DNA of 64,000 nucleotides from Planctomycetota bacterium (GCA_965223845.1 CBDCXR010000004.1:2848001-2912000), one strand, 5' to 3'; numbered from the stretch's first letter, positions 1 through 64,000 are shown. Numbers and translations: made by a program. Notes: generated by a model not told the origin, from the letters alone.

Positions 1-112
1 AGTAGAGCACGGCGCCATTGACCTTATCGTCGGGGCGAAGGAGAAACTGCCTCTGAATGCAGCGCCGAGTGACGAGATAGGTGGCCCCGGGGAGAATTCG
101 ACGCGGTAACAA
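1..112 (-). mobile_element. N-terminus of a REP-associated/IS200-like HUH (Y1) tyrosine transposase, truncated by the window edge
   Basis: Manual translation from TTG at 112 gives LLPRRILPGATYLVTRRCIQRQFLLRPDDKVNGAVLY, matching the PRxxxPGxTYxVTRRCxxRxFLL start of RAYT-like Y1 transposases. The catalytic HUH motif would lie outside the window. Not in the ORF track. Confidence 0.65.
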
Positions 113-480
113 TGCGATGCCGTCCGAACGGGCAAAGCGACGTTCGGTTCTGCGACCCGCCGCTGGTTCGAGTCGCGGCGGGGGTTGGGCCGGGCACGGG
201 TATCATGGGACGCGGCGGCCGGTCTGCAACCTTGGGATTCCTGGGTGGCATCTCATTTCGTCCGCACCCGTCCGCCTCCGCGCGAAGCTCAAACTCGGCG
301 ATCCGCCGGTTAGCGCGCCGGCGTAAACCTCGTTCCAGAACAACGGAGACGGCGATGATGCGGATAGCCGCCGCTCGATGGCGGAACGTCGGAACACGTG
401 GCTCGGATTCTTCCTAGAACCACTCCATGCCCGAGGGCGCTCGACGCACCAGACTTAGCCGAAATCACGGTCACTCGCGG

Positions 481-1107
481 TCACTCGACGCTACGGGTAC
501 TCGACCCGGGCTCGGTTCGGCTCTCGCTTTGATCGAAGTCAGCGGAATCTTCTTCATCACCGATCAGCTTGCTTCTACCACGCCAGATCTCGGACTCCCC
601 GTCCGTTCGTTCGCCAAGATGATAGTCGTCTCCCACCAAGTCGAATCCGAAGACACCGACTACGAAGTCCGCCAGTTCCACCACGTCGAATCGCGCAGAG
701 AGTCCGGCGAGTACTGACAACTCGAATCCAACCGAACCCCACGCGGGGACTCGTTCGTACTATTTCGCTCGCGGAAATCGCCGTATTCCGGCGTAGCCGG
801 AATGCCTCATGGAGGATACCGGTGCCACGAGACCTAACGTCGTACCCGCCACACCGTCGAGCGGAACCAACCCTCCACCACCGATTCGAGTTTCGAACCG
901 CTGATCCCCCATGTGAGGTAAGAAATCCCATACCGTCGACGCCCCTAAGGACAGTGGCCCGACGTTAGCCACTACGCCCGCAGAATTCGACAGCAGACCG
1001 ATGTGCGCCACGTCGGTCAAGTCCGCTGCGCGATCTGCCATATATGGGTAGGCACAACCTATCGACGACAACGGAATCACTAGAACAGCGAGTCGCATAT
1101 ACATCAT
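481..1107 (-). pseudogene. Putative lipoprotein interrupted by one in-frame TAG (760-762)
   Basis: ORFs 760..1233 and 481..720 are in the same frame. Reading through gives ...FPRAK*YERVPAWGSVGFELSVLAGLSARFDVVELADFVVGVFGFDLVGDD. Signal peptide/lipobox MRLAVLVIPLSSIGC; AGGGGA RBS before ATG 1107. Confidence 0.6.
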
Positions 1108-1180
1108 CGAGTTTTCCCCTCGGTGGTGGTCGCGGAACAGTTCTGCCCGTCCGCAGGCCGCGTTCACCTCCTCAAGCACG

Positions 1181-1229
1181 CTTCTCTTCGTCCGCCTTCG
1201 CGGCCCTTCGCGCTCTTCGTGTGAATCTC
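1181..1229 (-). repeat. Dispersed intergenic CGAAG-periodic repeat, copy 1
   Basis: The reverse complement GAGATTCACACGAAGAGCGCGAAGGGCCGCGAAGGCGGACGAAG aligns without gaps to 9062-9105. Confidence 0.75.
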
Positions 1230-1245
1230 TCATTCAGGCGGGTAG

Positions 1246-2055
1246 CTAAGGCCACTCCGTGACCCGAATCCCGAGTTCCTCCAGCGAGCGAACAGGCGAC
1301 GACGAACCCGCACGCTCTCGAAGCAACAGTCCCGGCGGGAGCCCGCTTTGATTCTCGAGCCAGTGCTTCACGATCTGCGCGTCGCGCGGACGGAACGTCG
1401 CGCGGTACAGAATCCGGTCGCGCGTGGCGCGTTGGCGATGCACCGCCACGAGGAGCTCGGGGGGAAGCGGGTGATCCCAGAAGGGAGTCCCGGTAGGAGC
1501 ACGCGCCGCCTCCCCCGCCGACGTCGCGTGAATCTTGGCGTCGAGATCCACCACGAGCGCGTCGAAGGGGTTCGCGCGCAACTCGTCGCGATCCGTCGAG
1601 AGGGTGATCACGTCGACGACGGCGACACTCTCGCTCGCCTCATCCCGCCACGGTGTCGCGAGGACGAACCGTTCGATCGGGGCTACGGACACGAAGTAGC
1701 GTTCGGTGCCCGGGGGGCCCGCGGGAAAGGAGAACGTGACCGTGCCGTCGGCGGCCGTGGTCCCGGCGTGGACGACGGCCGGGTCGCTCCCACTCGGAGC
1801 ATCGAGCGCGGTCGCGCGGATCCGAGTTCGCGACGACGCGCCTCGAGCACGGACGCGAGCGTCGAGACTCGCGACCGGCGCTCCGGTCGCGAGATCTGTG
1901 AAGCGAGCGTGAAGCTCGACCGGCCCGAACGCCGGCACGACCGCGTCCGCGACGCCGACGACAACGACGGTGGGCGTTGCGCCACCGGTGACCCACAGAG
2001 CGCCGACGAGCACGAAGTAGGACGCAAGCGCGAAAACGAGGACGAGCGACCGCAC
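1246..2055 (-). CDS. Membrane-anchored hypothetical protein with a degenerate LNS2/App1-like HAD phosphatase C-terminus
   Basis: N-terminal TM helix; VVDLDAKI and ILYRATFRP...VKHWLENQSGLPPGLLL resemble LNS2/App1 motifs. Confidence 0.5.
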   Translation of the reverse strand: MRSLVLVFALASYFVLVGALWVTGGATPTVVVVGVADAVVPAFGPVELHARFTDLATGAPVASLDARVRARGASSRTRIRATALDAPSGSDPAVVHAGTTAADGTVTFSFPAGPPGTERYFVSVAPIERFVLATPWRDEASESVAVVDVITLSTDRDELRANPFDALVVDLDAKIHATSAGEAARAPTGTPFWDHPLPPELLVAVHRQRATRDRILYRATFRPRDAQIVKHWLENQSGLPPGLLLRERAGSSSPVRSLEELGIRVTEWP

Positions 2056-2262
2056 GAGGCCAATCTCCGAGGGATTTCATCGGCACCGAAACGGTCCCCG
2101 AACGCCGAAGCCCGGAGGGCCACCCAACACCATTGGGTTCGGGGGCCGATGCGCCTGATGACCATGGTACCGTGTCGCCGCTTCGGCGGACGCCCGACGG
2201 CCCGCCGGCCGCGGGCCCAGACCGAGCTCAGCAAGACCCATAACACCGAAAGGTAAAGAGAG

Positions 2263-5200
2263 ATGCGACTCCGATCCGCCGCAATCGCGACCGTCTCGAT
2301 TTGGGCCGTTCTCGTCCCGGGATCACTCTTCGCGCAGCTGTTCGAGAATCTCGAAGGCTTCGGTCGCCGCCTCGACGTCGGTGATCCGGAAACGGTCTCC
2401 GAGTGGGGACGCGAAGGGCCGAAGGGGATCGCGAGCGACGATTTCGACGGGAACGGCCGCGCGGATTTCGCAACGAGCAACCTCGACGGCACGGTCACCG
2501 TGTATCTCAACAAGGGGGACGGGCGGTTTCACGCTCCCCTTCACCTCGCGACCGGATCGAAGACACTCCGCGGAATCGACACCGCCGATTTCAACGGCGA
2601 CGGCGCGATCGACATCGCGACGGCCGCTCCGCTCGAAGGACGCGTCCACATCTTCGACGGCGACGGCCAGGGCGCGTTCGAGTCCTCCCGCGTCCTCTCC
2701 ACATGGGAGTTCGCCCGTGATCTCACGGCGGGCGACTTCGACGGGGACGGAACGACCGACCTTCTCGTCGCGGGCGGTGGACATCGCGGCGCGGTTCAGT
2801 TTCGCGGCACCGGCGACGGACAGTTCGAAGGAGTCGCACAACTGAACGAGCTCGTGTCGAACGGCTACACGCGTCCGGTCTACTCGTTCGCGACGTATCG
2901 GCGCGATGGCGACATGCGCGATTCAGTCGCCGTCACGAGCGTCTGGCACCTCCTCACATTCCTTTACGAGCCGGATGACAACGGCGAGCTCGAGCTAAGC
3001 GGCGCCGTTTCGACGACCCGAGGCGTCTACGATCTCGAGATCGGGACGATCACGAACCCGGCGGAATCGGGGCAGCTCGATCTTCTGAGCGCCTCGCGCG
3101 ACACAGGACTTCTGCAGGTGTTTCACACGGAAACGGGGGACCTCGCCGACGCGCGCATCCGCCAGGTCGTGCCCGTTCCCGGGGGACTTCGCGACGCGCG
3201 CATCGTCGACGTCGACGGCGACGGCTGGAACGATGTCGTCGTCGTGCTGCGGTGTTTCGACCGAGTGATCACGTACGAGAACCAGGAAGGCACGCTCGTT
3301 CCCGTGACGGAGCTCCCGGTGGGCCGGAGTCCGCGCCAGCTCGCAGCGGCGGACTACAACGTCGACGGCCTCGTCGACTTCGCGGTGATCAATCGCATCT
3401 CGAGCGACGTAAACATCCTCCATGCATTTCCGGGGAAGGCCGCGTTTGGTGCCTCGGACCAGATCTACGCGGTCGACGGAGGTGTGACCGATCTTCAGGT
3501 CATCGATGCAAACGGCGACGGCCGCGACGACGTGATCCAGCTTCACCGCGCATCGAGCGATCTCACGATCCGTTACACGAGCGAGGACGGTTCACTCGGG
3601 TCGCCCGTCTATCTCCCCGTTGCGGCGCTTCCGAGCGCCGAGCGAGTGATCGACGTCAACTCGGACGGACTTCCCGATCTGGTGGTCGCGAGCCTCGGAC
3701 GAAATGAAGGCGACGGCTCGATCAATGTTCTCCTCGGCCAAAGCTCCGGTGAGTTCAGCGAGCCGACTTCGGTCTCGCCTCCCACGGAGGTCGGCGGCCG
3801 ACTCTTCGGCGTCGAGGTCGCGGACTTCGACGGGGATGGTACCCCCGACATCGCCGCGGGGTTCTTCGACTGCCGGCTCGCGTTCTTTCGCGGGGTCGGG
3901 GACGGCACCTTCGAGTTCGCCGCGGTGCACTTCTTCGCGTACGAATCCCGCGCGCTCGTGAGCGGAGATTTCGATGGCGACGGAGACATCGATCTCGCCG
4001 GTGGTTCCCGTACCGGGCTCGTCGTCGTCGTCGAGAACACCGGCAAACTTCTGACCACGGCGGAGCTCACGCGGACTGACTACGAGCCGACGACGTCGGG
4101 CAAGTTCGGGACGCGAGACATGACGGCCACGGACGTCAACTCGGACGGCGACCTCGACCTCATCGTCTCCAGCGGAAAAGGCGTCATGCTGTTCGTCGGC
4201 GGGGATGGAATGAGCTTCAGCCGGAAGCACGACGCGCTCCCGGGGACGAATTTCCCCGCGTCGTCGGTCACGACGGGCGACTTCGACGGAGACGGTGAAA
4301 CGGACGTCGCCGTCGCGTGCCGAGTCCTCTCGTGCATCGTGATTCTCACGCGGAACGACGAAGGAGATTTCGTCCCGGCGCTCTCCGTCGACGTTCCGTC
4401 CGGTCACTTCCTCGCCGCCGGCGATCTCGACGGCGATGGCCACGCGGATCTCGTCGGGTCCGGCGGAGCCCTTTGGACCGCGCTCAGCAGCCGCGAGTCG
4501 TCGATCGTCGCGGTCGACTCGGTCGTCGAGGAGCCGCGCCCGCGCGCTCCCGGTCCCGTGATCAACGAGATCCTCGCGAGCAACAACCAGATCGAGCTCG
4601 AGTTCGACTCGAACAAGCGGCCGGACTGGATCGAGCTCTACAACGGCGCTGACGAAGACGTCTCCCTCGCCGGATGGCGTCTCGTCCGAGTCAAGCTGAG
4701 CGACCCCGACAACGACCCCCCGGCTATTTTCAACTTTCCGGACTCGGCGACGATGAAGGGCCGCGGGCATCTCGTCGTCGTCTGTTCGAAGACGCTCCGC
4801 TCGGACCTTCACACCGGATTCCGTCTCTCCGGTCGACAGGGAGCGATCGTGAGTCTCTTTAACGCAGAGAACGAAGAGGTCGACCGCGTCCACTTCCCGC
4901 CACAGCGACCGAACATCTCCTACGCTCGATACGAGGACGGCTCCGCCGGCTTCACCTTCAACAACTATCCCAACCCTCTCGAGGCCAACGTCGACAACGG
5001 CCCCGTGCCTCCGATCGTTCGGCTCGAAAGTGTCCACTCTCGGGTGGGCGGCCAAGTCGTTCCGCCCACTCCCGGTGCTCCGATCCGCTTCGTCGCTCGT
5101 GGGGAAGACGACGAAGGGATCGTGAGCATTCGGGTTTTCTACGAGCGAATCGACGGACCGGCACAAGGTCAGCGAAGCTTCATCCTCTACGACGACGGCA

Positions 5201-6054
5201 TGCACGACGACGGCGGAATGCAGGACGGGATCTACGCCGGCGAGAGCGACGTGACTTTCCCCGCGGGTGCCGCGATTCGCTACCGTCTCGTCGTCGAAGA
5301 TCTCGGCGACAACGTGACCATCTTCCCCGATAGCGATGCGCCGTCGGGGGCGAGCGGCATGGTCGGATACTACACGCTCGCAATCGGAGACAGCACGGAG
5401 TCGACGCTTCAGATCTCCGAGATCGTGCCGCGAAACGATTCCGGTCTCGAGGACGAGCACGCCGGTCGACCGGACTGGGTCGAGATTCGCAATTGCGGCG
5501 ACGAGCCCGTGTCCCTCGACGGAATTCACCTCGGCCCCGCGTTCCCGGCGAGTGACGACTGGTACTCGTTCCCGCGCGGACTGACTCTCGCGCCCGGAGA
5601 GCACAAGATCGTCTACTGCGACGGCAATCGGGTTGAGGGTGAACTTCACGCACCGTTCAAGCTCGAGCCGGCCGCGGGTCGGATCGCCCTCATCGGGACG
5701 AACCCCTTGGGTGCGCACGTTCTCCTCGACACCGTCGAGTACGAGAACATCGCGATCGACGAAGCCTACGCTCGAATCGGCTGCGACGGAGAGTGGGTGC
5801 GCACGATGCCGTCACCGGGCGCCGAGAACCACTACCTTCCCGGCGACTTGAGCGGCGATCGCCGAGTCAATCTGATCGATCCCGTGGGAATCCTCTCTCT
5901 CCTCTTCGGCGGTGCCGCGAACCCCGCGTGCCCGGCCGCCGGAGACGCGAACGCCGACGCGAGCCTCGATCTGAGCGACGCGATCTATCTCCTCAACTAC
6001 CTCTTCGGCGGCGGTCCCGCACCGGTGAACCGCCCGCGGAGCTGTACGTTGTAG
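2263..6054 (+). CDS. Secreted FG-GAP/VCBS repeat protein with two lamin-tail domains and a C-terminal dockerin-like domain
   Basis: 1263 aa with signal peptide, many DxDGDG repeats, VINEILASN..DWIELYN and ISEIVPRN..DWVEIRN (LTD), LYDDGMHDDG..DGIY, and C-terminal GDLSGDRRVNLIDPV..GDANADASLDLSDAIYLL. Confidence 0.85.
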   Translation: MRLRSAAIATVSIWAVLVPGSLFAQLFENLEGFGRRLDVGDPETVSEWGREGPKGIASDDFDGNGRADFATSNLDGTVTVYLNKGDGRFHAPLHLATGSKTLRGIDTADFNGDGAIDIATAAPLEGRVHIFDGDGQGAFESSRVLSTWEFARDLTAGDFDGDGTTDLLVAGGGHRGAVQFRGTGDGQFEGVAQLNELVSNGYTRPVYSFATYRRDGDMRDSVAVTSVWHLLTFLYEPDDNGELELSGAVSTTRGVYDLEIGTITNPAESGQLDLLSASRDTGLLQVFHTETGDLADARIRQVVPVPGGLRDARIVDVDGDGWNDVVVVLRCFDRVITYENQEGTLVPVTELPVGRSPRQLAAADYNVDGLVDFAVINRISSDVNILHAFPGKAAFGASDQIYAVDGGVTDLQVIDANGDGRDDVIQLHRASSDLTIRYTSEDGSLGSPVYLPVAALPSAERVIDVNSDGLPDLVVASLGRNEGDGSINVLLGQSSGEFSEPTSVSPPTEVGGRLFGVEVADFDGDGTPDIAAGFFDCRLAFFRGVGDGTFEFAAVHFFAYESRALVSGDFDGDGDIDLAGGSRTGLVVVVENTGKLLTTAELTRTDYEPTTSGKFGTRDMTATDVNSDGDLDLIVSSGKGVMLFVGGDGMSFSRKHDALPGTNFPASSVTTGDFDGDGETDVAVACRVLSCIVILTRNDEGDFVPALSVDVPSGHFLAAGDLDGDGHADLVGSGGALWTALSSRESSIVAVDSVVEEPRPRAPGPVINEILASNNQIELEFDSNKRPDWIELYNGADEDVSLAGWRLVRVKLSDPDNDPPAIFNFPDSATMKGRGHLVVVCSKTLRSDLHTGFRLSGRQGAIVSLFNAENEEVDRVHFPPQRPNISYARYEDGSAGFTFNNYPNPLEANVDNGPVPPIVRLESVHSRVGGQVVPPTPGAPIRFVARGEDDEGIVSIRVFYERIDGPAQGQRSFILYDDGMHDDGGMQDGIYAGESDVTFPAGAAIRYRLVVEDLGDNVTIFPDSDAPSGASGMVGYYTLAIGDSTESTLQISEIVPRNDSGLEDEHAGRPDWVEIRNCGDEPVSLDGIHLGPAFPASDDWYSFPRGLTLAPGEHKIVYCDGNRVEGELHAPFKLEPAAGRIALIGTNPLGAHVLLDTVEYENIAIDEAYARIGCDGEWVRTMPSPGAENHYLPGDLSGDRRVNLIDPVGILSLLFGGAANPACPAAGDANADASLDLSDAIYLLNYLFGGGPAPVNRPRSCTL

Positions 6055-6124
6055 CCGATCTCCGCCGTGGTCGATGGCTCGCTCGGCCGTTCGTCTCCGG
6101 CGCGCGCGAGTGGAGCGGCATGCT

Positions 6125-7525
6125 TCACTCGCGCGCGTCGCTTTCTTGGGACGGTGTAGCCCGTGCTTCGTCGCGGCCCTCAGTCTCTTGGGGCGGCGTA
6201 TCCGGTGCTTCGTCGCGGCCTTCGATCAGCGCGGGGAGCTTCGGTAGAACGAGCTCGAACTCGAGTTTTTCGCCGTCTCGCTCGACGACGAGGCGAACGC
6301 TCGTTCCCGGCTCCCCCGCGAGGAACCGACTCGGTCGGACACGCTCGTCCTGACGCCAGCGCGTCGCGTCGAGTCCGTTCACGCGAAGGAGCTTGTCGCC
6401 CGACCGGAGCCCGGCGTGCGCGGCAAAGCCGTCCGGAACGACGTGGGCGAACGAGAAGGTTCCGGCGAGATTCTTCGGAATGAACGTCGCCTGGATGGGA
6501 TTGAGGGGCATGAGGAACGACCGCTCTCGACCGGCCGGCCCAACGTAGACGCGAAGCCCCGGGCCGTCGATCCAGATCGTTCGTCCCGAGAACGTGCTGA
6601 GGCCGAGGTTCATGTTCAGCTTTAGCGGTCGCCCCAGCACGTCTTGCTCCGCGACACTTCGTCCCACGAGACACGGAGCGAGGTCCACCGCTCCGAGCCG
6701 AAACGTCGGCGCGATGGCTACCGGTGCCGCGGTAAACCCGCCCGCGGCGGGACTGTAGACACCGCCGACCGTCATCCACGCGTCCGGATTCTGCTCGCGC
6801 CACGCCATCCACGCCGGCCCGTCGAGTCCGACCCCGGAATCGGCTCCGGTATCGAAGCAAACCGACTTTGGCTCGTGGTTCGGCCCGCGTTCGGTCGCGC
6901 CCTCGAGGAGGAGCACGGACACCTTCGGCCGGATCGCGAACGATGGCCACTCCGCTTGCACATCCGGTGGAATCCGAGGCGTCACCGCTTGCGTGCCGCC
7001 CCCGAGATCGAGCCGCCATCGAATCTGGCGCAGAATGGGCCAACCGATCGCGCCTTCAAAAGAGGCCGGCGGCGCCGGGACGACGAGGGCGCGCGCCGGC
7101 AATTCGCGGTCCGTGCCGTGAACGCCGAGCTGAACGCTCGTCGACCAAAGATTCTTGGCTCTCGGCTCGAGCTTCAGCCCGAGCCGCCGGGCCGCGCCCT
7201 CAACCAGGACGAGCGGAAACGCGGACCCGGTGTCGAGGATGACTCGAAGCGGCTTTCCCTGAACCACGAGGTCACCGAAAAACTTCCCCCGATCGACGGA
7301 CGGAACGAGTCGGATGACCGGGTTGGTTCCGGCTCGATCAGCATCTCGAGCCCCCGAGTCTTTGTCCTCTCGAGCTCCGGGAGCGAATCGATCGTCGGTC
7401 GCGGCGAGATCGACTCCGAGCGCGATGAGAAAGCTGATCCCGATCGCGGCGCAGAACGGAGATCGAGCCGCTACGAGATGCCGACCGGTTCGCGAAAGCG
7501 TGTTCGCCACTCTCGACCGAGTCAC
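6125..7525 (-). CDS. Aspartyl protease (two D-T-G motifs) with C-terminal PDZ domain
   Basis: VILDTGS and VCFDTGA motifs; PDZ-like AAHAGLRSGDKLLRVNG. GTG start at 7525 overlaps the upstream TGA (GTGA). The ORF-track extension to 8194 is a shadow. A 42-nt tandem duplication lies near the C-terminus. Confidence 0.75.
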   Translation of the reverse strand: MTRSRVANTLSRTGRHLVAARSPFCAAIGISFLIALGVDLAATDDRFAPGAREDKDSGARDADRAGTNPVIRLVPSVDRGKFFGDLVVQGKPLRVILDTGSAFPLVLVEGAARRLGLKLEPRAKNLWSTSVQLGVHGTDRELPARALVVPAPPASFEGAIGWPILRQIRWRLDLGGGTQAVTPRIPPDVQAEWPSFAIRPKVSVLLLEGATERGPNHEPKSVCFDTGADSGVGLDGPAWMAWREQNPDAWMTVGGVYSPAAGGFTAAPVAIAPTFRLGAVDLAPCLVGRSVAEQDVLGRPLKLNMNLGLSTFSGRTIWIDGPGLRVYVGPAGRERSFLMPLNPIQATFIPKNLAGTFSFAHVVPDGFAAHAGLRSGDKLLRVNGLDATRWRQDERVRPSRFLAGEPGTSVRLVVERDGEKLEFELVLPKLPALIEGRDEAPDTPPQETEGRDEARATPSQESDARE

Positions 7526-8334
7526 CGCGCTGCCCTCACGCCGCCGAGAGTTCCGCCGCGGATGCGGGCGATCTCGCTCTCGCGAAATCGCAGCGCGGCG
7601 CGCGGGAGCGCTTCTCCAAGCGCGCCGCCTACGCGATCGATCAATTCGGAGTCTGAGATCAGCCCCTCGGCGGCGAGCGCGACGCGGAGCTCGGTCTTCG
7701 CGGCGACGGCGATCGCGGCCTCGAGGTCCGTCGCGAGGTCGAGAACGCTCGGCGCCGCGTGGGTCGACTCGAGAAACGGACGGATCGCCCCGAATGCGTC
7801 CACGAGCGCGCCGCGCGAGAACGTCTCGCGCGCGCGTTCGATCGTTGTCCGGTCCTCGTCGCGTCGACGACGGTAGATCGCGTCCGTCTTTCGAACGCGC
7901 GTCCAGAGCGATTTTACCGCGAGGGATCCTTCTCGCTTCCACGCGACGTTTTCGCGCGCGTCGAGCAGCGCGACCGCGGGAAGCGTTGCGATGCCGAGCC
8001 GCTCTCGGAGCGCGACGACTTCCGCGGCACTGACGCGGAGCCCGACGACCCGCGCCCGAAGCTCGGCGAGTCGAGGTCCTCGGGTGATGGCCGGCGAGCC
8101 CGAGCCGGACGCCGGACGGAAGTACACGAAAACGAGTCGATCTTCGTCGCGCGCGAGCTCGAGCGCCGTCTCGAGCTCGGTCTGCCACTCCCACGCGGCG
8201 ATTGCGTCACCGGACTGCCCCTCGACCGGCCCGCCCCACCGAACCGAGACCGCGCCGATGGCGATGGCCGCACCCGCGAGGAACCATGTCGCCGGATCGA
8301 AAGCGAGCCGCGAAACGGGAGAAGGACGCGCCAT
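7522..8334 (-). CDS. Exported thioredoxin-like fold protein without CxxC, with a helical tail
   Basis: N-terminal TM segment; WQTELETALELARDEDRLVFVYF and LGIATLPAVALLD match a Trx-like pattern. Confidence 0.55.
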   Translation of the reverse strand: MARPSPVSRLAFDPATWFLAGAAIAIGAVSVRWGGPVEGQSGDAIAAWEWQTELETALELARDEDRLVFVYFRPASGSGSPAITRGPRLAELRARVVGLRVSAAEVVALRERLGIATLPAVALLDARENVAWKREGSLAVKSLWTRVRKTDAIYRRRRDEDRTTIERARETFSRGALVDAFGAIRPFLESTHAAPSVLDLATDLEAAIAVAAKTELRVALAAEGLISDSELIDRVGGALGEALPRAALRFRESEIARIRGGTLGGVRAAR

Positions 8335-8448
8335 GCGGGTTTCCTCGGCTTCTCTTCGGATCCCGAAGCGACCCGGACTCGGGATCGGACGACGTCGTTC
8401 GGCCCGCGGCGCTTTCCGCTCGCCGAACGGAACGGTAGACTCCCTCTC

Positions 8449-9051
8449 ATGATACCCAAATCGATCGGCATCCTCATTTTTCCCGACGCGGAAGTACTCG
8501 ATGTCTGCGGACCGTTCGAAGTGCTCTCGACCGCGGAATCGACGAACGACGGTGAATCGCTCTTCCGTGTGAACCTCATCGCCGAGTCATCGGAGCCACT
8601 CGATCTCCTCGGTGGACTCACGGTTACACCGCAGGCGACTCTCGCAAACTGTCCGCCGCTCGACCTTCTTCTCGTCCCCGGAGGTCAAGGCCGACGACGG
8701 ATTTCCGATGGGGTCGTCGAGTGGGTGCGCGCCCGCGCGAAGACGGTCGAGCGGATGACCTCCGTGTGCACCGGAGCCTTCGTGCTCGCTCGCGCCGGAC
8801 TGCTCGACGGGAGGCGCGCGACGACCCACTGGACGGCGCTCGAGGAGCTGCGCGAGAGTTTTCCGTCGGTGATCGTCGTCGACGATCTTCACGTCGCCGA
8901 TGAAGACGACCTCATCACGTCCGCCGGAATCTCCGCCGGGATCGATCTCGCGCTTCGACTCGTCGAGATCTACGGCGGTAAAGACGCGGCCGTCGCGACG
9001 GCGCGGAACATGGAGTACCGGTATCCTGAAGACAACTCTCGGCGGGTGTGA
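8449..9051 (+). CDS. DJ-1/PfpI family protein
   Basis: MIPKSIGILIFPDAEVLDVCGPFEV, LLVPGG, SVCTGA, ATTHW, TSAGISAGID; start moved to ATG 8449. Confidence 0.92.
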   Translation: MIPKSIGILIFPDAEVLDVCGPFEVLSTAESTNDGESLFRVNLIAESSEPLDLLGGLTVTPQATLANCPPLDLLLVPGGQGRRRISDGVVEWVRARAKTVERMTSVCTGAFVLARAGLLDGRRATTHWTALEELRESFPSVIVVDDLHVADEDDLITSAGISAGIDLALRLVEIYGGKDAAVATARNMEYRYPEDNSRRV

Positions 9052-9061
9052 AGCGGCCGAC

Positions 9062-9105
9062 GAGATTCACACGAAGAACGCGAAGGTGCGCGAAGAAAGA
9101 CGAAG
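9062..9105 (+). repeat. Dispersed intergenic CGAAG-periodic repeat, copy 2
   Basis: GAGATTCACACGAAGAACGCGAAGGTGCGCGAAGAAAGACGAAG; homologous to 1181-1229 on the minus strand. Confidence 0.75.
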
Positions 9106-9219
9106 GGGGGAGGAAAGGAGTCGAGAGAAGAGTGTAAGAACGGTCGGCCAGGAACGAGATCAATTTTCGCAGCGAGACGAGACCCTCGCTCGGAATCTAG
9201 GTGCGACCGTGGCGAGCCA

Positions 9220-9644
9220 GCCGCGAGCCAAAAGCGAGCCTCGTTGGGGTGAATTCGGTCCGGCTCCGCCGGAACGAAGAGGGGGCTTCGCGAAAGCCCC
9301 CTAAAAAAAACTCCACCCAACCCGAGCCCACCGGCCGCGAGCCAAAAGCGAGCCTCGTTGGGGTGAATTCGGTCCGGCCCTGCCGGAACGAAGAGGGGGC
9401 TTCGCGAAAGCCCCCTAAGAAAACTCCACCCAATCCGAGCCCGCCGGCCGCGAGCCAAAGGCGAGCCTCGTTGGGGTGATTTCGGTCCGGCCCTGCCGGA
9501 ACGAAGAGGGGGCTTCGCGAAAGCCCCCTAAGAAAACTCCACCCAATCCGAGCCCGCCGGCCGCGAGCCAAAGGCGAGCCTCGTTGGGGTGAATTCGGTC
9601 TGGCCCTGCCGGAACGAAGAGGGGGCTTCGCGAAAGCCCCCTAA
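9220..9644. repeat. Tandem array of ~3.75 near-identical 113-114 bp palindrome-rich units (REP/BIME-like)
   Basis: Units start at 9220, 9334, 9447 and 9560. Each has a TCCGGC-N3-GCCGGA hairpin and an AGGGGGCTT-CGCGA-AAGCCCCCT hairpin. Lies between convergent genes. Confidence 0.95.
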
Positions 9645-9650
9645 AAGAAT

Positions 9651-9692
9651 ACATGATTGAAGAAGGGCGCGCCTACGCGCGCCCTTCTTCAA

Positions 9693-9698
<6 letters not shown>
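9651..9698. terminator. 22-bp perfect inverted repeat overlapping the pnp stop codon (terminator/stabiliser)
   Basis: ACATGATTGAAGAAGGGCGCGC-CTAC-GCGCGCCCTTCTTCAATCATGT. Confidence 0.75.
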
Positions 9699-11807
<2,109 letters not shown>

Positions 11808-12163
11808 TCCTTGTCTTTCCGAGACCAGCGTCGGTCTCGCTTCAGCGCCCTTCGAGGCGCCTCGTCTTCTACGGAGTGATTGGTCTCCTCTTTCGAGCGC
11901 GTTCCCCGCCGAGACTTCGGCGGTCCCACTCGAATTCTTCTTTCCGGACGTCACTCCGCGTCGCGGGATCTGATTCGACCGACTCCGGTCGAGCGACTCC
12001 TGCGACTTGAACCTCTCGGTCTCTCTCTTCGAAGGCGAGAGACCACCTCTTCGCCGTCAAGCCAACGTCGGGACGGCGAACCTCGAATGGGTCCTCCTCT
12101 TTCCTCTTCCCTTCGATTCGACTCACTGCCCGCCCCGGGCGAGTCGGCCGGATCGCAACACCC

Positions 12164-12433
12164 CTAGCGGCGGAGACCGAGTGATGCGATCAGCGCCTGG
12201 TACCGGTCGTAATCTTTTCGCGACAGATACTTGAGCAGCTTTGCGCGTCGGCCGACGAGCAGTCGGAGGCCGCGTCGCGACGCGTGGTCCTTCTTGTTCG
12301 CCTTCAGATGCTCAGTGATGTTGCGAATCCGCGCGCTGAGGAGCGCGACCTGGACTTCCGGAGAACCCGTGTCTCCGGTCTTTCGTTCGTACTTGCCACA
12401 GATCCCTCGCCGATCTTCCGCGGTCACAGCCAT
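12164..12433 (-). CDS. rpsO: 30S ribosomal protein S15
   Basis: 89 aa; [33 protein letters not shown]; upstream of pnp. Confidence 0.98.
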
Positions 12434-12624
12434 CGCTGGCCCTCGCTTTCTTGAAACCCGGCCGTTCCTCGATGGCGTGCGTCGCTTCGCTGGCCACGCC
12501 GAAGCGCGACGCTCGGACGCACGATTCGCTGAATCGTTCCGGAAGACTGGATCGCCAGTCCACTCTGATTCGGATACGCCCAGCCGACGGAGGCACACGT
12601 CTTCGCGTGCGTCCCGAGACTGAT

Positions 12625-12730
12625 GCGGACCCAAGCCAACAACTCCGCGGCGAGAAACGGACGGCGACGCGATTCCTTCTCGCTCGCGCTTCCGCCCACA
12701 CCTCGGAGTTGACACAAGCCGCGTATCCTA
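12625..12730 (-). promoter_or_regulatory. Putative rpsO promoter (-10 TAGGAT) and long leader hairpin
   Basis: TGG-TAGGAT at 12730-12725, then nested stems CAACTCCG/CGGAGTTG, GGGCGG/CCGTCC and CGCGA/TCGCG. Confidence 0.35.
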
Positions 12731-12815
12731 CCACTGCCCGTGGGACGGGGGAACCACCAAGTCCCCTCGGTAGGCCGAGTTCGGACGCCCTTCGCGCGAC
12801 GGTCCGAAGCGACGA

Positions 12816-13265
12816 TCAAGTGGCATCCGAGCCCGCATCGGGCTCGGCCGCGGTCGCGCCGGCTGCGCGATCGAGGTAGGACTGGAGGAGGATCTGAGCC
12901 GCGACCTTGTCGATGCGCTCGGCGCGCTGGTGAAACGAGAATCCCGCCTCTCGGAGTAGATCCTCCGCCTGAACCGTCGTCAGACGCTCATCGTAGGTAT
13001 CGACCGGGAGCTCGAGCGACCTTGCGAGACGGTCACGGAAAGCGAGGACTTCCTTCGCCTTACGTCCGACGCTGCCGTCCATATTGAGCGGGAGCCCCAC
13101 GACGACCCGATCGACCTCTTCAGTCTCGATGAGGCGATCGAGCTCTCGGCGAAGCGCCGCTTCTCCGTGGAGGACCGCGACCGGCGAGGCGAGCGTCCGT
13201 CCGGTGTCACTGAGCGCGAGCCCGAAGCGTTTCGTACCGTAGTCGATTCCGATAACGCGCCCCAC
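12816..13265 (-). CDS. ruvX: YqgF/RuvX pre-16S rRNA maturation nuclease
   Basis: IGIDYGTKRFGLALSD, VVGLPLNMDG, DERLTT, IDKVAAQILLQSYLD. Confidence 0.95.
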   Translation of the reverse strand: MGRVIGIDYGTKRFGLALSDTGRTLASPVAVLHGEAALRRELDRLIETEEVDRVVVGLPLNMDGSVGRKAKEVLAFRDRLARSLELPVDTYDERLTTVQAEDLLREAGFSFHQRAERIDKVAAQILLQSYLDRAAGATAAEPDAGSDAT

Positions 13266-13266
13266 T

Positions 13267-14097
13267 TCAGGCCCCGCGCGCGATCATCGCCTCGATCGAC
13301 GCGTTTTCCTTCGCGTTCGGATAGCTCGCCCGCGCCGCTTCGAGCACCGATCGAGCGAAATCCGCGCGCCCGGACCGCAGGTACGCCTCCGCCCGCCGTA
13401 CGAACCGCAGGCGGTCCTCCGCCGGCGAAAACTCGAGCTCATCGATCTCCGCCAAGTACTCGAGCACGTCCTCCGGCTCGACGAAGCGCGGGAGCTTTCG
13501 CAGGTAGAGATCCTTGAGGTAGCGCGCCGCTTGGTCGAAGTAGTGCCGGCGGTGGCGCCGACCGCGCTCGGCGAAATAGAACTCGCGAAAGCGCAGCGCG
13601 GCTTCGCGAAACTGCTTCCGCTCGAGATGGTGCTCGCCGAGGAGGAAGAGGCAGTCGAGATAGTCCTTCCGGTCGAGAGACTCGGCCAGGAATCGACGCC
13701 CCCAGCGGAGCTCCATCTCCCAGAGAATCTCCACCGCCTTTTCGGGTTCGCAGTGAGTCAAGTGGTGAAGGATGAGGAGCGCGCGCGCCTCGGGGTCGGT
13801 CTTGTAGAAGAAGAAGGGACGAGAGCGCTTCACCGGCGGTGGCCGCACCGCGCGCCGGTACGCCCGAAACGCGTGATCGAATTCCGCACGTCGGGTCGGG
13901 TCGCCGATCGCCTCGTACGCCTCGACGACCTCGCGCATCCGCCGCTCAGACCACTCGCGCCGCTCGGGATTCTTGTCCGGATGCGTCGCCATGACCTGCC
14001 GCTTGAACGCCGAGCGGATCTGCTCGGCGCTCGAGTCGGGCGAGACGTCGAGCACCTCGTAGTAGTTGATTACCTTGCGGGGCTTGATCGTGCGCAT
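13267..14097 (-). CDS. DnaJ (J-domain) protein with a helical/TPR-like C-terminus
   Basis: NYYEVLDV..THPDKNP..EAYEAIGDPTRRAEFD. Confidence 0.85.
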   Translation of the reverse strand: MRTIKPRKVINYYEVLDVSPDSSAEQIRSAFKRQVMATHPDKNPERREWSERRMREVVEAYEAIGDPTRRAEFDHAFRAYRRAVRPPPVKRSRPFFFYKTDPEARALLILHHLTHCEPEKAVEILWEMELRWGRRFLAESLDRKDYLDCLFLLGEHHLERKQFREAALRFREFYFAERGRRHRRHYFDQAARYLKDLYLRKLPRFVEPEDVLEYLAEIDELEFSPAEDRLRFVRRAEAYLRSGRADFARSVLEAARASYPNAKENASIEAMIARGA

Positions 14098-14132
14098 GGT
14101 CTCATGGGCGTCGAATGCAGTTCCGCAGACGA

Positions 14133-14582
14133 CTACAGTTTTCTCTCACTGTCGAGGAGGAGGGTCACCGGTCCGTCATTCTCGAGCTCGACCTGCATGT
14201 TCGCCCTGAACCGACCCTCCGCCGGCGGGAAGCCCAACTCCGCTAGACGCTCCGCAAACGAGCGGTAGAGCGCCTCCGCCGGGCCTGGATCTCCGGCACG
14301 ATCAAAGCTCGGCCGCCGCCCGCGACGGCAGTCGCCGTAGAGAGTGAACTGCGACACGAGAAGAATCGCGCCGCCGGCCTCTCGCAGGTCGACGTTCATC
14401 GAGCGATCGCCGTCCGGGAAGACTCGGAGCCCAACGATCTTGTCGGCCAGATAGCGAACGTCCTCGGCCCCGTCCTCACGGGCGACGCCGAGAAAGACGA
14501 CGAGTCCCCGCTCGATTTCCCCGCAGATCTCGCCGCCGACGCGGACCGCCGCTCGACGGACCCTCTGGACTACGGCTCGCAC
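14133..14582 (-). CDS. dtd: D-aminoacyl-tRNA deacylase
   Basis: RAVVQRV, SQFTLYGDCRRGRRPSF, MQVELENDGPVT; GTG start at 14582. Confidence 0.96.
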   Translation of the reverse strand: MRAVVQRVRRAAVRVGGEICGEIERGLVVFLGVAREDGAEDVRYLADKIVGLRVFPDGDRSMNVDLREAGGAILLVSQFTLYGDCRRGRRPSFDRAGDPGPAEALYRSFAERLAELGFPPAEGRFRANMQVELENDGPVTLLLDSERKL

Positions 14583-14720
14583 GGCGAGACTCTCATCGGC
14601 ATCCGGACGAAACCGGTAGTCTACCATCGGACCGACGCGGAGAGGGAGAACGATCTCTCAGCTCTCGCCGAAGCCCAAACCGCACCTTCGGCGCGCTCCG
14701 AAGGGACGCACGCAGCAGGG

Positions 14721-16706
14721 TCAACTCACCGTCGAGGTGCGACTGCGGGACCGGGAACGCTCGGCGATCGAGTCGGCCGGCTCGGCGTGGACGGTCGACT
14801 TCGATGCCACTCCGTTCGCCGCCAGCGCCGCCGCCGTCTGAACGACCTTCTCGACGGTGAGACCGCAGTCGGCGAGAAGGCGATCACGGGAACCGATCCC
14901 CTGGAAGGAGTCCGGCACACCGAAGCGGGCGACGCGGGAGAAGGAGAGCCCCTCGTCGACGATGGCCTCGAGGACGGCGCTGCCGAATCCGCCGCTGAGC
15001 GCATGCTCCTCGAGCGTGACCAGGCTGTGGTGGCGCTCCGCCAGAGCATGGAGGAGGCCGGTGTCGAAGGGCTTCGCGAAGCGCGCGTTGACAACGGTGA
15101 CGTCGCGGCCCTCCCGCCGAAGCTCGTCGCTCGCCGAGAAGGCGAGCTCGACCATCGCACCGTAAGCGATGAGGGCGACCCCCTGCCCCTCGACCATGAC
15201 CTCTGCCTTCCCGAGCTCGAGCGGTGAGGCCGTCACGGACGGGAAGGACGGGACGGCCGCCTTCGGGTATCGGATCGCGACCACTCGATTCGTCTGCTCG
15301 AGTCCGAGCTGGAACATACGGACGAACTCCTCACCGTCGCGAGGAGCCATCAGAATGCAGTTCGGAATGCACCGCATGTAGGCGATGTCGAAGACTCCGT
15401 GGTGCGTCCATCCGTCCTCGACGAGCCCGCCGCGGTCGAGGCAGAGAAGAACCGTATTTTCCTGGATGCAGAGGTCGTGCACGAACTGATCGTAAGCGCG
15501 CTGGCAGAAGGTCGAATAGACGCCGAAGACGGGCTTTAGGCCGCCGAAGGCCATTCCCGAAGACACCGCCATGCCGTGCTGCTCAGCGATCCCGACATCG
15601 AAGTAGCGATCCGGAAACTCCTTTCCGAACGCTCCGAGTCCCGTGCCGCCGGGCATGCCGGCGGTGATCGCGACGACGCGTCGATCCTTGCGCGCGGCCT
15701 CGATCACGGTCTCCCTGAAGACGTCCGTGTACATCACCGACTTCGCCTTCGGTTGAGACGGGATCTTCGGGGGCTCGCTGTCACCTTCCGCCCGGGGGAG
15801 GAAGTTCTTCGACGCGTGGTACTTGATCGGATCGTCGGTCGCCGGCTCCCAGCCCTGACCCTTGTTGGTGAGGAGGTGGAGGAGGATCGGCCCGTCCTGA
15901 CTCTTCAGATCACGCAGAATCTCGATCAGCCCGTGGAGATTGTGACCGTCGACGGGCCCGTAGTAATTGAATCCGAGCTCCTGAAAGAGGAGCCCCGGAA
16001 CGAGAGAGTGCTTCATCCCCTCGCGGACGTGCTCGAGCGTCTCTTCCATCTTCTTCCCGACGACGGGAATGCGCGCGAGCAGATCGTGCACCTCTTTCTT
16101 GATCTCGTGGTACTTCGGCTTCGTTCGAATCTTGTTGAAGTATCGCGAGAGCGCCCCCACCGAAACGTCGATCGACATGCGGTTGTCGTTCAGGATGACG
16201 AGGAAATCGCGCCCGATTTCCCCCGCGTGATTCAGCCCTTCGATCGCCATCCCGGCGGCGATCGCCGCGTCCCCGACCACTGCGATCGTTTTCGTGCTTC
16301 GGCCGTGGAGGTGATCGGCGACCGAAACGCCGAGCGCGAGCGAGACCGCCGTGCCGGCGTGCCCGGCGTCGAAGAGATCGAAGACGCTCTCCCGCTTGTT
16401 GCAGAAACCGCTGATTCCGCCGTACTTGCGGATCGAGTCGAAGCGGTCCTTGCGGCCGGTGACGAGCTTGTGCGGATACGTCTGGTGGCTGACATCCCAG
16501 ACGAGCCGATCGCGCGGAAAGTCGAAGACACGATGGAGCGCTAGCGTCAGCTCGACCGTGCCCAGATTGGAAGCGAGGTGCCCCCCATTGGCGTTGACCA
16601 CTTCGATGATGCGCTGGCGAATCTCACCGCCGAGCTGCTCGAGCTCCTCGACGCTGAGCGTCTGGAGATCGTGCGGGTGGTCGACCCGGGAAAGGACGTC
16701 CGACAT
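14721..16706 (-). CDS. dxs: 1-deoxy-D-xylulose-5-phosphate synthase
   Basis: GGHLASNLGTVELT, DVSHQTYPHK, GDAA..LNH..LNDN, DVGIAEQH, DRGGLV; GAGGAG RBS before ATG 16706. Confidence 0.97.
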   Translation of the reverse strand: MSDVLSRVDHPHDLQTLSVEELEQLGGEIRQRIIEVVNANGGHLASNLGTVELTLALHRVFDFPRDRLVWDVSHQTYPHKLVTGRKDRFDSIRKYGGISGFCNKRESVFDLFDAGHAGTAVSLALGVSVADHLHGRSTKTIAVVGDAAIAAGMAIEGLNHAGEIGRDFLVILNDNRMSIDVSVGALSRYFNKIRTKPKYHEIKKEVHDLLARIPVVGKKMEETLEHVREGMKHSLVPGLLFQELGFNYYGPVDGHNLHGLIEILRDLKSQDGPILLHLLTNKGQGWEPATDDPIKYHASKNFLPRAEGDSEPPKIPSQPKAKSVMYTDVFRETVIEAARKDRRVVAITAGMPGGTGLGAFGKEFPDRYFDVGIAEQHGMAVSSGMAFGGLKPVFGVYSTFCQRAYDQFVHDLCIQENTVLLCLDRGGLVEDGWTHHGVFDIAYMRCIPNCILMAPRDGEEFVRMFQLGLEQTNRVVAIRYPKAAVPSFPSVTASPLELGKAEVMVEGQGVALIAYGAMVELAFSASDELRREGRDVTVVNARFAKPFDTGLLHALAERHHSLVTLEEHALSGGFGSAVLEAIVDEGLSFSRVARFGVPDSFQGIGSRDRLLADCGLTVEKVVQTAAALAANGVASKSTVHAEPADSIAERSRSRSRTSTVS

Positions 16707-17291
16707 GAATGGCTCCTCTTGGAGTCCGTTGAACTCGCGCTTCGAATCGAGAAGGTCGGCCTTACGTCGATCCGCGCGCCGCCGGCGGCGGTCGCCGCTC
16801 GGGCGCACCGCGAGAGACGGCGTCGATTCGACCGAAAGTGGCCAGCGATCTCGACAAGACGACGTGTTCCAACGGGCTGTTCGGCGCCCAGCCCCCGGGG
16901 CTTTCTCTACTGACGGGATCGGTCAGGCCGCAGCAGGCCCTCCGCGCGGGGGGAGGCGCCCGATCCGGTGCTCGCGTCGCAGGGTGCGGCGATGAAGCGT
17001 ACTCTGCGGTGAACGGTTCGCGCGCGCGTCAGCGCCAAGTGGGTATCGGGCGCCGGGGCCGAGCGGCCTCGGGAGCGCCTCTCCGCGCGTCGACTCCGCT
17101 CGATGCTCGTCGTTCCTGACCGAAGCGAAGGGGATATTAATAGCGAGAGCGGCGGGGAGAGGACAGGAAAAACCGCGCGGTCGAGGGTGGACTTCACCCA
17201 TCGACGGGAGGCTCGATGTTAGCCTTGATTTCTCACCGGAAGCGGCGAGCGAACCCCGGGACAGAGACGCGGAATCGCGGGCGAGCGACCG

Positions 17292-17675
17292 CTACGCGGG
17301 TGGAGCGGCGTCCTCGCCCGAGTCGGCGTCCTCGTCGACTCGCCGAAGGAGCTCGGCGAGGGGCCCGGCCGCTTCGGCAGCGCGCCACGGCCGGCTCCCG
17401 TCGCCGTCCGCGTCGGTCGCGTCCGCCCCGCTCAGCACCTCGAGCCTCCGCTCGGCGTCCTGGAGGATCCGATAACATTCGCTGAGCGCCTTCGCCCCTT
17501 GCTGGTATTCGTCGAGGCTCTGCTCGAGAGACAGCTCACCGCGCTCGAGACGATCGGCCGCGCGCTCGGCCGTCGCGAACGCGTCTTCGAACGACAGAGA
17601 GTCCCCGGCACTTCCGTCATCGTCCGAGGGAGAGGGCTCCGACTCGGGTTTCGGTTTTCGGCTGCGGGGACTCAT
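17292..17675 (-). CDS. xseB: Exodeoxyribonuclease VII small subunit
   Basis: SFEDAF..LERGELSLEQSLDEYQQG..CYRILQDAERRLEVL; follows xseA. Confidence 0.9.
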   Translation of the reverse strand: MSPRSRKPKPESEPSPSDDDGSAGDSLSFEDAFATAERAADRLERGELSLEQSLDEYQQGAKALSECYRILQDAERRLEVLSGADATDADGDGSRPWRAAEAAGPLAELLRRVDEDADSGEDAAPPA

Positions 17676-17716
17676 GCGGAATCGTCTCTCCGGAGGAATC
17701 GAACCTCACGCAGGCG

Positions 17717-19048
17717 TCACTCGGTGTCTCCCGCGCCGGAGCGGTCCGGCGCATCGACCCGAGCCCCGAAGCGACCGCGGGCGACGACGATCTCGATGCG
17801 CTCGCCCGGAGTGACCTGAGCGGGATCGCGAATCGCAGATCGTCCGTCCGCCCCCTCCGCACCGTCCGCGAGCGCGATGGCGTAGCCGCGCGCGAGAACT
17901 CGGAGCGGACTGAGCGCCTCGAGGCGACCAGCGAGCCCGAGGACGGCATCTTGGCCGCGGTCGAGACGCGAGTAAAGACGATTTCGAAGCGCGAGGACGG
18001 CATCGTCGACGCGCGCCCGGCGCTCTTCGATAGCGACCGCCGGCTCCGTGAGCGGTCGCCGCCGCGCCAGGACTTCAAGACGCTCGCCCGCCCGCCGCAG
18101 CGCAGATCGCGTCGCGCGGGTAACGCGTCGTGCGAGCCCCCCGAGGCCGTCGAGGAGATCATCGACGGGGGGAACGACGAGCTCGGCCGCGTGGGTCGGC
18201 GTCTGCGCTCTCGCATCCGCGACGAAATCGGCGATCGTGAAGTCGACCTCGTGTCCGATCGCCGACACGACCGGCACGGCCGCGTCGGCGATCGCGCGTG
18301 CGACCGCTTCCTCGTTGAACGACCATAGATCCTCGAGGCTGCCGCCGCCGCGGGTGAGCACGATGACGTCGACCTCCCCGGTGCGCTCGAGCTCGGCGAG
18401 AGCGCGGACGATCTCTTCGTCGGCGCCGTCCCCTTGGACGCGGACGGGGATCATGCGGACGTGCGCCGACGGGAATCGACGGAACAAGATGCGCAAGAAA
18501 TCCTGCACCGCCGCACCGCGCGGCGAGGTGATCAATCCGATGCGAAGCGGAAGAAACGGCAGCGGGCGCTTTCGCGCGGCGGCGAAGAGCCCCTCGTCGC
18601 GCAGTCGCTCCTTCAGTGCCTCGAACCTTCGCTGCAGATCGCCGACGCCGACCGGGTCGAGACCGTCGACGATGAGCTGGTACGTCCCCCGCGGCTCGTA
18701 GACGGCGATGCGGCCGGAGAGGACGACGCGCTCTCCGTTTTGTGGCGGGTGGCGAAGTCTCGCAGCAGAAGATCGCCAGACCACACACGGAAGCTGCGCC
18801 GACGAGTGCCGCGAACCCGATGCCGCCGCCGCATCGTCGACGAGCGAGAAGTAGAAGTGTCCGGACTGCGGGCGGCTGACGTTCGAGACCTCCCCCTCGA
18901 CGCGAAGGCGCGGGAAGGACGACTCGAGGAGCTCGCGGATGGCGGCCGCCACCTCCGCAACGCGATAGATCGCCAAGCCGTCGTCCGGCGCCGGCGCGCC
19001 GCTCCCGGCTCGCGGCGGAGGTTCGAAGGAGAACTCGGACTGCTTCAT
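17717..19048 (-). CDS. xseA: Exodeoxyribonuclease VII large subunit
   Basis: VEGEVSN..SGHFYFSL, ITSPRGAAVQD, RGGGSLEDLWSFNEE, SAIGHEVD, LSPLRVLARGY. Confidence 0.97.
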   Translation of the reverse strand: MKQSEFSFEPPPRAGSGAPAPDDGLAIYRVAEVAAAIRELLESSFPRLRVEGEVSNVSRPQSGHFYFSLVDDAAAASGSRHSSAQLPCVVWRSSAARLRHPPQNGERVVLSGRIAVYEPRGTYQLIVDGLDPVGVGDLQRRFEALKERLRDEGLFAAARKRPLPFLPLRIGLITSPRGAAVQDFLRILFRRFPSAHVRMIPVRVQGDGADEEIVRALAELERTGEVDVIVLTRGGGSLEDLWSFNEEAVARAIADAAVPVVSAIGHEVDFTIADFVADARAQTPTHAAELVVPPVDDLLDGLGGLARRVTRATRSALRRAGERLEVLARRRPLTEPAVAIEERRARVDDAVLALRNRLYSRLDRGQDAVLGLAGRLEALSPLRVLARGYAIALADGAEGADGRSAIRDPAQVTPGERIEIVVARGRFGARVDAPDRSGAGDTE

Positions 19049-19111
19049 GGTCGGTGGCTAGCTTGCGGCGGATCGGAACGCAGCGCGGTGAGCGTCACCG
19101 CCGCGGCACAC

Positions 19112-19921
19112 TCAACTCGCGGCGCCTCCGCGCGACTCCTGCGGCAGCTCCACGCGCTCGATGCTTTGGGCCTTTCCGGTCGCCGAATCGACTTCGACCA
19201 GAGCGCCGCACAATCGGACGTCTCCGCTCGCGACGTTGAACGTCGCGTGCATGCTCGTCTCGAACTTGTGGATCACCGCGTCCTTTTCCCGCCCGATGAC
19301 AGAGTCGTACGGGCCGGTCATCCCGATGTCGGTGATGTACGCAGTCCCGCCGGGAAGCACTCGTGCGTCCGCGGTCGGAATGTGGGTGTGCGTACCGAAG
19401 ATCAACGACGCGGCTCCGTCGAACCTCCAGGCGAGGGCGAGCTTTTCGCTCGTCGCCTCGGCGTGGATCTCTACGACGATCACGTCGCACTCGGGCCGCA
19501 GTCGCTCGAGCGCTCGCTCGACGGCTTCGAACGGACAACTCGCCGGCCCCATAAAGATGCGACCGGCGACGGTGACGACGCCGATGCGCGCCCCGCTTCG
19601 CGACGCGAGGACTGTCGATCCACGGCCCGCGGCCTTCGCGGGATAGTTGATGGGCCGGATGAGACGGTCATCCGACTCGAGGACCGGCTTGATCTCCATG
19701 CGGCGCCAGACGTGGTCGCCACAGGTCACGCAGTCGACGCCGGCGCCGACGATCTCCTTGAAAAGGTTTCGCGTGATGCCGCTTCCTTGCGCGGCGTTCT
19801 CCCCGTTCGCGATGATGAAATCGATCGATCGCTCCGCGACGAACGCGGGGAGTCGTTCCTTCAGTACCGTTCGGCCCGGCTTTCCCACAATATCCCCGAC
19901 GACGAGGATGCGGATGATCAC
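19112..19921 (-). CDS. YmdB-like (TIGR00282) metallophosphoesterase
   Basis: GDIVGKPGR, NGENAAQG, HAEATSEK, GTHTHIPTAD, TDIGMTGPYDSVIG; downstream of rny. Confidence 0.95.
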   Translation of the reverse strand: MIIRILVVGDIVGKPGRTVLKERLPAFVAERSIDFIIANGENAAQGSGITRNLFKEIVGAGVDCVTCGDHVWRRMEIKPVLESDDRLIRPINYPAKAAGRGSTVLASRSGARIGVVTVAGRIFMGPASCPFEAVERALERLRPECDVIVVEIHAEATSEKLALAWRFDGAASLIFGTHTHIPTADARVLPGGTAYITDIGMTGPYDSVIGREKDAVIHKFETSMHATFNVASGDVRLCGALVEVDSATGKAQSIERVELPQESRGGAAS

Positions 19922-20043
19922 GCGTAGACCTTTCGAGAAATCGGGCTCAGGGAACGCCGGACCGCGCACGCGACGGCAGGACGGAGCGCGCGAGCCGGAT
20001 TCATGACCGCGACGTCACGGCGACGTGCCCGCCGCCGTCGCCG

Positions 20044-34733: not shown

Positions 34734-36485
34734 TCACGGAGAATGCGCGACGAGCGAATGATATCGCCCGATGGCGAGTCGCGGGTGCGCTCGCCAGTCG
34801 CGCGTCCCGGGCCAGCGCACACGGACGTCGACCGTCTGGGTCCCCGCCGGAACTCCGTAGCGGACGCGCGGATCGTTTGACGCGAAGTAACTGCCGTCTC
34901 GCTGGACTTCGTGAATCCGCCGCCAATCCTCCGCGCGGAGCTCGACCAACGCGCCGTGCACGAGGCGTCCGCGAAGCGACAAGCCGATCCACGCGCGGCC
35001 ATCGCCGGCTCGGTTCTCGAGGAGCACGGCCGCCCCGCCGGCATGTGTGACGACGAGATCGCCGTCGCCGTCGTTGTCGTAGTCCGCCTCGGCGACGCAT
35101 CTCCCGGCGAGCGCGCGCCGAAACCAAGCACCGGACGTACTCGACACGTCGCGAAACCTACCGCGGCCGTCGTTCTCGAAGAGCAGATCGGGCTGCCGAT
35201 ACGTCACTCGCTCGCCGGGGTGGAACGCCTCGGCGTTGTCGAGGACGTGACCGTTCGCGACGTAGAGGTCGGGATCGCCATCGAGATCGTAGTCGAAGAA
35301 GCGCGCGCCGAACCCGAGCGGAAGGTAGCTGGCACGCGCGAGACCCGACTGCGCGGTGCCGTCGATGAAGAAATCACCCTGATTGAGGTAGAGCGTGTTC
35401 GTCTCTCGGCTGAAGTGCGTGAGGAAGTAGTCGAGTCGACCGTCGCTGTCGACGTCGGCGCGCGTGATTCCCATGCCCGCTTCCACTTCCCCGCCTTCGT
35501 TGAACGCGAAGCCGGTTTCGAGTGCGATGTCTTCGAAGCGAGCCGCGCCGAGGTTGCGCCAGAGCGTGTTTGCGACGGAATCGTTCGCGACGAGGATGTC
35601 CGGATCGCCGTCGCCGTCGAAGTCCGACGCGACGACACCGAGACCCTTCGCGGCAACTCGTCCCGAGACCGCACCGATCCCGCTCGCGCCGCTGACATCC
35701 CGGAAGCGGCCGCCGCCGAGATTGAGGTAGAGCCGATCGGCGACCCCGTCGAAACGCCGCGGATTGCAGTAGCTCGGAACCGCGCGCGTCGAACCGGGCG
35801 GCTTGGCCGGGCAGCCCGCGTGCTTCCGCGTGTCGTACGCGAGATAGCGCACGACATAAAGATCGAGATCGCCGTCCGCGTCGACATCGGTCCAGGTCGC
35901 GCTCGCAGACCACGACGGCGCCTCGTCGCGATCCGCGCTCAAGATCCCCGACTCCCGCGAAACGTCCACGAACCGGCCGCCATCGTTTCGGTAGAGTACG
36001 TCGGGGCCGTAGTTGGCGACAAAGAGATCCGGGGCGCCATCACCATCGAAGTCACCGACCGCGACGCCCATGCCGTATCCGCGGTCTCCGGCTCCGGCCG
36101 CGTCCGGTACGCGCTCGAAGCGACGGCCGCCGTCGTTTCGGTAGAGTACGTTCGGCGGATCTTCCTCCTGCGCGCGCTGCGTTCCGATGGCGTCGGGGTG
36201 GCCGTGCCCTTGGACGAGATAGAGATCGAGATCCCCGTCCCCGTCGTAGTCGATCCACGCGGCACCCGAGAGCATCGTCTCCGGGAGATATCGCTTCCCG
36301 GTCGCGCCGGTCATCGTGACGAACTCGATTCCAAGCTTCTTCGTCACGTCGACGAAAGCATCGTCTGCGTCCGCGCTCGTCGGTGCGGCGGAGATGAGCC
36401 CCGCGAAGACTACGGCGCGCGCGACCGCGGCGCAGCTCCGGACGGCGCCGGTCGCGCTCACGCGTCCTCCTCGACTCGCTGCCAC
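34734..36485 (-). CDS. CRTAC1-family FG-GAP + ASPIC/UnbV protein
   Basis: YLPETMLSGAAWIDYDGDGDLDLY, GYGMGVAVGDFDGDG, EAGMG, C-terminal SYFASNDPRVRYG..VRWPG. Confidence 0.9.
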   Translation of the reverse strand: MAASRGGRVSATGAVRSCAAVARAVVFAGLISAAPTSADADDAFVDVTKKLGIEFVTMTGATGKRYLPETMLSGAAWIDYDGDGDLDLYLVQGHGHPDAIGTQRAQEEDPPNVLYRNDGGRRFERVPDAAGAGDRGYGMGVAVGDFDGDGAPDLFVANYGPDVLYRNDGGRFVDVSRESGILSADRDEAPSWSASATWTDVDADGDLDLYVVRYLAYDTRKHAGCPAKPPGSTRAVPSYCNPRRFDGVADRLYLNLGGGRFRDVSGASGIGAVSGRVAAKGLGVVASDFDGDGDPDILVANDSVANTLWRNLGAARFEDIALETGFAFNEGGEVEAGMGITRADVDSDGRLDYFLTHFSRETNTLYLNQGDFFIDGTAQSGLARASYLPLGFGARFFDYDLDGDPDLYVANGHVLDNAEAFHPGERVTYRQPDLLFENDGRGRFRDVSSTSGAWFRRALAGRCVAEADYDNDGDGDLVVTHAGGAAVLLENRAGDGRAWIGLSLRGRLVHGALVELRAEDWRRIHEVQRDGSYFASNDPRVRYGVPAGTQTVDVRVRWPGTRDWRAHPRLAIGRYHSLVAHSP

Positions 36486-37168
36486 TCCCCGGCCAAAAGG
36501 AGCTCATGCGGACGGTACGCGGCTTTGTACGCCATCGACGAGCACTCGGCGACCCAGTAGCCGAGGTAGAAGTAGCGCATGCCACGCTCCTCGGCGACGC
36601 GAATCTCCGAGAGGATGTCGAACGTTCCGAGCGAGCGCGACGACAGCTCGGGATCGTGGAAGCCGTAAACCGAGCTCAACGACTCGCACCCTTCGTCCAC
36701 GTACGCGACCGCGACGAGTCGATCGGCAATCGAGTAGCGGAACTCGAGCGTCGGAACCGCATTCGCGAGGAACTGCCCGATGTACTCGAACGGGTCGCGC
36801 CGCGGCGCGGGCCAGTCGCGGCGCTCGTGGCGCGCGCGATGGAAGCGGTAGTAGAGGTCGAGTCGCTCCTCGTCGAGATCCGGCTCACCGATTTCGATCG
36901 ATACGTCCAGATTCCTCCGCAGAACGCGGCGCTGCGACTTCGACGGCCGAAACTCCGCGACGGGGACGCGGAGCGGGACACATTCGCGGCAGGCGGCGCA
37001 AACCGGTCGGAAATAGGAGTTCGCGAATCGCCGCACGCCGGCGGCGAGTTCGCGCTCGTGATCGGTGCTCGAAACTTCTGCGACCGAACGCACTTCGAGC
37101 TGCCAGGTGCGCCCGTCCAGATACGGACACGGCTCGGGGTCGGTGATGATTCGCGCTTCTTCCAGCAT
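36458..37168 (-). CDS. Arginyltransferase-family (ATE/Bpt) aminoacyl transferase
   Basis: CPYLDG, YFRPVCAACRECVPLRV, PSKSQRR, SLGTFDIL, YLGYWVAECSSMAYK; ATG 37168. Confidence 0.9.
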   Translation of the reverse strand: MLEEARIITDPEPCPYLDGRTWQLEVRSVAEVSSTDHERELAAGVRRFANSYFRPVCAACRECVPLRVPVAEFRPSKSQRRVLRRNLDVSIEIGEPDLDEERLDLYYRFHRARHERRDWPAPRRDPFEYIGQFLANAVPTLEFRYSIADRLVAVAYVDEGCESLSSVYGFHDPELSSRSLGTFDILSEIRVAEERGMRYFYLGYWVAECSSMAYKAAYRPHELLLAGEWQRVEEDA

Positions 37169-37206
37169 GTTGGCCCGATTCCGTCCCCCGCGGTCTGCTC
37201 GCCGCG

Positions 37207-39477
37207 TCAGTCTGCTACGCACTCCTCGTAGATCGCGCGATACGCGGCGAGCGCGACGTCGTACGCTTTCTTCGCCGCCTCCTTCTCCGCGGGTCGGATC
37301 CGCCGGTGCTTGCTTTCCCAGCACCGGTCGACGCCTTTGAGGCACCACTCGGCGCTCCGCCGCGACGCGCGGATGGGCTTCCCACCCACGTGGACGAACA
37401 CTGGATTCGTGTGCGAGCTCGGCAGAATCCTCAGTGCGATCCAGCTCGAGTACTCGACCGGGATCTTCAGCTCGACGTCGTTCATCTTGCCGTCGGCGAC
37501 GATTTCCCGTCGTGCCACCGGATAGCCGTTCACGACGACCTCGAGCGGAACGATGCGGCTCTCGCCGATGCGCGCACGCTCGATGTGCCAGTAGGGCTTC
37601 TGCGCGTAGGATCGATCGCGGAGACCGGGATTCGCCTTCTCGTCGAGGAGCGCGGCGACCTTCGCCTTCACCGTCACCGTGCCCGCAGCGTCCAGGTGCA
37701 CTTCGCTTTTCTTTGTTCCGACCTCGAGGCCGTCCACGCTGAAATCGATGAGGTGGCTCATGCCATCGCCGACATACGAGCGCCCGTTCTTGATCTCTTC
37801 GCAGTAGCGATCGAAGTCGAGTGCGCCGTCCATCTTGCAGTAGATGCGCCCGAGGCCGACGCGATCACCGTAGATGCAGGGGAAATCGGTTTCTCCGCTG
37901 ATCCGGGCGCGGAAACCACAGTTCAGCGTGTGGTACCAAATGTTGAGCTCCCACACGTAGGGCGTGTCGACCGACGAGATAAAATCGACCGCTCCGTGAA
38001 CGACGTCGACGATGTACTCGTTCGCCCCGATGCCATCGTAGGGCGGGATCACGTAGTTCGGGAGTTCTGCCGTATCGACCGCGAGCCCCCATCCCGAATG
38101 AGAGAAGCCGACGACTCCCCCCTGCTTCTGCGCCCACTGGAGAATCGGGAGATCCCAGCTCGGCCACTGTTCGACGCGCTCGGTCCCCGGGTAGTCGTCC
38201 TCCTTCAGACGGAGCAGGCAGAGATGACCGGCGTGATCCGAGGGGAATCCCGAGACCTCGACGTCGTAGCGCATCTTGTAGTTCTCGGTGCTGAGCTCGT
38301 TCACTCGCCCTTCGAAGAACTGCTTCTGGAAGTACCAGCAAGGACCCCACGTGAGCACGCAACCGATGTTGAGATCCTCTCCGAGCTGGTGGCGGAACAT
38401 GTCGTTCGGATTCACTCCCGCGGTGGGGCTCTCGTAGTGTAAACAGCCGCCGCCGTGGACGTGGTGGTCGCCGCTGTACCACCCGAGCTTCTTCGCATGG
38501 ATCCAGCGCTCGAGCGGGAACGATTCGCGGTGTGATTTCACCCCTTCGGGGATCACGACCTGTTTCTTCTTCACGCGGTACTCGGGGCCACGCGTATACG
38601 TGATTTCGTACTCGCCGGACGGGACGTGGATCGACTCGCCCGTGGCCCGGTAGACCTGAGGGTGAAAAAAGAAATCGGGCGCGAGGCGCCGCGACGGCGT
38701 CGGGTAGATCCGCCCGCGTTCGTCGCGCACGATGAAGGACGCCATCACCGGCTGGCCGTCTGTATCGCGCACGTCGAGTACGAGCTCAACGGACGGGACA
38801 CAGCGAAAGAGAATGTTCGCCTCGTTGCGAAAACCGATGTCCTGCGTTCCCTGTCCGACGTTGAAGCTGATCTTCGCTTCGCGGCGACCCGCGTCGCGCG
38901 AGTAGATCTCGACGATCCGGTACTCGAGCTCGAGCCCCGAAAGCCGCCGCTCGAGCGGCTGGCCGTTGTACATCCGGATGTCCATCCAGCGATCGCCCAC
39001 ATCGGCCGGTCTGATCGTGACGGGCGGGTCCTTGCTTCCCGTCGAACGCTTGTAGACCGGCGCGGCATTCGGGCTCTCGACGGCGAGCTCCGCCGTGACC
39101 CCCGCCTCGTTGTGAACGCGAACGAGGAACACGCGCCACCCCTGCATGACGAGCTCGGCCCGCGCCGGTCCGGCCGCGACTTTCACGCGACTCTCGGGAT
39201 TGATGTGGACTGCGGTGAGGACTCGCGGAGCGAGCACGCGCTGGATCTCTCTCACCGCGCGCGATCCGTCCGCATCGTCGAGCGCGGCCTCGAGGGCGTC
39301 CTTCTGCACGCTCGAGAGCGGGCTGCCGACGTACGCGAGTGCCTCGGCAACTCTCTTCACCTGGGCCTTGAGCGGCTGCGCGTCGACGCCCGAGACTACC
39401 GCCAGCTCTTCCGCCGAAGTTCCGACGCTGACGAGCACGATCGCCGCGGCGACGAAGATCTCTCCGAACTTTCTCAT
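37207..39477 (-). CDS. CehA/McbA-like PHP metallohydrolase, exported
   Basis: Signal peptide; INPESRVKV, RLAPDFFFHPQVYR, GWYSGDHHVH, SGETDFPCI, SHTNPVFV; ATG 39477. Confidence 0.8.
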   Translation of the reverse strand: MRKFGEIFVAAAIVLVSVGTSAEELAVVSGVDAQPLKAQVKRVAEALAYVGSPLSSVQKDALEAALDDADGSRAVREIQRVLAPRVLTAVHINPESRVKVAAGPARAELVMQGWRVFLVRVHNEAGVTAELAVESPNAAPVYKRSTGSKDPPVTIRPADVGDRWMDIRMYNGQPLERRLSGLELEYRIVEIYSRDAGRREAKISFNVGQGTQDIGFRNEANILFRCVPSVELVLDVRDTDGQPVMASFIVRDERGRIYPTPSRRLAPDFFFHPQVYRATGESIHVPSGEYEITYTRGPEYRVKKKQVVIPEGVKSHRESFPLERWIHAKKLGWYSGDHHVHGGGCLHYESPTAGVNPNDMFRHQLGEDLNIGCVLTWGPCWYFQKQFFEGRVNELSTENYKMRYDVEVSGFPSDHAGHLCLLRLKEDDYPGTERVEQWPSWDLPILQWAQKQGGVVGFSHSGWGLAVDTAELPNYVIPPYDGIGANEYIVDVVHGAVDFISSVDTPYVWELNIWYHTLNCGFRARISGETDFPCIYGDRVGLGRIYCKMDGALDFDRYCEEIKNGRSYVGDGMSHLIDFSVDGLEVGTKKSEVHLDAAGTVTVKAKVAALLDEKANPGLRDRSYAQKPYWHIERARIGESRIVPLEVVVNGYPVARREIVADGKMNDVELKIPVEYSSWIALRILPSSHTNPVFVHVGGKPIRASRRSAEWCLKGVDRCWESKHRRIRPAEKEAAKKAYDVALAAYRAIYEECVAD

Positions 39478-39611
39478 GATGCTCTCCCTACCCGAGCGTC
39501 TCCGGACGGCGTCGCAGTCCGGACCATCGTTCCCACGATCGGAACTCCGCCGGTGAACATTTCGCCGACGGATTCGCATCGTACCCGCAAAGCCCGCGCG
39601 CAGCGGATCGA

Positions 39612-41030
39612 TTACGCGATGATCTCCCGGATCACGCGGCCGTGCACGTCGGTCAGCCGGAAGTCACGGCCCTGGAACCGATACGTGAGACGCTCGTGAT
39701 CGACTCCGAGGAGATGCAGCATCGTCGCATGAAAGTCGTGCATGTGGACGATGTTCTCGACCGCGTTGTAGCCGTAGTCGTCCGTCGCGCCGTAACTCGT
39801 TCCGCCGCGGATCCCGCCGCCGGCCATCCACCACGAGAATCCGCGGATGTGATGGTCGCGACCGTTTCCCTGCGCCATCGGCGTCCGTCCGAACTCTCCG
39901 CCCCAGACGACGAGCGTGTCTTCGAGCATGCCGCGCTGCTTGAGATCCTTGACGAGCGCCGCCGCCGCGCGGTCGACGTAGCGCGCAGTCGTCCGCACGC
40001 CGCTTCCTACGCCGCCGTGGTGATCCCACCCGCGATGGTAGAGCTGGACGAATCGCACGCCGCGCTCCGCCATTCGCCGCGCGAGAAGGCAGTTCGATGC
40101 GAAGGTGCCGTCCGGGCGCTCGACACCGTAGAGATCGCGGACCGCTTGCGGTTCCGACGAGAAATCGACGAGCTCCGGCACACTCGACTGCATGCGAAAC
40201 GCCATCTCGTACTGACTGATGCGCGTCGCGATCTCGGGATCTGCGAGGCGCGCGTCGAGGCGACGATTGAGCGCGCTCACCGCGTCGACGACGACTCGCT
40301 GTCCCTCCCGAGAGACACCCGGCGGCCGACTCAGGTAGAGGACCGGGTCGCCCTTCGATTGGAACTGAACGCCCTGGAACCGGCTCGGGAGGAAACCCGC
40401 CTGCCACTGGCGCGAGGCGATCGGCTGATCCTGCGCGCCCCCCACCGACACGAGCACGACGAAACCCGGCAGATTGCGCGACTCGTTGCCGAGTCCATAC
40501 CAGAGCCACGAGCCCATGCTCGGGCGTCCGGAGATCGACGTTCCCGTGTTCATGAACGTGTGGGCCGGATCGTGATTGATCTGTTCCGTCCGCATCGATC
40601 GGAGGATGCAGATGTCGTCCGCGATCGAGCCGATCTGCGGAAACGCCTCCGAGATCTGCTGTCCCGAAGCGCCGAAGCGCTGGAACGGTATCTGCGGCCC
40701 GAGGCAGGTCAGTTTTCTTCCCTGGAGCTGCGCGATCGGCTGGCCTTCGGTGATCGACTTCGGCATCGGCTGACCGTTGGCCGCGGCCAGCTTCGGCTTG
40801 TAGTCGAGCGTTTCGAGGTGCGAGGCGCCGCCCGCCATGACGAGAAAGATCACGCGCTTCGCGCGCGGCCTGAAGTGACGCCCGACCGGGATCGGCTCTC
40901 CCGCGACGTCGCTCTGTAGGAGAGACGAGAGCGCGATCGTCCCCATCCCGGCCGCGGTCTGGCCGAGGAAGGTTCGGCGGGAAACTGCCGTGCGCAGCGG
41001 ATCGAGTTCGGGGGTCGACTGCAGATTCAT
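39612..41030 (-). CDS. DUF1501 protein (Tat-exported)
   Basis: SRRTFL, RAKRVIFLVMAGGASHLET, GRPSMGSW, GWDHHG, GGEFGRTP, GRDHH; ATG 41030. Confidence 0.93.
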   Translation of the reverse strand: MNLQSTPELDPLRTAVSRRTFLGQTAAGMGTIALSSLLQSDVAGEPIPVGRHFRPRAKRVIFLVMAGGASHLETLDYKPKLAAANGQPMPKSITEGQPIAQLQGRKLTCLGPQIPFQRFGASGQQISEAFPQIGSIADDICILRSMRTEQINHDPAHTFMNTGTSISGRPSMGSWLWYGLGNESRNLPGFVVLVSVGGAQDQPIASRQWQAGFLPSRFQGVQFQSKGDPVLYLSRPPGVSREGQRVVVDAVSALNRRLDARLADPEIATRISQYEMAFRMQSSVPELVDFSSEPQAVRDLYGVERPDGTFASNCLLARRMAERGVRFVQLYHRGWDHHGGVGSGVRTTARYVDRAAAALVKDLKQRGMLEDTLVVWGGEFGRTPMAQGNGRDHHIRGFSWWMAGGGIRGGTSYGATDDYGYNAVENIVHMHDFHATMLHLLGVDHERLTYRFQGRDFRLTDVHGRVIREIIA

Positions 41031-41037
41031 CGCTCGT

Positions 41038-44034
41038 TTAGTTCCGCGTGATGGTCTCGTGGAGATTGAAGAGGACGCGCGCGACGGCCGTCCAGGCCGC
41101 GAGCTCGACCGATTCTTCGCCCTTGGCGCCGACGAGTCGCCCGGCCGCTTCGGCGTCCGCGGCGTATGCGCGCTGCTCACTCGCGTAAACGGTCTGGAGA
41201 ATCGCGAGCTCGTTCGCGTCCGGACGGCGTGATGTCGTCTCGACGAAGGCCCACTCGATACGCGCGTCGGTGGACGCTCCGCCTTCATCGAGAATGCGCC
41301 GAGCGAACGCGACCGCCGCTTCGACGTAGCTCGGGTCGTTGAGAAGGACGAGCGCCTGCTGCGGAATGTTCGAGCGCGGACGCTCGGCCGTGCACTCCTC
41401 ACGGTTCGGGGCGTCGAACGCCATGAGGCTCGGATGGAGAAACGAGCGCTGCCACCACGTGTAGAGCCCGCGGCGGTAGCGGCTCTCGCCGTCGTCGGCC
41501 TTCCACTGCCGCTTCGGGAAATTGAGGTGCGCCCAGTACCCGACGGGCTGGTGCGGCTTCACACTGCGTCCGCCGATTCGCCGCGCGAGGAGTCCGGAGT
41601 GTGCGAGCGCTGTGTCGCGCACGAACTCCGCGTCGATCCGCCAGCGCGACTGACGCGCGAGGAGCTGATTGTAGGGATCGCGCTCCGCCGCGGTCGCCGT
41701 CGCGATCGAACTCTGGCGGTACGTCGACGAAAGAAGCATGAGCCGGATCATGTGCTTCACGTTCCAGCCGCTCTCGACGAACTCGACCGCGAGCCAGTCG
41801 AGAAGCTCGGGATGTGTCGGCGGCAGTCCCATCGCGCCGAGATCGTCGAGGCGCGACGAAAGACCGGCGCCGAAGAAGAGCTTCCAGAGTCGATTGACGA
41901 AGACGCGCGCGGTGAGCGGATGGTCGCTCGCGACGAGCCAGCGCGCGAGATCGAGGCGTGTCGCGCGCCGATCTCCCGTGTCCAGCTGGCCGAGAAAGGC
42001 AGGAATCGCGGGCGCGACGACGTCGCCGGTCGTGTCCATCCAGTCTCCGCGGAAGAGCACGCGAACGATGCGCGGTTCGGCCGGGGCCGAAACGACGCAC
42101 CGCGCCATCGAACCTTCGAGCTTCTTCTTCTCCGCCTCGACGCTCGTGCGCTCCTTGCGCGCGTCCTCGAGGTGTGGAGCGATCGAACGGTAGTGCTTCG
42201 CAATCACCGCACGTTGTGCGTCGTTCCGCTCGTCCACCGCAACTTCGAGCGCCGCACGGACGTCGTCCGGAACACTCCCCCCACCTTCGACGACCCGAAA
42301 GTAGAAACCGTGCCCGCCGGAGCCGTTGTTCACCTTGACGAGTAGATCGTTCACTCCCTCCTTGAGCGGCGCGGCGACCTTGTCTTGGTCGGGAGCGACA
42401 CCCCGGAGGATCTCCTTCGAGAGAATCTCCGAGCCGTTCAGCCAGACGCGGATTCCGTCGTCGCTGCCGAACGACAAATCGACGCTCCGCGGGGCGTCCG
42501 ATTCGATCGTGCGATAGAGGTACGTCGCGGAGTTTTGCCCGCTCAGCTCGTGAGCTTTTCCGTCGACCCACTCCTCTCGCTTTCGCCAGCGGCGTGCGTC
42601 TCCCTCGCCAAAGCTCGCCCCGAGATCGACTCGGGCGCCGGGGCCTCCGGCGGCGCCGCTCTCTTCCGGCGGAAACGCCGTTCGAAACGCCGCCGAGGCG
42701 TTCTCGGCAGCGAACGGTCCGACGGAATGCCACACGCCGAGGCGCGGGGGCGGCTGTTCGGCGAGTACCTGCGATTCCCAGGCGCGCTGATCGCGTTCGA
42801 TCTCACGGCGGAGATCGTCCGGCGGATCGTCGATGCGACTTCGAAGCTCGTCGAGCTTCGCCGTGAGCCGAGCGAGCTGCACCTCGTCGTCGGGCGATGG
42901 AACCGGAATCCCGGCGTCGCGATCCATGATCGGCGCCTCGCGGATGTCCGCGAAGAAGGCGCCGAGCGAGTAGAAATCGCGCGCGGTGTACGGATCGAAC
43001 TTGTGGTCGTGGCACTCGGCGCAGCCGACGGTCGCGCCCATCCAGACGGCGGAGATGTTGCGCACGCGATCCGATTGGTTCTTCGCCTCGTACTCCTTCG
43101 GCTGCGCGCCGCCTTCCTCGGTCGTCTGATTGAGCTTGTTGTAACAGGACGCCACGCGCTGCCATACGGTGGGTTCAGGGAGCAGATCCCCCGCGAGCTG
43201 CTCGATCGTGAACTCGTCGAACGGCTGGTTCTCGTTGAAAGATCGAATGACGTAGTCGCGATACGGGGTCACGTTTCGCGGGTTGTCGCTGTGGTAGCCG
43301 CGCGTATCGGCGAACCGAACGAGGTCGAGCCAAAAGACGGCCATACGCTCGCCGTAGTGCGGCGAGGCGAGAAGGCGTTCGACGGCTTTTTCGTACGCGT
43401 CGGCGGAGGCGTCGAGCAAAAACGCATCGAGCTCCTCGCGCGTAGGCGGAAGCCCAGTGAGGTCGAAACTCAGACGCCGAAGGAGCGTACGCCGATCGGC
43501 GGCGGGCGATGGCGCGAGCTTCTCGCGCTCGAGTCGCGCGAGGATAAACCGATCGATCGCGTTCCGCGTCCACTCGGCTCGTTCGGGATCCGGGACCTTC
43601 GGCTGATCGGGGACGACGTACGCCCAGTGCTTCGCCCACTCCGCGCCCTCTTCGATCCAAGCCCGAAGAGTCCGGATCTGCGCTTCGCTGAGCGCGGGTG
43701 CGATGTCCGCGGGCGGCATTCGCTCGGACGGATCCGTCGAGCTCACGCGCGAGATGAGCGCGCTCGAGTCCGGATCACCCGCGACGAGCGCGCGGTGTCC
43801 GCTCTTCAGTGCCGCAAACGCCGCGGTCCGGTCGTCGAGCCGCAGTCCGGCCTCCCGCTTCCCCGCATCGGGTCCGTGGCAGCGGTAACAGTTCTCGGCG
43901 AGGATCGGACGAACGTCTCGATTGTAGTCGACTTTCTTCGCCGACTCGTCGCCGCACACGCCCGCGAGCGGGGCGAGCGCAGCGAGAACGAGCGGGCCGA
44001 TGCCGCGGACGAAGGGGCGGGAGCAGAAAACCAT
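41038..44034 (-). CDS. Planctomycete cytochrome c (PSCyt1)-DUF1549-DUF1553(PSD1) protein with a PA14-like insert
   Basis: YNRDVRPILAENCYRCHGPD, CAECHDHKFDP, PTHPELLDWLA, PQQALVLLND; insert GSDDGIRVWLNG; ATG 44034. Confidence 0.93.
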   Translation of the reverse strand: MVFCSRPFVRGIGPLVLAALAPLAGVCGDESAKKVDYNRDVRPILAENCYRCHGPDAGKREAGLRLDDRTAAFAALKSGHRALVAGDPDSSALISRVSSTDPSERMPPADIAPALSEAQIRTLRAWIEEGAEWAKHWAYVVPDQPKVPDPERAEWTRNAIDRFILARLEREKLAPSPAADRRTLLRRLSFDLTGLPPTREELDAFLLDASADAYEKAVERLLASPHYGERMAVFWLDLVRFADTRGYHSDNPRNVTPYRDYVIRSFNENQPFDEFTIEQLAGDLLPEPTVWQRVASCYNKLNQTTEEGGAQPKEYEAKNQSDRVRNISAVWMGATVGCAECHDHKFDPYTARDFYSLGAFFADIREAPIMDRDAGIPVPSPDDEVQLARLTAKLDELRSRIDDPPDDLRREIERDQRAWESQVLAEQPPPRLGVWHSVGPFAAENASAAFRTAFPPEESGAAGGPGARVDLGASFGEGDARRWRKREEWVDGKAHELSGQNSATYLYRTIESDAPRSVDLSFGSDDGIRVWLNGSEILSKEILRGVAPDQDKVAAPLKEGVNDLLVKVNNGSGGHGFYFRVVEGGGSVPDDVRAALEVAVDERNDAQRAVIAKHYRSIAPHLEDARKERTSVEAEKKKLEGSMARCVVSAPAEPRIVRVLFRGDWMDTTGDVVAPAIPAFLGQLDTGDRRATRLDLARWLVASDHPLTARVFVNRLWKLFFGAGLSSRLDDLGAMGLPPTHPELLDWLAVEFVESGWNVKHMIRLMLLSSTYRQSSIATATAAERDPYNQLLARQSRWRIDAEFVRDTALAHSGLLARRIGGRSVKPHQPVGYWAHLNFPKRQWKADDGESRYRRGLYTWWQRSFLHPSLMAFDAPNREECTAERPRSNIPQQALVLLNDPSYVEAAVAFARRILDEGGASTDARIEWAFVETTSRRPDANELAILQTVYASEQRAYAADAEAAGRLVGAKGEESVELAAWTAVARVLFNLHETITRN

Positions 44035-44277
44035 CGTGTCTCGATCTCGGGTCTTCGGGCGATTGCCAACGCTCGTGCTCGACCTCGAGCGAAAACCCCG
44101 TGCCGAGCGAGACGGTGATACGCCCCCGCTCGGCGAGAGCGTTGGGGGAAAGTCAGCGGGTCCATAATAGGGCGAAGACCGCGCGAGACGTCGAGCGAAA
44201 ACCGTGCCGGGCGCGGTAGACGAGTCGCTCGAGCGCCGGATCACGGCACGGTATCCGGGCCCACGATAGATCAGTCC

Positions 44278-44364
44278 ACTGGCCCGTCGAGATCGGTGGC
44301 GATCATCCCGGACGAGAAGAAGATCGTCTCTTGCAGCGACGGAGTCGCGATCTGGGACGTCGAG
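44278..44364 (+). pseudogene. Isolated WD40-repeat relic
   Basis: TGPSRSVAIIPDEKKIVSCSDGVAIWDVE resembles the HTGPVRSVAFSPDGKKIVSGS-DGTVRIWDV consensus; no continuation. Confidence 0.4.
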
Positions 44365-44548
44365 CCGACTCGAGATCGTCACCCTCGCCTCTCCAGACGA
44401 GGGCCGATTCCTCTCGGTCGACTGGTCGCCGGACCGCCGGCGCGTAGTCGCGGGGCAAGCCGACGGATCCGTGCACGTCTGGACAGTGCGTCCGTCGCTG
44501 TCCGCCGCCCGGTGATCGAGATCCGCTCAGCCGCGATCGATTCGGCCG

Positions 44549-45274
44549 TCACTCGGCCCCGTCCGCCTCGCCCCGCTCGTCGCGGTCACTCACAACTTCG
44601 CCGTCGTGGAACCTCACGACGCGCTCGGTAATGTGCGCGATGCGATCCTCGTGCGTGACCATGACGATCGTTTTCCCCCGGTCGTGGAGGTTGCGGAGGA
44701 TCGCGAGGATCTCGTCCTCCGTCGACGAGTCGAGATTTCCCGTCGGCTCGTCCGCGAGGATGACGAGCGGATCGTTCGCAAGCGAGCGCGCGATCGCCAC
44801 GCGCTGTTGCTGACCACCGGAAAGCTGCGGCGGACGGTGCTCGTGACGGTCGGCGAGACCGACGAGCTCCGCGAGCTCCATCGCGCGCTCCCGGCTCTCC
44901 TTGGGGCTGAGGCCCCGGTAGAAGAGTGGCACCTCGATGTTCTCGAGAACGGAGAGCTGCGGAATCAGGTTGTAGGACTGAAAGATGAAACCGATCTTGG
45001 CGTTTCGGACGTCGGAGAGCGCGTCGTCGCTCAGCATCGAGACGTCGTCACCGCCGAGGTAGTACCGTCCCTCGGTCGGACGATCGAGACAGCCGAGGAG
45101 GTTGAGGAGCGTCGACTTCCCGGAGCCCGACGGCCCCATGATCGCGACGAGCTCGCCTTCTCCGATCGAAAGGTCGACCGAGCGAAGAGCCTGAACGACA
45201 CCGCTCTCGAGGACGTAGTCCTTTGAAAGATTCTCGATCTGAATGATGGGTTTCGTTGCGACGGCGTCGGTCAC
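44549..45274 (-). CDS. LolD/MacB-type ABC transporter ATP-binding protein
   Basis: GPSGSGKST, LSGGQQQRVAIAR, ILADEPTGNLD, VTHE. Confidence 0.95.
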   Translation of the reverse strand: MTDAVATKPIIQIENLSKDYVLESGVVQALRSVDLSIGEGELVAIMGPSGSGKSTLLNLLGCLDRPTEGRYYLGGDDVSMLSDDALSDVRNAKIGFIFQSYNLIPQLSVLENIEVPLFYRGLSPKESRERAMELAELVGLADRHEHRPPQLSGGQQQRVAIARSLANDPLVILADEPTGNLDSSTEDEILAILRNLHDRGKTIVMVTHEDRIAHITERVVRFHDGEVVSDRDERGEADGAE

Positions 45275-45364
45275 CGCTGGTTCTCCTCAGGATTGTCGAG
45301 TCGTCAAGTGCGCGGCGAGATGAACCCCGCCGCGCCTCGATCGCTGTCCTCGAATTTCCGCGCG

Positions 45365-45569
45365 CTGGCCCGGGTTTCTCACCAGATTTGGTGAGCGAAG
45401 CGGCGAGCCGCCGTAGGTCGTGAACTGACAAGGAGGTGTCGCCATACTGACCGGAGGTGTGCTCTTTGCACGGTGAGGATCAGGGTGGCGGCGCATCCGA
45501 CGCTCAGTTCGCGCCAAGAAGACGGCGCGGTCGCTGGCGCAGTAGACTCTGGTGAGAAATCCGGACTAG
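45365..45569. mobile_element. 205-bp MITE-like element with 22-bp imperfect terminal inverted repeats
   Basis: Left end CTGGCCCGGGTTTCTCACCAGA; right end (reverse complement) CTAGTCCGGATTTCTCACCAGA; internal inverted repeats GTGAACTGA/TCAGTTCGC; no credible coding content. Confidence 0.7.
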
Positions 45570-46600
45570 GCGTCGTTTCCGTCCTCGCCCCCGTCAGCGT
45601 CTTCGGAGTCGTCGCCGAACGCACGGAGGAGATAGTGCCGGTACAGAATCCCGGCGGCCTCGTCCGCCGGATTGCTTGAAAGCTGAGAGAGCAGGATCCC
45701 GAGCCCCTCGTCGGCGCGATCCTTCGAGTGCAAATAGAAGTACGCCGCGACGAGCGGACGCGCACTCGCGTCGAGATCGGCGACTCGCTTCGCGTACGTA
45801 CCGTCGCCCGGAAAGTGCGAGCGAATGTCCCGCGGCAAGTACTCGGTGACGTCGTCGTAGCTCAGCGCTTCCTCGAGAAGAAGCTGCGCGTGCGCGGGTT
45901 TGTCGAGGGCGAAGAACACCTCGGCGAGTAGGAGGGGATAGAGCGGACTCCGGTCGCGCCGGAAGCGCTCGGCGAAGACGCGTCCGGCCGCGCGAAACTT
46001 CCCCGCCTTCATGAGGTCGAGACCCGGCTCGGCTCCGGTCTCGACGACGCGATTCTCGCGCGCCGCGCGCTTTGCGGCCGCGACGACCCCTTCGAAGGGA
46101 GGAAGGCGTACGTCGATGTAGGGATCCGAGTCGCCCGGTAGATCCGGGCCGAAGACGCCCCCGCGCCGGTAGACCTCGTACGTGTCGAGCCCGAGTGTGA
46201 GCGAGCCCTGCTCCGCGAGAGGATGGGGGTACTCGACGACGGTCGGCGGAATCCCCCACACCGGATGGAGTCCGTAGCCGTAACCGTAACCTCCGTAGTG
46301 CCAGGTCGGATACCTGACCGCACGTCGGACGAGCCCGCGCCGCGCGCGGAATCGGCCGGATCCCGTCGCCTCCGCGCTCCGCCCGATCGTCAGGCCACCT
46401 GGCCCGCGGACCACGCCGCGGCTCGGCGCGGCGGAAGGACTTGTGACGACGGGAGGGGTCGGCGTCGCTTTCGGCGCCGGCTTAGAAGGCGCGGCCTCTT
46501 GCGCCGAGAGCGGAGCGGACATCAGCACCCCGGCGATCACCGCCACGGACGCGATCGACGAGAAGGCGAAGACGTGAGGGCGGCCTTGGACCGTTCGCAT
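45566..46600 (-). CDS. Exported hypothetical protein with Pro-rich and Gly/Tyr-rich segments and a TPR-like C-terminus
   Basis: Signal peptide ending APLSA-QE; YGGYGYGYG; helical C-terminus; ATG 46600. Confidence 0.6.
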   Translation of the reverse strand: MRTVQGRPHVFAFSSIASVAVIAGVLMSAPLSAQEAAPSKPAPKATPTPPVVTSPSAAPSRGVVRGPGGLTIGRSAEATGSGRFRARRGLVRRAVRYPTWHYGGYGYGYGLHPVWGIPPTVVEYPHPLAEQGSLTLGLDTYEVYRRGGVFGPDLPGDSDPYIDVRLPPFEGVVAAAKRAARENRVVETGAEPGLDLMKAGKFRAAGRVFAERFRRDRSPLYPLLLAEVFFALDKPAHAQLLLEEALSYDDVTEYLPRDIRSHFPGDGTYAKRVADLDASARPLVAAYFYLHSKDRADEGLGILLSQLSSNPADEAAGILYRHYLLRAFGDDSEDADGGEDGNDA

Positions 46601-46729
46601 GTGGAATCCTCCGTTGGAGTCCCGCAGTTCGCGCGGCGCGATCGCACGATCGTCGCGAAGCGAACCGAGACGACGAGCTACTCTGGGCTCTACTTCTCCT
46701 GCTCTCCCCCCCATTGTAAGGTGGGCGTC

Positions 46730-49700
46730 ATGGGGACTTCAAAGAAAGAGGCCCGTTCCTCGCGCGGACTTACGGCGATTTTGCTAGTCGCGATCGCGGC
46801 CGGGAGCGCGGCGATTCTGTGGTGGAATCGCCCGCCGACGGATTCCGCTCGTGACGTCGCCGCCCCCGGCCCAGTCGGCGAATCCGCCGCCGGCCGGCCG
46901 ATCGAAGCGCCCGAGTTCGAGAAGCTCCGCCGGCGCACGATTCCCGGTGCCGATCGTTTCGAAGTGGAGACTCTCGCCGCCGAACTGGCTCCGAAGATCC
47001 GCGCACTAGAGGCCGAGTGGCGGGATCTTCCCCGTGATCGTTCCAGCGACGACGCGTCAGACCTAGTGGCGCCGACGTTCCGGTGGACGGCGCAGCACGC
47101 GGACGCTCGCCCGGCGGCCAGCATGGCGGACGGACTTCGCGCGCTGCTCGGTCGAGGCGTGGAGTCGCTCGACCACGTCGCGCTCAAGATCGTCCGGGTC
47201 GAGCCCGTCACGGAAGGGGAACTCGCGACGGAGCTGCGCTTCGAGCTCGTGGTCCGTCCGAGCTCGGGCGCGCACGTGAGCTGGACGGGGCGGGCACGCG
47301 TCCTCTGGACGTCCGAACGCAAGATCCGCGGGTGGAAGACGCTGTCCGTCGACTCGGTCGAGACGACCGGCCCTTTTCTTCGCGATGTTTCCGCGGCCGT
47401 GCTCCACGCGAACGCCGTCTACCACCAAGTCCTCGCGCACGGGATCGACCATTTCCGGGACCGACTCGACGCCGCCACGGGGATCGACGTCTACGGACAC
47501 TACGGAATCGCGGTCGGCGACGCGAACTCGGACGGCCTCGACGATCTCTATCTGCCGATGCCGCCGACCGTACCGAATGTCCTTCTCCTCGGCCAAACCG
47601 ACGGAACGTTTCGCGACGCCAGCACGGAGAGCGGCGCGAACCTCCTCGACGGCACGACGCAGGCGCTATTTCTCGATCTCGACAACGACGGGGACGACGA
47701 CATCGTGGCCCTCCTCGACGCGGGCGCGTGCGTGCTCCGCGGCGATGGCCGCGGGCGATTTGCCGTCGTTCCCGACGCGATCAGCGCGGGGTCCGCGCGC
47801 GGCTCACCGATCACCGTCGCTGCCGCCGACTACGACGCCGACGGCATCCTCGATCTCTATGTCGGTTCCTACGTCTTCTGGCGCGACCTATCGGGCGCGG
47901 TCGGCTCGCGTCTCCCGACGCCCTACCACGACGCGCAGAACGGTGCCCCGAATCGACTCCTCCGCGGGCGAGGAGACGGAACGTTTGAAGATGCGACCGC
48001 AGTCGCGGGGCTCGGAACGGTACACCGATTCACGTTCGCGGCGAGCTGGGCGGATTACGACTCGGACGGCGATGCCGACCTCTACGTTGCGAACGACTTC
48101 GGCAGCAACCAGCTCTTTCGCAATCGCGGTGACGGCACGTTCGAGGACGTCGCTCGAGTCGCGGGAGTCGTCGACATCGGACCGGGGATGAGCGTCGAGT
48201 GGTTCGACTACGATCGCGACGGCGATTTCGACCTCTACGTCGGAAACATGTTTTCCGCTGCCGGGCAGCGCGTCACGAACGAGCGCACTTACAAAGCGGG
48301 ATCTCCGGATCTTCAGCACGCGTACCGGAGACACGCCCGGGGGAATTCGCTCTACCGGAATCGCGGCGACGGCACGTTCGAAGACGCGAGTGAGTTTGCG
48401 CGAGCGACGTTCGGCCGCTGGGCCTGGGCGAGCGGGAACGTCGATTTCGATCTCGACGGTCACGACGATCTCTACGTTCAAAACGGCTTCGTGAGCAACG
48501 CTCGCGGACGCGAGCTCTGAAGCTTCTTCTGGCGACAGGTCGTGTCGCAGTCCCCCACGGCCGCGGTCAAGATCCAGCGGTACGAAGACGGCTGGAACGC
48601 GATCCAGCGCATGATCCGCGAAGACGAGTCGTGGAGCGGATGGGAACGGAACTGCGTCCACCTCGCTCGCGGCGACGGGAAGTTCACGGACGCGTCGGCG
48701 GTGAGTGGAGCCGACTACGCGACGGACGGACGCGCGTTCGCCGTCCTCGATGTCGATCGCGACGGACGTCCCGACCTCGCGCTACGGAATCGGAACGCGC
48801 CGACGCTGCGGATCGTGCAGAACGTGTGGCCCAATCCCGGGAGGTGCGTGTGGCTCCACCTCGAAGGGAGCACCGGCAACCGGGGCGCGATCGGGGCAGT
48901 CGTCGAAGTTCGTGCGGGGAAGGACCGCAGAGTGATTCCCATGACCGCCGGCTCCCGATTTCTCTCGCAGTCGAGCCGATGGCTCCCGATCGGTCTCGGC
49001 GACGCGCCCGGAGAAGTCGCGATCGCCGTTCGTTGGCCGGGCGGACGAACGCAAGAGCTCGGCGAACTCCAGCCGGGACACCGGTACTGGATTCGTGAGG
49101 GGGAGAGGCCCCGCGGAGAAGAATTGTCCGCGCGGCGAGAGTACGCCTCGATCGAGCCGAGCGACGCGCCAAGGAAGACCGGAGTCGGCACGTGGCTCAT
49201 CGAGCGCATTCCCGCTCCCGACTTCGAGCTGAAGAGAGTCGGCAAGAGCGAAATGCTGAATCTTCGCGGTCTGCGCGGCGCTCCCGTGCTTCTTCATATC
49301 CTCTCGCCGACGTGTGCCGTGTGCGTCGCGGCAGCACCCGAGCACCGACGGATCGAGAAGATCGCGACGGACGCGGGAGCACAACTCGTCCACGCGATCG
49401 TCGCGCGCAACGATCAAGACGCCGAGGCAGAGCGAATCCGCTTCGTCGAAGGGGCAGGCTACGAGGCGCCGGCGGTCGCGGCGGACGACGCGTTCGTCGC
49501 GGCGTACAACGTGCTTCACCGCGAGATCTGGAATCGCCGTCACGACCTCGCCGTGCCGACGACGATTTGGATCGACCCGGGCGGCTACGTCGTCCGCGTC
49601 GATCGCGGTGCGCTCGATCCGGATGCCGCTCGAGCGATCCTCGCGCAGTTTCCGCGATCGCCGAAGGAGCTGAGGACGCTCGCGATCGGTGATGCGTCCG

Positions 49701-50584
49701 GACCACTCGTCTACCCGGAAGCGTTCAGACGAAATTTCGCGGCTCTGGGAAACGCTTACCGCGAGGCCGGCTTCCCCGAGCTCGCGCGGTCCGCGTTCGC
49801 AGAGGACGCCGCAAGATCACCGAAGAGTTCGAACGCCCGCTTCAACCTCGCGGTCGTCGCGGCCGAGAGGGGTGACACCGCCGCCGCGGAGCGCATCTAC
49901 CGGGAAGTGATCGAGTCCGGTGAGTACTCGGGCGATGCGAGGAACAATCTCGCCGTCCTCCTCGCACAGCGGGGAGAGACCGATGCCGCGCTCCGTCTAC
50001 TCGTCGATCTCGTTGCGGGGAATCCCGCGCACGGCGAGGCGCCGCTCAACCTGGCCGGCATCCATCTTCGTTCGGGACGCGCCGAAGAAGCAGTGAAGGT
50101 GCTCGAGTCTGCCGTCCGAACGGACCCCGAGTCGGCTCGCTTTCGTCGCCAGCTCGCCTACGCACGGTACTCGTTAGGCGATGTCCACGGCGCCGAACAG
50201 GATTACCGACGTGCGATCGAGCTCGATCCGCTCGCATCCGAGTCCTACCGCGATCTCACCGCGCTCATCTTCGCCCAGGGACGCGAGCGCGAAGCCGCGG
50301 AGCTCGCCCGTCGCGGGATCGCGGTCGCGGGCGAAACCGCAGCGCTCCGGAATGCACTCGCGCTCGCGGAGATCGCGATCGGCCGGACGGAGGACGGACT
50401 CAACGGACTCCGGCGCGCGATCGAGCTCGACCCAAAACTCGTCCCGGCCTACGTGAACCTGATCGCGCACCTCGACGACCTGGGTCGCGAGAGTGAAGCG
50501 ACGGAGAATCTCGAACGGCTGCGGACGATCTCGCCGGAGGCGGCGGCGAGGGTGAGGCGGCGGCTGCGTGAGAGTGGGAAGTGA
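46730..50584 (+). CDS. FG-GAP/ASPIC-UnbV + CxxC redoxin-like + TPR protein with an in-frame UGA at 48518 (candidate selenoprotein)
   Basis: The two ORF-track ORFs are in frame and joined by EL*SFFWRQVVSQSP. SECIS-like hairpin at 48532-48548. N-terminal TM anchor, FG-GAP repeats, GSRFLSQSSR..VRWPGG, PAPDFEL..PTCAVC, C-terminal TPRs. Confidence 0.75.
48529..48550 (+). promoter_or_regulatory. Candidate bacterial SECIS element
   Basis: UGA + 11 nt + GCGACA-GGTCG-TGTCGC; the loop starts with G; the stem is extendable by CTG/CAG with one bulge. Confidence 0.55.
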
Positions 50585-50759
50585 GCACGAGCGGGCACAA
50601 GAGCTTGAGTCGCGCGATCCTCTGTGCCCAGCGGCCGCGGCTCTCGTTTCTCGCATTTATGCTCGTCCACGACAGTCGAGCGTCCTCTCTTCGTGTCGTC
50701 GTACGCGGTGACGAGTGCACCGTGGTCGCTGATGTCTGGAAGCGGAAGGACTCCAGGCC

Positions 50760-52226
50760 ATGAGCGACAAGCAAGAGCTCATTCTCCTCACTGGAGCAAC
50801 GGGCTACGTCGGCGGACGACTGCTCTCTCAGCTCGAGAGCGAGAAGCGCCGAGTGCGCTGCCTCGCACGCCGGCCGGAGTTCCTGCGTCCGCGTGTCGCC
50901 TCCTCGACAGAAGTGGTCCAGGGGGACGTCCTCGACAAGGAGAGCCTCGCGTCCGCGATGGAAGGGGTCGACTTCGCCTACTATCTTGTCCACTCGATGG
51001 GCTCCAAAGGAGAATTCGTCGAAGAGGACCGCAGGGCCGCGGCCGTCTTCGCCGAGGTCGCGCGCGCAGCGGGCGTGAGCCGTCTCATCTACTTGGGAGG
51101 CCTCGGCCACGAGAAGAATCTTTCGGATCACTTGGCAAGCCGGCAAGAGGTCGGCGATGTGTTGCGGGGATCCGGGATCCCGACGGTCGAGTTTCGGGCT
51201 TCCATCATCATCGGTTCCGGCAGCCTGTCGTTCGAGATGATCCGAGCGCTCGTTGAGAAGCTACCCGCGATGATCACGCCACGCTGGGTCCGCTCCCGCG
51301 CGCAACCCATCGGCATCGAGGACGTGATCGCTTATCTGGTGCGAGCGCTCGATTTGTCGTTCGAGGAAAGCCGCGTGTTCGAAATCGGCGGCGCAGATCA
51401 AGCCTCGTACGGAGACATCATGACGGAGTACGCGCGGCAACGCGGGCTCCGGCGCTGGATCATTCCGGTCCCGGTGCTCAGCGCCCGGCTGTCGAGTCTC
51501 TGGCTGGGGCTCGTCACTCCCCTCTACGCCCGAGTTGGCCGGAAGCTCATCGACAGTCTGCGTCACGACACGGTGGTTGAGGATCCATCCGCCAGCGAAG
51601 TTTTTGGGATCCGGCCGGCGGGATTGCAAGCGGCGATCGAGCGAGCCCTCAGAAACGAAGACCACGATTTCGCGCAAACACGGTGGTCCGACGCCCTGTC
51701 TTCAAAGGGTAAGGAGCAGCGCTGGGGTGGAGTAAAGTTCGGATCGCGGCTCGTCGACTCGCGAGTCGCAACCGCGGAGTGTCCCGTCGCCGCAGCCTTT
51801 CGTCCGGTTCAACGGATCGGCGGAAAGACCGGTTGGTACTACGGCGACTGGCTGTGGCGAATCCGCGGATTCCTCGACCTTCTCGTGGGCGGCCCCGGTC
51901 TCAGAAGGGGACGAAGACACCCGGAACAGCTCGCACCTGGCGACACCGTTGATTTCTGGCGGGTCGAGAGGTTCGAGCAGGACCGCTCGCTCCTACTCAG
52001 CGCGGAGATGAAGCTCCCCGGCCGAGCCTGGCTCCACTTTGAAGTCGAGCCATGCGCCAAGGGCTCACTGATTCGTCAGACCGCGATCTTCGATCCGGTC
52101 GGGCTGCCGGCGCTCGTCTATTGGTATGGCCTCTACCCGCTTCACCAACTCGTCTTCGCTGGCATGTTGCGTGGCATCGCAAAGGAGGCTCTTCGCGATC
52201 GGGAGAAGCAAGGGAAAACAGTCTAG
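50760..52226 (+). CDS. NAD(P)-binding SDR-like oxidoreductase with C-terminal DUF2867
   Basis: LTGATGYVGGRL, YYLVHSM, HLASRQEVG, IGGKTGWY, AEMKLPGRAWL. Confidence 0.9.
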   Translation: MSDKQELILLTGATGYVGGRLLSQLESEKRRVRCLARRPEFLRPRVASSTEVVQGDVLDKESLASAMEGVDFAYYLVHSMGSKGEFVEEDRRAAAVFAEVARAAGVSRLIYLGGLGHEKNLSDHLASRQEVGDVLRGSGIPTVEFRASIIIGSGSLSFEMIRALVEKLPAMITPRWVRSRAQPIGIEDVIAYLVRALDLSFEESRVFEIGGADQASYGDIMTEYARQRGLRRWIIPVPVLSARLSSLWLGLVTPLYARVGRKLIDSLRHDTVVEDPSASEVFGIRPAGLQAAIERALRNEDHDFAQTRWSDALSSKGKEQRWGGVKFGSRLVDSRVATAECPVAAAFRPVQRIGGKTGWYYGDWLWRIRGFLDLLVGGPGLRRGRRHPEQLAPGDTVDFWRVERFEQDRSLLLSAEMKLPGRAWLHFEVEPCAKGSLIRQTAIFDPVGLPALVYWYGLYPLHQLVFAGMLRGIAKEALRDREKQGKTV

Positions 52227-52394
52227 CGTTGAGCGAGACCGAAGTCGCCGGGAACGAGGGAAGAGACTACGCGGTGAGTACCGCCTCGGCCCACTGAACC
52301 CGAGAGCACTGGGGATGCGCGCAACTGGTTGAAACAGGGAGTATCATCGCTCGATGAGAGGCGTCTTTCGTTTACACCTGAAGCCACTCTCCGA

Positions 52395-53033
52395 ATGGGA
52401 CGATACGGATTGGTGTTGGACTTGCCTGACCAGATCAAGGAGACACCCACAAACCCTCCCGACGAGGCGATAGAAACGAAGCCCGAGCTCTGGCTCGATT
52501 GCTATGGCGACGTTCTCTTTCGGGACGCCATGGTGCGTCTCGGCGACCGAGCAGCGGCATCCGACGCCGTGCAAGAGACGCTGCTCGCCGCGCTAAGGGC
52601 CGTGCGGGAGGGGAAGTTCGACGGACGGGTGGAGTTTCGGCACTGGCTGAGGACGATTCTCCGTAACAAGGCGGTCGATCATGTTCGACGCCGAGTCCGC
52701 GAGCGCCCGCTCGACACGTCGGATCCCGAGGGAATGGGCGATACGCTCCTCTACAAACTGACCGGTGTGCCGACTAGAAGCCCGGAGAACTGGGCTTTCG
52801 ATCTCGAGATGGCCTTCGAGCGCGAAGAGTTTTGGGCGGCGTTCGAGTCGTGCATGTCCGGCTTGAGCGACGTCCAGCGTTCGGTGTTTACGATGAAGGT
52901 GATCGACGGCGTGTCGACGGAAGAGGTCTGTAACATCCTGAACGTCAACGCGAACAACATGGGGGTCCTTCTCCATCGCGCGCGTCAGGCCCTCAAGCGT
53001 TGCCTGGAAGGCAAATGGTTCGTCGCTGACTGA
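52395..53033 (+). CDS. ECF RNA polymerase sigma-70 factor
   Basis: DAVQETLLAA, WLRTILRNKAVD, EVCNILNV..LLHRARQALKRCLE; start uncertain (52329-52416). Confidence 0.9.
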   Translation: MGRYGLVLDLPDQIKETPTNPPDEAIETKPELWLDCYGDVLFRDAMVRLGDRAAASDAVQETLLAALRAVREGKFDGRVEFRHWLRTILRNKAVDHVRRRVRERPLDTSDPEGMGDTLLYKLTGVPTRSPENWAFDLEMAFEREEFWAAFESCMSGLSDVQRSVFTMKVIDGVSTEEVCNILNVNANNMGVLLHRARQALKRCLEGKWFVAD

Positions 53034-53339
53034 GTGATCTACGTGCTTACCTGCAAACAAGTTGCCAAGAGCCTCGCCGAACGCGACTACGCGGAGCTGC
53101 CGCGTCTGAAGCGAGCCTTCCTGAAGCTGCACGTCCTTCTCTGCTTCGTCTGCGGGCGGTACCACCGGCACGTCATGCGCTTTCAGGACGGTGTCCGCCG
53201 TTATCGCAGCGGCGAATCCGCGAGGACGGCCTCTGCCAAGACGGACTTCTGTCTTCTTAGCGAGGAGCGGGAGTCGATCCGACGCGCGCTGAAGTCGGAG
53301 TCCTCCGAGCTCGACGTCGATCAGGAACCTTCGTCCTGA
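53034..53339 (+). CDS. Putative zinc-binding anti-sigma factor (zf-HC2-like)
   Basis: LTCKQVAK..LHVLLCFVCGRY; abuts the sigma gene. Confidence 0.75.
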   Translation: MIYVLTCKQVAKSLAERDYAELPRLKRAFLKLHVLLCFVCGRYHRHVMRFQDGVRRYRSGESARTASAKTDFCLLSEERESIRRALKSESSELDVDQEPSS

Positions 53340-53603
53340 GCGATTCCGGGTCTCTTCCTCGCCGCTCGATCCCGTAAGTTGCTCTGCTCGAGCTACTTGA
53401 CTCCGGCGAGGGGACTGTCTTTCGACCGTCGACCTCGCCACACGCAGGGATTCGCGAAGAACCCTGTAAGAATCTCCGGGTCATGGCGATTCCCTATCGA
53501 TGCATCAAAGCGTTCAAAACGTTCACGTGTCGACGTTGACGCGCGGCCCCCGCGGCCGGGCGTGGACGGCGGGAACCCTCAGAACTTTTGGGAGACGAAT
53601 CTC

Positions 53604-54557
53604 ATGCCCCGGAAACTCTTTGCCGCGTTGTCACTCACCACTCTTCTGGCCCTCACGACGAACACCGCCTCGGCGAAACACCCTGACATTGTCAGCACGG
53701 CGATCGACGCTGGCTCGTTCAAGACTTTGATCGCTGCGCTCGAAGCTACCGATCTCGTCGACGCCCTCAAGGGCAAGGGTCCGTTCACGGTATTTGCGCC
53801 GACGGACGAGGCCTTTGCGAAGCTGCCGAAAGGTACGGTGGAGAAACTTCTCCGAGCGGAGAACAAGGGCACGCTCGCCGCGATCCTCACTTACCACGTG
53901 GTTCCTGGACGCGTCACCGCGAAGCACGTGACCAAGCTCAAGAACGCCAAGACGCTCAACGGACAGCGCGTCGATATCGCTGTCAAGGGCGACAAGGTAC
54001 GGATCGATGGCGCCAAGGTCATCAAGGCCGACATCGAAACGTGTAACGGCGTCATCCACGTCATCGATCGAGTGATCATGCCGAGCACCTCGGACATTGT
54101 GGAGACCGCCGTAAAGGCCGGCAGTTTCAAGACTCTCGCGGCCGCCCTCAAAGCTGCTTCGCTGGTCGAGACACTGCAGGGGAAGGGGCCGTTCACGGTC
54201 TTCGCGCCGACCGACGAAGCCTTTGCGAAGCTGCCGAAGGGCACCGCCGAGACGCTCGTTAAGCCTGAGAACATCGGCGAGCTGAAGGCTATCTTGACGT
54301 ACCACGTTGTCCCGGGACGCATCTACAGCACGGACCTGGACGACGGCAGCAAGGCGAAGACCCTGCAGGGCGGCTCGCTTGCCGTCCGTGTCTGTTCGAA
54401 GAGCGGTGTCCAAATCAATGACTCGAAGGTCGTGAAGGCGGACATCGACGCGGCCAACGGCGTGATCCATGTGATCGACAACGTCCTCATGCCGCCGGCT
54501 GAGAGTACAGCCTCCTCAACCGAGTCCCAAGAACACCGGGACGAGGCTGCCCTCTAG
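53604..54557 (+). CDS. Secreted protein with two fasciclin (FAS1) domains
   Basis: Two copies of [34 protein letters not shown]; signal peptide; GGGAG RBS. Confidence 0.95.
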
Positions 54558-54583
54558 AACTGAACCGCCCCCGTTCACACCTT

Positions 54584-54626
54584 CCGATCCGTCCGGAGGT
54601 TGAGACTTCGCCTCCGGGCGGATTGG
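54584..54626 (+). terminator. Stem-loop after the fasciclin gene
   Basis: CCGATCCGTCCGGAGG-N11-CCTCCGGGCGGATTGG. Confidence 0.6.
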
Positions 54627-54644
54627 TCTTAGCGAGAAACGATC

Positions 54645-55301
54645 ATGTTCATGGGACCGTTCATCTTGCTGCTCTCATCGACCAACTTGAAAGCCTGTGA
54701 AGGAGACTACTTGGTCACGCTCTACGATTTCTCCACCCCCTCCACCGCGGGTCGTTGGCGCACCATCAACGACAACGTCATGGGCGGAGTGTCACGCGGG
54801 AAGTTCCGTCTCTCCCTCGAGCGCAAGAGACTGCAATTCTTCGGAGAGCTCTCGCTTGAGAATCGCGGCGGCTTCGCCTCTGTCCGAAGCCGAGGGAAGA
54901 CGCACGATCTGTCGGAGTTCGAGGGAATCGCGCTCCGCATACGGGGAGATGGGCGGCGCTATTCAGTGAACGTCCGGACAAACCACACGCCATACGGCGG
55001 CTCCTATCGTGCTGGCCTTCAGACACGAAAGGGCGAGTGGATCACCGTTCGCGTGCCCTTCGCGTCGTTAGAACCGACTTTCCGCGGACGGCCTCTACCA
55101 GACGCGCCACCCCTCAATCGCCGTCAGATCCAATCCGTCGGTGTCACGCTGGCCGACAAGCGCGCAGGCCCGTTCAACTTAGAAATCGACTGGGTCAAGG
55201 CGTACAAAGCTCCGGCACCAAGGCCCCCGGAGACGGCGGACGAAACCGCCCATCCCGAAACCGCGAAGAGGGACGTCGCGGGAGAGACGGCGGATCCTTA
55301 A
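54645..55301 (+). CDS. CIA30 family protein
   Basis: WRTINDNVMGGVSRG, LENRGGFASVR, RGDGRRY, PTFRGR, GPFNLEIDW. Confidence 0.92.
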   Translation: MFMGPFILLLSSTNLKACEGDYLVTLYDFSTPSTAGRWRTINDNVMGGVSRGKFRLSLERKRLQFFGELSLENRGGFASVRSRGKTHDLSEFEGIALRIRGDGRRYSVNVRTNHTPYGGSYRAGLQTRKGEWITVRVPFASLEPTFRGRPLPDAPPLNRRQIQSVGVTLADKRAGPFNLEIDWVKAYKAPAPRPPETADETAHPETAKRDVAGETADP

Positions 55302-55596
55302 TCCCTCAGTCTAGTCACCGATCGCCGAGCCCCCCGCCAGAGCAGTCTGCCTCCTGCGAATTCTCGATCTCCCAGCTACGATCATCGAGGCGCGGCGCCG
55401 TCCGTTCTCGCGGGGTGCCTCGATCGTAGAGGCGCCGGGAGGGAGGAGGCGGTGGGATTCGTCGCGATGGAGTCGGCAACAGCAATCTGAGAGAAGAAGC
55501 ACGCGGCACGCATCGACAGGCGGCCACGAAAACGCCTGAACGATAAGGAGAGCCCAGGTTCGCATATGCCGTCTTGAACTCGAGCTCGACGTTGGC

Positions 55597-56733
55597 CTAC
55601 TGACACCGCTCAAAGGTGTCGCAGTCCACCCCGTCCTCCGTAGGATCGAAGCCGCATTGCGTCATGCCAGGAAGCGGAACGACGCCGTTACCGAGGAACA
55701 GCACACCCAGCGTGTTGAGCGCATCGGAGATATCCACGGTGCCGTCGTCGTTCGAATCGCAGGCGTCGTCGCACGGAGCATCCTCTTGGCCGACGAAGAG
55801 AGACCTGAGAGTGAAGACCGCGTCGGAGATGTTGACCCTGCTATCTTCGTTGCAGTCACCGCGACGGAAATCAGCGCCGGGCAACGGCGCCCGGCTCGCA
55901 ACGCGAAATCCTGTGTAGTAGCCGAAGGCCGTCGGACGTCTGAACACGCTTTTGAAGAACCAGCTGCTTCCCCAGGCTCCTCCGAATGCGCCTCGAAACG
56001 GATGGACTTCGCCCACCGCTTCGGTCCACTCCCAGACGTTCCCTGTTTGGTCGAACGTCCCGTAGAAGCTCGTTGCATGGCGATACGCTCCGACCTCCGT
56101 AGTTCCGTCCAGGTCACTGTCTGCGGTATTGACGGTAGTCGCGTCTCCCGGAGGCGGACCGAATGTAGGAGTCGCATCGCTCTGGGTCGCATAGTTCCAG
56201 TAGCCGCCCGCTCCGTCTGCCAACGTCGGATCGTAGTAGGCCGCCTTCTTCCACTCGTCATAGCTGGGGAGAAAAAACGTCGCGTCTAGTGCGCGGGATT
56301 CACCCACGCCCGTTCCTATGGTGTAAGTGCCGCTTTCAGTTCCGCCTGTGCCCTGTCCGTTTTCCAGCCAGTTTACGAAACGCATGACGTCGAAGAAGCT
56401 GACGAACGTCACTGGATGTCTCTCGAATCCGGCTAAGGCAGAGTAGCGGAAGCTGCCGCTGGAACCGGTTCGCGTGATACGCATGCGCTCGTCGAATAGC
56501 TCGTGCGGGTCCTCCGAGGCAACGCTAGTCAAGAACTCCGCGTATTGCTCCGTCGTGACTTCGTGCTTGCTGATCCGATACTCGTAATCCACCGAGCCAC
56601 CGAGGCTGGTGCCAGCACGATCTCTCTCGGGCTCGTTTCCTGGATCACCGACCGTCGTCCAGTCGAACTCAACTTCGCCGACCGCAGAACTGCAACAGCA
56701 CATCAAGACAAGCAGGTTCAGTCGTGCGCGCAT
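55597..56733 (-). CDS. Secreted SUMF1/FGE-sulfatase-domain protein with a C-terminal dockerin-like domain
   Basis: WTTVGDPGN..YRISKHEVTTEQYAEFL, PSYDEWKKAAYY, DQTGNVWEW, GFRVAS, then FRRGDCNEDSRVNISDAV..CDSNDDGTVDISDA; ATG 56733. Confidence 0.88.
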   Translation of the reverse strand: MRARLNLLVLMCCCSSAVGEVEFDWTTVGDPGNEPERDRAGTSLGGSVDYEYRISKHEVTTEQYAEFLTSVASEDPHELFDERMRITRTGSSGSFRYSALAGFERHPVTFVSFFDVMRFVNWLENGQGTGGTESGTYTIGTGVGESRALDATFFLPSYDEWKKAAYYDPTLADGAGGYWNYATQSDATPTFGPPPGDATTVNTADSDLDGTTEVGAYRHATSFYGTFDQTGNVWEWTEAVGEVHPFRGAFGGAWGSSWFFKSVFRRPTAFGYYTGFRVASRAPLPGADFRRGDCNEDSRVNISDAVFTLRSLFVGQEDAPCDDACDSNDDGTVDISDALNTLGVLFLGNGVVPLPGMTQCGFDPTEDGVDCDTFERCQ

Positions 56734-56994
56734 GATCGCTTCCTTTCGTTGCGGATACCGTCCCAAGTACCGCGCGGTCACTCTCGAGGCCGCCCTCGGG
56801 TGGGATGGGGAAATGTGTTCCGCTGTACCTTCTCATCCACCGTCAAGGTCCAATCCCAACATGCGAATCGAGAGGCGGTTTGCGATGCCGTTGTAATGTC
56901 TTCGCCAATCGAGCATGAGGATCGAAGTCTGCAGTGCCCGTTCGGCGAGGATCGGGATTCTTTTGAAATCTGATGTTGGGAATGGGGATCATCG

Positions 56995-57482
56995 GTGGAT
57001 CCCTTCATCGCGCAGTTCGTCCGCGCCGAACGATCCATCCGAGCGTTGCTGTTGGCCGCTACGGGAGACGTAAGTCTCGCCGAAGATCTGCTGCAACGTT
57101 GCCTGCTCGCCTTGGGAGAAGTGGCCGCAGCAAGGCTGCCGAGCGTCCGTTTCGGGGCGGGCTTTGGGAGTTGCGCGGATCGAGATCTTCCGCTGGCGTC
57201 GATCACCAACTCGACATCGGATGGTTTCGACGATCGAATCCTCGGACCACTTGTGGTGGCCGCAGACCGGGCAGCAGAAGAGGCCGACCGGAGTCTTGCG
57301 ATGCTGGCCGAGTGTCCTCGCTGTCGAATCTCTGCGGATTTCGATCGCGATTGAAGGAGAGAAATCACGCGCGAACTGGTGACTTCCAGCGAGAAGTTAC
57401 CGATCAACTGGTGAGAGAAAGTCACCAGTCGAACTCGCCGAGAGCTGCGGAGATAGAAGCTCAGAGTCTGCGGAGCTCGTGA
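56995..57482 (+). pseudogene. Frameshifted planctomycete-type ECF sigma factor remnant
   Basis: Pieces in three frames: FIAQFVRAERSIRALLLAATGDVSLAEDLLQ / ERPFRG / GVARIEIFRWRR / FDDRILGPL..LAMLAEC. Confidence 0.6.
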
Positions 57483-57595
57483 CTTTGAATCTCACGCTGT
57501 TCTATCTCTGCGAATGAGAAGCCGATAGAACGGACGGGTGTTCTCGAAGAAGTCGAAGCGTTCAAATGCCTCGCCGGCGGCTCCGAGCGCGCGAA

Positions 57596-59512
57596 CTATA
57601 AATCCACCCCGACCGCGGAAAAATCCGTCGCCGTACCTTTGACGTAAATCCCGTAGTACCGGACTTCCTTCAGACCCGCGGGCAGCCGGACGTCGAAACT
57701 CTCGCCGCCGACAGTCGCCCGGCACTGGCGCTTCTCGAGGTCGAGCTCCACCGTGAGGTCGAATACCGGCGTCGGCTTCGCTCCTCTCCGTCCGCTCCGG
57801 CCGACGTTTCCCCAACCGCCCTCGAAGGCGACGTGCTCGCCCATTCCGATCGCCGTTCCGATTTTCAGCAAGTGCCGATTGGACGGCTCCGCACCGATCA
57901 CCAGTGCGGCGTTTCGCGTGCCGCTTGCGCGGGTCGAGCGGTAGCGCAGCTTGAACTTCGCCTTCCCTCTGATCGGCGAGTCGAGTTTCTCGAGGGCGAA
58001 CCCTTCGCCTTCCGCATCGAGACGGACGCCGAGCTCGCTCTGCGTAGCTCGAGCACCTTTGACGACGTCGAACTGCTTCGTCTGATCATCCCCATCCGGC
58101 AAAGGACCCGCGCTCTGTGTCCCGCGCCGCTGACGCCTCTGTCGCGGCGGCTCGTTCTTCCACCAGTCGGGACCCTCCGCCTTGACCGCCGCGTCGTGCG
58201 CGATCAGCCTCTTCTTCAGCTCTTCAAGCTTCTCCGGATACTTCTGGCTGAGATCCGTCGTCTCCTTCCAGTCGTCCTTCATGTTGAAGAGCTGGCAGCG
58301 GCTGATGTCCTCGTTGGCGACGATCTTCCAGTCGTCGATGCGGAGGGCAACTCGGCTGTCCGCCGAAGCGATGTGCGTCCTCCAGTAGAGAGGCTGTTCG
58401 CGACGGACGGGCTTTCCCTCGAGCGCGGGGAGCATGCTCGCTCCGTCGATCGTCCGATCTTTCGGAAGCGGAATCTCCGCGAGATGGCAGATCGTCGTGA
58501 AGATGTCGTGTCCGATGATCGGGACGTCACTCACCGAGCCGGGCTCGATTCCTCGCTTCTTGAAGTACGCGGGGAAGCGCACGATGCCGGGCACTCGAAT
58601 GCCGCCTTCATAGTCGTCGCGCTTCCGGCCGCGGAGCCCGCCGGTGGATCCTCTCGTCCGGCCCTTCGTCCCGCGACCCTCCGGCCCGTTGTCCGAAGTG
58701 TAGAAGACGCACGTATTCTCGGTGTGACCTAGCCTCTCGAGGGCGGCCATCAGCACACCGAAGGCGTGGTCGAGCTGCGTGATGTTGCCGTGATGCTGGC
58801 GCAGGCCCTCGTCCTCGAGGTGCGCGTACGGCTCCATGAAGCGCGGAGCGGACTCGATCGGCAGGTGCGGCTCGTGAGTCCACACGGTGATGAAGAACGG
58901 CTTCGCCGAGTCGCCGGCGGACTCGCGCTCGAGCCAACGGACCGCTTCGCTCACGGCGATGAGCGAAGACGGTCCCTCCATCCGCCCCACCGCCTTGCCG
59001 TTCCGGACGTAGTTGGTCGGGTTCAAGTGATGGGGCGCCGCGTTGTTCTGCGTCGCCAGCCAATGGTCGTATCCGTGATCACTCGGCTGCGGCTGCTCGG
59101 GGCTGTTGAAGTGGCCGTTCAGATGCCACTTGCCCGCGTGACAGGTGACGTAGCCCTTCTCCTTGAGCAACTCCGCGACGGTGATCTCGCTCGTTCGCAA
59201 ATGAACCTGATGTCCGGCGGGAATCCAGCGCCAGACACCGTTTCGGTACGGCGTGCGTCCGGTCAAGATCGCCGAGCGCGACGGAGAGCACACGCCGCAA
59301 GCCGAATAGCTCTGGGTGAATCGCACGCCCTGGGTGGCGAACTTGTCGATCGATGGAGACTTGATCTCCGGATGGCCGTAACAACCGAGGTCTCCCCAAC
59401 CTTGATCGTCCGTCAGAAAGACGACGAAATTGGGAAGCTCGGCGGAACGCGACTCGACGACGGTTGTCAGCAAGCCGATCGAGGCGAGGAACCACAGTGG
59501 AAGGTGCCGCAT
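57596..59512 (-). CDS. Arylsulfatase-family sulfatase with an extra C-terminal domain
   Basis: PNFVVFLTDDQGWGD, CSPSRSAILTGR, GKWHL, SDNG, YEGGIRVPGI; signal peptide. Confidence 0.95.
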   Translation of the reverse strand: MRHLPLWFLASIGLLTTVVESRSAELPNFVVFLTDDQGWGDLGCYGHPEIKSPSIDKFATQGVRFTQSYSACGVCSPSRSAILTGRTPYRNGVWRWIPAGHQVHLRTSEITVAELLKEKGYVTCHAGKWHLNGHFNSPEQPQPSDHGYDHWLATQNNAAPHHLNPTNYVRNGKAVGRMEGPSSLIAVSEAVRWLERESAGDSAKPFFITVWTHEPHLPIESAPRFMEPYAHLEDEGLRQHHGNITQLDHAFGVLMAALERLGHTENTCVFYTSDNGPEGRGTKGRTRGSTGGLRGRKRDDYEGGIRVPGIVRFPAYFKKRGIEPGSVSDVPIIGHDIFTTICHLAEIPLPKDRTIDGASMLPALEGKPVRREQPLYWRTHIASADSRVALRIDDWKIVANEDISRCQLFNMKDDWKETTDLSQKYPEKLEELKKRLIAHDAAVKAEGPDWWKNEPPRQRRQRRGTQSAGPLPDGDDQTKQFDVVKGARATQSELGVRLDAEGEGFALEKLDSPIRGKAKFKLRYRSTRASGTRNAALVIGAEPSNRHLLKIGTAIGMGEHVAFEGGWGNVGRSGRRGAKPTPVFDLTVELDLEKRQCRATVGGESFDVRLPAGLKEVRYYGIYVKGTATDFSAVGVDL

Positions 59513-60112
59513 TTTGATTCCTCCGATTTCAGATGTAGAAGCGCCGCGTCACGGCTCGGGAGACGGAGACGAGGCGGGGGCGAATCTACCGGCTCCGCAG
59601 CGATTCTCCCACGAGACAATGAAGGTGATTACACTAGCGGTGAAGGTCACTCGCCGACACCTCCCAATCGAACTATGGCTGGTCTAACCCGGACTCTCAC
59701 GTGAAACTCTACAACGACTCTGATCGGTGGAGGTGAATGCTGAGTGTCGACGGAAGACGGGAAGAAGCGCATGGAAGGTGTGAACGTGGTCGCGGAAAGG
59801 GGGACGAGATGAGTGTACGGAGTCGCGGAACGACGCGGTATCGACTTCTCGAAGAAGTCGATACGGTTTTCGTCGGCACTAGCGTTGCCCGCGGTGAGAC
59901 AGCATCCGAATCTCCACCAACCGACCCTCGAATATAGACAGTCTCCACACCGAGTCCTGGTCGACCCGCCTTCAAGTGGCCAGAAGGTGCATGGGCGCAC
60001 GAGGTTCAGTTTGGTTGACCACGCGAGGACCTCCAGCAGGCGACCAGAACGCCTCAGCCAAATTCCGATCTGAGTACGAGATCCGGCTGAGATGATCGGC
60101 TGCCCCATGCAC

Positions 60113-60175
60113 GGGAGTTTCTCATTGAAATCTGGTGAGAAGTCCCAAGAGGAGCGCAGCGGCGCAGCGGCGGCT
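60113..60175. repeat. Degenerate copy of the 45365 MITE end
   Basis: GGGAGTTTCTCA..TCTGGTGAGAAGTCCC..AGCGCAGCGGCG resembles GGGTTTCTCACCAGATTTGGTGAGCGAAGCGGCG. Confidence 0.4.
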
Positions 60176-60294
60176 GGATTCTTCTGAGGCTCAGGCTCGT
60201 GGTCGATCGAAGGGCTGCCTGGCTGGTCTCCTCGTTTACGCTGGAGCTCCTAAACCTTTTCGTTAAGGTGACTTGTGCGGTTGGATCGGCGCCC

Positions 60295-60323
60295 TTGACA
60301 ATAAAATTTGTCAATGCTACAGT
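60295..60323 (+). promoter_or_regulatory. Sigma70 promoter overlapped by a palindromic operator
   Basis: TTGACA-17nt-TACAGT; perfect TTGACAA-N6-TTGTCAA palindrome; ATG 6 nt after the -10 box. Confidence 0.75.
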
Positions 60324-60329
60324 TCCGTC

Positions 60330-60932
60330 ATGTTGGACGTAGATGTCATCGAAGAGCCCGGCGCCGCGACGATTGCCCTGGATCCCGTTCGGAGTCGGCT
60401 GCTCGCGGAGCTGGTGCAGCCGGCGTCGGCGGCGACCCTCGCTGGGCGCCTCGGATTGCCCCGGCAAAAGGTCAACTACCACCTGCGATCCCTCGAATCC
60501 CACGGCCTGGTTCGGGTCGCGGAGGAGCGTCGATGGGGCGGATTGACCGAGCGGCTCCTCGTCGCGACCGCGTCCTCCTATGTGGTTTCGCCCAAGGCGT
60601 TGGGTCCGGTCGGTGCAGACCCGCACCGGAGTGCCGATCGCCTTTCAGGCAGCTACCTCATTGCGCTCGCGGCTCGGATCATTCGCGAGTTGAGCGTACT
60701 CCTGAGGCGTTCGCGCGAGACGAACAAGGGGGTCGCGACCCTCTCCATCGATACCGAAGTCCGATTTCGCTCGGCGGCCGAACGCGCCGCGTTTACCGGT
60801 GAGCTCACCGGAGCCATCACATCTTTGGTTTCCAAGTATCACGATGCCGCAGCCGCTGGTGGCCGATCCCATCGCTTGGTGCTCGTCGCGCATCCCGTAC
60901 CCCACAAGCGCTCCACGAAGGAGGAGTCATGA
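60330..60932 (+). CDS. ArsR-like winged-helix transcriptional regulator
   Basis: ALDPVRSRLLAEL..SAATLAGRLGLPRQKVNYHLRSLESHGLV. Confidence 0.9.
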   Translation: MLDVDVIEEPGAATIALDPVRSRLLAELVQPASAATLAGRLGLPRQKVNYHLRSLESHGLVRVAEERRWGGLTERLLVATASSYVVSPKALGPVGADPHRSADRLSGSYLIALAARIIRELSVLLRRSRETNKGVATLSIDTEVRFRSAAERAAFTGELTGAITSLVSKYHDAAAAGGRSHRLVLVAHPVPHKRSTKEES

Positions 60933-61750
60933 GTGTTCAGAGTGACGAGTCCGGCAAGAGGTGGATTCAGGTCGAGGTCGAAGTTCCCGGTACACCCGAG
61001 GAGGTGTGGGAGGCGATCGCGACCGGCCCGGGTATGGAGCGCTGGTTCATGCCCGTTGGCGCTAACTACGAGGACACGGAGCAACGAGTCGGCGGGTCGA
61101 TTTACATGGGGAGCGGCGACCAGAAACAAAAGGTCGGAGAGTTCACTGAATGGGACCCACCGAATCGTTTTGTCGCGGAGGGGAAGAGCTGGGGACCCGA
61201 CGCTCCCCCGCTCGCCCATGAGTGGACCGTCGAAGCCCGAAGCGGGGGAACCTGCATAGTGCGGGTCGTCAACAGTTACTTCTCCGATGCCAGCGACTGG
61301 GACGACCAACTCACGGACATGAAGGGTGGCTGGACTCGGTTCTTCCGCATCCTGAAGCGCTACATGACCGAATTCCCCGGCCAGAGCTGCTCGGCCATCC
61401 ACCTGATGGGGCCGGCCTCCATTTCCCAGGCCGAGGTTTGGCAGGCGCTCGAGTCCGTCCTCGGCTTGGAGGGCGCCAAAGTTGGAGCCACATGGAGGTC
61501 GTCCGTCGCCGGAGCGTCAGAACTCTCCGGTACAGTCCATCAGCTCGAGCACGAAGCGACCTCGACCGCCCTCCTCAGTGTCGAAGGCCCTGTTTCGGGA
61601 ACGGCCTCTCCCCTCGCCTTCACGGTGGGCGGTCAGACCATGTTCGCGATCGGCATCTATCTCTACGGTGACTCCGCGGTCGACTTCGTCGCTCGGGAGG
61701 AACCCCATTGGCAAGCCTGGATGAAGGAGACCTTCTTTCCCGGTTCGTAG
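60929..61750 (+). CDS. SRPBCC/AHSA1-like protein
   Basis: VEVPGTPEEVWEAIATGPG..WF, EWDPPNRF, GWTRFFRIL; ATGA coupling to the regulator. Confidence 0.85.
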   Translation: MSVQSDESGKRWIQVEVEVPGTPEEVWEAIATGPGMERWFMPVGANYEDTEQRVGGSIYMGSGDQKQKVGEFTEWDPPNRFVAEGKSWGPDAPPLAHEWTVEARSGGTCIVRVVNSYFSDASDWDDQLTDMKGGWTRFFRILKRYMTEFPGQSCSAIHLMGPASISQAEVWQALESVLGLEGAKVGATWRSSVAGASELSGTVHQLEHEATSTALLSVEGPVSGTASPLAFTVGGQTMFAIGIYLYGDSAVDFVAREEPHWQAWMKETFFPGS

Positions 61751-62046
61751 TTCGGCCAGGAACCCTTCACGAGGTGTCTAGGGATACCCGAAGTGGGCGG
61801 TCCGCGAGACTCACGCGGACTGGGATCGTTCGAGACGACGCCGATGGCAACGGCCAGTGCAGATCAATGATCCCGTGGTCGTTTTGGATCGCTCCGTCCT
61901 GGGCCGTCCATCGCGCTGCGACGCCTTGCTCAGGCCTTCAGGCCCGACGACTCGTGCAGCGAGTACTACGGAGGAGTTGCGTCGCCATTCTTTAGTTTCC
62001 GATTCGACAGTCCGAGGACGCGGACCGTGAACCAGGCGCGCAGAGT

Positions 62047-62511
62047 CTAACTCGCCTCCGCGGCCGCGCTCGCCTCGGCCGCGACCTTGATGCTCTCGAG
62101 ATCCTTCTCGACGGCTTTCGCGCACGAGTTCAGCATGAACTTCATCATGACACTGAACACCTTCGCCATGAACGTGAGTGGCGTCGCGCTGAAGTCCATC
62201 GAGATTTCGGAGCCACTCCCGAGTGCCTTTACGGTGACGGTTGTGTCGTAGCGGCAACCGCAACTATTAGCGATCGTCGAGTACGAGTGAGGACGATCGA
62301 ACTTCGTGATCTCCATCTCCTCGGTCGCCTCACGCTTGAAGAGCACTCGAGTTTCGCGAAATCGCGTACCGACGCCGACCGGGCCGTCGGTGACGATCTC
62401 GATCTTCGTAATCGCCTCGACGATATCGGGTAGGCGCTCGAGGTCCGAGGCGATATCGAACACGATCTCGACCGGTGCCTCGACGCGCTTCGCCACAGTA
62501 AATCCTGCCAT
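62047..62511 (-). CDS. SRPBCC (polyketide cyclase-like) protein
   Basis: APVEIVFDIASD..GPVGVGTRFRETR..KDLESIK. Confidence 0.85.
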   Translation of the reverse strand: MAGFTVAKRVEAPVEIVFDIASDLERLPDIVEAITKIEIVTDGPVGVGTRFRETRVLFKREATEEMEITKFDRPHSYSTIANSCGCRYDTTVTVKALGSGSEISMDFSATPLTFMAKVFSVMMKFMLNSCAKAVEKDLESIKVAAEASAAAEAS

Positions 62512-62523
62512 CCGATTTCTCCG

Positions 62524-63135
62524 TCAATTGCGGCGCGTGAAAACGATCTCGACGACCTTCGTATTCTTCTCGCCGATAGGCAAGTCGTGGAGCTCCATGA
62601 CGAGCTTGTCCTTCGAGACGAAGCGCCAGACGGTCTTGACCATTTTGTCGTGCTCGCCGGTGAGGTACTCGTCGAGGGTGCCGTAGAGGAGGAGCGCCTT
62701 CCCACCGGGATCCATGTCGCCTTCCTGACGGACCATCGCCGTGTCCATCGAGCTCACGGCGGTCTGCACGTAGCTCATCTTGAAGTTGTCGTACCCGATG
62801 AGATAGAAGCCGTCGACGGTCTGCCCCATCATCCTGCCGTTCATCTTCGCCTGCAGCCAGCGCCCCTTCATGAGCCACGAGAACGACGCCTTGCCTTTCT
62901 CGGGCTTGGTGGCGTTTCCAGCCATGAAGATGCTCAGCTCGGTTTCCCATTCGCCGAGGAATCGCTCGAGTGCCTCGTGGTGCTTTCCGAGTTGGGTGAA
63001 GCGCTTCGCACGCTTCATCATTTCTTCCCAGGCAGCGTTTGGGGCGGCATCTTCCTCCTGCGTCGCAGAAGTGAATGACGGCGTCGAGGCGAGCGCGAGA
63101 AGCACACCCGCGGCGACGAGAAGGGTGGTTCGCAT
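62524..63135 (-). CDS. DUF1579-like exported protein
   Basis: Signal peptide; HEALERFLGEW, IGYDNFK..SSMDT. Confidence 0.75.
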   Translation of the reverse strand: MRTTLLVAAGVLLALASTPSFTSATQEEDAAPNAAWEEMMKRAKRFTQLGKHHEALERFLGEWETELSIFMAGNATKPEKGKASFSWLMKGRWLQAKMNGRMMGQTVDGFYLIGYDNFKMSYVQTAVSSMDTAMVRQEGDMDPGGKALLLYGTLDEYLTGEHDKMVKTVWRFVSKDKLVMELHDLPIGEKNTKVVEIVFTRRN

Positions 63136-63137
63136 AG

Positions 63138-64000
63138 CTAGTCTCCTTGTCGTTCGTTGGAATCGTCGCGATCGTCGACGCCCGCGCTTCGCTGAGCGAG
63201 CAAGCCGAGCACGAGGTAGCGTCGCTGGAGGCAGCCTTCGAGATCATCGATCGCGTCGGGGCCGATTTCGATTGGTGCCGCGAGCGGTTCGAGTGAAGCG
63301 GTCGGTGATGAGTTGCGTCGCGTGAGAGATCGTGTCTGCCGTTCCGGCCGGTCCACGTGTACGGCTGGGGATCCCGCGAAGCTCACACTCGATGAGCTTG
63401 GCGCGAGCGGTTCAGCCGAGAGCGCCCCGATCGGCGATCCATTCCGAACGGACGGTGCGGGTCGAACCGGACGAGAATCTAGCGGCAAACACGCGAAGAA
63501 CACGACGAGCAGAAACATCGCGGCGCTGACGCGACGCGACCGGGTTGCCCGGACGGCGGGACGATCGAGCCACCGAAGCCGCGTGAGGATCTGACTCGGG
63601 CGGCGGAGGACGCCGATCCCGATGTGCGCCTCGACCGCAGCGAATCTCGCGCCCGCGAGCTCGAGGAGGGTGCGACGGTACGCGGGTTGCTCGTCCCCGA
63701 GGAGTTGCGCCACGTCGTGATCACACGAAGCTTCGCGGAGTGTCTCGAGTCGGCGTCTCGCCACGTAGACGAGCGGGTGAAACCAGTAGACGACGTGAAG
63801 GGCGAGCGTCGCGAGCGCCCACCACGGGTCGCCACGCCTCAGATGCGTGAGCTCGTGAAGAAGGACATGCTCGAGCTGGTCCCGTCGCGAGAGCAAGTCG
63901 TGCGGGATGACGATTACTGGGTGAACGCAGCCGACGAGTCTCGCGCTGCTCATCTTCGCGTCGACGAGTACGCGCACTCGATGGCGCCTGAGACCAACTC
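63138..64000 (-). CDS. M56 (BlaR1/MecR1-like) metallopeptidase, 5' end outside the window
   Basis: VLLHELTHLRRGD, VYWFHPLV, REASCD, YRRTLL. Confidence 0.88.
   Translation of the reverse strand, partial: VGLRRHRVRVLVDAKMSSARLVGCVHPVIVIPHDLLSRRDQLEHVLLHELTHLRRGDPWWALATLALHVVYWFHPLVYVARRRLETLREASCDHDVAQLLGDEQPAYRRTLLELAGARFAAVEAHIGIGVLRRPSQILTRLRWLDRPAVRATRSRRVSAAMFLLVVFFACLPLDSRPVRPAPSVRNGSPIGALSAEPLAPSSSSVSFAGSPAVHVDRPERQTRSLTRRNSSPTASLEPLAAPIEIGPDAIDDLEGCLQRRYLVLGLLAQRSAGVDDRDDSNERQGD

Follow-up and report, generated by a model that had tools for sequence, protein, structure and literature searches.

Does a TGA codon in a Planctomycetota genome end one gene and separate it from a second, or is it read through within a single, much longer gene? 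In the window (the whole 64,000-nucleotide stretch of DNA that was analysed), two open reading frames at 46223..48520 and 48542..50584 lie on the plus strand in the same frame, with TGA 48518-48520 between them. An ORF search and translation confirmed the initial observation that nothing else splits the two: when TGA is read as U, 46730-50584 forms one frame with a translated length of 1284 aa, in which the sole internal stop is U597, in the context ...NARGREL-U-SFFWRQVVSQSP... The presumed start codon is ATG 46730; the open frame extends back to 46223, but that stretch overlaps a divergent gene at 45566-46714. Taking the comparative sequence evidence together, we consider it very probable that 46730-50584 constitutes a single gene whose product has 1284 residues and that UGA 48518-48520 is decoded as selenocysteine by SelB and tRNA-Sec under the direction of a SECIS element, as had been proposed in the original prediction.

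An open frame across TGA 48518-48520

The features to which the following sections refer are these:

46730..50584, plus strand: predicted whole selenoprotein gene, 1284 codons, the internal TGA among them, plus the terminal TGA 50582-50584
46769..46825, plus strand: N-terminal hydrophobic stretch LTAILLVAIAAGSAAILWW, residues about 14-32, following a basic start (read from the translation)
47507..48829, plus strand: FG-GAP/VCBS beta-propeller, CRTAC1-like, residues about 260-700 (Pfam, AF2, Foldseek)
48518..48520, plus strand: predicted recoded TGA, U597 (selenocysteine), in frame, at a column conserved in paralogs and related loci
48521..48655, plus strand: propeller insertion, residues 598-642 (model secondary structure), extra relative to the paralog in the window
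48532..48548, plus strand: SECIS-like hairpin GCGACA-GGTCG-TGTCGC, stem 48532-48537/48543-48548, loop GGUCG 48538-48542
48887..49087, plus strand: UnbV_ASPIC domain, residues 720-786 (Pfam E 1.5e-10, 41.2 bits against a cut-off of 23.4)
49211..49621, plus strand: ResA/TlpA-like thioredoxin-fold domain, residues 828-964 (Foldseek fold match), with C862-A-V-C865 at 49313-49324
49742..50539, plus strand: C-terminal TPR region, residues about 1005-1270 (Pfam TPR_19 6.5e-17, TPR_16 1.4e-16, other TPR families)

Judging from the translation, the stretch LTAILLVAIAAGSAAILWW may act as a signal anchor or transmembrane helix, and the protein is probably extracytoplasmic and held in the membrane by its N terminus. 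The propeller was recognized by Pfam above cut-offs (FG-GAP_3, E 6.6e-41 over six stretches; FG-GAP, E 1e-15), and an AF2 model with a pLDDT of 86.6, although only 60-73 around the Sec site, found its best structural match by Foldseek in murine CRTAC1 (9etn_A; E 4.8e-27, TMt 0.69). Propeller strands go on past the Sec site in this model. The insertion begins with the helix SFFWRQV (598-604) directly after U, followed by a second helix, and ends at the candidate partner residue Cys642 (TGC 48653-48655) in an ERN-C motif.

A paralog in the window, at 34734-36485, had been described as running without interruption through the equivalent segment. BLASTP bore this out, and added that the gene lies on the minus strand, which had gone unmentioned: it encodes a continuous, Sec-free FG-GAP/UnbV_ASPIC protein of 583 aa that aligns across the TGA site but lacks about 36-40 residues found in the U597 protein, which places the TGA where an insertion begins, between two strands of the propeller. 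The motif PAPDFEL..PTCAVC, also named beforehand, was found in the downstream half, where its cysteines are C862 and C865. The domain that carries them has both a thioredoxin fold and a CxxC motif; it superposes on Bacillus subtilis ResA (1st9_A/2h1b_A, TMt 0.86-0.88 by Foldseek), and its Pfam matches fell just below the cut-offs (AhpC-TSA, 24.0 bits against 26; Redoxin, 23.6 against 26.6).

Conservation of the TGA codon and of the downstream hairpin

All eight paralogs in the same genome that have the motif carry TGA at the aligned column, DL-U-SFFWRQVV, at 33-53% identity over the query stretch. Among 88 matches from 22 related genomes, 86 contained an in-frame TGA, and in the 61 of these 88 loci that were fetched, the aligned codon was TGA in 60 and TGC in one (L406). 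Low-complexity peptide seeds returned generic FG-GAP proteins at 24-33% identity; these were left out and DNA patterns were used instead, which yielded at least 113 further stretches from Planctomycetota, Verrucomicrobiota, Acidobacteriota and others. The 161 motif matches were all TGA and comprised 155 distinct sequences from many assemblies, 103 of the 155 having come from a search pattern that itself contained TGA. Judged by these alignments, TGA at the Sec column is a conserved sense codon, and the U597 gene belongs to a large family with eight paralogs in this genome and members across the phyla named above.

The original prediction had placed a hairpin 11 nt after the UGA, and it was located there, with a 6-bp stem drawn from the codons for W-R-Q-V-V-S. 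In the fetched related loci, the TGA codon and its hairpin recurred in 60 of 61, which exceeds what chance would give. All six pairs form in 51 of 52 TGA genes (an unbiased set, ascertained through the protein), compared with 2 of 115 Asn-type and 1 of 10 Cys-type genes; since the hairpin is short and lies within codons of conserved residues, part of this conservation reflects protein constraint. The sole exception, L256, has a shifted 7-bp hairpin, and a sub-branch with another peptide at this place (ENVGRRS) has a different 7-bp stem, again with a GGUC loop. No hairpin was found in the Cys-type gene L406.

The suggested covariation check likewise spoke for a covarying hairpin that belongs specifically to the TGA forms. 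In the hairpin columns, 98.3% of the cells were paired, as opposed to 12-68% when the 3′ partners were slid by 1-3 columns, and the covariation score was reached by none of 500 shuffles. Pair 18-28 changed in a compensatory manner (AU 24, GU 13, GC 6, CG 4, UG 1), and the synonymous positions 24 and 27 were invariant among the TGA genes and varied freely among the Asn genes. Folding of the 63 nt after the UGA gave a z of 0.05, with 95 of 200 shuffles folding at least equally well, so the hairpin does not stand out by thermodynamics alone. A search of 48300-48800 against Rfam at E up to 10 matched no family. The genome’s FdhA-like gene (...CSRA-TGA-HAP...) served as a positive control; there, a 7-bp stem with a GGUCU loop follows the TGA after an 11-nt spacer. 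When the genome was crudely scanned for the pattern UGA-N9-15-stem-GGUC flanked by open frames on either side, 11 sites came up, which included six in the propeller family, the FdhA gene and a W-U-x-x-C gene.

The remark that no sel genes are present holds for the window; the genome, however, encodes selA, selB, selD and tRNA-Sec. In agreement with the expectation that TGA-bearing genomes possess the Sec machinery, SelA was found in all 22 TGA-carrying relatives and in all five distant carriers. It was also present in 40 of 41 relatives overall and in five of five Asn-type genomes, and the machinery is thus a necessary condition that does not discriminate between the forms. Two other decoding schemes were rejected. 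ARAGORN calls of “tRNA-Pyl” had poor cloverleaves and PylS was absent (21 bits against a cut-off of 178), and an alternative genetic code with TGA as Trp or Gly was discarded because the U597 gene itself terminates with TGA.

Co-varying cysteines and the role of residue 597

The column was expected to alternate between TGA and Cys or Ser codons. Cys forms do occur, as a small minority (10 TGC loci among 22 pattern matches, plus P0049 and L406), and 3 of the 10 TGC homologs sit singly inside Sec clades. What had not been foreseen is that most non-Sec homologs have Asn here (93 of 108 aligned homologs), with Ser, Asp or Ala also occurring; this prevalence of Asn over Cys is unusual for a selenoprotein and means that the residue is not a redox centre throughout the family. 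In a nested, mainly acidobacterial branch of the alignment, Sec is replaced by Asn, Ser or Ala, and the partner Cys and the CxxC are both lost. Counted by form, Cys642 occurs in 107 of the 132 Sec forms (25 are without it), in none of the 94 Asn forms and in 2 of the 10 Cys forms; for the CxxC of the ResA-like domain, the corresponding counts are 130 of 132, 0 of 94 and 2 of 10. This sequence co-variation suggests an intramolecular redox relay, and the earlier idea that the protein’s own CxxC domain recycles its selenocysteine gains support from the CxxC counts.

In such a relay, the CRTAC1-like propeller would hold a substrate on which Sec597 acts as redox-active nucleophile. This residue is predicted to lie where the 45-residue insertion in the propeller begins, at the N terminus of a short helix. 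Upon oxidation, it would form a selenenylsulfide with Cys642 at the opposite end of the insertion; this bond would be reduced by the CxxC (C862/C865) of the protein’s own ResA/TlpA-like domain, which in turn would be re-reduced by a membrane thiol-electron shuttle. Provided that the selenocysteine is real, we lean slightly toward the relay as a whole, from Sec597 and Cys642 through the CxxC to the membrane shuttle.

The same residue could instead be inserted as a metal or metalloid ligand or as a binding residue of the propeller, with the CxxC domain acting on something else. The tolerance of the Sec column for Asn, Ser, Asp or Ala fits such a role, as FG-GAP propellers typically have these residues at ligand or Ca-binding positions, and so does the lack of Cys642 in the 25 Sec forms. 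The neighborhood points the same way, as a reductase partner gene was not found: neither the window nor the flanks of the pattern-found loci contained an adjoining CcdA/DsbD-like or other conserved partner gene. The neighbors in the window are an ABC ATPase, an ORF without a Pfam match, an NAD-binding/DUF2867 protein, a sigma factor, and fasciclin and CIA30 proteins. For 83 pattern-found loci, 150 of 190 flanking ORFs were kept, of which 6 proved to be additional copies or fragments of the family; from the remaining 144, the 66 longest were searched with Pfam and revealed no conserved partner, the domains among them including LTD and/or CotH (7), DUF1501 (3), sulfatase (3) and PSD/PSCyt-type (2). 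Against a ligand role stands the strict association of Sec with the CxxC, and largely with Cys642, both of which are absent from all 94 Asn forms, and the two Cys-type homologs nested within Sec clades retain both Cys642 and the CxxC. The modeled position of Sec at a helix N terminus is also the one at which redox Cys and Sec residues sit in thioredoxin-fold proteins. We regard a ligand or binding role as unlikely, though worth serious consideration.

Far less probable is read-through of the UGA without selenocysteine, for instance by a near-cognate Trp or Cys tRNA helped by the hairpin, which would yield a full-length protein that is not a selenoprotein. Hairpins located downstream of a stop codon are generally able to promote its read-through, and the case for Sec here is a comparative one. 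However, the spacing and GGUC loop of this hairpin are the same as in the FdhA SECIS of the same genome, SelA occurs in every carrier examined, and the column alternates with Cys rather than Trp. A sense codon would also have been simpler, yet TGA was kept in all but one of the fetched loci.

About as improbable, and in our estimate marginally less credible still, is a true stop, in which case a partial propeller would be followed by a C-terminal half translated from GTG 48542, the hairpin serving translational coupling or RNA stability. Gene callers do split the gene in this way. As the original prediction had anticipated, public annotation cuts family genes in two, as “CRTAC1/FG-GAP” and “TPR/redoxin” halves, the nearest database relatives being C-terminal halves of 677-718 aa. 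The GTG also lies only 8 codons downstream of the TGA. In keeping with what had been claimed for it, though, this codon is buried in the hairpin, where it occupies nt 25-27 after the TGA (the final loop base and the two bases that open the 3′ arm), and no AGGAGG-like site was seen in the sequence upstream of it. It belongs to a conserved Val-Val codon pair that is present in unsplit Asn-type proteins too. Those homologs are full length, at 1200-1300 aa with the same architecture, and have no hairpin, and a split would cut the propeller between strands. Moreover, the interruption is always TGA and always in frame, without drift toward gaps or overlaps, although the genes are only 33-53% identical; TAA or TAG, which would have spoken for a split gene, was found at the Sec column in none of the 60 stop-bearing fetched related loci. 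That this record alone contains a pseudogene or an error of sequencing or assembly, a view for which nothing speaks beyond the presence of a stop codon, has a negligible probability, given the same codon in the 155 distinct sequences and TGA with 0 differences in independent contigs of four runs (two samples of one study, possibly the source sample).

Place among selenoproteins and known systems

On the sequence evidence, this is apparently a genuine selenoprotein family that has not been described. Consistent with the claim that it is not one of the classical families, no FG-GAP, VCBS, CRTAC1 or UnbV family appears in Table 1 of a 2026 catalogue of 119 prokaryotic selenoprotein families (PMC13188914). 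An NCBIfam scan gave TPR models and a weak match to NF041054 only (residues 820-1059, 30.7 bits against a cut-off of 300); GOS_B (NF041374) and GOS_C (NF045500) were unmatched, and NCBIfam offers no model for the family. Full-text literature searches yielded no paper on an FG-GAP/UnbV/CRTAC1-type selenoprotein, although supplements (PMC4807772 S9, PMC13326102 S2 and deep-Sep S2) could list one.

Taken as a single picture, we think it fairly likely that this is a large and ancient family of extracytoplasmic selenoenzymes absent from the selenoprotein catalogues consulted, the first with a beta-propeller (CRTAC1-like) catalytic domain, equipped with a built-in Sec-Cys-CxxC relay, occurring as many as 8 times in a genome among marine and soil members of the Planctomycetota, Verrucomicrobiota and Acidobacteriota, with Sec ancestral and Cys and then Asn, Ser or Ala as later losses, and accounting for a major, hidden share of the cellular selenium demand in these lineages. 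If so, the predominance of Asn among its non-Sec relatives would be the reason why standard searches for Sec/Cys pairs missed it. According to the published descriptions, the GOS discovery procedure requires Cys homologs (PMC2398784) and deep-Sep wants at least two among the top ten matches (PMC12013277), and the family would expose this demand as a blind spot of discovery pipelines. Confirmation would add a new fold class and a new pattern of cellular location to the selenoproteome of prokaryotes. In some PVC and acidobacterial genomes, the several copies of the family may even exceed all other selenoproteins in number. Its split annotation distorts gene counts and domain statistics. To our knowledge, no chemistry is known for any member of the CRTAC1 family, vertebrate CRTAC1 included, and the three-way co-variation of Sec, Cys642 and CxxC would offer it a directly testable redox mechanism.

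With Sec decoding of the FdhA/fdhF type, the propeller family shares the in-frame UGA, the 11-nt spacer and a GGUC-type apical loop, which is GGUCU in the genome’s own FdhA and also reads GGUC in the Escherichia coli fdhF SECIS. It differs in having a 6-bp rather than a 7-bp stem, formed from WRQVVS codons, and in encoding a protein unrelated to molybdopterin enzymes. Like the CRTAC1/ASPIC/UnbV family, for which 9etn_A is the best structure, the U597 protein has an FG-GAP propeller followed by UnbV_ASPIC, both above Pfam cut-offs. Unlike that family, it contains the roughly 45-residue helical insertion with Sec and Cys642, which the paralog in the window lacks, and adds the N-terminal anchor, the ResA-like domain and the TPRs.

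The Asn-type homologs of Terriglobia and Bryobacterales resemble it in length, domain order and the SFFWRQVV motif, at about 50% identity. They have Asn, Ser, Ala or Asp for Sec, Val or Ile for Cys642, SxxC, SxxS or AxxC for CxxC and no hairpin, and probably have no redox function at the Sec column. These proteins are annotated as “FG-GAP-like repeat-containing protein” or “TPR repeat protein/peroxiredoxin.”

A thioredoxin fold and a W/x-C-x-x-C motif are shared with ResA/TlpA oxidoreductases. In the selenoprotein relatives of that group (UGC-containing TlpA; NF041054, WAxxUGC), Sec is part of the motif, whereas here it would lie about 265 residues upstream of the CxxC, in another domain. Finally, atypical 2-Cys peroxiredoxins and GPx-like proteins work with a peroxidatic and a resolving residue, and the proposed pairing of a nucleophilic Sec (or Cys) with a second Cys, recycled by a thioredoxin-fold CxxC, would parallel this scheme; as the fold of the U597 family, a propeller insertion, is entirely different, the resemblance would be one of functional analogy only.

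Reading frame, domains and neighborhood of the in-frame TGA

The original prediction described two ORFs in one frame, parted by a TGA that is followed 11 nt later by a short stem-loop. Reading the plus strand gave the same arrangement:

46223-48520, plus strand: upstream ORF, ending in TGA 48518-48520
48532-48548, plus strand: hairpin GCGACA-GGTCG-TGTCGC, starting 11 nt past the TGA
48542-50584, plus strand: downstream ORF, in the same frame, which would start at GTG 48542

Translated from ATG 46730 with TGA as selenocysteine (Sec, U), the gene at 46730-50584 has 1284 open codons; the sole internal stop, at residue U597 of ...GFVSNARGREL-U-SFFWRQVVSQSP..., is TGA 48518-48520. A reassigned genetic code was rejected, since translation of this gene also ends at a TGA. 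The GTG of the downstream ORF occupies nt 25 to 27 after the TGA and is buried within the stem-loop, as had been proposed.

We searched the read-through protein of 46730-50584 against Pfam, which returned FG-GAP and the following domains:

Six stretches: FG-GAP_3 (E 6.6e-41)
Residues 720-786: UnbV_ASPIC
Residues 828-964: AhpC-TSA/Redoxin (weak, 24.0 and 23.6 bits, slightly under the cut-offs)
Residues 1005-1270: TPRs

An AlphaFold2 model of residues 225 to 975, built from an input alignment of 80 sequences, had a pLDDT of 86.6 and a pTM of 0.80, with only 60 to 73 in the insertion that follows U597. In a Foldseek search, the closest fold match of the propeller and top PDB match was murine CRTAC1 (9etn_A; E 4.8e-27, TMt 0.69), and the thioredoxin-fold domain resembled Bacillus subtilis ResA (TMt 0.86 to 0.88). 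Within the low-pLDDT insertion, the model places one helix (598-604) directly after U597 and a second at 616-630, while Cys642 forms the start of the next propeller strand. Because U597 and Cys642 sit at opposite ends of this loop insertion, they are likely to be near each other in space.

A paralog at 34734-36485 was said to run continuously through the equivalent segment. It does so, as an unbroken 583-aa FG-GAP_3 and UnbV_ASPIC protein without Sec, and it lies on the minus strand, a point absent from that prediction. It lacks about 36 to 40 residues of the family protein, in a gap that starts exactly at the TGA, and also lacks the ResA-like domain and the TPRs.

Other features nearby were as follows:

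39612-44382, minus strand: 1114-aa PSCyt1/PSCyt2/PSD1 protein, then 596-aa DUF1501 protein (Pfam)
37207-39579: 790-aa ORF with no Pfam match
26817-27085, minus strand: adjoining tRNA-Ala(TGC) and tRNA-Ile(GAT)

The PSCyt1/PSCyt2/PSD1 and DUF1501 gene pair is typical for Planctomycetes-like genomes, and by these genes the organism is probably a planctomycete-like bacterium. A tRNA pair of this kind is commonly found in the spacer of ribosomal RNA operons. Among 66 flanking ORFs scanned near family genes, seven encode large Lamin-tail (LTD) proteins (loci L195, L152, L155, L153, L192, L193 and L171, with CotH as well in L195, L153 and L192), and DUF1501 and sulfatase genes recur with three ORFs each.

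Conservation of the TGA and spread of the family

Using residues 521 to 700 as a tblastn query, we found a stop at the U597 column in eight genes of the organism's own genome (7.93 Mb, 4 contigs). These genes are 33 to 53% identical to the query stretch, and all match [DE][LT]-stop-S-x-[FYW]-W-R. A protein search of the whole genomes of 41 relatives gave 88 match rows in 22 of them, with an in-frame TGA in 86; one row ends before the site and one has a TAG elsewhere. In the 61 rows that we fetched, all of which align across residue 597, the residue is a stop in 60 and Cys in one. Every one of the 60 stops is TGA and the lone Cys codon is TGC, so that the TGA is conserved at the xL-[U]-SFFWRQ column, as expected of a recoded codon.

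A DNA pattern of TGA plus the motif, scanned over a collection of species-representative genomes, matched at least 113 stretches. Carriers among the matches listed include Pirellulaceae, Planctomycetaceae and Phycisphaerae; Roseibacillus, Akkermansiaceae and Verrucomicrobiales; and Holophagales, Thermoanaerobaculia, Bryobacterales, Candidatus Multivorans and others. All sources pooled, there are at least 155 distinct TGA-bearing sequences. Most of the carriers listed are MAGs, and the closest named homologs among the matches listed, at 41% identity, come from an uncultured marine bin and from a MAG of Planctomycetota. At three places (L156, L211 and the L125/L154 contig), two TGA-bearing copies lie a few kb apart; the family has therefore expanded partly by tandem duplication. 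In L127, from a Pirellulaceae MAG, a Cys directly precedes Sec (...SGD-C-U-SFFWRQVV); the CU dipeptide occurs in some other selenoproteins.

Many full-length homologs of 1200 to 1300 aa share the same architecture without the TGA. Across the 108 that align at the U column, the residue is Asn in 93, Ser in 8, Ala in 5, Asp in 1 and Cys in 1 (P0049). A scan for the pattern with AAY matched at least 120 stretches and yielded at least 115 family sequences; the 80 titles among the matches listed were all Acidobacteriota. The corresponding TGY scan matched only 22 stretches, of which 10 are family members, every one with TGC. The predicted alternation of TGA with Cys or Ser codons thus held in that a Sec/Cys pair exists and Ser occurs, but Asn is the commoner alternative.

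The hairpin, the Sec machinery and the sequencing data

Comparison of gene types tied the hairpin to the TGA. The protein-ascertained genes came from protein similarity and are therefore free of DNA-pattern bias.

Genes in which all six base pairs of the hairpin can form
TGA genes, protein-ascertained: 51/52
TGA genes, pattern-found: 98/103
Asn-type genes: 2/115
Cys-type genes: 1/10

The predicted covariation was also present. Position 18, the third base of an Arg codon, covaries with position 28, the first base of a Ser/Pro/Ala codon (AU 24, GU 13, GC 6, CG 4 and UG 1 among 49 distinct rows). Overall, 98.3% of cells are paired versus 12 to 68% with slid partners, and none of 500 shuffles reached the covariation score. 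Third-codon positions 24 and 27 are invariant in TGA genes and variable in Asn genes. The variants behave as those of a SECIS element would: a divergent sub-branch (L254, L257 and L258, from relatives' genomes G003, G021 and G001), whose post-TGA peptide is x-T-F-x-E-N-V-G-R-R-S rather than SFFWRQVV, has its own distinct 7-bp stem and again a GGUC tetraloop; the lone exception among the 52 TGA genes (L256) has a 7-bp hairpin displaced by 3 nt; and the Cys-type L406 lacks the hairpin. On the opposing side, folding of the 63-nt segment as a whole was no better than that of shuffles, and Rfam gave no match to the hairpin region.

The FdhA-like molybdopterin enzyme gene of the same genome (L401, G000:C4 ~4984549, minus strand; ...NCSRA-U-HAPTVAG...) served as a positive control. 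Its in-frame TGA is followed by an 11-nt spacer and a GGUC-type loop (GGUCU), as in the family, on a stem of 7 bp. When the genome was roughly scanned for a UGA followed after 9 to 15 nt by a 6- to 7-bp stem with a GGUC loop, the frame being open both before and after the UGA, 11 sites emerged: six in family genes, one in the FdhA gene, one in a W-U-H-L-C gene and three of low complexity that look like chance. The W-U-H-L-C gene (G000:C4 ~6836567, minus strand; ...AATW-U-HLCHNG...) is a candidate thioredoxin-like selenoprotein with a WUxxC motif.

The genome encodes SelA (E 1.3e-135), SelB (winged-helix 3 domain, 684-aa frame), SelD (307.8 bits versus a cut-off of 125) and a 98-nt tRNA-Sec with anticodon UCA. 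SelA was found in 40 of the 41 relatives, among them all 22 carriers, and in 5/5 carriers of other phyla, and likewise in 5/5 Asn-type genomes. Of the machinery that the original prediction called for, SelA is thus present in the TGA-bearing genomes examined, and SelB, SelD and tRNA-Sec are present in the organism's own genome. Two ARAGORN tRNA-Pyl calls with CTA anticodons (G000:C4 1643846-1643919 and 6791124-6791203) are probably false, because their cloverleaves are poor and PylS was not found in the genome (21 bits versus a cut-off of 178).

The TGA also stands in independent contigs: 48200-48544 is identical, with 0 differences, in those of four public runs (X1 to X4; two samples of one study, maybe the source sample). 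Contig depth in these runs rises 10- to 30-fold over 48512-48559, from about 5 to 27 to 143 to 558, and many contigs stop exactly there, over the TGA and hairpin, which thus act as a dispersed repeat in assembly graphs. Such a rise is expected if an element of about 33 nt is common to many genes in the sample, and it may break family genes apart in metagenome assemblies.

The observations behind the original prediction were thus confirmed, and its interpretation as a selenoprotein is supported. On the evidence of sequence comparison, decoding of TGA 48518-48520 as Sec is very likely.

Proposed redox partners, evolution and relation to known selenoproteins

We aligned 400 residues past the site, excluding sequences with fewer than 330 open residues (23 U-type and 21 N-type), and followed Cys642 and the CxxC of the ResA-like domain (residues 862/865).

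Redox residues by form of the U597 column
Sec forms: Cys642 in 107/132; CxxC in 130/132, the other 2 CxxS
Asn forms: Cys642 in 0/94; CxxC in 0/94 (SxxC 38, SxxS 10, AxxC 6, others)
Cys forms: Cys642 in 2/10; CxxC in 2/10

The two Cys forms that retain both are L384 and L389, and a motif-based tally concurs. Mainly because these three redox elements co-vary, an intramolecular relay appears moderately probable, provided that Sec is real: Sec597 would pair with Cys642 of the same chain, and this pair would then be served by the CxxC of the protein's own ResA-like domain.

A FastTree (LG) phylogeny was built from 203 sequences, spanning 150 residues upstream of the site and 200 downstream. One in three Asn forms was kept, and 11 U-type and 21 N-type sequences were left out as too short. 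In this midpoint-rooted tree of pattern-biased sequences, all deep branches are Sec forms. One nested clade (support 0.94) holds the Asn, Ser, Ala and Asp forms together with the Bryobacterales Cys forms; P0049 is sister to the remainder of this clade, and three Sec forms are sister to all of it. Three further Cys forms are placed singly within Sec clades. With this provisional root, the topology tentatively fits an ancestral Sec state with later losses.

As the original prediction anticipated, the gene is liable to annotation as two. In the databases, the C-terminal part is closest to proteins of 677 to 718 aa that carry the name "tetratricopeptide (TPR) repeat protein" or "redoxin domain-containing protein"; these are downstream halves annotated as separate genes. 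The family has no NCBIfam model, and NF041054 was the one selenoprotein model with any hit (30.7 bits versus a cut-off of 300). Table 1 of a May 2026 review (PMC13188914) counts 119 selenoprotein families or subfamilies, with no FG-GAP, VCBS, CRTAC1 or UnbV family among them, and the accessible text of the review does not contain "repeat", "propeller", "Planctomycet", "Verrucomicrob" or "Acidobacter"; as far as these sources extend, this is not a classical selenoprotein family. The accessible parts of two discovery studies likewise report other families: the GOS study (PMC2398784) found seven new ones through Sec/Cys pairs, none of FG-GAP/UnbV type, and deep-Sep (PMC12013277), which needs Cys homologs among the top hits, found nine, all different. 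The BSepDB main text, as available (PMC13326102), does not mention such a family, and a full-text literature search, which covered the main text of articles, found no paper on such a propeller selenoprotein. The family has probably gone undescribed so far. Recoding here follows the ordinary bacterial mechanism. The novelty lies in the protein family and in how large and widespread it is, in the Sec-bearing fold, and in a set of non-Sec relatives dominated by Asn.
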